Part shown: positions 1-64,000 of the stretch, one piece after another
How the letters are laid out: each line of letters opens with the position of its first letter
Position numbering within the stretch: position 1 is the first letter of the stretch
Assembly (NCBI GenBank): GCA_964035545.1
Contig: OZ037768.1
Coordinates: 17,963,700 to 18,027,699, forward strand
Reading direction: 5' to 3'
Length of the DNA stretch: 64,000 nucleotides
Origin: Bugula neritina
Lineage: Eukaryota; Animalia; Bryozoa
Notes under the pieces: generated by a model
Databases searched by the model: none
Told to the model about the DNA's origin: nothing
The model's input: the letters and a program-made list of their open reading frames with translations, nothing else
Translations under genes and position numbers: made by a program

Positions 1-72
1 TTAGAGGTCAGGGGTTTGATTACATAATTTTTACAAAATTTGGTGGGGATTATTGAAACAATGCTGTATATT

Positions 73-150
73 ACCACTGGTGCTTGGACTTAAACCACTG
101 ACCTTGTATTTACTAGGCCAGCACTCTAACCACTACACCATGGCTGCTCC
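73..150 (-). mobile_element. tRNA-derived SINE head (fragment)
   Basis: Minus strand reads GGAGCAGCCA-TGGTGTAGTGG (A box) ... GGTTTAAGTCC (degenerate B box). No full cloverleaf. Starts with the same GGAGCAG as the SINE at 44425. Confidence 0.55.
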
Positions 151-362
151 CTTCTAGGTGACATAAAAAATTTACTTGCCTTAAACGTCACTAATATTTA
201 CTTAAGTTTTCGGTCAAGTAGACTTGAATATCACCAAAACATTTTTGCATGAGTCACAACTCCAATTGGTCTGCTCTTAATGTGATTTAACTTGCAGCAA
301 GTTTAGTTCAGCTATGATATATGTCACCCACTAATTTTATGTCAATTAAAACAAACACTTAC

Positions 363-1490
363 ATTTGAAATCTTGTTTTTTCTGAAAATTCACTAGCTTT
401 TTCAATTCATCTAGCTCTTGTTGTCGTCCATAGATTTGCTCATTTTTCCGGCAGAAATATTGATCATTCTTAGCAGAAATCTGTACCAAATAACTCATTT
501 TGTCTCTTACCTGAAGTAACATGCAAAAAATACTCTAAAAACATTTCAAAAACAATCAAAAGTCAGTCCACAGTAGCTAAATAATACGTTAGACGATAAT
601 TAAAATATTAGTAAAAATAAAATACCAATCTTATTCTTTGTACCGTACAATGGCACTTACTTCAGGTTGAAGGTCGTGAATAACTTTGGGAATAAACTCA
701 TGCAAGACTTGAACTACTCTTTGGATGTCATCGTTGTAGAGCTTTAAAAGTACTTGAAAGACGTCTTCCCATTTTTCTTGAGAAATCAGCTCAGTATAGT
801 GGTCTTGGGCCATGGAGAGTCTAAGACACTCAGTTTGAAATTCTTCTACAGCTTTTGAATGCATTTCTATAAAATATTTAATACAATGTAAGCATTAGTG
901 TCACAAAATGATTGGGCTTCACATTAAAATAAAGACTTAATATAATAGAAATAGTCTAAATTCATCAATGTATATTCCACGGAAGTTAATGAAAGCAGTT
1001 CTTGTTTCCAAGAACAAAGTGTATACAGCTTTCAGTTCCATAAAGCACATAATTAATAAAATGAGAGACATGTATAAATATGTAAATGACTATGTCTATG
1101 TTGAATTTCAACAAAAAACTGCTATGTTGTACTATTATGAAAAACAATTTTTTCCTAGAACAAAGGCAGGACGATTCTTATAAAACTAGCTGGTGTTGAA
1201 CATCGCAAGCTACAGTAGTTTTTAAAAACATAGTATTGGAGTCTAGAGGCTAAATATGACATTCAAAAATGAAAAATATTAAGACCTGTTGTATTTTTCT
1301 AAAATGGGACAGTCTCATAGGTTCAAAGCAAACAGTGAATACCTCTACTCAGTGCCGAAAACACTTGGCCAATCAAGCGTTTGTAGGATACCAACTTCTC
1401 CAACTTTGGCACAAGCACCAAAGACGTATCACTAGTCTCCATAGTCTCATTGTCTACGTCTGGTTGTTCAAAATCCATACAGCCCGCCAT
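363..1490 (-). CDS. 5' part of a DED-like death-fold / STAND (NB-ARC) protein, NLR-like gene A; continues beyond left edge
   Basis: Exons 1490-1343, 866-661 and 510-363 splice in frame (GT-AG; phases 1,0,1): MAGCMDFEQ...SYKRLIGQVFSALSREMHSKAVEEFQTECL...EDVFQVLLKLYNDDIQRVVQVLHEFIPKVIHDLQPE VRDKM...EQIYGRQQELDELKKLV. Aligns to gene B (31159+) with the same intron positions and phases, and carries the pre-P-loop 'YGRxxEL' motif. A probable 5'UTR exon lies at about 1679-1831. Confidence 0.7.
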
Positions 1491-2350
1491 CTTTAAAACT
1501 GAAATTTAGTTAGGAAATACTTTTTTTACTTATTTAAATCCCTTTCTTACTACCATTAATTGAATCCATACTATCTACATATATTATATAAAATATTTTT
1601 AGCTATACTTCAGCAAATGGTAATGCATTGAAACATACAAGAAAATAAACTGCAAAAATTGAGATGAATTAAATATACCTTTATAGATAATAAATTCTTA
1701 CATCAGACTCTCCACCATGGCCTTCTAATTGCATGATTAATGCAAAATGCAATGTCTTTTATTTCATAGTCTTATGGATGTGTACATGTGAATAGCCATG
1801 GCGTTTTAGTCCTAGCTAGTATCACATTTTCCTGAAATAGTATTTGAAGGATATTTAAATAAAACATGCACACACCATGCCGTACTGCGGGTGACTCTAT
1901 TATAGATTATAATAAAAATTACAACATTTATATGATTTGTCATTATTTATTAATTATGTTACTAATCTTGACCCTATAAATTCAGCTGCCAATAAATACA
2001 TATTGACTAAGTATTTGTAGAAAAAATTAGGAGGTATAAAGAGCTAAGAGGGAGAAATTTAAAGCAACACCTAGATGAAATATTTTGCAAACTTAACCCT
2101 CATGCTGTAAACACTATTAATCTGGTCACATAATTTTACTTTAATTTAAACACAACTTGATTTAGAACAATTCAAATATTTTTGATATAGCAAAGCAAAA
2201 GATTTAAACAGAAGGTAAAATAAGCTTGCATTCAAATTTTGCAACATGTTTTCGTGTCTGTGATAAATCAATTCATCAATCAAATATGATAAATTGAAAA
2301 CATCACTGATACAGCTGACCAATTATGGGTTATCGTCACTTATTTTCAAA

Positions 2351-3185
2351 TCATAAATGATCTGCCAGAAGCTGTAACATGTGGTGTTAGTTTGTATGCT
2401 GATGACATCCTACTTCACTCAGAGGTTAACAATGGCGAAGATAAGAAAACGCCATTCAACACTGATAGGTGCAAAGTTATTACATTTCGCAAAGGGCCAT
2501 CAGCAAATCCAACATACTCCCTCGGTAACACTCTACTTGAATGTGTTGAGCACACCACATATGTTGGCGTAAAAAATGCAATTAAACTTGAAGTTTGAAA
2601 AACATATAACATCAAAAATCAAGAGCGCATCTAAAATTCTCGGCTGTATAAAATACTCCCTGCATGAAGCGACCGAGAGAAGCAAGTTGCTTGCGTATAC
2701 TAGTTTCTGCCGGCCAATCCTTGAATACGGTGATACTCTTTGAGACCCAACTGAGAATAACACTTGCGATGCTATTGAGCATGCACAATCTCAAGCAATT
2801 TCCTTTAATAAAAACATCAGTGATAGGCATGGAATAACTGAAAGTCGAATGTAACTAGAGCTTAAACCACTACAAAAAAGACGAAAGTCACACAGGCTGT
2901 CATTACTGATGAGAACACTCTCGGATGAAACCAGGCACCAGGCCCTTGCCTCAGCATATGATGAGCTGGTTAGCAGTAGAAGCCAGACAGCTATGATCAC
3001 ACGAGCTGCAAACAGAGAAGAACCAACCTCAATATATGCATCGAGTCAGAAATATTGCAACAGCTTCCTTTCGAGCTGCGTGAGGGAGCTTATGCTAGGG
3101 TCAAATAACACTCAACAATAAGCAGCTGTCACTGCTACACTAAATAAACACTGATTAGACACTGAGTTACGAGGTGAGTTACTTT
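2351..3185 (+). mobile_element. Degenerate 5'-truncated CR1-group LINE fragment (RT C-terminal half)
   Basis: INDLP...VSLYADD, KLLAYTSFCRPILEY and SFL remnants, broken by stops and frameshifts; homologous to the RT ends of the other LINEs in the window. Confidence 0.85.
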
Positions 3186-3249
3186 ATTTTCATTTTGGCA
3201 GTTATGAAAATTTGATTTAGGTAGAGTTCCACAAAGCCCGCCACTTATA

Positions 3250-3550
3250 GCAATACTAATACTAATACTGTAATACAGTATTACTAATACTAATAGTTAT
3301 ACTCATACTGAGCTACTTCTACTTATAGCTATAGTCTTACAAGTTATTGTTATAGAGTTAATCATTTAATTTTATACTTGTACTTGGTCGTATAGCAGCA
3401 TAAATACTAATAATAATAGTAGTAGTAATACTAATACTTATAATTATACACTATTACTAATACTAATACTATTAGTATTAGTATAACTAATACTAATAGT
3501 AATAGTAAATCAAAATGTAATACTAATAGTGTTACTATTAGTATTAGTAT
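3250..3550. repeat. Low-complexity (TAC/TAA/TAG) hexamer-periodic tract; continues at 5215-5460 on the other side of the LINE
   Basis: Runs such as actaatactaatact, tagtattagtat and agtaatagtaat flank both ends of the 3551-5195 LINE. Confidence 0.75.
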
Positions 3551-5195
3551 TTACATCAACTTACATCAATGGTGACATGGCGCTAGACCGCCTAGTGGCA
3601 TAAGGGGCGCGCCTCAGTTTTTGGTTGTGATTGAGCAGTAGAGTAATATTTTCAACAGTGTATCAGATTTCATAGGTAGGCATATTGCTTCAGAGAGGGT
3701 GTATTAACCCATTCAGTAATTTGTCATGAGCTTTACTTGTTTTTATGCATTATTTCTTCAGATCACAAATCGTGCGTGGGACAAAACTGTTGTAGGAGTT
3801 GCCAGTTGTGGAGATAGATCTAGGTTCATTTCTGGACTGTGATCTGGTATGAATTGCTCCTTCAGTCTGTTTTATAACTTTTTCATAGGCAGCGCAGAGT
3901 ACGAGATGGGCATCTTCCTTCGCTATAATATTCAGCAGCAGTTTAATTCTGCATTTTGGCATCTTTCACTAAGCAGTTTCAGTCGGAGCTCCTCTCTGGC
4001 TTCGGTAACGCCTCTTCTGCCTTTCAAGTCACTAATCATCCTGATTGCCTGGCTTTGCACCATCTCCAGTTGATCTATTTCTTTCTTTGTCCAGGGATCC
4101 CATGCGCAGGAAGCATACTCCAGATGTGGGAGACACAGAGACTTATATGCTATCAGCCTGGCTCTCGCTGGTGCCCAGTATAGAGCTCTCCTGATCATAC
4201 CAATTTGCTGTCTGGCCTTGCATGTTTTATGTGCTATGTGGTTGTTAAACCTCAAGTTAGATTGCAGAGTCACTCCTAGGTATTTGCAGTGGTCAGTGTG
4301 TTCTAAGGCTATATTGTTCATGGTGTATTCAGGGACTGGTATGCGGGCTTGAAAGGCAATGATTTTACATTTAGTAACATTAAAGCTCATTTCCCATCTG
4401 CCAGCCCACCCAGTTAGCAAATTCAGATTTGCCTGAAATCTCCTTTCATCCTCTGTGTTGTTTACAACTTGGTACATAAGGGTATCATCAGCAAACAGCA
4501 CAACAGAGCAATCAACTTGGCTAGGAAAGTCGTTTATGTACACAAGAAATAGCACGGGGCCTAACACCGATCCCTGTGGAACACCTGATGTCACAAGAAG
4601 AGAGCTAGATTTAGTACCATTGAGAATTACTGATTGTGATCTGTTACATAAAAAGTCATGGATCCAGTCAAGTAGATAACTATCAACTTCTGGAATGGCT
4701 GTCAGTTTTTCCATCAGCAGTGAATGCGGAACACGATCAAAAGCCTTTGATAGGTCGAGAACAGCGGCGTGAACACTTGACTTTTTATCAGTAGCTGATA
4801 TAATCTCATGAAGAGTGGAGCATATTTGAGTTTCGCAAGACAGTCCTTGTCTGAATCTATGCTGCCTTTTATGTAGCCAGCCATCAATCTTACCTAGGAG
4901 GTTTCTGAGCACAATATGCTCAAGCAGCTTACAGGGAATACTTGTTAGGGAGATAGGTCGATAGTTATTTGCGTCATGTTTACTTCCCTTTTTGAAACCG
5001 GTGTAACATGAGCAGTTTTCCATTCAGATGGCAGTTTGCCATGTTTGAGGGATTTGTTGAAGATGTGAGTCAAACAACCTGCGGTCTGTTCGATGTCCAG
5101 AGTTAGGTCTTCCTTCTTTAATCCATCGGGACCTGGGGCTTTTCCTGGCTTCAGGTTGTGTAGCAGCTTAATTACTCCGTGTGCATTTATCTCTC
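3551..5195 (-). mobile_element. 5'-truncated CR1-group LINE (RT domain, near intact)
   Basis: ORF 3932-5023 has NYRPISLTS, GVPQGSVLGP and FADD; KAPGPDG at the 5' break; SFVPRTI at the C-terminus; structured 3'UTR and (TTGATGTAA)2 tail at 3551-3570. Confidence 0.92.
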
Positions 5196-5589
5196 CTTTG
5201 CATTAGTTAAACTTATATAACAATACAGCTATGAGTTATAGTATTAGTAATACTAATAGTAATAATAATAGTAATACTAATACTAATATCGTTATTACCT
5301 ACTAGTATAACTATTACTATAACTATAACATTATGATTATCATTATGATTAAGTTTAACTATAACCTATAACTTATAGTATAAGTATTGGCTTAAATTTA
5401 TATTTTATTGACTATAGCTAAGCCTAATGCTATAGTTATACTTATGCTATTAAACTATATATCTACTTAGTTTCCCAGCTTCGAATAATTACAAACAAAC
5501 CTGCTAGATATCTATAATCAACACGAGAAGGAACTATTATTTATGACCACTGAAATATAATACTGAAAAAGAATACGCTTTCACTTAGT

Positions 5590-5687
5590 AAATAGTTTAG
5601 CAGAACTGATCTACAAGCAGCTCCGAGTTGGGGGATAAAAGACTACTTTAGTTTGAAGCTCTCAAGTTTGGAGTTGGGGGACCTAAC
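5590..5687 (-). repeat. Dispersed ~100-bp segment shared with 16270-16390, upstream of both NLR-like paralogues
   Basis: Minus strand CCCCCAACTCCAAACTTGAGAGC...CCCCCAACTCGGAGCTGCTTGTAG...CTAAGTGAA matches plus strand 16274-16385 CCCCCAACTCCAAACTCGAGAAC...CCCCCCAACTCGGAGCTGTTTATAG...CTAAGTGAA. Confidence 0.75.
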
Positions 5688-5717
5688 CATCGAACTCAAT
5701 AATATTCCAGCTCAGTG
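5688..5717 (+). mobile_element. 30-bp insert with 8-bp TSD (putative P-element excision footprint), copy 1
   Basis: GACCTAAC [CATCGAACTCAATAATATTCCAGCTCAGTG] GACCTAAC (TSD 5680-5687 and 5718-5725). Confidence 0.75.
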
Positions 5718-5731
5718 GACCTAACCGCAAA

Positions 5732-5765
5732 CACTGAGCTGGAATATATATTATTGAGTTCGATG
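5732..5765 (-). mobile_element. 34-bp insert with 8-bp TSD (putative P-element excision footprint), copy 2
   Basis: ACCGCAAA [CACTGAGCTGGAATATATATTATTGAGTTCGATG] ACCGCAAA (TSD 5724-5731 and 5766-5773); reverse complement of copy 1 with a longer central junction. Confidence 0.75.
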
Positions 5766-5785
5766 ACCGCAAACTAATGCATTAA

Positions 5786-6128
5786 GCCTAGGGCCACACT
5801 GTGCGTATTTTCGCATGCGAAAATTAAAATCACAAGTAGCAAAGGTGTCCACTGTAGCGTCAGTGATGCGTGATAAATAAAGCTTTCATTTTCAAATCGC
5901 ACTCGCTTTCAATAAAACGCAATTTACTGGAATATAGCACTAAATAAAGAAATTGGGCTCGCTGAATAGCTACCAGCCAATTAGGTGACGACGACAGAGA
6001 CGATTCGCACTTGCGTTGAAAATGCAGAGCGACAAGTGCGAAAGTTTTTTCAACGCGCACAGTGGACACCTTTGCTACTTGTGATTTCAATTTTCGCATG
6101 CGAAAATACGCACCGTGTGGCCCTAGGC
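5786..6128. mobile_element. PIF/Harbinger-type MITE (343 bp)
   Basis: ~70-bp terminal inverted repeats GCCTAGGGCCACACTGTGCGTATTTTCGCATGCG... / ...CGCATGCGAAAATACGCACCGTGTGGCCCTAGGC flanked by TAA on both sides. Confidence 0.88.
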
Positions 6129-6469
6129 TAAGTCATTCCGAACTTGGAGCTGCTTATAGAGTAATTCAAATTAAATCGATTTTAGTGGTGACAACCACTG
6201 CTCGGCCCTCATAGTCGACCCCTTTTATTGCGGGGAGCCTAAAACTACAGACTGTCGTTCAGCGAGTCCTGTAATATCCGAAAATCGTATTTTAATCACA
6301 ATCACAAAATAAAAATGAATTCAGAATCGTATTGATATTAATATTTGTGTTTTCTGCTCTTTTTTGTCGTTTTCAAGGGACGGATTAATATTATAATTAA
6401 TTGTTCACTACATCAGAGTGCAATTCGGCTGACTCGAATTGATTTGGTCACTTGCTATAAATTTTAGTA

Positions 6470-7000
6470 AAGTAAAAGTCGTTAGCTATAGTTAGAGTTA
6501 GACTCAGACTGAGTTACTGTTACTGTTGGTGTTACTGGTAGTGAGTTTGAGTTATTGTTAAGTTAAGTTAGTATAAGTATAACTATAAGAATAAGTATTA
6601 CCTAAATCACCTTGACCCAGGGGCCAAGGTGATTTAGAATATTATAATTGGTATAACTAGAAGATTAACTTTAAGTATAATTCAATAATTGCCATTGCCC
6701 ATTGGTAAGTCACCAAGTGTTTCAGAGTTTAAGTTTTGACTTTGACTTTAGGTTTAACCCGTTTGAGTTCATAGCCACACTCAGTATCACTATCACTATC
6801 AGTATGAGTGAATCTGACTGTCTAAAAGTAAGTGTAGCACTAACAGTAAATAACTAAATTAATAGTTATACTTGTAGTTATAATAATACTTATAACTTAT
6901 AAGTTATAATACTTATAGTTATAGTTATACTCATGGTTATTCTTTCAGTTGATATAATTACTAATAGTAATGCTATTGCTTATAGTTATTAGTATAAGAC
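6470..7000. repeat. Hexamer-periodic, palindrome-rich low-complexity tract
   Basis: gttagagttagactcagactgagttactgttactgtt, tatcactatcactatc, ttataacttataagttata. Confidence 0.7.
6602..6637. repeat. Short hairpin (13-bp arms), likely internally deleted MITE
   Basis: CTAAATCACCTTG-acccaggggc-CAAGGTGATTTAG. Confidence 0.55.
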
Positions 7001-7635
7001 TACAAGTGTTACATTTAGATTTAGTTTTAATCATACTAGCATTACATTTATATTTAGTTCTACTACAGTTTTACAACATTAGTGTTCTTATTAATGATAT
7101 TGAAGTTCGATATTGAGTGGATGAGAAAATTTATTAAATAAAATTTGAAAGATATGGAAAAACCTGCAAGTAAGGGTCCTTTCTTGTTACCTCAACAAAT
7201 AAATAAGTAGTCTTAATCAAAGCTGGCAAGTTGGCACTACATAATGATGAGTTTCCTCAAAGAACAAGATTTCAAATCTGGCACCAAAAACTGTTGTATA
7301 TATTCAAAATATGTATAACAATAGAGACAACTCAGTCAGTACACTCATTTTTTGGGTCAATAACTTCATTTTCTGCCGCTGATATAACTACAAAATTGCT
7401 CAAATGAAATTTGTGCTGCAACTGAAGCTCTGCATAGATGACAGTGGAGAAATAAGCTTTTTCATCACTGATCCTCCAGTTATGATGAAAGTTATTGCAA
7501 ACCAATAAAACTCAGGCATGATGATCAGAGCTGGAAACCGAAGCAAGCTGCTGATTATACCTGGTACTATCAATAGGCCTACTTACTTATCACAACAGCT
7601 TTGTGCCAACAATGATTCGAGATATATGGTGCTAA

Positions 7636-8922
7636 AGCTACATGTACACAGGCCGATTTTCATGAAAATCGGCCGATAAGCTGTTAGCGACTTTTTAGGA
7701 TTTTTGAAAAATCGGCCGATTTTTGCTTTTGGCCGATTTTTGCTTTTGGCCGATTTTTGAAGCGATTTTCAAAATTGAACATGTTCAATTTTTCGCCGAT
7801 TTTCTGTGGAACCAGCCAATCAAAAGGTGGCAGAAAATTATGACAGCGAGCAAAGTTAACACCATTATTGAAATACAACCAAGAAGTAATTAATACGTTG
7901 CTATCACTACGATACATCATATAATAAAATACAAATAACTAAAATAACTATCAATAGCAGTAGTAGCAATAATAACAACGCTTTGGTTGTCGTGTAACTT
8001 TGAGAAAGTTAGTTTCACTTTCGTGGAAATTCATTAAATTTTGCTCTTTTTTAAAAAGACAAATATCATTATTCTTAACTTTTACTCATGTAAAATATAA
8101 TTTATAACTTGTAGTTTATATGTTGTTGTTTTTATATTCATGTAACCAGTATTAGTATGAGATTGAGCATCTCAACTTTACGATTTAAATATTTTCTTAG
8201 AGAGAAGATTTGCCGTGCTCTACAGTTTTCATTACCTGTATAAACAATAACGCTTGAGTTAAACTTCTAGTTTTAAACTGAATAGCTTTAAAAAATTGAT
8301 AGGTGATGTTAATAGTGTAGCTTAGTGATTTATGAATAATTATAGGTAATAAATATGGTTAAATAGAAAGCTACCAAGCCAGCTATTTGCTTTTTGATTT
8401 AATACTAAAATTAGTGATAAGTTTTTACGCAATTTTCAAATGCAGCAAGCTGCTAACAAATTATACGCTGCCAATTTACTTTATTCATTTTTTATTTATT
8501 AGAGTATCAGAATAAACATATTGCTTTTTTAAATAGAACACTGGTATTATTCTTAACTTTCATTTATAATATAATTTATAACTTGTTGTTTTACTTTTTA
8601 TATTCATGTAACCAGTATCAGCGTCTTAACTTTACAGTTTAATTTTTTGTTGACAGTTTCTAGCCATTTCACTTGTTAAAATAATGTATATAAAATGCCG
8701 ATGTATGTTTACTATGCTAATGCACATGCAACTAATCTTGACCTTTGCGTATGAATCTAAAAGAAAGTTATATAGACCGAGAACCATCCGCCAGTAAAAC
8801 AAAAGCAGGAAAATAACGCGGGAAATAAAATCGCCTAGAAAATCGGCTGATTTTGCAATCAGCAATAGCGAAATCGACAAGCACAAAATCGGCTGAAAAA
8901 ATCGACTTGTGTACATGTAGCT
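7636..8922. mobile_element. Non-autonomous PIF/Harbinger-type DNA transposon (1287 bp)
   Basis: TIRs AGCTACATGTACACAGGCCGATTTT / AAAATCGACTTGTGTACATGTAGCT, TAA duplications at 7633-7635 and 8923-8925, subterminal GGCCGATTTT / AAATCGGC repeats, internal duplication about 8050-8180 vs 8525-8640. Confidence 0.88.
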
Positions 8923-8966
8923 TAAGTACACATGAATGTAAGTAAACCATTAGGCATAAATGAGGC

Positions 8967-9037
8967 ATTCTCTGAGGGAGTAAAACACTTTATTTTACAG
9001 GAAATGTAAAATAAAGTGTTCTACGCCCTCAGAGAAT
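8967..9037. repeat. 71-bp near-perfect hairpin (MITE remnant)
   Basis: ATTCTCTGAGGGAGTAAAACACTTTATTTTACA-ggaaa-TGTAAAATAAAGTGTTCTACGCCCTCAGAGAAT. Confidence 0.7.
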
Positions 9038-10529
9038 AAGTATTATTATTATCATTATTATCAGAATATTTATAGCACATCATCACCTATCATATTAAGA
9101 TTGTATAGCATTTTTATTCAAATTTATTACAAAAGTTATTTTATTATTGAAGTATTTTATTGTTTGATTATATATAAATATAAAGGTTAAACCAGTTTAA
9201 ACTACCGAACTAATATTTTTTTAAATTCCAACTAAACTACTAAATAAAAATCTTTTCTAATACTGAATTTGGTTTTTTTTTTCTTTACTGAATAATTTTC
9301 AATTTAATTCAGTTTAAGCCTAAATTTTCAATTGAGCATTACATGTAATGCATGTAAATACTCATAAATCGGCTTGACATAAGACTTGCGAGTAAATCAA
9401 GTACACTGACCTATGCTTGTTTTCAGTTTATGTGAGCTATGGTTCGATTTGACTTTACCTTGTCATGGTTTCAGCTCAACTCTAATAAATATTACTTATA
9501 TATAAAAATAGACTAATTTAACATTTTGTATATGAACTATAAGGTTGTGAACTGCTCAATAGAATATTAATTTTGTATGTTACAAATGTAATGTAGATGA
9601 ATTTATTGTTTTTATTCGTTTTTTATGTTAGTGTTACATGCTAAGATCAAGATAAGGTAGAACTCGAAACTGATCAGACAGTTGAAAAAGTTGCTAATAT
9701 TGCAAGTAAAAATATAGAAATTATAATTGACAAAATTGGTAATAAATTAATCAACTTTTTAGCCAAGGACAACTTTTATCGTTCTATAAAGTTTAGAGAA
9801 GTTTTAGTGAAAAAAATTCTAATTATGCATACCGATAATATTGTAAATGATATTAAGTTTCACAATTTATATTATGTTGTTATCTTTCTATTGGTTACTG
9901 CATATATACTATAATTAAGAGGGAAAAATTTTAGGCTGAATGAAATTATTCTAAAGCAATCAACACAGTGGTTATTTTCATAAGTAAAAATTGGAAGTCC
10001 AACTTATGAGATCACAGTTGATAACAAACGTAGAAATATGGCAGAAAAATTACAAATAGTTTTATGTGCATAATTACAACTTAATTTACTCAATGTTATG
10101 CTGGCAATGGTTTTCATATTGTGTATTTGTTTGTTCTCTAAATTCTGTGCTTTGTCACTTATGTTGAATTAATGGTATTATGATTTGTTTGTATATATGG
10201 CTACTGTAATCATTCTGTAGCGTATTGAAGTTACTCCTTGCCTGACTTTAAAATTAACAACTTGATTTAGCTTTATTTTTTTCTTTGATGTAATTTATCT
10301 TTTATCTATAATGCATTATTTTAATTGTCTATATTGCACCCATCTGTGGCAAAACCATATTTTAATATTTCTTCTTCAGCCAGAATCATTGTTTATTTTG
10401 AAGATCGTATTTTAGCATATAACTTTATTATACAGCAGTGCTATTGTAATTTTTTTCAATTCTTCAATTAGAAACTGTTTTTATTTTTTAGATTTCAAGT
10501 TAGCTTCCTTTGCTACAAGTTCTTGAAGA

Positions 10530-13406
10530 ATGGCCGAATTAGAAATTGGTAAACATTGTTCTCATGCAGAATGTAAACAGTTAGGTAAGAAATTTCATGA
10601 TTTTCTAACTTGCTTAAACTATATTTTAAGCACCGTCAATCTATTTGTAGAATATAAATAAATAAATAAATAATTATCACTTGGTTTTAAAAAAGTTGTT
10701 TTAGCTATTTTCTAAGTAGTCTTTAATTTCATCAATGAAACACTGTCTTTTTTAAAAAAAGTTTGGTCATTTTTAATTTAAGGTAAAAATTTTCATTTCA
10801 AAATTTTCTTGATGTTCTTGAATGTGTGTGTATATATTTATATAAATTATCTCTGCTTTAGATTTTCTTCCATTTTCTTGCGATGGGTGCCACAAAACGT
10901 TTTGGTAAGCAGTTGTAATGTTATTTTTTCATTTCCGTGTACACTAAATGACAAGCATACTTTACATTAAATGCATTATCATTTTGTATATTCCATTGTG
11001 GGATTAGTTTCATCAAACAGTGGTAGTCTATTAATTTATTCACTATTTATTTATAAAAAAACTAATAATATAATTTGTTACAGCAAAGAGCATCAAGTTA
11101 AAGACAGACACAACTGTCCCAGTATTCACCAATCAAGCTCTCACACAAACTCATCCTCTCCCTTTTTGACATACTCTTGTTCGTACTCCGGGTGTAGTCA
11201 AAGACAGCTCGTTCCAGTACCCTGTGACCAGTGTGAGGCTAACTACTGCCTGCTGTTTGTATAGTTTATTCAACTTGTATAATGTTTTTAACTATTTTTA
11301 AGATTTCAAAATGTTAATACTCTAAAGTCTAAATTGATTATAAATTATTGTTATAAACATTTAAGCATTTTCAAGCAAATGGTTTGGGTTCATTGTAGTA
11401 TTTGTACTTTAAAAGATTTATTTGCAAATCATTTTGTGTTTGCATAAATATGCAAGGGGGAAAAGACGATTATCTTACCTTTTTGAGTTTTTTTGCTTTT
11501 ATCAAGAATGTCATTGAATTTATTTAAAAGTTGACACTCATTACTATTTTTGTAGCCTCTTTGGCTCAGTAAAACTTAAATTATGTACAGCTAAAAAAAT
11601 TATATAAGTATAAAAACTGGTGTAACTACTTGTAGACACCGGCACGCTGTAGATCACAACTGTTCTGCTCTGGATGCTAAGCCAAAGACTAAATATATGG
11701 AAGCTACGGCACACCATGTCAAAAATATTATAAGTATGCATCAAATATTTATGACTTTCAAATATTATAAAATTGGCTTATTTGACTTTATATGTGAAAT
11801 AATATGTAAGAGTATAATATAGGCTTTTAGATTTTAAGTAATAAGAGCTAATGGGCTTAAAACACTCAAATCAAGTTATGTATGTAAAATATTATTATTT
11901 TTACTCAAATACATGAACTGGTTTATTTTTCTGTAAATATTTAGCAGGTAATAGTGGCAATAGTAAGACAGGCAAACAGATCTCTACCAAATCAAAGAAA
12001 TCCACAGCTCTTGCTAATAAAATAGCTTTAATGAATATCAAGTCTTCTGCTAAAGGTGATGCAGGTGTGCCTGTAGAGAGTCGTGTTTATTTCAGCATTT
12101 TGTTACCTAGCAACGGGCCTTCTTCAGCATCTTCCAAATGCTCCAATATGTGGTTCGACCAGGTATGGAATTGATTTTATATTAAGCATTGCAAGTTTAT
12201 TAAACTTAGAGACTTTATATAAAACTAAGTCAACTAACTCACTATTCACTGAGTCAACCAACTCACTATTCACTAAGTCATCTAACTCACTATTCACTGA
12301 GTCAACTAACTCACTATTCACTGAGTCGACCAACTCACTATACATATATTGGCTTATCTTACTGTATGTTGGCTTTTAATGTGATATACCAGTTTTGGGT
12401 TTACCCAGCCGCCCCTGTGGTGTAATGGTTAGCGCACCTGCTGTCAAGGTGGAAGTCTCGGTGAGGCCAACATTATTTTACTATTCATCTCAAATGAAAT
12501 GTTTATGTCATGTCTAATTGTAATAACCTCAGAAAACTGGCTGTTAGACATCAACCAGTACATGGCTATAAATTATACAAGAGATGAAATAGTTGTAAAT
12601 TTCGGAGTTGTGGAACCTTGCTCCTGTTGCATGCTACTTCTTCAATTCACTCTTTGTATCTGAAAATATGGCATACTATGTACAATCATCTACATACTCT
12701 ATATAAAACCACTGCCGTTATTCGTACCATTGAAATATGCATATGATTTTTCCAACATATGACAGATAAATCAGATACATTTACTAACCAAACCAATTGG
12801 GCATATCTTGATATGTGAAAGGACTGTCACTGTAGCCACTAGTGAAAGAAAATTCTCCATCAACATAATTATCATAATGTATCAATACGAAATAGTTTGT
12901 GTGCGCACAATTAAACAGCAGCACATTTTCAAGTTTAATCTGTTAGCTTTTTGTATTTCAGGAGTGGACAGTTGGACGAGTAGTAGATTGTGTGAGTAAG
13001 AGTACAAACCTTAGGAATGACAACAACAGAGAAACTAGTCCAGTAAGTTCAGAATTTACTATTAAAATGATTTTCAACCAGTTTTTATGGACAACTTTTC
13101 CTAGCATTGTTGCTATATTATAATAGCAATTATTATAATTATGATGTTACTTAAAGGTATACTAATAACAATGCTTGCCTTTATCACATTTGTACTTGTG
13201 CAGTGAAATATGTTACCAATAATATTAAAATTACCTTTCATTTACATTTGTAGAAGTTGATGTTAAAAGCAGCTTCACTGCCTGAGGACCCAGAGTTTGA
13301 GTACTTCAGTATGAATATGAAGCTGGTTGACATTATTAGCAGTGGAATGCTGCACAATGGATCTTCTGTAGAACTGTGCTATGTTGATGGAGCATCTCTG
13401 CCTTAA
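10530..13406 (+). CDS. ZFAND1: AN1-type zinc finger protein 1 (two AN1 fingers plus ubiquitin-like C-terminus)
   Basis: Exons 10530-10584, 10862-10904, 11084-11254, 11636-11733, 11945(or 11948)-12162, 12962-13042, 13254-13406. MAELEIGKHC...DFLPFSCDGCHKTFCKEH...C..YCLLHRHAVDHNC...ALMNIKSSAKGD...RVYF...WTVGRVVD...LRNDNN...LHNGSSVEL follows the recognisable ZFAND1 pattern. Confidence 0.93.
12226..12340. repeat. Minisatellite, 24-bp unit x ~4.7 (ZFAND1 intron)
   Basis: (T[A/G]AGTCAACTAACTCACTATTCAC)n with few substitutions. Confidence 0.9.
12408..12470 (+). mobile_element. tRNA-derived SINE head fragment
   Basis: GCCCCTGTGGTGTAATGGTTAGCGCACC A-box/D-arm-like start; no T-arm or acceptor stem. 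Confidence 0.45.
12780..12865 (+). pseudogene. Possible degenerate hAT transposase C-terminal dimerisation fragment
   Basis: VTVATSERKFS resembles the hAT PVTVASAERSFS motif; surrounding frame is broken. Confidence 0.3.
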
Positions 13407-14558
13407 CATATGCTAATTCCATGTCACAGCTTGTTTATTGCACGAGTTGTCTTTGGCAAATTGTTGTACTTGCTTAAAATGTAAACCTGGTAGTTTTTAA
13501 TATTATTTTCACATAAATTTATTCTGTTTACTGTTTACTCTGTTTTACAGTATGGTCCATGAATAATAATAAGTATTTATTATCATAATCTGTGCATGTG
13601 TAATATACATAAAGTAAATAAATTTTAATTTATGCAAAATTCAGCTAAACAATTTTAATTTTAGCTTCAACACATTTTACTTGTATAGGCATTTTAAAAA
13701 CTTAGTAGCTGCAATGTTAATTTACATATATTTTGACATTGTTTGTAGATAAATAACAATATTGTATTGGTCCTATTGAGTAGTGTATTAAATAGCAAAG
13801 TACAAAGTACTTTTTGAAATTTAGTTCAATAAATCATTGCTTGAAGTCTGCTGGAAAATTTGCTAGGAACTGTGATCTGTCTAAAAAGAATGTGATGCCT
13901 TTTGAAACCAGAATACAGTTATTTGTATGATGATGTTTACAATCAGTGCCATATGTTGGTTTACAAGCTGATTAACAGTACAATATACCTAGAATTCGTT
14001 GTAACTCTTGTGTATAAACTGTATATCCTCAACAAAATGCTTTAGCTGGTGTGTACTGTACATTGCATTGCATTACAGAGCATAAATGTGCTGAATTTAA
14101 TGTAATGTACAAATAGAAGCAAGTTAATTGTTTGTACTTATTCTCAACATAAAACCTTTCTTTTTATTCTAGATATATATAAAAGTAGGCATACAGTAGC
14201 TTACAAAACAATTAAGTCGAACTAGCTCTTTTAAAACATGTTTTATAATATAAAGTGAATTAAAAATTTATTCATAGTTAATGGCTACACTTTTAGACAG
14301 CATGCTTTGCTTGCTGTAATGTTGCAAGCAATATCTGTCTTAATGACATAAACAAAAATGTCTGAAAAAAATACTGTAGAATGCTTATTATTGAAGAAAA
14401 ATGGCAGAATTATAGCCTATATGCTTTCAAATTTGTTAGTGGTGAGTGAATCAATTACTGATAAGGCAGCTTATTCATAAGAAGCTAGCTAGTGTACCAA
14501 AACTTTATTCATTCACAGTCTCTGAAGCTTTCACAGCTGTTAGTCACAAAGTTTCAAA

Positions 14559-14765
14559 ATGAAGAACAGCATTTTCTGTTTGTTTGTAGTCTGCCTGCTT
14601 GCATACAGTGCTTATGCTATTCTGGAGCCATGTATCAATGGCTGCGAGTGTGCGAAGGAGTGGATGAAGTGTGTAGATCTCTTTAAGTTGAGTAAGGAGG
14701 GAGAACATGACAGACAGAATGGACTGTGTGACACAGGTAGCTTTGCTTGCATTGGAGGTCTCTAA
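14559..14765 (+). CDS. Small secreted cysteine-rich peptide (68 aa; signal peptide plus 48-aa mature region with 6 Cys)
   Basis: MKNSIFCLFVVCLLAYSAYA|ILEPCINGCECAKEWMKCVDLFKLSKEGEHDRQNGLCDTGSFACIGGL*. Classic basic-hydrophobic-AxA signal, AAAATG start context, strong donor CAG|GTAAGA just after the stop and acceptor TTTCAG at 15960 (3'UTR intron). Confidence 0.72.
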   Translation: MKNSIFCLFVVCLLAYSAYAILEPCINGCECAKEWMKCVDLFKLSKEGEHDRQNGLCDTGSFACIGGL

Positions 14766-15118
14766 CCTCACAGGTAAGAACTGCATTGCAATTTTTAATT
14801 ACTTGGTGGCCCACTAGTCATCATTCCTGCTGATTTAACATGTGGACATGTGAGTGGAGAAATTAGAGAGAGGTCAAAAAACAGCTTTAGGCTTCTTTTA
14901 GAAAGCTGGCATTGCATGCTACTATTTTTGTCATTTCTGCACTTAAAAAAACACTTCATGAACAATTATCATGACTACAATCTTTTTAAAGATCACAATG
15001 GACATTTGCTTATTACACTACACTACATACACCATACCATACACACTGTATCACATATACTGTGCATATGGTGGTAATAGCATGCATTTGTCAGAGATGA
15101 CAATCACATATATTATAT

Positions 15119-15780
15119 TGTAATGGATTTCAGATTATGTTATTATCGAAAGGATAACTCTTTGTGGCTTACTCTCTATACGCTTGGCATAATGGCTATA
15201 AGTACTGGAGATCAATTATCATAATAGCTGACAATTGGAATGCGTACAATCTGCTGGACAATTATTGCTAGCTACTAATGCACGCAGCTAAACAAGGCAA
15301 GACTAGTTAAATGGGATCAACAACTGTAAGAGGCGTAGATGGTTGGCACTGACAGTTAGTGTGCTCAGTAGAAGATGATAGCGTTATGCTTGTGGATGGA
15401 GTTAATTAGCATCGAAAAGGTCAACTCTACATTGTATGCTATAGTAGAGCTCGACACTGTCGGAGTGTAACTATGGACAGTAGTGGCACCATTAGTAGCC
15501 ACCAATCAGGACAGTCACACTAATTGATAGCAGGTGGAGCTAGCTACTCGTAGTTGCAGTGCGCTGAGTAGCTAGCCGGCAGAGCAGCTTGGGACTTCAT
15601 TTAGAACAGTTGTGTATTAAAGCTCACTAATTATGTAATCGTTTTCTATTCATGCTAGCAGTAAATAACCTTCTTGTATTTGTGTAAATAATAAAGTATC
15701 TTATCGTAAACAACCTGTCGCAGTGGCTTTGATTAAGTAGACCCACAAATAATAATAGTGAACTGGCAAAATTCACTACA
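15119..15780 (+). mobile_element. Solo LTR (662 bp, 4-bp TSD)
   Basis: TGTAATGGATTT...AAATTCACTACA termini (TG..CA, imperfect terminal IR), ATAT on both sides, internal AATAAA about 90 bp from the end. Confidence 0.8.
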
Positions 15781-15794
15781 ATATGGTATGCTAA

Positions 15795-15862
15795 ACTACA
15801 TACACTACTCTACACTGCACTGCACTGTACTGCACTGTCCTACACTACACTACATTATACAC
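15795..15862. repeat. Pentanucleotide microsatellite (ACACT/ACTGC)n
   Basis: actacatacactactctacactgcactgcactgtactgcactgtcctacactacactac. Confidence 0.75.
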
Positions 15863-16269
15863 AGCATCAACTTCACTAGGCTATACATGTGCACCGCATT
15901 ATAATATATGCTATATTTCACATACATAAATTATTCATACCTTCTTATTTTGTATTTCAGCTGTGAAAAGATGCCCTTGGCCTCCAGAAAGCAATATGCT
16001 AAGTGTTCCTATATAAGGTTATCTAACATAAAACTAATAATTCAATATAATTTTATAATCAGCAAATGATGTATTAATAAATTCACAATTCTCACTACTA
16101 TTATGAGGTCTTCTTTTAAGCATGATGAAATATTGAATAGAATTGAAAAGTTCCAAAAAAATATTTTTACACAGTGTTAAGATTATACAATACCTACGAT
16201 AATTAATTATTATCACGAAAAAGCCAAGTAAAGTGATGATGATGACTTGTGATGATTGATGGGGGTATA

Positions 16270-16390
16270 TATTGGAACTTGGAACCCCCAACTCCAAACT
16301 CGAGAACTCGCAAACTACTGCACTCTGTCACCCCCCAACTCGGAGCTGTTTATAGAACCATTTCAGTGCGCACGCCCTAAGTGAACGTAT
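16270..16390 (+). repeat. Dispersed segment shared with 5590-5687; candidate promoter of NLR-like gene B
   Basis: Same CCCCCAACTC-containing blocks as at 5590-5687, in the sense orientation of the respective paralogue. Confidence 0.65.
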
Positions 16391-16408
16391 ATATAATAAT
16401 ATTATATT

Positions 16409-16440
16409 CATCGAACTCAATAATATTATCCAGCTCAGTG
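16409..16440 (+). mobile_element. 32-bp insert with 8-bp TSD (putative P-element excision footprint), copy 3
   Basis: ATTATATT [CATCGAACTCAATAATATTATCCAGCTCAGTG] ATTATATC (7/8 TSD match). Confidence 0.7.
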
Positions 16441-16696
16441 ATTATATCGTTCCGAGTTGCTTTTTAGTGGGACAACTCTGTATATAACAATAGCTTGATC
16501 AGTTTGAATACACTAATTTACTTACGGCTATGCCTGTTCAGTTTCACTTTAATGTTATTTATAATAAATAATAAAATTTATACTAGTTCATCTTATTTTT
16601 CAATTTAGTAATCGTTATGACTTATATGTATGATAATTATATATAATAATAATAGGTCGGTATAGCTAAATTGACAATTACTTTTAGTTTTAGTGA

Positions 16697-16716
16697 ACTA
16701 CTACTACTACTACTAG

Positions 16717-16769
<53 letters not shown>

Positions 16770-16886
16770 GTACTAGTAGTAGTACTAGTACTAGTAGTAG
16801 TACTAAGTCTAACTACTACCAGTACTAGTACTAGTAGGTAGTACTAGTAGTACTACAGTACTTCTAGTAGTACTAGTACTAGTAGT
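16697..16886. repeat. (TAC)n/(TAG)n microsatellite with local strand inversions; Gypsy target site
   Basis: About 24 near-perfect TAC units, then mixed TAC/TAG/AGTACT palindromes; the tract resumes at 25710 after the Gypsy element. Confidence 0.9.
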
Positions 16887-17081
16887 TGTTTATGCTATGT
16901 TTGCTTCATAGATTCAGAGACCGGTCAAAGAGTTTAAGATAGTTTATTGCTCAAGATATTAAAGGTCCACTCTGGATAGATCTAAAAGCACGAACTGACT
17001 ATTATTAATAACACGAATAACATAGTATAAAGTATAAACCTTTACAAACAAAGACAAAGCTTATTCAGCATATCATCAACA
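16887..17081 (-). repeat. 3' LTR of Gypsy element
   Basis: 195-bp direct repeat of 25517-25709, adjacent to the polypurine tract. Confidence 0.95.
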
Positions 17082-17496
17082 TCCCCTTTACAAATCTTTG
17101 ACAATGTTAAACAAACAAACGAAAAAAACTAAACAAAAAATTAAGAATTGATACATGAACAAGTAATACGATTTTGTTATTAATAGTCTATAGCAGATTA
17201 GCATATTATTACAAGATTGTCTCCCTTGTTAATTTAAAGTACATTATATTATTTTCTGGGTTTGGGCTATTTAAATCCTTTTTTTTTTTCTTTCAAGAGT
17301 TTATTGTCTGATTGCCTTCGGTCAGATACTTCGATACTTCGACTTTAGCACACGCTAGATCACCATAAGGCGCAAGAGGTGTGCCTCAGCAGCTTGTTAC
17401 AATACATTTGACATAGAATTATAACTGTATTTGCATACATTATGCATTTTAAATTTGGTAATTGTAGTACCTTTCAGGTTATCATTTATCAAGTAT

Positions 17497-20215
17497 TTAG
17501 GGAGTTCCAATTCTTAGGTCTCTAATAGTGCGTGGTAAGAAGCTGATATGATATGCTGTGCACATGGCAGATATCGCAGTTGGTATTCCGTTAGAGGCAG
17601 CCCTCGTGGTAACCGTAGCGGTTGACTTGTCCCTGTTCAGTTCAGTGTAGCTGGAAGATAATGCCTGATGACATTCTTCTTTGGACAAGATCTTCAAAAG
17701 GAGGGTTATTCGTAGGCTTTTGCGACGATCTTCCAGTGATGATATGTTGAGTTGTTCTCTTGCATCACTGATGCTAGCCTCCCGGCTTTTGAGACAGCAG
17801 ATGAATCTAATAGCTCGGTTCTGGACTAACTCAATTTCTTTCACAAGTTGCTTTGTTACAGGATCCCAAGTGGTTGCAGCGTATTCTAGTATAGGTCTGC
17901 AGAGAGTCATATATGCCAGCAGCTTTGCTTTCTTGGGAGCTCCATAGAGGGATAGCTTTAGCATGCCAAGAACCTTGTATGCTTTGTTTATTTTCTTAGT
18001 TATGTGGCTGTGAAACTTGAGGTTAGATTGTAGTGTAACTCCAAGGTAGGTAATCTCATCTACGTAGGGCAATGTTTCTCCCCCTAGTCGATATGATGGT
18101 TGAATTAGGGGATCTTTGCCAAATGACATGATTCGGCATTTTGAGGAGTTGAACGGCATCTTCCACTTCAGAGACCAATTCTCAATCTGTTCAATATTCT
18201 TTTGGAATTTTCGGACATCATCTAGGAAGTCCACCTCTTGAAAAATCAGTGTGTCATCAGCAAATAAACTGACACTGCAACTTAGTAGATCAGGGAGATC
18301 ATTGATGTAAAGAAGGAATAGGGTGGGCCCCAGAACAGAGCCCTGTGGAACGCCAGAAAAGACTGGTAATCTACCAGAAGAGTGGCTATCTATGATTACT
18401 TGCTGCTCTCGCTTTGTCAAAAAATTCTGGAGCCATCAGAGTATGTGAGGATTAATTCCATCAACGACGCTTAACTTATGTATGAGTAGCTTGTGGGGGA
18501 CTTTGTCGAAGGCCTTCTGGAAGTCGAGAACAAGAGCATGAGTGGTGTGAGAGTTGTTCATTGATCTGGCAATTTCATGGAGGGTTCCACAAAGCTGTGT
18601 TTCGCAGGACAAGCCACGACGGAAACCATGTTGACGATTATGGAGGATGGGATCTAACAGTTTATTGAGATAGTGTAGCACAATGTGTTCCAGTAACTTG
18701 CAAGGTATACTGGTTAATGATATTGGTCGATAGTTGTTTGGCATATCTAGCTGGCCTTTCTTGTGGACAGGGATGATGTTGGCTAGCTTCCATCCCGCAG
18801 GAAGTTTGGCACTGCGCAAGGATGCGTTAAAGATTAGTGTTAGGCAGTTGGCTATCAATCTAGTATCGATGCAGAGATCCTCTTTGTTAAGTCCGTCCGG
18901 ACCAGGTGCCTTACCAGTTTTGAGATCGTTCAGAAGCTTTTCCACCCCATCGGAAGTCACATTCAGATCATTATCATCAGAGTGATAAGGGAGGTCGTCG
19001 GTGTAGAAATCTTGCTGGCAGAACTGTTGCTGAAAGAAATTATTGAGCATCTCAGCATTTTCTCGAGGATCAGTTGTGGAAGTACCATTAGGGTGAGTAA
19101 GTGTCAGCATGGGTTTTGTTTTGTTCTGAATATTCTTCAGATATTTAAAGAAGGGTTTGCTGTTTCCAGCTTCCAATGGTCCGCATACCACTTCAGTGGT
19201 ATAGTTGTTCCTTAGTTCTCTCAGAGTGCGTTTAGTGTCGCGTCTTTGTTGTTTGTATTTTGTCAGAATTAAAGGGTCATTTGTTTGTTTAAATTTGTTA
19301 TACGTTTCGCGTTGTTTCTGGACTAGCTTCTTCGCTCTAAGATTGAACCATGCAGGTTGATCACCTTTTGGTTTGCATATTCTTATAGGGACGTGGTTAG
19401 AGATTGAGGTTCTAAGTTGGGAGACAAACAGCGGCCACATGCTATCGACATCACTCATTTCTTCCAGCTGAAGTTGTACATGAGACATTTGTTCTCGGAA
19501 ACCCTCAATATTAGCTTGGCGGTATAGTTTAATGTATTTCAATTGAGGTGCGACACTAGTAGTAGCCACTCTATGTTGTATAGAAGCCTCAATAAGAAAG
19601 TGGTCACTTAAGCCAGGTTCAACAATATTGATTGATTGAATGTCTTTGGGTTGATTTGTGAGAATGAGATCTAAAGTATTACCCTGGATGTGAGTAGGTT
19701 GGTCAATGAGTTGAGTCAGGTTATTTTCAGCAATTAAATTGAGAAACTCTCGGTGAAGGGCGTGATATTGGCAGTTTTTTTTAATTGGGTATATTTCCAA
19801 TCAACATTGGGAAGATTGAAATCACCAGTTATGATTATTCGATCGGTAGGATATTTGCTAGAAATTTCTTCGAGGAGAAGCCAAAATTGAGAGAGACTGT
19901 GTGCAATGTTGGGTCTATAGAAACACCCAATAATAGTATTATCATCTAGTCTTAGGACAACTATTTCCAGGTCTGCTGATCCGACTTCTACATGTTTAAC
20001 ACTCAGTTTATTGTCAATGGCAATCATTACACCACCACCGTGAAGGTTCCTATCACATCGAAAGACAGTCTTCTGAGAGAGATCCAGGATTTGTTTATCA
20101 GTGACACTCTCATCAACATGGGTTTCAGTGACACACACTATATCGTAATTCATAGCAAGAGATGTCAATTCTGGGGATTTGCCCTTGACAGACCTGGCAT
20201 TCAGTAGTAGTAGTC
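17497..20215 (-). pseudogene. LINE ORF2: apurinic endonuclease + reverse transcriptase, two frameshifts
   Basis: LLNARSVKGK, VTETH, GDFNLP, LDLILTN, SDH (APE); KAPGPDG, NYRPISLTS, GVPQGSVLGP, FADD, SFLPRTIRD (RT). Split over ORFs 19734-20168, 18436-19800 and 17497-18420. Confidence 0.93.
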
Positions 20216-21181
20216 TTAGGGGGTGAGTTGACTCTCTATTGCTGGGTTCATATTGACCCAGTCCCCCGAATTCTGTGTTTTTGTTTGTATTTTACCTCCT
20301 CGTATACGATACTCAGCATCGTTATTTGAAGATCTCAGTAATTTAACTTGTTGTCTCATGTTGTATTCTTCATCTCGTACTTCCTTACTAGTGTCCAACT
20401 TGCAGAAAAAACCTTCAGCTTTCAAGGTTGAGTTCACGCGCTTCACAAAAACCCATTTGGCTTTTTCATCATCAAAGACTACCTTAACCGGGCGAGGCTT
20501 AGTGCCTACTCTTCCAAGCCGAAAAGCTTGGGAAGGAAAGGTCACATGCTGGAAGTTTCCAGAATCCATTAGCTCTTTTACATGATCGATAGCACCTTTT
20601 TCTCGGTTTTCAGCCATACCATATAAAATGGCATTTAGTTTTCGGGTCTCATTCTCTGAGTGAGCAAGGGACTTTTTATTCACTGTTTGTGCAGAGGCGT
20701 TTATCTCTATAGATTTTTTTATGTTTTCCTGGTTTGTTTGGAGGACACTGCTATATGTTTTTTCGAAAGTTTGGAGTTGGTCAGTAAGTGATTTGTCTTG
20801 TTGTAAAATGCTTGTGGAGAGCTTACCAATTACCTCTTCAATTTTGTTTAGCCGATCACTGACTGATTCCATGCCAGTGTTATTAGGTGTTTTACTAATT
20901 GACTTCGTTTGTGGCAGGCAGGTTTCACAGCACCATAGTACACCCTTCGCATTTGCTGCTTTGCTGATGTAACCAATTTCGGAGTTTGATAGATTTTGGC
21001 AGAGAGCATGAAACCAGTGCTGACATAAGTCACACAAAATCCACTTCGAATCAATCTTCTGTTTTCGGTTTTTAGCATTAGTTATAAAGCAATCCTCTTG
21101 CTTGCAGGAATAGCATTTCTCAGATTCTGTATTCGAACCATCACCACTGGCACAAACTATGTCACTGTTAGTTTGAGACAT
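20216..21181 (-). CDS. LINE ORF1 protein (PHD finger, coiled coil, RRM-like C-terminus)
   Basis: CYSC...WILCDLCQHWFHALC...WCCETC PHD finger; NAILYGMAE and RLGR...RPVKVVF motifs typical of CR1/L2 ORF1; 321 aa uninterrupted. Confidence 0.9.
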   Translation of the reverse strand: MSQTNSDIVCASGDGSNTESEKCYSCKQEDCFITNAKNRKQKIDSKWILCDLCQHWFHALCQNLSNSEIGYISKAANAKGVLWCCETCLPQTKSISKTPNNTGMESVSDRLNKIEEVIGKLSTSILQQDKSLTDQLQTFEKTYSSVLQTNQENIKKSIEINASAQTVNKKSLAHSENETRKLNAILYGMAENREKGAIDHVKELMDSGNFQHVTFPSQAFRLGRVGTKPRPVKVVFDDEKAKWVFVKRVNSTLKAEGFFCKLDTSKEVRDEEYNMRQQVKLLRSSNNDAEYRIRGGKIQTKTQNSGDWVNMNPAIESQLTP

Positions 21182-21426
21182 ATCAATTAATTGATTTAAA
21201 ATGAAAAATTCGAACGTTTGTGGGGATAATTTATTCTATGTTGAAACTTTTTTTTTAATTGCAATTGTAGATAAATTTTTGCTGCTGAGGCACTTTCTTA
21301 CTAAAAGTTGAAGAGAATTTTCACTAGATAGGTATAGATATAAATTTATGAAAATTTACTAAGAGCGCCAGTAAAAGCACGACCGTCTCGCGTAATCGTA
21401 AAAAAAAAAAACTTAGGTATAATTAT

Positions 21427-24400
21427 CTAGTATAGTTCGTATTGTTCATATTTAGCTGGGGTTTTTGTTTGTCTTGACCGTTGCCATCTAACTGGGGCTG
21501 GATCAGGGTTTGTATTCACTTCTGTAGGAATTGCTGTTGCGGCTGATTGAATCTGTGCGTCTGGAACAGAATGACTGGATACTGGGTCATTGGCGTCTGT
21601 TGGTATTTCAGCTGTAGTCAATGGCTGACTAGCTTCCACATCACTCAGAGGGCGCAAATCGGCCCTGTTTCGCCTCACAGCCATGTCTGTGTCTTTGTTT
21701 GAGACAAGGTATGATCGGTCCGACAGCTGTTCAACCACTCTGCCCTGCTGCCATCTAGTCTTTTGTGACACAAAGTCTCTCAGCAGCACTGGTGAGCCAA
21801 TAGCCAACTTTTGCTAAATCTTTAGCTGATTTATTGTAGCTGCTCTGTACCACTTTTCTCTTGTTAGCTTTTTGCTGTAAGACATTGTTCTTTGGCATGT
21901 CACCTGTAGGAAGAATAGACCTCGTGGAATGCCCAAACATCCTCTGAGCTGGTGATGAGGTCATCCCTGCAGTCAGGGTATTTCGATATTCTAGCAGAGC
22001 CAAATATGGGTCTTCTGCTCTCTTCATCAGCCTTTTGATTATTTTAACTGCTGCTTCTGCCTTCCCATTCGACTGCTGATGTCCCGGAGATGAGGTTGTA
22101 GGGCTGAAACCCCATTCAGTGCTAAATTGAGCAAAGTCGGCCGAGGTGAACTGTGGTCCATTGTCTGATTGCAGCTGGTCAGGGATTCCATACCTTGCGA
22201 AAGTTTTCTTGCAAGCCTTGATTACTGCTCTAGATTGTGTGTCAGATAAAGGTTCACATTCAAAGAAGTCAGAGTAATAATCTACCAGCATCAAATAATC
22301 CTTATGCTTATAGGTTAGTATGTCCATGCCTACTTTACTCCAAGGTAAGTCTGGTATGTCATGGTTTTGCAGAGACTCATGCTGTTGTAAAGGTGCATCC
22401 ATTGCACATGTGACACACTTGTCAGTTTTCATTCGAATGTCCTCAGCCATTTGAGGCCAGAATACCGCATTGCGAGCTCTTCTGATAGTGGCAGCTGTTC
22501 CTTGATGGCTAGTGTGAAGCTTGTTGAGTATCTCACCTCTGGCAGCTATGGGCACAACCAGTCTAGATCCTTTATAAATAATCCCATCTAGTACTCCAAG
22601 TTCATCTTTGTATGAATAGTACGGCTTCACCTCTTCTGGAAGTTGAAATAATTTGTTAGGCCATCCTGAGGTTATCAGAGATTGCAGCTGCACCATTACT
22701 GAATCATTACCCGTATGCTGTTTGATCAGTTTATAGGTCGCTTCTGACACCGGCAGGTCTTGCTTCAGACCCGTTTCGCTTAGGTCAGACATAAATGACT
22801 TTAATTGATCAACTGTGAAAATCTGTTCTTCTGATGTATTGTTCTGGGGTTCACCAACAGGAGCGCGAGACAGCATGTCTGCTGTAACTTGTTCAGAACC
22901 AGGTTTGTAGTGCACTTTAATTTGGTATCATTGCAGAGCCAATAGCATTGATTGCAGGCGTTTAGGCGCTTTGTTCAGAGGCTTCTTAAATATTGTTTTT
23001 AAAGGGTGGTGATCCGTGTGTACAGTTACATCTGGGTTTCCAAAAACGTACTGATCGTATTTCTGCATCCCATAGACGATGGCCAGAAGTTCTAGTTCAA
23101 TAGGTGGATAGTTTTTCTCACTATCTGTCAAACTTCTAGAGCCATAGCTTACTGGTTGCCCCTCTTGTAAAAGTACAGCTCCGAGCCCTTCTAGACTTGC
23201 ATCAGTCTGTACAACTACTGGCTGGTTCATGTTGAAGTATTTGAGTGAAGAAGTTTTCGTGATGAGTTTTTTAATCTCCTCAAATGCTCTCTTTTGATCT
23301 TGGCCCCAGACAAACTCTTCCTTGCTTACACCAATCAGCCGTCTTAGTGGTTCACATTCAGCAGAGCAGTGAGGTATGAACTTTGATAGGTAGTTCACAT
23401 GACCAAGAAACCTCTGTATTTCTTCACTGTTGACAAGGGGCTTCATGTCCGTTATGGCTTGGATTTTATTAGGATCGGGCTTCACTCCATCTTTTGTTAT
23501 CAAATGACCAATATAAGGTAGCTCTTCTAGAAGAAACTTACATTTTTCTTTGTTTAGCTTGAGATTAACCCTACGTGCTCTTGCTAAAAGTTTTTCGAGC
23601 TTTTGGTTATGGTCTTGCACTGCTTCCGCTTGAGTAGCTCCTTTCCCATAGATTAGGATGTCGTCTGCTACTACAGTTACTCCGTCGAGACCGCTAAGTG
23701 CATCTGAGAGTCTCCTCTGGAACTCTTCAGGACTTGAGGACAACCCAAAAGGCATCCTCAGCCATTTGTATTTGCCAAATGGCGTCCAGAATGTAGTTAA
23801 ATCACTGGACTTTTTGCTGAGCTTTATCTGCAGAAAGCCGTTTTTGGCATCACACAGTGAGAATACTCGAGCACCATCCAGCTCGCTAAGCACATCGTCC
23901 AGCGTCGGCATTGGAAAATGATTTCTTTGAATCACTTGGTTTAGGTTGCTTGGGTCTAAACATACTCTCAGTGTGCCATTGGGTTTTCTCACAGCCACAT
24001 GATTGTTTATTCAAGCTGTTGGATAGTCTACTGGACTTAAGATACCTTTCTGGGTGTATGACTGCAATTTTTGTTTGAGATCAGCTACCATCGAGAGAGG
24101 CGTCTTTCTGTTGTGACTTTGTCTTGGGATAGCCTTATCATCTATTTCAATATGGTATTCCCCAGGCAAACATCCAATACCTTCAAAAACCTCTGGGTAG
24201 CTTCCGAGAATGTCATCTAGGCTGGCATTGCTTATTAGGTTAACCCACTCCTCTTTAATGGTTATCAAACCAAGCTGAAGAGCGGCCTCACCAGATAGAA
24301 GGCTGTGATTTCGTGTCTTGTGCACCAGAAAATACAGCTTCTCTCCAGCTACTTCCAGTTCGCATCCTCCTAATGCTCGAGTGATAGAACCACCAAACTG

Positions 24401-25411
24401 CTTTAGCCTTGTCTGGTTGTTGTCAAGCTTTGGCTCACCGAGATCAACAAAATCTTTGTGATTGAAAATGTTACAGGATGCTCCTGTGTCGATCTGAAAC
24501 TGTGTCGGTTTGTGACTATCATTCACACTGGCTCTTATAGTTGTCATCAACTTTTTGTTCTTTCTGATTACCTGTATGCTCAACAATGATTCACTTGAGC
24601 CATCACTGTCTTCTTCTACCATGTTTACTTGCTTCTTTGAGCGACATCGAGATCCCCAATGGTTATACTTTTTGCAGTTATGACACTGGTGACCGTATGC
24701 AGAACACTTTCTGGGAGGGTGAGACTGCCCACAGTTGCCACAACTTCCTTTTGAAAAGTTTCCTGTTCGAGTGGACCTTACTGCATTATCATCATCATCT
24801 TTGCTTGGTTTATTAGGCTTCTTTCTGGAACCGATGAACTGCACTGATTCTTCAGACTGGATTGCAGCCATGTCATTCCTTGAATTCTCAGCAATACGAC
24901 ATTTCTTTATAGCTTCTTCTAGCCCTAAGCCAGTATCCCCGCTGGCGTCATCAAATAGCTTCCTTCTTAGTTGGGCATCGTTGATGCCCAGGAGTAAAGC
25001 TTGAAGCATGAAATCGTCATACATTGTGTCCAGTTGACACTCTCGAGCGATTTTGTGAAGCGAGGTGACATATTCATCAATGTTCATGGTATTCTGCTTG
25101 GTTGATAACAGTTGATGTCTTTTGACTACTTTATTAGTGCCTCGTTGACAAAAAGCATCAAACTTTTCCACAACATCAGCATAGACTTCTTTTGATTTAC
25201 CATCTGAGAAAGTGAATGTTTTGAATATGTCGTTGCCTCTTGGGCCTATGCATCTTAACATAATGGCTACTTTGACTTTATCATCAGAATTTGCTTTCTC
25301 AGCTGCTGTGAGGAATAGCTCAAATTCTTCTTTAAATCTCGTCCACTGGTTGGACAAGTCAGAGCCATCTTGAATAGGCTTGGGGGCTAAAAAGTCAACA
25401 CTGATACTCAT
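21427..25411 (-). pseudogene. Gypsy gag-pol polyprotein (gag zinc knuckles, protease, RT, RNase H, integrase), disrupted
   Basis: CGNCGQSH..C/CHNCKKYNH..C, DTGAS, VADD, TDAS..GLGAVL, H..H..C..C and SDNGPQF..SNGKAE. In-frame TGA at 24011-24013 (PTA*INN, normally W) and 22928-22930 (LQ*YQ, normally R); frameshift near 21810. Confidence 0.95.
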
Positions 25412-25500
25412 CTTGATATTGTGATTTTTTGTTGTTCTTGATTTAGTTGTATTGTTTGTTGTCTCTTTCCAGCAAACACTTTTACTTTTAGTTTTAAGTC

Positions 25501-25516
25501 CTCACTCGGGGCACCA
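25501..25516 (-). promoter_or_regulatory. Primer-binding site complementary to elongator tRNA-Met 3' end
   Basis: Plus strand TCCTCACTCGGGGCACCA closely matches the 3' end of eukaryotic elongator tRNA-Met (..TCCTCACACGGGGCACCA) and abuts the 5' LTR. Confidence 0.75.
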
Positions 25517-25709
25517 TGTTTATGCTATGTTTGCTTTATAGATTCAGAGACCGGTCAGAGTTTAAGATAGTTTATTGCTCAAGATATTAAAGGTCCACTC
25601 TGGATAGATCTAAAAGCACGAACTGACTATTATTAATAACACGAATAACATAGTATAAAGTATAAACCTTTATAAACAAAGACAAAGCTTATTCAGCATA
25701 TCATCAACA
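25517..25709 (-). repeat. 5' LTR of Gypsy element
   Basis: 193-bp direct repeat of 16887-17081, followed by the GTAGT TSD. Confidence 0.95.
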
Positions 25710-25851
25710 GTAGTAACTAGTAACAGTAAGTGCAGTTACTATTAGTGTTACTGTAACTGTTTGAGTTAGTGTTGCCGAGTTAGACTTACTCTTAGAGTTA
25801 CCCGTAACTTAGTGTTGGTGAATCAGAATAGATTAATATTTGTTATTTAGT

Positions 25852-28800
25852 ATTACCTCTGATTACCTCTGATGAGGTAGAACGCTCTTGACCATCATAT
25901 GACGTTAGTAGAGCGCCTCATGTGTGTGACAGTGAGTGTTCCGTTGTTTTTTGTTTTGTTTTTTTTTAGTGCTTTCGCATTACCGCTGATATTATTCAAT
26001 TTAGATAGTGATATTTAAAAAAAAAATTGATAAGTAAGCTAGGTAAATCTTCTCATGTCGCGTATCGTTCTTGGTAAGAAACTTTGGTGGTAACAGCTAG
26101 AGCGAGAAGAAATGGAGTTAGGCAAACCTTGGGTTGCTGATCTCGTAGTTACGGACATGAGAGAGCGATTTTCCACAACCTCATCATAGTCTGATGAAAG
26201 TGTACTGTGTGTGGCTTCAGACTGTAGAATACGTGTCAATAGTGTGAGTCTATGATTTTTATACCTCGCTTGTAATGGTAGTAGACCCAGTTCCCATCGA
26301 GCATCACTAACACTCTCTCGCCCCTTGAGACCTGATATGAACCTCACAGCACGGTTCTGAACCATTTCTATATCATGTATGGTGGTTTTTAAATAAGGAT
26401 CCCAGAGGGTATCTGCATACTCCAACAGTGGACGGCAGAGGCTGGTGTAAGCTAAGAGTTTGCCATTCTTTGGAGCATCATGGAGAGCAAACTTTATTGC
26501 TCCCAGGACTCTGCTAGCTCTTTGTGATTTCAGCACAATGTGTTTGTCAAATTTAAGGTTACTCTGCATGGTCACACCGAGATACTTGGTCTCTTCAGTC
26601 CATTGGACAGGTGTACTCCCAAGCTTATAAGATGGAAGGCCTGTTTGGCGACCAAATGATATAGCATGGCATTTACTTTCATTAAAAGGCATCTTCCACT
26701 GTTGGGACCAGTTATATGCTACATCGATATTGACCTGGAAGTCTGCAGCATCTGCTTCTGAGTTTACTCTTTGGTACAACAGGGTGTCGTCTGCATAAAG
26801 ACTGACACAACAATTGACACAACTTGGTAAATCGTTAATATAAACCAGGAATAGTGTGGGTCCTAGTACAGATCCTTGGGGGACGCCCGATGTTACTGGG
26901 AGCTCAGTTGAGCATGAGCCTTTGATTACAACTCTCTGTTTTCTGTTGGTGATGAAATCTTGAATCCAATTTATAATCTGTGGGTTAACTTCTGGAATGC
27001 GACGTAGTTTCAGTAGCAGTAGGGAATGGGGGACTTTGTCAAATGCTTTTATGAAGTCTAGAACAATTGCATGTGTGTCTTGTGATTGGTCGTGCACTTT
27101 GGCAATGTCATGGTACGTTGAGCACAGCTGATTATCGCATCGACATTCCCTTCCGAAAACCATGCTGCCTGTTGTGAAGTATATTGTCAAGGGTTGCATT
27201 CAGGTAGTGCAGGATTATGTGCTCAAGCAATTTGCACGGAATGCTTGTGGGGGAGATAGGCCTATAATTCTGTGGTGATTCCTTGCTTCCTCCTTTATGT
27301 ATTGGGGTTACATTAGCGAATTTCCACTCTCCACAGGATAGTTAAGGGCATCCTCACTAAGAATATCATAAATTTCTCTCAAAATGTAGTTCGGGTTCTT
27401 GAATAATATTGCTCTGCGGGTGGCATGCGTGTTGCCTACTTGTAATTGTTTAGCCTAAGATTAAACTACAACCAATAAGCAGCAACCTTCGTTAAGGCTG
27501 CGTTATCTATCAACATTCCATTATTGGTGCTACATAAACAAAGTACAAAGCAAGCTATTCATTATAGCCTGCCAGCTAGCTAGCCTGTAATTATTATGTA
27601 GGTGCCAATATCTTCTCATCCCTACGTGCTCAGTGAAGCGTGAAGCGCTGCGCGCTGCTAGTTTCTTATGAGAAAATATAGCATTTTCAGTGTATAAATC
27701 ACCAATTTATGAGCAATCTAGCAGAGTTATTGAGAAAAGAAAAAAAACTTACACTGGAGAAATATCTCAGGATTCCAGCAGTGCAATTTTTTTTCAGATA
27801 TCATGCTTTGCTGCTGAGATATTTTACTGGTACTGAAAAGTCAGCTTTTCAGGCAAAATTGGCCAAAATTCGGCAGTTTTTTGTCTATAACTTCGCAAAA
27901 AAAATGAAAATTGAAATTTCCAAAAAACTTACACTGAAAAAAAAGAAGATCTACAACATAGTTTTTAAATTTTGACTCTAGCACAATTAGGTGAGATTTT
28001 ATTTTACTGGTACTGAATTCTTATATGATTACAATGCAAACCTCAGCAAGGCAGTTGCAGCTAAAAGGTTGCCCTTAACTATCCTGTGTCTTGGTAGTTT
28101 TCCAGATTTAAGGGAGGCATGATATATGTGCTGAAGACAAGTGGCATTTATTTCAGTATCAACTAATAAGTCTGGTTTTCTTATGCCGTCTGGCACCGGC
28201 GATTTACCATTTGCCAAACCTCTAATAAGTGACTCAAGTTCCTTGATAAATATGCATATGTTATGAGTATCACTGCTATTTGGATATTGTGACACCTGGT
28301 GATCTTGGCAGAACTGACTATAAAAATAACTGTTCAAGATCTCATTGAGTTGTCAGTTAGTTGATTAGTATCAGGGTCAGTAAGAGACATGGAAAAATTA
28401 TCTTGACCAGTTTTTTGCCTCAGGTGTTTGAAAAAAGGCTTGGAATTTCCCCTCTCTAATAGTTTACATACCTTCTCAACTACATAGTTCCTCTTTTTGT
28501 GACGAAGTAATTTTTTGCAAGATTTTCGCTCTGTTTTATACTTCTCCAAAAAAAAACACATCCCTTGTTTTTTTATACTTAAACCAAGTTTTTCTTTGCT
28601 TTTGAGCAAGCTTCTTTGTCTCCTTATCAAACCTATCAGGCCAGCGAGGGTTCTTGGTTTTAAAACTTTTGTAGGAATGTGATCTTTGCAAGCCTGCGCA
28701 AGACCTTCTCTAAAAAGGGGCCACATGTTGTCAGGATCTGACATGTCCTCAAGTTTGTTACTGACAGTTTGCATACTGTCTCTGAAACCAGTTATATTTG

Positions 28801-30400
28801 CATTTTTGTATAGTCTAATTGTTTTTGGTTGTATTTTTAAGGGATTTGGTCTATGGCAGGTAAGCACTGCAGTGATGATGTAGTGATCACTGAGACCAGG
28901 AGATATTATATCAATATCTGTGACTAACGCTGTGTTATTGGTACAGATTAAATCCAGGATATTAACATGAATATGTGTGGGTTGTGTAACAAGTTGTTGC
29001 ATCCTGTTTTCAAATAACATGGTGAGAAAGTCCAAGGGTACAGACTTGAATTTTGCACCATATTTTAGTTTTCTGGTTTCCCAGTCTATTTCAAGGAGGT
29101 TAAAGTCGCCAACAAGAATGATGGAATGATGATGGTATTTGTTGGAGATGTGTTCAACGACATTTCTCAAAGCTGCCATGTTTAGCATTGATATGTTTGT
29201 TCTATAGTAGCAGCATATTATAATGTTGTGTTTGATCTGTACTACAACCATTTCTTCGCCCAAAGTGTCGAGTTCAACTTTAGTTGGCTGAAGTGAATTC
29301 GCTGCTGCTATAAGGACCCCGCCATCATGAATATTGCGATCCCATCTAAATGTGGTCTTGCTTTGGCTAGAGAGAATGTCACAGTTGTTTATAGTGTCAT
29401 CAATATGTGTTTCTACCAAACAAACTATATCATATTCAGATTTAATGAATTGAACTTCGGCCGTCTTCCCCTTAACAGACCTGGAGTTTGCCAAAAATAA
29501 GGCTAGTGGGCTCTCATTACACTGTCTGATGCCGACGTCAGACGCTTCCATTCCCCCGAGGGTTGCTGACATTCAATTTGCAGATTCCTTATTCTGCATG
29601 CAGATCCAGGGTTGTCACTTTTCAGTCCACGCACACACTCACGGAGGGCGAATTCTTGGTTGCGGATTTCCTTGCTGGCATCTAGCTTGCAGGAGACTTT
29701 GTCACTTTTAAGTCCCCAAGAATTCACCCTTTTTATGAAGACCCATTTGAATTGGATAGTCTCAAAGACAACTTTTATGGGTCTAGCGGTTTCCGTACTC
29801 TTTTTTCCGAGTCTTAAGGCGGCATGAGGTTTGTCAAGGTTTTTGAATCTTTCATCTCTCATGAATTTTTCGACCTACTCTAATACCGGTATATCATCTC
29901 CCTCCGGCACACCATATGGAATGGCATTACATTTTCTGGCATCTGCCTCACTTATTTCATTACTTTTCTGCATCAACTTCTCAGCATTTCTGTTTACTTC
30001 AACAGCCTTATTCATTTAGACTGTACTTTGCTCAACAAGCTTGGAACATTGATCTTCCAGGGACTTTATGTTCTCATTGTTACTCTTTAGTGCATCAGCA
30101 TACGTGAGTTGCATGCCTTTAACAGCTCGGTCAATATCGTTAAGTTTGTTCATTGTTAACAGATTCATTTCTTCCAGCTTTTTTTTAGTTCGGTAATTGA
30201 AGGTTTTAGCTTCAGTTTGGTCTTGAGAGTCTACATTAATTACCAGCTCCGGTATGCATTTGGTGCAGAACCATCTTACTCCTTTCCCATCTGCGCTATT
30301 ACTGTTAGTATTTAAACTCTAACAGTAATACTGGTTTGTTGTTGACAGGTGTTTTTGAATGCACCACACACAATATCCTTGAATGTTTCCCATTTAGCTG
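25852..30400 (-). mobile_element. Near full-length degenerate CR1-group LINE, interrupted by a CACTA-like insert
   Basis: ORF1 remnants (GVRWFCTKC PHD end ~30260-30285; RLGKK..RPIKVVF at 29503-29862), APE (LANSRSVKGK, GDFN, SDH; 28334-29572), RT (26039-27330; YADD, SFLPRTIRD), (ATCAGAGGTA)2 tail. Confidence 0.92.
27332..28088. mobile_element. Non-autonomous CACTA/EnSpm(CMC)-like DNA transposon (757 bp)
   Basis: 19-bp TIRs CACAGGATAGTTAAGGGCA / TGCCCTTAACTATCCTGTG with 2-bp TC TSD. Removing the insert and one TSD restores the LINE RT frame KLPR-EWKFANVTP. Confidence 0.88.
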
Positions 30401-31158
30401 TAGTACTTTTCCTTCACAGATATTTCCAAATTAACTTAATCTTTTTTAACGTTTTCCAGTATTTACATTTAATTAATTGACTTAGTGACTAGAGTAGAGT
30501 TATTATGATTAGAAAAGGTTTATGATAGTCTTTCCTGAATAATTTAATGTGTTCCTCGAAGTACTGGTGTTGTAATTTTTACTCTTGTGGGTTTCAGTGT
30601 ATAATCAAGTTAGTGCATTGCTTATAATCCAATCAATCCCGCAATTGTAGTTTCAGATAATAAAGAAGTATATTTACACAAATAAGTACACAAATAAAAC
30701 TCTACATCTACTCAGATATTCTACAGCAATTCAGTACAGTGTTTCTAGTTTGCCTGTCTACTAACAACTGTTTTACTAAGCGGGAAGCCACAGTCCTAAT
30801 AATAACTGATGATTCCTATTGGAGGGTTTGTTGTCTCGGGTCATCTTCCTACGCACGCAATGACCCCATATTACAGTTAGAAGGGAATTAGTGCTTTCCC
30901 CTTTTCAATTATGATAGTAGTCCATCGAGCCACCACACCGGTCTGTTTCGTTCACGTCAAACATTAATTTAATATGGTATCATTTTAGCTTCTATCATTG
31001 AAAAAGGTAAGAGAACATCTTGGCATTCAACTGAAAAGAGATGGTGTTATCAGTGTCTAGTCTAGTTTGCTGACAGCTATTTCAAAATTCAAAATGGCTC
31101 TAGTAGAAAAGTTTTGGCTCATTGGTGGAAGAGTGTGAGAATTCAATTGGAGCTCAAC

Positions 31159-34100
31159 ATGGCCTTGTCTAGGTTGGGCACAGGCAATTACAGAAATGTT
31201 ATAACAGAAATTCTCAAAGAAATTAGTGGAGGTAAAGCAATTTTACTAATTTTATTGCAAAGCTATGGTGCTATTGTTATGTGCCTATTTTTTTTTAAAG
31301 TTTTCTATTTTCTATAAATAAAATGGAATATATAGCTTTATTTTATGACGTGTTTTTAAATGTCAATTTTCTTTATTATTTATTTGTAATTAAAAGTTTG
31401 CTTTTCTTAAATGTACAGAATAAAATTTATTATGTCTGCTGACATTGCTATTCATCACAAAACCTTAAAACTATTCAATGTTTTACATTATTTATGTATA
31501 TAGAGGTGGACAGCATTGTACTAAGAAAGCTGAAGCCCGAGGTTGTTGCAGAAGTAAGGCATGCTCGTATTAGGGACATCTTTGCCGCTACTACGTTCCG
31601 TCAGTTATATGCTCTGATTCTTAAAGACTTTGACAATGACTTGAAGGCATCGGTGTTAGCCATCAATAGAATGATTGTACTAGTGCATAAGAATCTTAGT
31701 CCAGCAGTAAGTTAATGGCATGTTTGCAGTGCAGTATGGAAGTAGTGTGTGTACACATTTATATAACATAATCTCTCTGTTATGGAGAATGGCTCACTAC
31801 TAGTCATGTTAGTGTGATTCTCAGCAACTGTGATGAAGTGGTGTTCGTAAATTCCAGCAATCTAACATTTTTATTAAATAGTGGAGACTATTTTTTTCTA
31901 ATGTTGATTGTTGCGATGCTGCTTGATTTAAATTGTATTAACATCTTCAAGAAAAGAATAATTATCTATTGTGTATAAAGTTCTTTTACATAAAAATGAA
32001 AGAAAAGAGGGCACAATTTCCTGTACAGATAAATAATGCAAACAGGGTAAAAATATATATATTTCCTGTAGAAAGTAAATGGTTGTCTGCTTGTGTCTCA
32101 ATATATCTAACTTGTAATTTGTATGGATAGTTGGTAAGCAAGATGAAGAGCTTTACTCGCAGGCTAACACAACAACAGCTGGGCTTTAAACTCGGTGAAG
32201 AATGTGAAGTATATGGCCGAGTAGATGAGCTGAGGACTCTCCGAGAATCTGTTGACCAGGATGAACTCAAATGTATGGCAGTAGCAGCACCTACTTTTCT
32301 TCAAAATGTTGTGCATTTGTGAGATACAAAATATGCACTTTAGATAATTAAGTTTCTTGGTGGAGTGTAAGCAAATATATTTAAAATCAATTGTAGCGAC
32401 TAGTGATTTTATGGCTTCATGTTTAATATTTTCAGATACTAATGATAACATGTTGTCTACTTATTTCTAAGACCATTAAAAAAATTCATTTTTGTTTGAT
32501 GAATTATCCATAACTAATAAAATCAAATTAAATTTTTTTATTCGACCATTAGAAAGTAGTACATGTATAATTTAATCTCTACAAATGCATTATTATGCTA
32601 TATAATTGTAGTGGTTAATGTTTGGGGACAGCATGGCTTTGGTAAAAGCTATATAGTCAAGAACTTGGCATCTAGAATGTTTAATTGGGAGCCCTTTGGT
32701 GTAGAATACACAGATTGCAGGTAGTGTAATGATGTAGCAAGCAATATAATAAAGTAGTTGTAGTGATGGAGAAATTGAGAAAAGTCTGTATTAGATAAAA
32801 AGAATTAGCTAAAAAAGTCACTTTCTTTCGAAAATTTCAATCCGCACTCGAAGCTAGATTTTGTAAAGAAAATTAAAGAACTTGGGCTATTGAATTTTTT
32901 GACTGCACCTAAATGAGTATAATACATGTGTTTGAAAATAAATGTAAATGTATTGAGTTTTTTTGTGGGTATAACCAGCAAAGGAGCCTGTGACCATTTT
33001 AATGTGCATGAGGGGAGGTGCGTTTCTGATGAAAATGGTAAATTTACAAAAGTACACTGTAATGTAATGGAGTGATCTAGTCCATCTCAATAATTGAAAA
33101 AGGAGTAGCATTTTCACATGGAGAATTAGACTGATCTGCACACTAAGTGCATATTTCAGCTACAGGTAAATGTAAATAAATATATATTGTTGAACTCTGT
33201 AATGGGGTTTTGTTGTATGTTATGTTTTAGCAGCTTCCGTGTACTTTAGTTCGTATATTTCTACTTACATTTATGTCTTTGTAGTGTCACAGTATGTTAG
33301 GTTTTCTGGTTAAAGTTTTCTCATCACAAAACCAATCGGAAGTAATTTTTAGGTTTAGTTTTAAATATTTAGTGCATAACCTGCTGCAAACTGAATTAAA
33401 TATTTCCTTTATCGTAAACAAAAAAAAATAAAGAAATCTTTTACTACAACAAAAACATAAATTGTATCGTTTAATAATTGAAATTCTTAGGCTCCATCCA
33501 TTATAGAAAACAATTGAGCCAATGGTATACTAATCGATTCAATTGTGTTTATAAACTAAAAATTAATTATTTTTTTAACACTGCAAGCTGTGCTGTGTTT
33601 AATAACAATCACACGTACACATTTTAGTGGTCTGCAAACACTAAGCTGCTTGTTCACACGAATTCTGGTGAGATTACCTCCTCAGCGTTATTCTAAAGCA
33701 GTAGCTAAACCTAACGAGCTTTTGGGACTATGGCTGCGTTACTTGGAGCAAAAATACCAAGGTTTGTCACATATAGCATTGAGGTGCATGAGCGACGCAA
33801 TGGTATGGTTTTCTGAAATACTCTTATATATGCTGTTTTGGAGTGTATAATGCTCAGTGGTCTATAATGTTCTGTAGTATATAGTATTCTGTAGTATATA
33901 ATGTTCTGTAGTATATAATGTTCTGTAGTATATAATGTTGTGTAGTATATAATGTTTTGTAGTATATTTTGTTCTGTAGTATATAATGTTCTCTGGTGTA
34001 CAATACTTCACAGTCTATAATAATTTATAGTATATAATACTCTATGGTAAGACATGCTACACAGTACATGAAGTTTGTTCCTATAATTTGGATTATTTTA

Positions 34101-37100
34101 TAGTCATGTTTGTAAGTTGCTATCACTGTGGTGGTTTTGTTGTAGAACTCAGATCTCTAGCTAATGAGTCTTTCACACTTCATCTAGTCATAAATTCATG
34201 GGTGTGATTTTAGCTTTCTGTAGAATGTAATAGTTAATGTGTTGATTGTTGTAGATGATGAGCGTGTAATAATTATATTAGACAACTTATCGGAAATGTT
34301 AGTAAAAAGCTCCTCTCTTTGTCACGCTTTAATTGGAACGGTTGATTACTTGCAGAGAAAGGATACCAAGGTGTTGCTTTTTGATGTTACTAGTTTCACT
34401 TTTGATGCTTGATAACAATTATTTTAGTAGCACTAGACATATGGCATGGTGTATAGCTTCATGTATTGTGTTGTTTTAATTTTTTTTAATTTGCTATTTT
34501 TTTAATTTCTTAAGCATGTTGCTGTAATTCCTATCAAACCTGTACAAATAATCAATATGATTATTTTGATGCTACACCCAACCATATCTTCCGGTTGTTG
34601 TTCATGAACTCCTGTGAAGTTACAGAGCTGATAAATTCTTACAGGTAACCTTCATAACTACCGCTACTTCCAATCTTGCTGACACGGCAGCCACACAAGA
34701 TAACACGTGCTTTCACCAGTGTATCAAGGATATTCATGTTAGTAAGATGAGTTCCATAGATGCTCAGAAGTTTTTCACAGTAAGTATACATTAATTTGTG
34801 TTGCGTTGTGCACATTTGGGCAGAGCTTTAACCTACACCAGTTGATGCTAAGTTGTACGATGATTACATTAATTAATATTTTTCAAAACTAATATTATGC
34901 AGTATTATTTGCTAAAAGTATTTTCTTTTTTTCATTAGGCAGATGTTTCAAAAAGTCTGCCATCCCAGGTTGCAGAACTGTGGAGCCTGGGACATCCTTT
35001 CTCTTTGATCTTGCTCAACATACTGGCTGACCGAGATGTCATGTTCACTTCTCAACTTCTTGAAAGTCAGCAGATCAGCGATCCGTTTGAATGGATTCAA
35101 CAAACTCTCTCGCTGACTTTTAATCAGCTTACCAAACAGCAGCAGAGGGTTCTTCTAACTGTAGCCATGTTTGAAGGAGAGGCTCAATTAGGTGCAGTAC
35201 ACCAAGTACGTTTTATTTCTAGCTGGTAATAAAAAATACCTGCTATTTGTAGCTGAACTAATTTCTTACGAAGCTTTAATAACACTTTTTTCATCTATTT
35301 GTATGGTTATGTTATTATTTAGCATGATTTGTCATAGTATTATTACTCCAGATAAAGTTAACATTTCCCTTATGTGAGTGTAATTGTAGGCTGTCTAATA
35401 TAATTATAATATAAATGTTGATATTTTTTGTTAGATAATGGGATCATCTCGGTTATCTGATGTTAACGAGTTTTGTGAGAAAATTCAGAAAGATTTCAAC
35501 ACAGGGTTTTGGCTATCCTTTAGTACCAGTGATGTAGCTGTAGAACGCTTTGATGAAACTCTACTTCATACCTCACACTCACTTGTTAAACAATTTCTCT
35601 TAAACTTCATCAGTTTGAACTGTGAGGATGGAACAAGCGATGAGCACCGATTTATACGAATGGTAAAAGTCTGCAGTTCTCTTTGATTTTACGAAATCTT
35701 GCAGTCTCTTTGCAGGAACTATCTCTTGTAAAAGCAAGTGTGAAAAACCAACATAGAAACATTTTATCAATGCAAAATCTTGAGGGCTTGATCTCAATTT
35801 AAATTTCTCAAACACAACTTGAAATGTACGTAATTAACTAAAATTATGACATTTATTCAGTGAACTCGCTCACACAATCAGCCAGTCAATCTGTAGGCAA
35901 ATTTTGTTACAATCACTGTAGGATTTTTAGGCTGTATTTTCGTTTTTTAGGTTAAAGAAAATTTTATTCATTACCATATTAACATTCTTGTGGAAGTTGG
36001 GAAAAATTGTATTGAGAACCCAGAAAAATCTTGCAGGCTCTTGATGAGGAATAAAACAAATATTACACAAGCTTTTAAAATTATATCTAGTGGATTTGGC
36101 ACTTCTCTAACACTCCTTAGTACCCTCGAAAAAAGCCCGAGATCATCAGAAGACATAGGCTATCTGTACCTTTGCTTGTATCAGAACCCTGGTTATTTTG
36201 AGGAGCACCTGGTGGAATCACTAGAGCAGCTTGTCACTTCAAACCGTGTCGTAGCTTCAGCTTCTCAGTACTACTGGACACTTTTCAGACTGGTTCTTGT
36301 GGCAGAGGGCAAGTGGAAGGTTCTGGAATCTGTAGTACAAGATGGCAACTCACACGCTTCTCACTTGTGCAAATCCTTGAATATCTATACAAGGGCTGTT
36401 CTAGCATCACACTTGCAAGACATACCAAATGCTGATAAGTATGACAAATTATCTTGTGCGCTTAAAGAGATAAAAAAAGAAAAAAGGCAAAGTGAACGAA
36501 AACAAGTACGGAACTTCTCAACAGTGACTAAATACTTTAGCATACTTATTCGCCTGTCTATGTTATCTGCTGCTCAATTAGGTAAAGCACAGTCTTCTAC
36601 AGCCATTAAGAAGCTGTGTGAAGATGCCAACAAAGATGCATCATATGTCGAGATTTTAAAACCACTGTGAGTAAATCATGCTGCTATTAAGAAACTTTCG
36701 AAATTATAATTTTATTAAAAGCTGGTTATTCAATTAGGTTCTAAGGTACATATTTACAGCAGATATTCAAATTTAGTTTCAAGTCATCTGACACACAAGC
36801 AATCATAGTTTTACATACTTCTATATGGACAGGGTTTTGAAGGCTCTCGGCAAAGTGTGTGGGAACAAGGAGAAGTATTGCAGGTCTGCGCTGAATCACT
36901 ATAAAAAGATGCAGCAGGGAGAGCTTCAAGAAGCGGCTGAGTGTATGATCAACCTCACTGAAGTCTCATTAGAACGGTAAGTTATAATTTTATATTTTAA
37001 AAATTTATATATTATATATTATTCGATCATAAGGTTTGATGTGAAATTATTTGGTTTTATAATTTGACGACGTAATGTAACATTCCATTGAATCACAACA

Positions 37101-39548
37101 ACCACTAAAGCTTCCTAACTGTTTTGAAATTACAGTATTACTGGAAATTTCATTAAAATATGATTAAATCATTAGGATATTTAATAAATTTAGCTGAACT
37201 ATTGCTGTAACAGTTAAAATCTTAACTAGGGGTTCTTACTTGGGAAAATTTTTAATACTTGCTCTAAGTTAATTAAGATTGTCAAATGAAGCCCATACAG
37301 TTAGTTGAGTAAGTCAAGTCAGTTAGTTGAGCAAGTCAAATTGAGTCAAGTCTAACATTTAGGTACGGTAAGTCCTCCATTTAAGCACTCACTCAATCTG
37401 AGCTGTACTCAGCTCTGCTAATCTAGTCATGTCTACAAACTTGCAATGGGAATTAACTACTTTTATTCAAAAAGTTCTCAAATTCTGTTGTAGGTGAATA
37501 GCACCTATATGTTGATGTAAATATACTATCTTTGTAGAGGGTTGAGTGTAATTAATCGTGATGAACTAAAGCAGCATATTGATACCAGTATTAAAATCAT
37601 AGAGAGGAATTCGGTGCTATGCCCCTTGAACTATCTTCTATTCAAAGCACTAGTTTTAAAGGGTGATAGCCGCTATCAGTCTGCTAAGCTCTACCATCAA
37701 ACTCACAGTAAGTTTATTGTATTTGTCATTGTTCATATTTTAGTTTTAATAGTGTAGTAGTTTTGTGGGTAGAATGTAATTAAGCAGGGAGCATAACTCC
37801 GTAATATAAGAAACAAGATAGGTTGTCCGTGTTGAGTAGAATAATCTTTATTATAAGCTATAAGAGTATCTGTGTGTGTGTCTTGATCAGGCGAGCTCCA
37901 GTAGTAGACTGATCTACTCTGTGAGCTCACCTCCTTATATACTGGGAAAAAGTCCCTTTGAGAAACCTCTGCCAATCGCTCCAAGAATCAGGGTTCCCGT
38001 GAAGATGTCCGATCGCATTCGATTGAGTTCGATCGGTTCCAACAATCGAATGTCTCGAACTCAGTCTGAGATCCCGACATCGTCACACTTCCGATTCTCG
38101 GCTTACATAATTGCATAAAATTTACTATATTAAATGAAAAAATTGGGCAGACAAATCTAAATTATTATACGCTAAAAATCACTACATGCACTAATATATA
38201 TTAGTGCATGTGTGTTAGACATATTAGACTGTTGCTGTTGCTAACTACTGCAGCTGTAGAAGGTTTTGTAATGTGGAGGGAGCTTCTAGTGAGTTTACCA
38301 AGCTCCTTCATGTGTGTACTTGCAAGATCTAATCTTCACTCTAAATAGTGTTTTTAACTATTGTTTCCAGAGATGGGTTAATATCTTGCCTCTAGAGCTA
38401 GTAACTAAACTACCACTGAAGTTTTATTCCTCTAAATGAAAAACTGTGTATGCTAATCAATGGCCTCTAGTGCAGAATATCGAAACTTTTGATCCTGTTT
38501 TTAGCCTTGAGCAGTGAAAAAGAAGAGTTAAAAAGTGCTCTAGTCAACCTTGAGAGGGCTTACAATCTGCTTCATCGTGATAACACATCTTGTAGCTTGC
38601 ACTTAGCTGAAAATGTAAAATTTCTAAAAAGACTGAAAGATATCCTCCCTCGTATACTCAGTTACTGTAGACCTAATGTTTCTCCTGAAACATTACAGCA
38701 AGTGACGTCTACTTTACAGGTAATATGTAGCATTAAAATTTACACCAAGCTATCAATTTTTGCTAGTATTGGGATAGTTATTAATACGGTAGTTTCATAA
38801 ATTAATTTCTTAGGTCTTTCATAGACTAGAGTCTTCATTGAAGCTCTATGATTTTCTTTTTCAAAACTGTGCTTCAACAGGTAAATATTATTGTGTTGTT
38901 AATGCTTGCCACATCGAAGTATTTTGGTCTAGTTTTCTCGTTTTATTTTGAACATTTATAACAACAAATTGCAAACAGCATCATGTAAATAGGTTTTGTT
39001 GATGTACATGAAATAATTTTGAATGCAACAATTGTTTTGTACATTTAATGAACAGGTTTGTTATGCTGCTAGCTCAATCAGCTAAAGTTGCTATATTTAG
39101 AAAACTGGATGTCATACTTTATTAAGAATATTGAACTTGTATTACAAAGATTTACTATTTCTAACTTATCAACACAGTAATTTATTGTTGCAACTTAAGT
39201 TGAAAATTATAATTTCTCTGACCAATTCATGTTTTTCCAAATTAGATTTGTGATTGCTGTATATCTGACCATTTTGTTATGTATGCTTTGTAGACACTGC
39301 TAACACAAGCATCAGGAAGTAGTAGTATTGAACTAAAAATATCCACTGGCAGTAGTCTTGACATCTCAGCCCATGTCAAACACATTCGTTTTCCAGAAGT
39401 TAGCGCAGAGTTTGCTGAAGCCACTACTACTTCCGTACAGGAAACCCACATTGCAGATTCTGTAGACACTTTTAAACTGCCTATACAGCCCAAAGACTCT
39501 GCAGATATCAGTGGTTGCAGCCCGGTGAAAATTCCACGCCAAGAATAA
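31159..39548 (+). CDS. NLR-like STAND protein: DED-like N-terminus, NB-ARC NTPase, helical/TPR-like C-terminus (gene B, ~910-1000 aa)
   Basis: In-frame GT-AG exons 31159-31231, 31504-31706, 32131-32272, 32612-32720, 33628-33761, 34255-34370, 34645-34779, 34939-35205, 35435-35662, 35951-36666, 36833-36976, 37538-37707, 38505-38719, 38814-38880, and a last exon from 39294 (stop at 39322 or 39548 depending on frame). Motifs in order: VYGRVDEL, Walker A VWGQHGFGKS, Walker B VIIILDNL, RNBS-B KVTFITT, RNBS-C SKMSSIDAQKFF, GxP GHPFSL, RNBS-D LSLTFNQLTKQQQRVLLTVAMFEG, MHD-like SHSLVKQF. Confidence 0.85.
33863..34045. repeat. Minisatellite, ~18-bp unit (intron of NLR-like gene B)
   Basis: (TATAATGTTCTGTAGTA[TA])n, about 8-10 degenerate copies. 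Confidence 0.85.
37753..38186 (-). mobile_element. Probable solo LTR (434 bp)
   Basis: TGTAGTAGTTTT...AAAAATCACTACA termini, CpG-richer than the flanks, AATAAA on the minus strand; no clean TSD found. Confidence 0.5.
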
Positions 39549-40303
39549 AAACTTCAAATTACCTCAATTATAGATTATTTTTTGTTAGGACATTACATGA
39601 GCTTGGAAAGCCTTTGTTGAATCATTACAGCTTCAATTGTATTCTCATAGCTATGTTAGCTACAACATGTTTTTCTCTGTTGTGTTATTGACTGATATAC
39701 TGCTATTTTGGCTACCACAAAAAAGCTATCTTTTTAGACTATTATAAACCCAGCACCTTATGTTATTCACTCTTTTTCACTCAGTCTGTGATGATAAGTA
39801 AGCATCTCTATTAAAACACAACACTTTTTTATATTTTTGTAGTAATAGCTAGGTTATTGAAAAACTTTTTTGCTGTAAATACATTTTTGACAAAGGTAAT
39901 GAAATAAAGTTATAAATGTTGAAAAATGTTGCAATTTCAATCGCAAAACTATGAATTCCAAATCTCAAAGCATAACTGCTCAATATAAGCAAACCACAGC
40001 AACTAAACTAAACTAAAAGCAAGTCTGTTATAAATGCAGGGTATTCAAGTGAAATTTAACTGTATTTTGTGGTGAAAAAAATATAATAGAAGTAAGCATT
40101 TAACATACACATGACAATTATAGTATAGTAAGTGGATAATAAATAGAGACAAATTGTATTACAACTAAAAAAAAGTATTTTAAAAGCATTGAGAATATGC
40201 TGATTAAAAAGTGTAAAATAAAACTCTAATGACAGTTTAATTTGCAAAATATATTGCTAAAGGCATTCTGTGCTTTACTATTGCTATGCACAAGTTAAAT
40301 CAT

Positions 40304-42645
40304 TTACTTATCAACCATGCTGATCATCTTTTCTCGTACCAGCTGAGCTTGATCTTTCAGTCGCTGTGCTAGAAGCTCATACTTGGCTCTCTGCCAACAG
40401 AGAAATAAACAGCACATTAACAGAGTAATGTCTATTGTTACAAGACAAAATAATGCCCATTAATACTACCACTATCACTTTCCAAGCATTATGGGAATGG
40501 ATTTTTTATTCAATGTTTGGAAACAGTTGCATCTAATGAAACCACAACTATAAGTTAATGCAAACCGCAACGGCAAATCCATAGGTCTAATGGGAAGCAA
40601 TGGAAATGCAATGAATGCAGAGTAATATATTGCATCTACATTAATTTTACATACAGCTAAACTAATGCTGAAGTCTAAATTTTTTATTTCTAAATGGACA
40701 AAGTTAGTTATTAAACTATAATAGATTTGATAACACAAAATAAATAATATTTTTTTCTTTTATTCAAACATTCTTGTTTCAATTAAGGTCACAAAAACAA
40801 TTCAAAAATTAACTCAAAATTAAAATTGCATGACAAATTGAGTGCTTGGTCAAATTTAAACTTACTATAACATTTTTCTGTCGATGAACTTCCATTTCAA
40901 GGAATTCTTTTCTAGTAATATCTGTTTCATAGATCCTAGCCTTTTTTAAAAACTCACACTTTCCTCTAGAATGTGATACATGCTCTTCCCTGTAAAAATA
41001 TATCAATATTAAATATTTTGTACGTAAATTCTTCAACAACCAAAATGCAAAAAAAACAGATTTAAATTATGTGAAATACTGCAACTTAAAATGCATTCAG
41101 TTCTTATTTTATTATATATATTTATATTGTCTACTTAAATTTTAAAGGCCATTACGGCTTGCTAGTAATAAAGCAGCTGGTGTACTACTAAAAAAAACTA
41201 ACATTTTAGTGTGACCTCACAAATAATAGAAGTTCTAGATCCTATACAACGACAGTTTTTCTACTAATAAAAGAATATTCAAAATAAATACAAGTATGCA
41301 TTATATACCTTTACATTTATTTTTACTATACTACAATTATGACATTGGAACTTCAAGTGCAACTGTAACAGTCTAACTGGTACAGTTAAATTAATTTCTA
41401 CTATGGTTCAGTTACCAAGGATCATCTTGCTCTTCCCATCCATCCAACTCTTTGCAACAAAAGAAGCATTTGGCTGCATCAGGAGACTCGTCAGTTGGTG
41501 TGTGCACAAAACCAGCTTCCGCCATCTAAAAGAGTACAATGCTTTTATAGAACATTCTTTAGGTGAAAAGAGTCTCTGGTATTTTAATACTTTACATAAA
41601 CTTTGTGTTTATGTAGCACACGACTGCAAAACCTGATGCAGCTCTCTATTAGTTGGAACTTAGAGAGAAATGAACTAAAAGTGCATAGCAAAATTACTTT
41701 GGAATTGCACCTCGTCAACACACCCAAATTCTATGCCAACATGAAATTTATTACTGTAAACTAAAACAACATCGCACATTAAGGCTACGAGATTTTTAAT
41801 AATTTAAACTTTAGGCAAATCTTGTTCCAAATTTTCACAAACCTAGGAAACTTTTATAATAAATAATTCTAAAATGTTAAATAACACCAGTTTAATGATA
41901 TTTAGCATTTAATCAATATATTGGAAAATCAAAGTTCCAATTTCTGCATATAGCAGCAAGTATTAGCACTTAATCTAGGCTTATTTTCTCTTCTCAAAAT
42001 CACTCTGTGCCTCATGAACTAAAACCCCATAACATTGCAGCTCAAATTGGTAGTAGCTATTAGGCTGACAGAGATTTGATGGATTACTAACAAAATTAGA
42101 TGGCAGTAAGCAAAATCTAGAAGAAAAAACAATAAGACACATGGCTCGCAGAATGTAGATTACTTAGGTTGAAAATGTAACAACAATCAGTAACAAATGA
42201 GTTCAATACCATACAATCAATTAGCTAATATTACGATTCATAAAAAAATTTATGTACATGAACAAGATCCAAACTTCATATAAATATATTCAATGTTAGA
42301 ATTGGCTATTAAGTCTACTATGAACCTTTGGCAATGAATATATATTGATATTGGCATGACTACGTAACAATACTTTGTCGTAGTAGTTACACTTACTGCT
42401 TCAGCTGTACATTTTATTTTCAACTTCCGTTTGGTTCCTTTGGCTTTCTCTTCAAATGGCCAATTTACAAAAGTGTTTTTTCTATTTTCTTCAATAACAT
42501 ATTTAAGATCTTTCAGTATTGCCATTTGTGCTTGCAGAACATCTTTTTCACAACTACCATTAATAGAGAATGATTCGAATCCACTTGACCTGGCAGAAGT
42601 ATTGGTTTGGGCCAACAGTGATGTATTCGATTCCAAGTCTCCCAT
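40304..42645 (-). CDS. BIRC5: Survivin (single-BIR IAP, chromosomal passenger subunit), ~189 aa
   Basis: Exons 42645-42397, 41525-41416, 40989-40866, 40390-40304: [10 protein letters not shown]...[56 protein letters not shown] followed by a C-terminal helix. Confidence 0.93.
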
Positions 42646-42699
42646 GATGATTACAATCAATTTGGCTCTGGCAAAAATTTATTCTCTTCTACCTACAAC

Positions 42700-43200
42700 C
42701 TTTAGAACCAGAAATAGTTAGTTAGTGACTTTTGGTTAATGCTAAAATTATAAGAGTTTCTGGTGTTCCTGATAGTTTTACCACAAAGCTTAGGATACCA
42801 TTTGCCCAACAAAACTTAGTTAACCTATGGCTATAGGCTATAATACAACAAATAGTTATGATTTCTTAGTTGAGTTTGACTGATAGTTATTGCATCAGCT
42901 TCAGTCAAACTCTATCACAATGACAATCATAGTGATAATTATAATAATTATTAAATACTATATCATGATCACAATAACAACAATTCACAACGACAATGAC
43001 ATTGATAATGCCAACGGCAACTAGCAACATTTACTTTTAGTTTTACTAACTCTTACTCTCTAGACTCATACTCATAGACATAGCTTAAGTCTTAGTCTTA
43101 GTCTAACTCTAACGACTAACAGTAACTTCTTACTTCGAAGTGATTTAATTTTTATTTTACTCTCAATCTTAATCTTATGTCAACGCAATAGCATAGGCAT
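42700..43200. repeat. Hexamer-periodic low-complexity tract near the survivin 5' end
   Basis: ctatggctataggctata, acaatgacaatc, actcatactcata, gtcttagtcttagtct, gcataggcatag. Confidence 0.65.
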
Positions 43201-44424
43201 AGCTGACAAGCTTAAACAAACGTAATAAATAAATGGTCAGCAATAAATGTAATGCAAGCGTTTTGCTAACAACCTTGAAGATAATTGCCTAGTAATAAAA
43301 TAAGTAATATTTTTATTTCTAGAATCTTTTTTGAAGAATTTCGATTTTGAACACTACAACTTTGCCGCAAACTAAATTCTATTGAACTCTGCAATGCTTT
43401 ATATAGAATACTAATGAATCTAATAGAATTTCTCATCTATGAACTCGCAGTCTAAAGTGATGTTTGCTAAAAGAGACAACTCCTAATACAGCTGTAGTCT
43501 GCACAGTAGTATCTCCCAGTACATTTGTACTTGCTTCTTCATTATATTATCCTACTGATAAAACTCTAAATGTATTACTAGTTTATTATAATAATTAACA
43601 AAAATAAACCTTTTTATAGTTATTTATAAAAGCACAGTTTAGTTATGTAATATGAGCTACAAGGCTGAATGTAATGAATTTAGCTTGACAAACGCAGTGT
43701 TATTCTTCTACATGTACTTGAAACTTTTGCATTCCCAAATGCTAATATGAACCATATATACTCACATTTATTTCAATTAATCAATGGTTATGATGGGTGC
43801 ACAAAGTTAAGCATGCTAAAACATTTTTTCCAAAAGTTAAGCTTGAAATCAGTTCTTATATAATTATTTTGTACCAACATTTAAAGTCATTGTACTGGGC
43901 CAAACTTTTTACAGAAAAATATGCATAACAAAATTTTTATATGGAAATTCTGTTATAAAACCCCAGATTTTGCTGTTTGTCATTAGATGATCAAAACTGG
44001 AAAATGCATTTATAGTGTGACATGCAGGTGCAAATCTTTCTTAGCTTTTCTTAAATAAAGCATTTGGCTCAATGGTGATGTGGGTAGCTTTTGTTATTCA
44101 ACTGATATCTTTAAAACTAACAGCTTATTGATCTTGAAAGTAAACACCAATCAGTTTTATATATGAAATTTTTGTCAGTTTCATTAAAAACAATTTATAC
44201 ATGCATGCATCACAAATTATATATGCCGGTTTCAGACCAAACATTGTTGTACTGCATTATGTTTATTACCATTTGTGTTATTATGACATATAGCTACTAA
44301 ATATATTTGTGTTCTAATATATGTAACTCTTTGTTGATACCTAAGAATTGCAGCTATCAGCATGCACTAACTTATAAAGCAGAATAACACCAATCAGATG
44401 TTTATAACTGCATGAGGTCAAATA

Positions 44425-44620
44425 GGGAGCAGTAGTGGTTGAGGGGTTAGAGTGTTTGGCTTCACGAAGTCATGGGCTTGAACCCCAGTAACGGCCATTG
44501 ATGATGTTAGGAAGGTCATCCAGTCATAATTGCTCCTGCATTACATAGGAATAAGTCCTTTAAACCCACTTTAAAAAATCCTTTCCATTAGGGGTTTCTC
44601 CCAGGGATGGCGACTATATT
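44425..44620 (+). mobile_element. tRNA-derived SINE
   Basis: GGGAGCAGTAGTGGTTGAGGGGTTAGAG (A box), GGCTTGAACCC (B box), then a body with GATGTTAGGAAGGTCATCCAGTCATAA resembling central SINE motifs seen in invertebrates. Confidence 0.6.
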
Positions 44621-45036
44621 CAAATATATTCATCAAAATAATTGGCCAGCAATCAGCTAGCATCTATAACTCTCTGCAACACGTAGTGAAACTGTCATCA
44701 TGTAAAAAGATATTAAACTTTTTTAACAAAATATTGTTTCATTGGACAGTTAAAATAATAGATAAATATATTATATTAGTTTGATGTCACTAAATACTTC
44801 TACAACAATTCAAATATATGAATATAAACTGATTGTTAAAGATTAATGTAAATAACTTAAACGCAATGTTTATTCTCAACACCATTGTTGCCAACTTCAC
44901 TCGCAATCATTTTATGTACGCAGCTAGTAAATGTTATCTTAACATGTACAATATTGCTATGATTATATTGATGTGAATGAAATACTAATATGGATTTCTC
45001 TGTATTATTAACTCACCTGTTCTGTATTTTGAACAG

Positions 45037-48000
45037 TATACTAAACCTTGAAGAATTGGGTAAGCAATATATTTATTACTACAACTTTTTCAGTCAATAT
45101 AATTCCGCCATTACTTTTAATATTAGTACATTAATATTTTGAATACTCATAGTATCACATAGTGTAAGTATAATGTAAGTATTATCAGCATGAAGTACAT
45201 TTACTAGTTCTCATCATTAAATATGAATTTCTTTTTCACATATAAAGTAAATTGCATTGCTGTGTTTGAAATTGCAATTAAAATACAATTCTTGCATATG
45301 AAAAAATAAAACTCTTTAATCTAACTAAATCTGGTGAGTTTGTTTCACAATTTTAGACAAATGTTTCCGTGTTGAGAAACCAAAGTCAGTTCTGCAAAGG
45401 TTTATAGAATATTTGTAAGTATTTTTAGCTATGCATAAGATGTACATCTGTAAAAGTTTTATTGAAGTGTATCACATGTACAACACAATCTCACAACCAC
45501 ATAGAAATACTTTAGCAACTTACATTTTGCCATCTTTTCGTTTAATTTGTTATTTTATTCTATGGTTAGAGTATACTATGAGTTTTACACAAAAGTTACC
45601 AAAACTGTAGGCTTTTTATTTAAAATTACTGGCCAACAGTTAAATAAAACACACTAATTTAGTATTAAATGCACAATATTTTAGTATTTTGATTGAAAAT
45701 AAAACTCAGTTTTTTTCTAAAGTACTACATTTATGAATGCACACATAAAAAAAGATTTTAGCTTCAAAAATATTGTTGGTAAACAACCGCAATCAGGAAT
45801 TGCATATAATATTTATTTGTTGACATTTTAGTTATGATGTTGAGCCTTCCCATATTCCAAACACATTGGAAGGTAAATTCTATGTATCATTTCATGCAGA
45901 TTTTATAAACTCATCAACTACCTCCCTGTCCCAATTTTCAATTGTTTTCATCTGTTGCAAACTATGTAAAGTATTTTAGTTGTTTGGGATTGTTTTAATT
46001 TCATGTTACTAACTGCTAGCAATGTAAGCTTCCAGATGAACTTGGTTTGGGATCAAGCTAAAGAATGATTTTATTGTCATATGAGATGCTATGTCCCTGC
46101 CCCTATCTAATGCAGCATGGTAGCATGGTAACATGTTGAATTAACAAGTTCTAAAATAGTTTAATCTGATGTATAACCTTATAGTGTGGTGGAGTTATTG
46201 TCTCTCTATGATGGTGAAGCTGGTGTCTAAGGCTAATGCTGCTGTAGATTATTTCTATTTGGATGGGTAAGTGGAAAATAAATTGTTTTAAAATATTAGT
46301 AAAGAAAATATTTTTATATAATTTTATATGTTTAAAAAAACATACTAGATAGTGACAACTTGTTTTGCAAGAATTGGAACAAAGTATATATATGTACATT
46401 TTAAAAATGGAAGACACATAATTTTTAAAAAAATAGTACATGACTCATAGAAAAATTTGCACCTTTAGCAAACAAAAGGCATTAGTTTTTATGCTTCAGA
46501 ATGGCCTACATTAAAGAAACTCTCTTTTTCGTCATTGTGGCTTTAATCATGGTTGCTGTGAAAACTCGTCTCCAGAAGGGGTCAGACAACTCCAGTCTCA
46601 CAGCCCCACATCATACTGAAAAGCCATTGACTCCATCTATTACAAGCACAGCTCATGCAGGCACCCAATGTAAGTTGAACCTGGTTTCCTTGAAGTAAGC
46701 AAGTAATCGTCTTTGTAACAAATAGATTTTTAAATATACCATTGACATAATCAAATATAGAATTTTTAATCAACATTGGAACCCGGTACCAATAACTAAT
46801 AAGTAGTTCAATAAAATTGTGCTTACAAATATTTTTTAAGCAATAAGGTTGAAGCAATAAAATGAAACTCAAGAATTACATATGATATATTTCAATATAA
46901 AATATAAAACATTTGGATATTTACTGCTATATAGCAAGACATCTTGAACAATTAGCAGAAAGAACGCAAAAAGTCATATTTATAAAACTGTTAGTATAAC
47001 AAAATATTTTACTTTTTATTCGTTAAAACTGCTTTGTTTTTAGATGAGAGAAATTCATTGAACCAGAAATCAATTGGCACTACAACAGCACTCACACAAA
47101 TAGTGATGAACCAAGCTTACGGAAAAGCTATTCAAACAAACAACAAAGCGGTGCGTGATGCTTCAACTCAGATGGAAAGATATAAGGCTTATGAAATTGG
47201 GAGTCAGACAGTCGCAAAATCTACTAACAATGGAGAAACCCAGACCAATTTACTATTAACTCAGAATGGGGAAACCCAAACCAATTTATCATCTACTTTA
47301 AATGGGAAACCCCAAACAGATGTTATTCCAAAAACTCTCAAAACTACTGACACTCAAAGTAAGCATATTCAGCAGAAAACTGTTGTTTTATTTGTTTAAA
47401 TTTAAGTGTTTTGCATAAATAGTTAGCTGTGAACATTTGTTTTACTTAAAAATGTTTATTTTAGCAATGTTATTTGTTACCAATTTTGCAGCTTATGCTT
47501 TAATTTTTGCACCACATTAATGTAAATTATATGACATTTTACTGAAAAAAACCTTATCCAACTAAGTTATATAGGCCTATCATGTTTTTCTTTTTATTTT
47601 AAAAATGAAAAAAAAATTTGAAATAATAACATTTGCTTAGATGCTATCTTTTGTGTACATTATATTCTTAGCAACTTAAAAAATATGTTTTGTTTTGGAA
47701 AACAAATGTTAAAGAAAATTAATGTATACCATTTCAATTACAGCTAATCACTCAGCCAGCCCTAAAGACCAAAGCACAAACACTGGCACACCAGACGATG
47801 AAATTTCTTATAGTGACAAACCTAAACCTAGAAGAACTAATAATGAAACCTCTCAAGTGCCTTCAATCTCGACTTTGCCAAACAACAAAACAACTGCCAA
47901 AGCGAAAGGTAAGAGAGACTGACAAATGACAACCCTTACCAACCTCAAGGAATTTTTTTAGCAGAGAGCTGCACAGAAATAATTTCTTTTTGCAGAGGCT

Positions 48001-49555
48001 AGCTCTGCCAGTGTGTCAGTCAAAGAAACTACGCCAGGAGCCAAAACAAGCTCTATCAACCACGATGCCTACTTAGCCACAAATGCTGCGCCCGCAGACA
48101 AAGAAGGAGTTGGTGAAGACTCGCCTTGTCACTTTATGGCTAACAAGGAGACACCCATAATGAAAAACCAAGAAAAGGCCGCTGACAACTCCGATGACAA
48201 TAAATCAAATTCAACAAAAACAGCAATCCCCAAGTTGAAGGTAAAAGGAGATGATGGTGAGATTGAGCTGAAAGTCTATAAGAGTATTCAAACTGTAAAA
48301 GAAGCTGTTAACGATATGGCCATCTTCAACAATAGCAGACTCAGTCCTAGAGCAATAGAACAAGATAAACAAGATTTAGTAGAAAATAACAAAGCATGCA
48401 CCTTTACATTGCCAATGAGCGCAGAAGAAGGAGAATTTGATGCCTCAGCAATTTATGAAAGTGTTGCCAAAAAAGATGAGCAAGATGAAGGAATGAAGAC
48501 TAGGGCTGACCTTGTTTCTTTAACATACTCCTTATTTGGTGCAAGAAGTAGTTCGGCTGATTTGATTGGCTCAGGGGTACCAAGACCTACTAACAATGAT
48601 CTACAAGCTGACCTAAATACTCAAAATGACAGATGGGAAACAACTTCTGAAGATTCTTTTGAGGTAATTAATATCTTAATATATAACTTATAAGCAATAT
48701 TCTATATATGGCAGATAAATTAGGTTAGTTATTCTGATTATCAAATTTTTTTGCAGATATTCTTGCTCTGTTAAACAATGAATATTTTGCATAGAAAACC
48801 CTCCTAATAATACTTTTTTTTACTACAATTGTAAGCTAAATTTATAAGTGCAAATTGTGTAGAAACTGTGTGGTATAAATAATGTTGTTACTCAAAAAAA
48901 GTATAACTCATATTTTTAACTTTTTAAAGGATAATGAGAAAGCTATCAGAACTGATTTTGAAAGTAGAAGACAACTCCAGCTCAGTCTGAGTTACAGTGA
49001 GACTGATGTATTCTGCTCTAGTATGGAAAGAGCTGGTGAGTAGAGAGTAGTTGTATACAGCTAAATATTGGCATCACTTGAAAGACAGTGAGCTGAGTAT
49101 CTGATAAAGGTAAATAAGAAAGGGAGAAAAATTGTTAACCAACCAAGAGTAGTAACAGAGAATTTCCAGTAGCTAAAATAAAAGCAATGGGCGGATGTGT
49201 CCATGTATCTACACATATTATAGCAAATTGTATGACCATGTTTTGAGCTCCAAATATGAATGAAACATTAACATATTACAATGTACACTATTTGAGACTG
49301 TTAGCATTTTATATAGATACATTTACATAATACATTATATAATTTATTATTGCTCGTTAGACTGAATGATTCATCGGCATTTGCTATTATTTATATACAG
49401 CTGTAGGTGGTGCTCGCTCTTCAAGAAAATCTCACATACCCAGAAGGGTTAGATCAGTTGGCCCTCTGCCACCTCTGCAGAGAAAGAGCTACTCCACCAC
49501 ACGGAGATCTCTAATTCCTGTACGTAGCTCTGTATCCAGATGCTTCAGTCAATAA
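45037..49555 (+). CDS. Uncharacterised single-pass membrane protein with disordered tail bearing TQT (LC8) and SxIP (EB1) motifs; start codon upstream, not located
   Basis: Phase-consistent exons 45037-45059, 45357-45414, 45832-45872, 46185-46266, 46500-46669, 47044-47358, 47744-47908, 47996-48663, 48930-49035, 49401-49555. TM segment TLFFVIVALIMVAV-KTR; motifs DASTQM, EIGSQT, GETQT x2, TTDTQT; ends RKSHIPRR...RRSLIPVRSSVSRCFSQ*. Confidence 0.72.
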
Positions 49556-50533
49556 CAGCAACAACCTAGCATGTCTCTTCATTCAAATTGCCATACAAGT
49601 AGAAAAACTATATAAGCATTCAATTATAGTATAGTAGATATTATATTAGTTCATATAAATGTTAACTGCATGGAGACAGTATATGAAAAGTTGAAAACTC
49701 TTGAAGTTTCTAGTCATCAAATGTCTTAAATATGTTGCAATTTATTCTTTATGTAAAGTTAATATAATAGCAATTAAGAAGCATTGCTATGTTGCGTCAG
49801 CAATTTTTTTATCAAAGCCTGTTTGTTTTTACCTACATGTCCATAAATAAAACAAACTTGTGAATTTAAAATGCTATATGATGATGCATCAATATAATAA
49901 TATAATGTGCTTAACATTATATTAAACCTAGAAATGTTCAAGTTTATAATTTATCTTTAATCAGACAAGATATAATAATGAATTTGTATTCAAATGAGCT
50001 TTAGGGGCTTAAAATATGACATAATTTAAAGTAAGGAGAAGATAAAGACCAACCCAGATGTTGTATTTGATGTATGTATAACATATTATGTGTTATTTAT
50101 TTCATCAGCACAATAATAATATATTTGTATGGGCGTATCATTGCAAAAAGTGAAAGCTTGCAGCTGATAAATATAAAATAAATTATACGTTATAGCAAAA
50201 CATTAGGACTGGCAAACATAGAAGCTTAATTCCGTAGCTGTCTTGTATCAACCAACCAGAGTGAGTATGTGCAGGTACTAGGTTTAAGGAGTAATTCTAT
50301 ATATAATTTGCCAATAGCCATAGTAGTAGTTGGTGAATAAAAAAATACTGTAGTACATAGCTTGAAGATAAGTTAAATAAGTAAAATATATAAGATAAAA
50401 TAAAATAGAATATAGCAAGCAAAGCATAATTTTTATGCTTTTTATCAAGCAAATATGATCAAATTTGCAAAAGTACGTAATGCACTCAGTAACATACTAT
50501 AATATCCAGCTGCAGTTTTATTAAAAACAAGCT

Positions 50534-53500
50534 TTACCATTTTCTGGTTATGGGAAGGAAATGAACTGCCCCTGTAAGATTGTCTTCAATATTTGCTCTT
50601 ATGTGGAGGGTGTGTCCATCTTTTATGTAGCACCTCACACTTTCTGGTCTAACACTGCTTGGCAAGTCAAACATTTTAGTAAATTCATTGTGAGTTTTTC
50701 GACCACCCACTCTGGTTTCAACGTGCTTTCCATATACTTTGACTTTTCGGCCATCAACAGTAACAGTGATGTCTTCTGGCAAGTAGCCAGAAACGGGTAG
50801 AGTGAAATCCAACGAACTGTAGGCATCATTAGTAAGGGAGGCAGAGTTGGAAGCACTTCTGTGATTTTGAGAAGTAGGAACAGGATCACAGTTGTAGCTG
50901 GTCAAAGCATTGGAAGACATGGCATCAAATGGTGAGGCCATGAAACTATTGCTCTGTCCCTGTGCTGCCAAGTGATGGTCAGATGATGTTAAAGGTGGTG
51001 GCGAATATTGCCTTATAGGTAACTGTAGGAAGGAAAATATAAAAGTTATTACCATAAAATGACATAGATAAGTTTGACATAATCTTAAATGGCAAAGTAA
51101 TATACAAGCATATTTACACAGTACAGGCTATAGGTGTGCCACATCTGTAAAACTAGTGAATGATATCAATATTTAAGGATTCTAACTTTAATTGTTGTGA
51201 GAATAAGGCAAAGTTTTTATTTCAACTGTGTAATATATATGAATTTACTTATTTACTTTATTTTTTAATAGTGAAACATAATTTTTATTTCTTTTGAAAT
51301 ATAGCTATATAGACGAGTTTGTTTTTACACATACATATTTCCATATTTTTGAAAATGTATTGAAATGTGAGCTACAAAACAGGCTCTTGACCATTTCCTA
51401 TGTTTGCTATGAATACATATAGTGTTTAGCACCACTGGGCACTTATATTATACTAGATTGAGAACAGTTAAACTTAGATAATCCCCTATAAAATAGTTCT
51501 GTGTTAATGCTGTGTTAATTTGTCACGGTTTGGTTATTTCTGACCAAAACCTCTGCAAACAGCATATATAAATGTTTTTCTGTGATGTAGAATTGTCATG
51601 GTTACATTAGATACAACATATCTCTATCCTTGTTGCTATGGCACACAAATAATTGATTTCAAGAATTACAATGATGTTAACTAAGAACTTATAGTAAATG
51701 AAGTGTTGAAGCTGCATTCGAGTTACAGTCAGAAGTTAGAAAATTAGAAACTCATTATTATATATTTTAGGATGAGTTGGTGGGGTAAATCACAATTTAA
51801 TTGTAAAGCACTTGAGAGTGCACATTACACGCATTTATCATATAAATAAAGCTTAATGCATGTATATCTATGAATATAAAGAAGAAACTTTGCTTCCCAT
51901 TAAACTCATCAAGTGAAATTAAAAAGTTATCTATTGCTTGCATAACTGTGAAATTATTTTCCCAATACAAGCTCTAAAAATCAACTTCAGCTAATATGAT
52001 ACAATGAAGCACCACATATAGTGTAATTATATAATATATTATAAACATAATTATCAGTGACTGCCCTAACTCAAAGCTGGTCAAATTGTCCAATTTTAAA
52101 ATACAACTATAAGTCAATCATTAGAATTCCAATATTTGACCCTTGTTTCCTGCCATTGTCAAGAGTTGAAACATGAAACAAACGTTTGTGCAGTCGCCGC
52201 TATAATGGTAGACCTCAAATAAATTAATAGAATTTTCAAAGATAGATGTTAGGTAGACTTACTGGGTTATAGTGCGGAGGTTTGATAGGAGCCGTTATAC
52301 TGAGTATGCCATCTCGAGAAAACACAGATTTCATCATGTTGATCTGTATATCTGCAGGGAGGTCAACACTTCGAGTGAACTCTCGGTGAGACGTCGAGTT
52401 GCCAACTTTGTCTTCATGGGTAGCTGTTAATAACAACACATGTGTTTATCGAGAGAGAGAAACATTACAAATGTCAGCTACTATACAATACCATTGTCAT
52501 TGAGAAACATATGCATGCTATGAAATATTTATAATCTACAAGAACTCATAACTTGGTACACCTGGTATCTACAGCTAATCTCTAAGTACTTATAGGCTTA
52601 CATAACACACATGCCGATACAAATAAATTACTACACTATCTTTAGTCTCTATACTATTAATAATTTCTAGAAATTTCTAAGATTGGCGACATTTGTAATC
52701 AAAGAATTAGCTGACATGTTTTTAATAATTGAATTGTATAACTCTTTTGAAAATATTTAAAATTATTTATACTTTTAGTAAAACTTTTTTAAATTACAGT
52801 TTATATTTACCACTAATAATCAGTTTTCCATTTTTGGTTGTAAGACTAATGTCATCGGCTTTAAAATCTCTCATGTCAAACTGAACAGAAAATTCAGGTT
52901 TTCCCAGGGGATTCTACAACAATAACTACAGATTGTAAGAAAACAAAAATCACTTTGCATGTGGCAGACATCATATTTGAATGTGTAATCCTATTGTTGC
53001 AAGATATATTCTGTATTACTATATTATGCAGTAGCAACGCTGAAACACGTAATAAGCATGTAATAGTATCAATAAAGTAAATATTATATAATTTTTCATT
53101 ATATCAACTGTCAATAGTTTTATATATAATTGCCAGTACCTATAATATGTGGATAAGTTCAGCTTGACACAACATTATATTATTGAAGCTGCAAATGATA
53201 AACAAATTATATAAAGCTGTATATTGGAAGGGAATGTGGTTGAGGAATACAAATTATACAACATGTTGCAAGTGGGAAGAGAATATAGCAAATAAAAGAA
53301 GCTAATGAGTTATTGCTATGGAGCATAATGCAGGTTTTAAAGTGGACACGAATTGAATATAAGAGTACTTTACTCCTAAGAAATTGCCAAACTAATATAA
53401 CCACTGAACTGAAACTATAGTTCAATGAATATAACACTCATAAGCACTGGCACTAGCAAACCACACCTAACGTGTATAATATAGGCCTATGGACAGAATT

Positions 53501-55530
53501 CTTGTTGAAATCTGCTGTTAGGATGTTGCATGCTGCCGATTATAATCTGAGGAGACTAGGAGGCAGCAAAAGTGTCTTACAAATTTGTTATCTGATGTCT
53601 GCTGCCTGGTAAATATGCTAATGCTGCCAAGTTAGTGTACTGCCAATAGCAAAACCTATTTAGGTGTTAATGTTGCGTTGCAAATGTTATATGGGTAAAG
53701 TACGTGGAACCTAAGCTAAACTGATGACTCACAGTAGTAGAAACACAGTCTACATAATATGATCTTGTTGTTCGCATTGATTGCGATCTTCTCAGAGGTC
53801 TCTTTTTCTACGTTGGTAGAATTGTGAAAAGCACAATAAATACATCAATACGGACGGACAATAAGTAAAACAATGTGATACCTAAACCTAAGAGTTTTCT
53901 TGCTTATAATTATTCAGAATAAAAAATGTTGCCATAAATATTATTTGATACAATTATATATATGGGCTGCTGTAATCCTGTTTTGATATACCCAAACAGC
54001 ATGTCAACGAATGCCAGGGGATCGAATTAATTTCTAGTCCTACATTAATATAAGTTTTATATTTATGACAGCAAACAAAATAATGACCGAGTACAAAAAA
54101 ATAAAGCAGTAATGATAGCAGCAATTATAAAAACAGGAATGATTTCAATTAATTATAATAAGTATGTGAAATTGAAATATATTCAACGTTTACTCAACTC
54201 TAATTAAATGTTTCAACATAAAAAACTTGAGAACTTTCAACCGAATATTTGAAAGAAAAATAAATTACCTTTGCAACGGTTCTGTTGCTCTCAATAGAGC
54301 CTCCGAAGTCTGAATGGGGTAGAAATTTGAACATGTCCGTCTTTTTGCTCCTTAATCTGTTCTGCCAGTCAAGCCTGTGTATATCAAGCTCAGGGGTAGT
54401 GAGAGAGCCCAGGTGATCCTGATGGTCAAACCAGCGGTTCATATGAAAGTCATCAAAGGTGTCATCGTATATGTTCACAGGTATAAGCAGCTCATCATGT
54501 TCTTGGCTTCTAGGATACCCTACAAATTTATTAAATAAGTTAAACTGTTGCATTTATTAAGACATGTACCTTATACTCAGCCTAAAATGAATTATAAATA
54601 AATATTTGTTATGTTTATGTATTTGAGGTCAGGGTTATGCAATTGATAACTTTATGATAAAATAAGAAAGCAAGAAATAATATAATGTTGACAAGAAAGC
54701 TAAATAATAAAAAGAAGATAATGGCGCTCGATTGCGTCTCACTACGCTGCTCACTTACTGTCACCAATAGCACTTGTTTTAGTAGTAGTTTCTTCGGTTA
54801 TTGGCTGACCCGATCCAAATTTCCGAGTAGTCGTTGTCGTCATATTGCTGTTGTTAGAACTTCCACTTTGTAACGGTACTTCGTAATAAGGTTGAACATT
54901 GCCAAATCTTTCTTCTCTTACTCTAATTTTCAAAGGATCTTGAGCAGTCTCTCCGTCTTTGTAAGCTTTACCAGTCGTAATGTCTCTCTTGAGACTCTCA
55001 AAATCATCTTCATAGTTGGCTGGCGTGCGTCCAATACGTTTAAACTGTCTCTGAATGTTTTCAAGTTCTTGGACAGCCTGGGGATTCGTTTTTGTAGTGG
55101 TAGTAGTCACAACCTTTTTAACGGTTGAACCACTGCCAGTATTAGCGATTGGCTCCACGTGAAGAAGGGTTGGTCTTGGAGACGTTCCTCCACTATTAGA
55201 AGATTTAGAGCTATAAGAGTAGGTGCTCGACCCACAACCAGAGTCCAAGTTGGGTTTCAAAGCATTATCCATTTCTCTTTTCATTTTTTCCATTTCTGGA
55301 TCTATTGGAAATGCAGAGCCTGGACCAACACTTGTACTGGTGCGGGGTGTAGAGCTCGAACTGGTCGACTTGTAGCTGTAAGAATGGCTGCCTGCATCGT
55401 GACTTGGAACAGGTGCCCCCATCATAGCCTGCATCTTAGCATTTTGAAATTCAGCCTCATCAAGCAGCTCAGTGTGAGGCATTCTTGATCCGCCACGAGA
55501 ACGAGTTTTATAAGAATAGCTGTAAGACAT
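50534..55530 (-). CDS. Large small-heat-shock protein with two alpha-crystallin domains (p40/major-egg-antigen-like), ~590-616 aa
   Basis: Exons 55530-54759, 54519-54269, (53807-53733, optional 75 nt), 52913-52811, 52423-52263, 51022-50534. ACD1 FSVQFDMRDFKADDISL...REFTRSVDLP...FSRDGILSITAP; ACD2 LPVSGYLPEDITVTV...EFTKMFDLPSSVRPESVRC..DGHTLHIRA; Ser/Thr/Tyr-rich N-terminus. Confidence 0.88.
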
Positions 55531-57539
55531 AACGATCTTCGTATATCACTGACTATATGGTATTCTGGTAAACTGCTCTGCTTGCAACTGATGTTGGAAC
55601 AAGCAAGTTGTGGGCTAAATAGTGTTAATTATATGCATGTGTTAGCAATGTCAGCCATTGCTATGGCATTTACAGTGAAGGCTCTCAACTATGTTATTTG
55701 CTTTGGTCTCCATGGTAATGTGATAAGGTGGTAACTAATTGTCATTATGGAGAAGTTGTAGTAATAAAAGCAGTGAATCATGAACGATGACGCATGAAAA
55801 TTAAGCCTAGAGATATATCCTCTTTAGTAACTACATATGTTTATTGCATAGACCTGCATGCATATAAATATTCCAAATTTTTCTAATTAGACTATAAGTC
55901 ACTATGGAAATTTACAAACTGCTATAGTCATGTTAAAACTCAAAATAAGGCAAAAATAGATTATTTGACAGTTGTGAATTATAATGGCTTACATTATTTT
56001 AGTCTTCAGTCAAAACTTATCATAAATGAATAAAATAGTTACAGCCATTCAGAAAAGTTTGAATAATTTCCTATGAAACTAATACTTAGTTAAATTTTTT
56101 AGCTGAATAAAGTTCCTGATAATTTATTAAAATTATTATTTTACATAAAACTTTGAAAAAGTATGTATATGCGTGTACACAAAACACACTCACCATTTAT
56201 GGGTAGAGCTATGAATGTGCCTTGATGTTCAATGCTCAGCGGCAATAAAAGTGAATAGCAAAAACAGTGGCAGCAGAAGAAGCTATAATGGCTGCCTAAA
56301 GATGTAGCAGATACCTCAGTGCAAGATATTTATCTTATACATAATGCATCAGGATATGAGTAAACAGATGCTAATGATAATGGAGTGAGTGTAAACTGTA
56401 AGTGAATATTGGTGTTGAGACAAGCTGGCTCATTGCCTGCAACAAGTTTACCACACAGCTGCAGTGTACTGCCAATGGGCTCACAATTCAATAATGGTTA
56501 TATAATTTTCAAAATTACTACTGTAATGGCTCATTACTTGACAGTTGCAATTTTATACCATTTTATTACGTCTTAAACAATGTTGAAAGCTTAAGTGCAG
56601 TGTGGTTCAATAGAACTTGTAAAACTCTCATTCTTGCAGCAATACACATCAAATCCAAATGTGATTCCAACTTTCTGTTACCATACCAGATAGCCAAATA
56701 TGGGAAATGAAAATTCATGCAAAAGAGAAAAACACTGAGATGGCATGGAACATTGTTGTAGCAGCTAGGCTAAGTTGGTAAAGCTTGCAACAAGTTTAAG
56801 TGGTTACACATACCACACATGCATGTATTTTATGCAAATAATTCAACATTCAATGACAAAGCCAGCATTTTATCACTTAATGAAGGAAAAAACTGCAAAC
56901 TTTACATAACTTGGACGAAAAAGTGGTGCTGTATAGATTACAGCATTATATGAGTGATGCAATCATGAATACACAAATAGACAATTTCACAAAAAATATA
57001 ATAATGAATAACATTGACTTTACTACATATTAAAAAAGTCAAATTTGCTTTATAACACTAAAGTTCCTTCACGAAGGAAAAGAAAATACGTTTCATATAC
57101 TCCTATATATAAAGATTGGTTAAAACGGTGAAAAATTGTGCTACAACAATTAAAGTCACAAGGACTATGACTAGCAAACATGATAAAAACATTATTAACA
57201 AGAAAATTAGGTAACTTCATAAGTTATCATAACAAATTAAAAACATCAAAAGTCTGTGAACGGACTATGAATGAGTAACAGGATATTAAACATTGTGTAT
57301 TGGTTATTACAGTTAGCAATAAAAAGTATTGTCTTCACAGCATTAAAACACAGAGCAATTAATAAACTAGGTACAAAAACACAAATACAATCATATTATG
57401 TATAATATAAAGAGTTAGTGGGATACAAGAATAAGGACATAGCAATATTACAATATATAAGTTACAGCATATCAAACACAGAAATAAATAATTGCATTAG
57501 TAAAATAAATGAGCATACTAATAATGAGATGCTTGCAGT

Positions 57540-60500
57540 TCACACGATGCTGTTGGGTTTACACGAGGGCTGATAGCTGTCAGCATAGTGACCGCCTATC
57601 CCTTGAGAGTGTTGACCAATGAGACGAGGGCTGCCGGGACTATTCTCTGGCTCCGGTAAGAGCCGCTTCAGAACTTTGGGAGTCGTCGTTATCTGAACCA
57701 AGCATCAATAAAACTCTCAATAGAAAATCTAGAGCCTTTCTTACAAAATTATTAGTTTATACTCCTTTTTCAGGAATTGAATATACTTAATTAGAGGCAC
57801 ATGTGAAATACCAACACATAACACAATTAAATATAAACAAACTTGTTGTATCAAACTAGTTTAAAAAACAATTTTAAAAATAAGTTTGAGATCTTTTTAC
57901 AAGTAATTGATAATTAAAATAAAATACTGCACATTATTCTATAGCAGAACGTCTCATAGCTGCATGTTCCAAGTAACACCAATAAAAACTCACTCTTTTA
58001 CACTGCCTTCTGAAAAGCTGAGGCAGCGCTACATTCAGGTCTGCTTCAAAGAGAACAGGGCGTTCCTTTTTAGCTATCTTGGCACCGGGTGTCTTTCTGA
58101 ATGTGAGAGGAGTTGTCGCCACATCTTCCAATGAGCGTTTCCGCTGCCTGGTCAACGGACCTGGGTACCTAGAGGAGAGACATTGGTGTTAGTCAAAGCA
58201 TTCAAAGTAGAACAGGCACCAACCTATCAGCATAATAGTCAGCTCTGCTGTGATGTCTAGAATACAAAAGCATGCGATGTCCAAAGGTGCGTTTATACCT
58301 TCACGGTTTTCAGTCTGAAAGTCAATTTGACTGAGTTGGAATTCCCCCCAGTTGCATTGCATTGTAAAAGCCACTCGTCAAAATTTTTGAATTGTGATAT
58401 CTGAACCGGCTGATTTCAGAATAACAATTAGAAGGGATGATAACTCCTTGTAAGTATCGGTATTTGATTATGACTTTGGCGACTAAATAACATACTTAAA
58501 AAGCGTTAAATAAAACTTCAACGATTCAAGTAAAAGCTTCACGTTTACAATTATATCAGCTGCTTTTCTCAATTATCACTTTTATGCCGCCAACTTAACT
58601 AATTCATTATGTTTTCAAAGGGCATCAAATAGCAACTAAGAGAGTCATATTTTACTATTAGAAAGTGAGTTTCCGCATCAATATAATTTCAACAAAAACT
58701 ACACAGCGGTACTCGAACGAGTGAAATTAACTGAAACTCGGTACTTTTTTTTCGGCAAAGGTGTAAATGCACCATAACACATATTAATAACAAATAACAA
58801 GTACTTTTCCTGGAAGGATAGACAACTCCTGCTAGCAATGTATCTGTCACCAGAGTCAGTTCTGTGAGTCTCACTGGCAGAGAGGAACTTCACATGATCT
58901 GACATCTGACCCACAGAGTGTGTGCTGGACATGGATTCACTGTTGGCTGTTCTACACTGACTTTCTCTGCGCCTCTCGCATTCTTTAGAAATGAGATCAT
59001 CACAATGCGGTGTTTGCTGCTGATACGGTAAAACTGAATGCATCTACAAGTTAAATATCCACACTTACAGGTGGACACAACTCCAAGATTAAAACATGAA
59101 TCTTTTATTGAAGTGTTGGTGTTTAAATGTTTCTTCAAAAAATATTACGCTATCAACATTATAAGCTTCATATACTTGAAGCAAAATTTAAAAGTGAATA
59201 AAATTGAAATAAAACAATAACTATTTTACAAAATAATTTATAGGATAGAAAAAATTTAAAATTAGCATCTTCACCATTGTGTAATGTTATTAGAAGCCAA
59301 CATTGTAAGAGTAGCAGAAAAGTACAACATTACTCACAGTGGAGGACCTGCTTCTGTTTGTTAAAGACTGAAATAATTTAGTGAGAAGCTTTGGTGTCAG
59401 CTCTAGTGTCCAGTATGAAGGGTTGACCTTAGCGTTTGAGTATAAGTGAGATTCCATGAACTGAATGGCTGCAACAGTTTCGAATAACGTAACCAATACT
59501 ACAAATTATTAATTTCTCAAAATAGTCATGTAACAGTGACAATTTGATTTATAAATTTTTTGACCGTTTAAGATATTTTCACATAAATACTATATTAATA
59601 TCGTTTCATGTAATGGGTTGAGATGAGGCAAGCAAAAAGTGACTTGACTGAAACGATTATGGCAAAAAATAAACCCTTTGAAAATGGATCAGAAAATAAA
59701 GTATAATAAACTCATCGTCACAGCTACCATTAATTATAACATACAGCATACACAGATAATAAAACCATATACAACCATCTCAAATATATTACTTACTCTG
59801 CTCGTCATGCCCAAACAAATTCCGCAGTAAATGCTTTACTTCACCAGGACTTCTCAGTGTTGGATACCTTCGCTAAAACATATTCAACACTCAACATGAC
59901 CCAGAGACAAGTCATGACCAGCAGTCAACAGATATAACCTAGTATTCTAGTGAGAGTCATGGCTGTTACACATGTTAAAGATCATTATTGTATTAATACA
60001 TATTATTTAATTAGCAAAACTATTGTGAAAAAAAATATAAACCAATACTATGAAAAAAGCACATAACAAATATAACAGATAGCATTCCAGTCAGACTTGT
60101 AAGAAAAACTACAAAGCCATTGAGCTAATTCCTGCTACAACTTACTACTAGACATTGAGGCAGGATTTTTCACTTGGTGGCCAAACTTTTTTAAAGTGAA
60201 AGCAAGCCAGTAATATACTTGCAAGTAAGAAATGGCCTGAATAAACTGAGAAATAATATAAATTATCTTTTTAAACCACTAAAATAAACACTAGAAAAAT
60301 TTCATTAATTATGAGTCATTTGCTTATTGTAAAAACAAGTTTATACTGCCAACAGTTACTGGGGATAATTATTTTTAAAAGCTTGTCTTTGACTAAAAAA
60401 ATTGAAAAAATGTTGGCTAATCACAAAATTCCTTGAAATGATAGCAAATGTATGAATTAAATTACAACACAAGAGCGTTTTAATACATTTCCAGCAACTA

Positions 60501-61954
60501 TACTGAAATACCGGAGTGGTGCTGATGATTTGGGCTATTTGCTGAGCTGAAGTCATAGGCAGCGCAAACAGCAGTCCGCCTGTAGTCGCAGGCGAGTGTG
60601 AGAGTTGGTGGGACTCGTACCACAGCATCTCAGCAGTTCTAACATCTGGACACTCAAACACATACAGGTGTCTATCCTCAGACTAAAACAGGCAAATCCC
60701 CCTCAGCAACAAAATATGTCACCACATGATAATGTTGCTGTAAATTGGACAAGTTTGCAATTTTATTCCGGACAAACTTCTAACAAGTAAGTTTGCCAAC
60801 GGATCCATTATGTTAACACCACAGTCACTGTATTACTTCAAGTACTGTTGATTACAGCAACTTACCAATGGAAATACTTGAGCTAGCTGTAACAGAGTGG
60901 AACTTAGTTGCAGAGATTTCGACTCTGATATACAATAAAGTGTTTTGGATAAAGTGTGTTCATATGACAGAAGATGTTCTGAAACTAGTCCACAGTGCAG
61001 TGTGTGACCCTCTAAGATGCTGCCATTGATGCTGTTTTGTACCTTCCCTAGAGTAGCTCTGTTGTGTGCAAACTCTACGAACCCATAGCCCTTGAAATCA
61101 CCTGCAACATCAGATTCAACAACACCTGTGTATCAGCTGAGAGAGCTATAATTATATCCCTTATATGATTATTAGACAATATAACTGACTGTAGTTGATA
61201 TGAAATGAGCAGTAAAACAAATAGATCATAGACAGCTGGTTTAACTGAGCAGTAAAGCAGACCTTTACTGGTAAGTGAAAGGAACGAAGTCTCCACTTCA
61301 CCATAATCAGAGAGAAACTGACGGTACATCTCATCAGTGTAGTGCAGTGGAATACCCCATATGTATAGCATCATTCGGCGTGGATACAGCTCCACCTGTC
61401 ATTATAAACTATTAGAAGTAGCTGTATACAACACTAGCCAGCTTGCGTACAATATAAATTAAAAGTATTATATGATACACCAACCTGCACTTTGCGACCA
61501 GCAAGCGATCTATTTTGCAGCATTTGTAGCGCATAGTCCACCTCTTGGCTGTTCTTCAGAGTTATAATAACTGAAGATTTAACAACAATGAGTCATCACA
61601 TGTTACTTAGGCAAAACAATATCTTCAACAGAAAAATTTAGAAAGAAGAATTAGCTACAGAATGAAGAAATTTTATTACCGTGGTGGAGCCTCTTGCTAA
61701 TGACAATATCGGCAGGAACTATGTCACCAAGGAACCTCCTCACGTCCTTAAATATACAGTAGGAAATCGTCAACACATGCGAGGGTATAGAATGAGTAAA
61801 GTGATAAAAGTCATCAAAAACATTCAATAAGAATTGACAAGGAATATTTGCTGTGGCAGTGCATACCAACCTGATGAGTCACAGGAGGAACATCTTGAAT
61901 GAATAGTTTCCTGCGTTTGTTAAATTCCAGCTTAGCATGGAGAGAAGTGTTCAT
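57540..61954 (-). CDS. RAVER1: Ribonucleoprotein PTB-binding protein (RAVER1/RAVER2 homologue; RRM protein)
   Basis: Exons include 61954-61871, 61746-61680, 61570-61485, 61395-61263, 61101-60866 ... 57692-57540. [28 protein letters not shown] (RNP1), and C-terminal LLPEPENSP...[16 protein letters not shown] matching the RAVER signature; middle exons not fully resolved. Confidence 0.88.
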
Positions 61955-62404
61955 ATTGTCACAGAATGCACTTTGTGAATTAAGTAGTTTCCAAAACACC
62001 AAGAGAAAATAGCTAATACTGATTTGTGACTATAGTTGATGTATGTTCTGTTTAAAAAGAAAGTCAGAGTGCATTAGTTTCTAAATTATATTTTCAATTT
62101 GAGAAGATTATCATCAATAAGTTGCCTGCATCGGTTGTATGTATCACTTTATAAGTTATAATGGCATATTATATTTTATTGGACTTTGTGATTTACAAAA
62201 TCACTATTATACAATACCAATGGCGCCCGCATATTAACCACATAGGTCATGGAGTTTATAGCTGTTCTGGAGTAACGCGTCAGAGGGTCAGCAACTAGTA
62301 TAAAGGTCATTTGTTTAAAAACACTAAGCTACATAAGTTTTATAAAAGAGGCAGAGCCGGTTGTAAATATGACACACATATTTTACCTAGATTTTACTGT
62401 ATAT

Positions 62405-62960
62405 TTTATACTTATAGTTATAGCAAAACTAAATGTAATACTTATACTAACAGTAATACTAATAGTAATAGTATTACTACTCCTAGTAATATTAGTATAT
62501 TACTATTAGTATTAGCAATACTGTATTAACATTACTTATTTCATTATATTTGTTCTACTATTACTACTAGTACTAGTACTAAGAGTATTAGTAATACCAA
62601 TACTAATATTTAATGTTATACTTATACTTATAATACTGTCTTATAATGTAGTAATAGTAATACTAAATCTAATACAGTAATACTAATAGTAATACTAATA
62701 GTATCAGTATGGATATCACTATGAGTCATACTGAATCATACTATGACTATGAGTATGAGTCATACTCATAGTCATAGTATGACTATCAGTATCGGTATCA
62801 CTATCAGTATGATTATCAAGTTTGCATCAGTGCCGGTACGTAGGTACTTTAAAAGAATATCTTTAAGTTTAAGTTTAACTTCAACAGTTTAAGTTTATTG
62901 AACTTAAACTTTAAAGTTAAACTCAACATTAAACTCAAGTTATTAGTTAACTTGTAAATT
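62405..62960. repeat. Hexamer-periodic, palindrome-rich tract upstream of the RAVER coding start
   Basis: Includes a perfect 23-bp-arm palindrome TCATACTATGACTATGAGTATGA-G-TCATACTCATAGTCATAGTATGA (62736-62782). Confidence 0.8.
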
Positions 62961-63149
62961 TAAAATTTAAATTAAATTAGTTTTTTTGTAAAATTCCAGA
63001 AGACTAAAATTATAAATATATAACAAGAGAAACGCAAAGTTAGAAATTCAAAATGCTAAGACCCAAATTTACTATAAGCGAACATTTCAGCTAAATCCAC
63101 TGCAAGGTGAAAGTGTCGTGGTTAAAAGAATTGTTTGCAAGGTACATCC

Positions 63150-63290
63150 AATCACTGATCCATGTTGATGTTACGTTAATTTTCAAATTTTGCTACCTAC
63201 GCATGCGTTCTACTGTTTGCAGCGCAACAGCCAAAAACTACAGGGGGGGACTATGAGTGGCCCCATCACTAAAAGCTTAGCGAGTAAAGA
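63150..63290. promoter_or_regulatory. Candidate promoter region of the RAVER gene
   Basis: Locally CpG-enriched; ACGCATGCGT palindrome (NRF1-like), AAAACTACA, and GGGGGGACTATGAGTGGCC motif also found (reversed) at 6204-6222. Confidence 0.35.
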
Positions 63291-64000
63291 GAGAACTGAT
63301 TGTTTATAATAATATACCAACTGCGAAACTAGCAAGCCAATCATTCTCTATCTGTTGGCAATGATTTCAGTGTGATAACCCTTTGAACGATCTGACTCTA
63401 GCATTACAAAAACAATAGCAAGGAAATGCGACCAGCAACTCTCACCTATTATAGCCCCACAACTCACAAGTTATCAAATATTTATATGGCTTTAATTTGC
63501 ATGACATGATGCTGGTAGCTAACTGAAAATAAGTAAATATACAAAGCAAATGTTCATTTTTGGAATTGAAAAAAGTTGCAACATTAATATGCATCTAGCT
63601 TGAAATGTGCATAAAAAGAAACCCTGCTTAGTTTTGAGACCAATTTTTATCTTAAAAAAATGTTTCTTTTATTGGTTTTGTCCACATCTAAATCGATAAC
63701 AAACAAAGTTTCCATATGGGCATATTTTCAAACTTAGGAAGCTATTTTTAAAGAGATATGTCATAGCAAAGCACATGTAGGTATTCTGCTGGAAGAGAAT
63801 AGAATATTAGGAAAAACAACTTCAAGATTATTGTTCAATAATGTTGTCTAGTGGATTCTGTATTTCATTGGAGTTGCATGTCAAATATAATATAATAATT
63901 AAGCATATCAGTTCAATATACATTATAGATAATATGCTACGATACATATTTTATTCCTATTGTATAAAATCACCTACATAACTATATTACATTATTGAAA

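Follow-up and report, generated by a model that had tools for sequence, protein, structure and literature searches.

A 14-exon Bugula neritina gene predicted to encode a STAND ATPase with a DED-like N-terminus and a TPR-like C-terminus

The analysis of a 64,000-nucleotide stretch of the Bugula neritina genome (hereafter the window) revealed a plus-strand gene at positions 31159-39548 that we interpret, with a probability of about 0.6, as a working signalling ATPase of the STAND type in a bryozoan, belonging to the NB-ARC/AP-ATPase class and comprising a DED-like effector domain, an NBD-HD1-WHD switch, an arm, a TPR-like sensor, and a disordered tail. The evidence consists of the gene structure, the motifs, the homology, and the fold of relatives.

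The gene is real and intact and most likely has 14 exons, with a predicted product of 968 aa. From the start ATG at 31159, 13 GT-AG exons could be joined in frame up to position 38719 with zero stops, and exon 13 meets the last exon (39294-39548; stop codon at 39546-39548) at a phase 0 joint, giving the total of 968 aa. GC content was approximately 0.41 in exons versus 0.30 in introns. A profile of natural full-length relatives placed exons 1-10, 12, and 13 collinearly on the window, with exons 5 and 11 weak or misplaced, and on the family profile exons 4, 8, 9, 10, and 13 scored 20-84 bits, compared to 0.3 bits for the best of 130 intron decoys. An earlier note on this DNA had proposed 15 short exons. 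The spliced in-frame gene was recovered, but the exon number is most likely 14, since the phase string (1,0,1,2,1,0,0,0,0,2,2,1,0) is the same as that of the 14 coding exons of Watersipora subatra XP_067951006.1 (RefSeq), and the segment 38814-38880 (+), probably the extra exon of the earlier reading, would put the last exon out of frame and shows neither homology nor a counterpart in the relatives. This segment has good splice signals, yet an intron-like GC content (0.33); when spliced to the acceptor at 39294 or at 39056 it runs into a stop within 10 codons, and only the weak acceptors 39310/39316 would preserve the frame. Exon 13 is joined straight to the last exon in both paralogues (A and B) and in the syntenic W. 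subatra relative. An exon-5 donor at 33802 was discarded in favour of 33761 due to a phase clash, and extra exons at 39056-39176 were discarded due to stops or phase clashes. It is extremely unlikely that the gene is a silent or decaying duplicate; its motifs are degenerate and its best database identity in exon 10 is not above 35%, but the 968 codons are free of stops and frameshifts, the 13 introns are canonical with conserved phases, and synteny with Watersipora is retained.

There is strong evidence that the central part is a STAND module of the NB-ARC/AP-ATPase class. The ordered NB-ARC motif series reported previously was found in full, every quoted motif appearing in sequence across exons 3-9. 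Exon 3 (32131-32272), which also encodes helix 6 of the N-terminal domain or a linker, carries the pre-P-loop YGRVDEL (YGRxxEL). The Walker A motif GQHGFGKS lies in exon 4 (32612-32720; 20.7 bits on the family profile), where Pfam gave AAA/NACHT-type P-loop hints (E 0.06-0.18), and the Walker B motif VIIILDN of the P-loop NBD lies in exon 6 (34255-34370), ending in DN in the Bugula gene and in the W. subatra relative P0024 (XP_067933269.1) and in DD in the paralogues. Between them, exon 5 (33628-33761) encodes the ISM helices and fits in frame and phase with a weak sequence match. Exon 7 (34645-34779) contains sensor-1 FITTA and RNBS-C KDIHVSKM; exon 8 (34939-35205; 39.9 bits) HD1 with GHP (the GxP of HD1) and RNBS-D; and exon 9 (35435-35662; 40.4 bits) the winged helix, whose MHD-equivalent His in SHS aligns to a His invariant in five relatives. 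The NB-ARC profile check was positive for the relatives P0007 and P0012 (25.6 and 26.8 bits; Pfam cut-off 23.5), with P0027 at 23.3 and P0024 at 19.9, and gave no match to single window exons searched exon by exon. Pfam AAA_22 was detected in 4 of 4 relatives scanned. An animal NLR (NACHT plus LRR) was discarded, since in the relatives Pfam NACHT scored below its cut-off and below NB-ARC, and no LRR was found. All structure tests employed W. subatra relatives, which are 20-30% identical to the window protein. For the AlphaFold model of P0024 (pLDDT 73), Foldseek ranked the STAND-TPR protein PH0952 (6mfv) first (E 1.7e-8), followed by CED-4 and Apaf-1 (8e-8 to 1e-7), while VIA gave Z scores of 20.6 for NRC2, 20.2 for MalT, 17.4 for PH0952, and 16.2 for Apaf-1.

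Modelling of a relative suggests, with moderate confidence, that the N-terminus is a death fold of the DED/PYD branch. Exon 1 (31159-31231) encodes the start, putative death-fold helix 1, and YRNVITEIL, is 50% identical over 18 aa to the P0024 N-terminus, and is followed by a phase-1 intron as in the relatives; exon 2 (31504-31706) would provide helices 2-5. The model of P0007 residues 14-112 showed six helices (pLDDT 80), and when compared to 48,161 chains, 10 of the 11 best matches were DED/PYD structures, with 84-91 of 99 residues aligned and Z 6.0-7.1, values below 8 being common among helical bundles. TM reached up to 0.60, and a second comparison gave Z 7.1 for the FADD DED. CARD (Z 5.3-5.6) and DD ranked below DED/PYD. 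An APAF-1 orthologue was discarded on this CARD ranking and on the lack of WD40. In contrast to the leading folds of the relative's model, the DED-like assignment of the earlier note found no counterpart in sequence comparisons: Pfam DED (PF01335) did not match window exons or relatives, a PDB sequence search found no DED, and hhalign of the N-terminus against the genome's own DEDs gave 2% probability. ESM Atlas searches with the N-terminus returned unrelated helical proteins, with no death fold for that of P0024, where the full-length model has low confidence. Exon 2 carries HKNL at the probable RxDL position, where kin have xDL/xDM/xDI, and LKPE at the FL-motif position; no FL motif was seen. 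We are unsure whether canonical DED pairing could take place, as both motifs are degenerate. The lack of RxDL, already noticed before, is not decisive, since the motif is likewise missing from the FADD DED encoded in this genome. The genome encodes a caspase-8-like caspase with tandem DEDs as well as FADD, which combines a DED with a C-terminal half resembling a death domain; both were single genes by search.

The C-terminus was judged, with moderate confidence, to be helical and TPR-like, weak by sequence and consistent by structure. The arm and first helical repeats occupy exon 10 (35951-36666; 83.7 bits), followed by TPR-like exons 11 (36833-36976; phase fits, with only Pfam TPR_2 and SHNi-TPR hints, E 0.17-0.27) and 12 (37538-37707; in frame, with shared phase, and placed by the family profile), and by exon 13 (38505-38719; 19.8 bits), with the last TPR-like repeat, ERAYNLL, and capping helices. 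The proposed TPR-like repeats agree with the helical solenoid in the P0024 model, whose best structural match is the STAND-TPR protein PH0952, and with the ESM Atlas, where the feature neighbours (0.97) were predominantly TPR-STANDs; Pfam TPR_12, however, was below cut-off (22.5 versus 30.1 bits) in the 3 of 4 relatives where it appeared (best E 1.3e-4). The last exon encodes a Ser/Thr/Asp/Glu-rich tail, and its stop overlaps AATAAA. Of 8 family tails, 6 carry an NLS-like K-K/R-x-K/R at their very end, behind an acidic linker that could not be aligned; XP_067933269.1 keeps this basic end and the Bugula gene lacks it. These NLS-like ends, the DED signal absent at the sequence level, and the moderate structural Z would suit a STAND-TPR protein whose N-terminal bundle is not a working death fold or is a lineage-specific adaptor, with a non-apoptotic, possibly nuclear output. 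We consider this improbable given that death folds lead the structural ranking, that cnidarian proteins of this architecture have a DED recognised by Pfam, and that the Bugula copy is without the basic tail.

NB-ARC plus TPR had been regarded as mainly fungal and bacterial, which is wrong, since proteins joining a DED, CARD, or death-like domain to NB-ARC and TPR have been reported from amphioxus, sea urchin, and Nematostella (PMC2246300), from Acropora and Hydra (PMC7642931, PMC4083563, PMC10236652), and from placozoans (Trichoplax; PMC6321704). The design by itself is no surprise to a specialist. No description in bryozoans was found in the searchable literature, and the Bugula gene adds a lophotrochozoan to the cnidarians, placozoans, and basal deuterostomes in which the design is on record. 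Published work on the class is cataloguing, with no ligand or partner described in the literature searched. The best structural neighbour in ESM Atlas was a cnidarian cluster (DED 77%, AAA_22 91%, TPR_12 79%; TM 0.59/0.68 over residues 8-832). The cnidarian and placozoan proteins share the predicted three-part layout (an N-terminal DED or death-like domain, an NTPase of the NB-ARC class, and a TPR sensor) and tandem clustering; the Bugula protein differs in its bilaterian host, few copies, DED and TPR below Pfam cut-offs, lost sensor-1 Arg, and added acidic tail, with the NLS-like end in its kin. PH0952 and MalT (6mfv, 8bob; PMC6468293) have the same NBD-HD1-WHD-arm-TPR fold as the relative's model but are prokaryotic transcription regulators with HTH output and no death fold. 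APAF-1, CED-4, and Dark share the death-fold-NB-ARC core and motif series, with CARD and WD40 instead of DED-like and TPR parts.

By analogy with MalT, PH0952, and Apaf-1, and using the STAND with arm and TPR sensor as template (PMC6468293), the resting protein would be a monomer that holds ADP and is locked by its arm and TPR sensor. A putative cytosolic ligand, microbial or damage-derived, may occupy the TPR groove and open the switch; the opened protein would oligomerise, and its clustered death folds could draw in a partner with a DED, either FADD or the caspase-8-like protein, leading to cell death or immune signalling. As claimed in the earlier note, the sensor-1 Arg is replaced (TTA in exon 7); P0024 keeps it (VTSR), and four other relatives have TSQ/SSQ. 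In this ATPase class the arginine (TT/SR) is common without being universal. APAF-1 keeps its sensor-1 Arg265. RPP1-type plant TNLs likewise have it replaced (TTE/Q), and in their active oligomer the bound nucleotide is ADP (PMC9104254); they differ in TIR effector and LRR sensor, and the parallel is an analogy only. With the Arg gone, oligomerisation of the Bugula protein probably proceeds, as theirs does, with no readout of the ATP gamma-phosphate. A speculative extension, which we rate as rather unlikely, is that a bryozoan-specific subfamily, with a DED-like domain, a TPR sensor, an ADP-holding sensor-1-less switch, and, in most members, a conserved C-terminal NLS, forms nuclear DED-apoptosome-like sensors in a bilaterian, with the diverged Bugula copy as a cytosolic or regulatory partner of its head-to-head paralogues.

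The count of paralogues across the genome suggested earlier gave three family loci, this gene and paralogues A and B upstream. The first three exons of A lie at 363-1490 on the minus strand, head-to-head with the gene across approximately 30 kb of mostly transposon DNA. The GenBank assembly holds an extra copy of paralogue B, and paralogue A has a duplicated tail. The relatives, all annotated as uncharacterised, are W. subatra XP_067933269.1, XP_067951006.1, XP_067950962.1, and XP_067933132.1 and B. neritina EB796_013740; they share family and exon phases, and XP_067933269.1 also the gene neighbourhood, with survivin and HSP20 coming after the gene, on the minus strand, in both species, and differs in its sensor-1 Arg and basic tail. 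Exon 10 was 23-35% identical to these relatives and 21-27% to paralogues A and B, and no database protein exceeding 35% was found. In the exon-10 tree the Bugula gene sits on a long branch (1.63 changes per column) and has no firm placement, so the case for orthology to P0024 is made by synteny, by the N-terminus, and by the common Walker B DN. All named matches of the exon-10 profile were cheilostome bryozoans, so at subfamily level the predicted lineage specificity holds in sequence comparisons. A word search with exon 10 found no match, two alignment-based word searches returned only P0024 and missed the queries' own members, and a metagenome scan found no alleles of the gene. The Pfam NB-ARC search over the genome was blank because of the introns; short exons and divergence hide such genes from Pfam, leaving them uncharacterised in standard annotation. 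Three family genes and single FADD and caspase-8-like genes (by search) in a culturable bryozoan make a tractable system for the question of a DED-based apoptosome.

The divergence from A and B in exon 10, the long branch, the head-to-head arrangement with A, and the loss of a sensor-1 Arg kept by the syntenic W. subatra gene could also mean that this copy regulates or serves as a decoy instead of being an executioner, hetero-oligomerising with or guarding the paralogues in the way that cFLIP does among DED proteins, or the sensor member of a plant NLR pair; TTA, a proline at the FL position, HKNL, and the missing basic tail would be its diverged traits. We regard this as unlikely, as ~30 kb of mostly transposon DNA lies between the two starts, both Walker A and the WHD His are preserved, the Arg is missing from most kin too (TSQ), and the 10 kb upstream of the W. 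subatra gene contain no called paralogue.

Known animal allodeterminants such as Hydractinia Alr and Botryllus fuhc are mostly surface proteins. An allorecognition role, as raised in the earlier note, found no support, and a determinant of colony fusion or rejection similar to some fungal NLRs is very unlikely. The host is colonial, the tandem locus is in flux (the extra B copy and the duplicated A tail), and within B the highest dN falls in TPR exons at the distal end (pN of 0.12 and 0.07 compared to 0.01-0.05 elsewhere); however, the genome showed no sign of allorecognition-type family expansion beyond the three loci, and paralogue B, the one testable paralogue, is under purifying selection, with regional dN/dS values of 0.09-0.32 and no single exon above ~0.5.

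The combined evidence from splicing, reading frame and homology indicates that the gene at 31159-39548 is a real gene with 14 exons. An ATG at 31159 on the plus strand heads a chain of in-frame GT-AG exons, E1 (31159-31231), E2 (31504-31706), E3 (32131-32272), E4 (32612-32720), E5 (33628-33761), E6 (34255-34370), E7 (34645-34779), E8 (34939-35205), E9 (35435-35662), E10 (35951-36666), E11 (36833-36976), E12 (37538-37707), E13 (38505-38719) and the last exon, E14 (39294-39548), whose phases join without a stop and whose junction codons are all sense, giving a predicted product of 968 amino acids. GC content was approximately 41% in these exons versus 30% in the introns. Using a profile from four natural full-length relatives, we found the exons in collinear order, E4, E8, E9, E10 and E13 scoring 20-84 bits compared to 0.3 for the best of 130 intron decoys. 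Moreover, the Watersipora subatra RefSeq gene XP_067951006.1 has exactly 14 coding exons and an identical phase string. An earlier note had counted 15. A candidate for the extra exon, 38814-38880, is flanked by good splice signals, but it lacks homology, its GC resembles that of introns, and reading it into either of the two best downstream acceptors led to a stop within 10 codons. In the relatives, exon 13 is joined straight to the last exon, and the count was corrected to 14. A 14-codon upstream open reading frame (~31095-31139, plus strand) ends ~20 nt 5′ of the start codon, and intron 5 carries a tandem repeat of ~19-21-bp units (~33860-33990).

By its motifs and the fold of its relatives, the product belongs to the STAND proteins of the NB-ARC/AP-ATPase class. 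Every NB-ARC motif quoted in the earlier note was found in the order given, and the gene retains Walker A, Walker B, GHP and the winged-helix His, with the Walker B DN common to P0024 (W. subatra XP_067933269.1). Pfam NB-ARC scored 25.6 and 26.8 bits in two full-length relatives (cut-off 23.5) and 19.9 in P0024; AAA_22 was detected in all full-length relatives scanned and AAA_16 in three. Structural searches were run with the AlphaFold prediction for P0024, whose mean pLDDT is 73. Foldseek retrieved PH0952, a STAND protein with a TPR sensor (E 1.7e-8), as well as CED-4, Apaf-1, MalT and plant NB-ARCs, and VIA structural comparison matched resting NRC2 (Z 20.6), MalT (Z 20.2) and PH0952 (Z 17.4). 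The gene is neither an orthologue of APAF-1 nor a NACHT-LRR NLR. The reported replacement of the sensor-1 Arg was borne out: the motif is TTA in this gene, TSR in P0024 and TSQ or SSQ in four other relatives. Plant receptors with TTE/Q at sensor-1 keep ADP in the active oligomer (PMC9104254), so by analogy the loss of Arg need not imply an inactive switch. That the gene is a decaying copy is extremely improbable.

The N-terminus was not called as a DED by sequence, either with Pfam, a PDB sequence search or hhalign against the genome's own DEDs (2%). We modeled residues 14-112 of P0007, another full-length relative, with alignment rows that included the exons of the window gene and its paralogues. 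The model has six helices (pLDDT 80), and against 48,161 PDB chains a DED or pyrin domain occupied 10 of the top 11 places, with 84-91 residues aligned. The Z values (NLRP7 7.1, vFLIP 6.9, FADD 6.5, caspase-8 6.4, PEA-15 6.3; CARDs up to 5.6) fall inside the chance range for helical bundles, and we take the consistency of the ranking as evidence for the fold. A second structural comparison placed the FADD DED first (7.1; death domain 3.8), and Foldseek gave TM 0.56-0.60 with PEA-15 at E ~1. The DED/PYD match was absent from the full-length P0024 model and from the ESM Atlas searches. We consider the DED-like N-terminus proposed earlier likely, and regard the domain as a candidate DED. Pyrin domains are a vertebrate offshoot, which makes "DED-like" the fitting name. 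As had been noted, RxDL is missing: its probable position reads KNL in this gene and HDL, PDL, RDM or KDI in relatives, and an FL motif is also missing. Bugula FADD likewise has a DED without RxDL.

The TPR-like repeats have moderate support. The C-terminal part of the P0024 model is a helical solenoid, and TPR-STANDs make up most of the Atlas feature neighbours at 0.97; TPR_12 matched three of four relatives under the cut-off (best E 1.3e-4) and exon 11 gave only faint TPR hints. After the solenoid comes a Ser/Thr/Asp/Glu-rich tail, alignable to none in the family. Six of the eight family tails compared end in K-K/R-x-K/R (L010, the A locus; L007; P0007, P0012, P0024 and P0030), two of the six being near-identical B copies; the terminus is absent from the window gene and from the second tail of paralogue A. 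This SV40-type pattern is possibly a nuclear import signal. A non-death or nuclear output of the window gene product appears unlikely.

Taking the STAND mechanism as a template (PMC6468293), the product would work similarly to an apoptosome-type STAND. By analogy with PH0952, MalT and Apaf-1, the resting state would be an ADP-bound monomer kept closed by arm and sensor; ligand binding would open the switch and lead to oligomerisation, and the clustered DED-like domains could then recruit a DED adaptor or caspase. We give this reading a probability of about 0.6. Candidate partners are encoded in the genome: a FADD-like gene at C1:6357006 (L016:1471-2148), a single 225-aa open frame with a DED and a death-domain-like half, and, at C5:221-227 kb, a caspase with tandem DEDs. 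The genome has at least 179 matches to the caspase domain; many of these form clusters on C1 and C6, pointing to a large caspase expansion.

The window is part of a 24.8-Mb contig in a genome of 216 Mb. Two paralogues, A and B, lie upstream, both on the minus strand, and whole-genome profile searches, whose counts are lower bounds, found no locus beyond these three. Paralogue A begins at 1490 (minus strand), head-to-head with the window gene; that the latter acts as a regulatory partner of its head-to-head paralogues seems unlikely, if slightly less so than a non-death or nuclear output. The transposon block between them (3932-29862) contains RT/endonuclease frames of several LINE-type elements, together with an LTR-type element that has gag-protease, RT and integrase frames (21427-25411, minus strand). 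Behind A the last four exons are present once more, in diverged form (L009; C4:17952738-17954880, minus strand), possibly as an alternative C-terminal sensor cassette. Downstream, a survivin-like single-BIR gene (40304-42645, minus strand) is tail-to-tail with the STAND gene and is followed by pieces of a small heat-shock HSP20 gene (50534-55530, minus strand; ORF 50534-51055, Pfam E 7e-7). The same BIR-then-HSP20 order, on the minus strand, is found downstream of P0024, which is also the best match at the N-terminus and Walker A; P0024 is the positional orthologue, though the exon-10 tree leaves orthology unsettled.

An exon-10 profile retrieved only 27 matches among 1.84 billion representatives, those named being W. 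subatra XP_067951006.1, XP_067950962.1, XP_067933269.1 and XP_067933132.1 and one cluster with Bugula neritina EB796_013734-40. Because exon 10 of paralogue B is 94% identical to EB796_013740, and the DNA 85-91% identical over long blocks, the genome is Bugula, probably a sibling within the neritina complex. The GenBank B. neritina contig has an extra B-like copy (L014:32980-34489; called gene from 33460, 519 aa), with none behind B in the present genome, which may reflect copy-number variation or haplotype duplication. When paralogue B was compared between two Bugula assemblies, its regions had dN/dS values of 0.09-0.32, with the peak in the distal TPR exons, suggesting a sensor that evolves faster without positive selection. 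A metagenome scan found no allele of the window gene itself. An allorecognition role is very improbable.

The earlier note set NB-ARC plus TPR, as typical of fungal and bacterial STAND receptors, against the usual animal designs, and published examples contradict this contrast. Apaf-1 homologues with DEDs in Nematostella, and ones with TPRs in place of WD40, were reported in 2007 (PMC2246300); 39 NB-ARC genes in Trichoplax combine a CARD or death-like effector with a WD40 or TPR end (PMC6321704); NACHT/NB-ARC-TPR genes number 103 in Hydra viridissima and 57 in Acropora (PMC7642931); and coral NB-ARC proteins mostly terminate in TPRs (PMC10236652; PMC4083563). The top Atlas structural neighbour of P0024 is a 75-member cnidarian cluster (DED 77%, AAA_22 91%, TPR_12 79%). 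Among the open-access papers searched, none dealt with bryozoan genes of this kind, and the window gene is a bryozoan addition to an already described class of putative receptors.

In both A (L010:8444-8550) and B (L008:5324-5435), YTDCR, the motif at the end of exon 4 in the window gene, is encoded in frame by a short segment that follows the Walker A exon and precedes the next one; the annotated model counts this paralogue segment as intron. Past paralogue B lie Ataxin-2-like exons of LsmAD type (L006; C4:17924450-17925971, minus strand).
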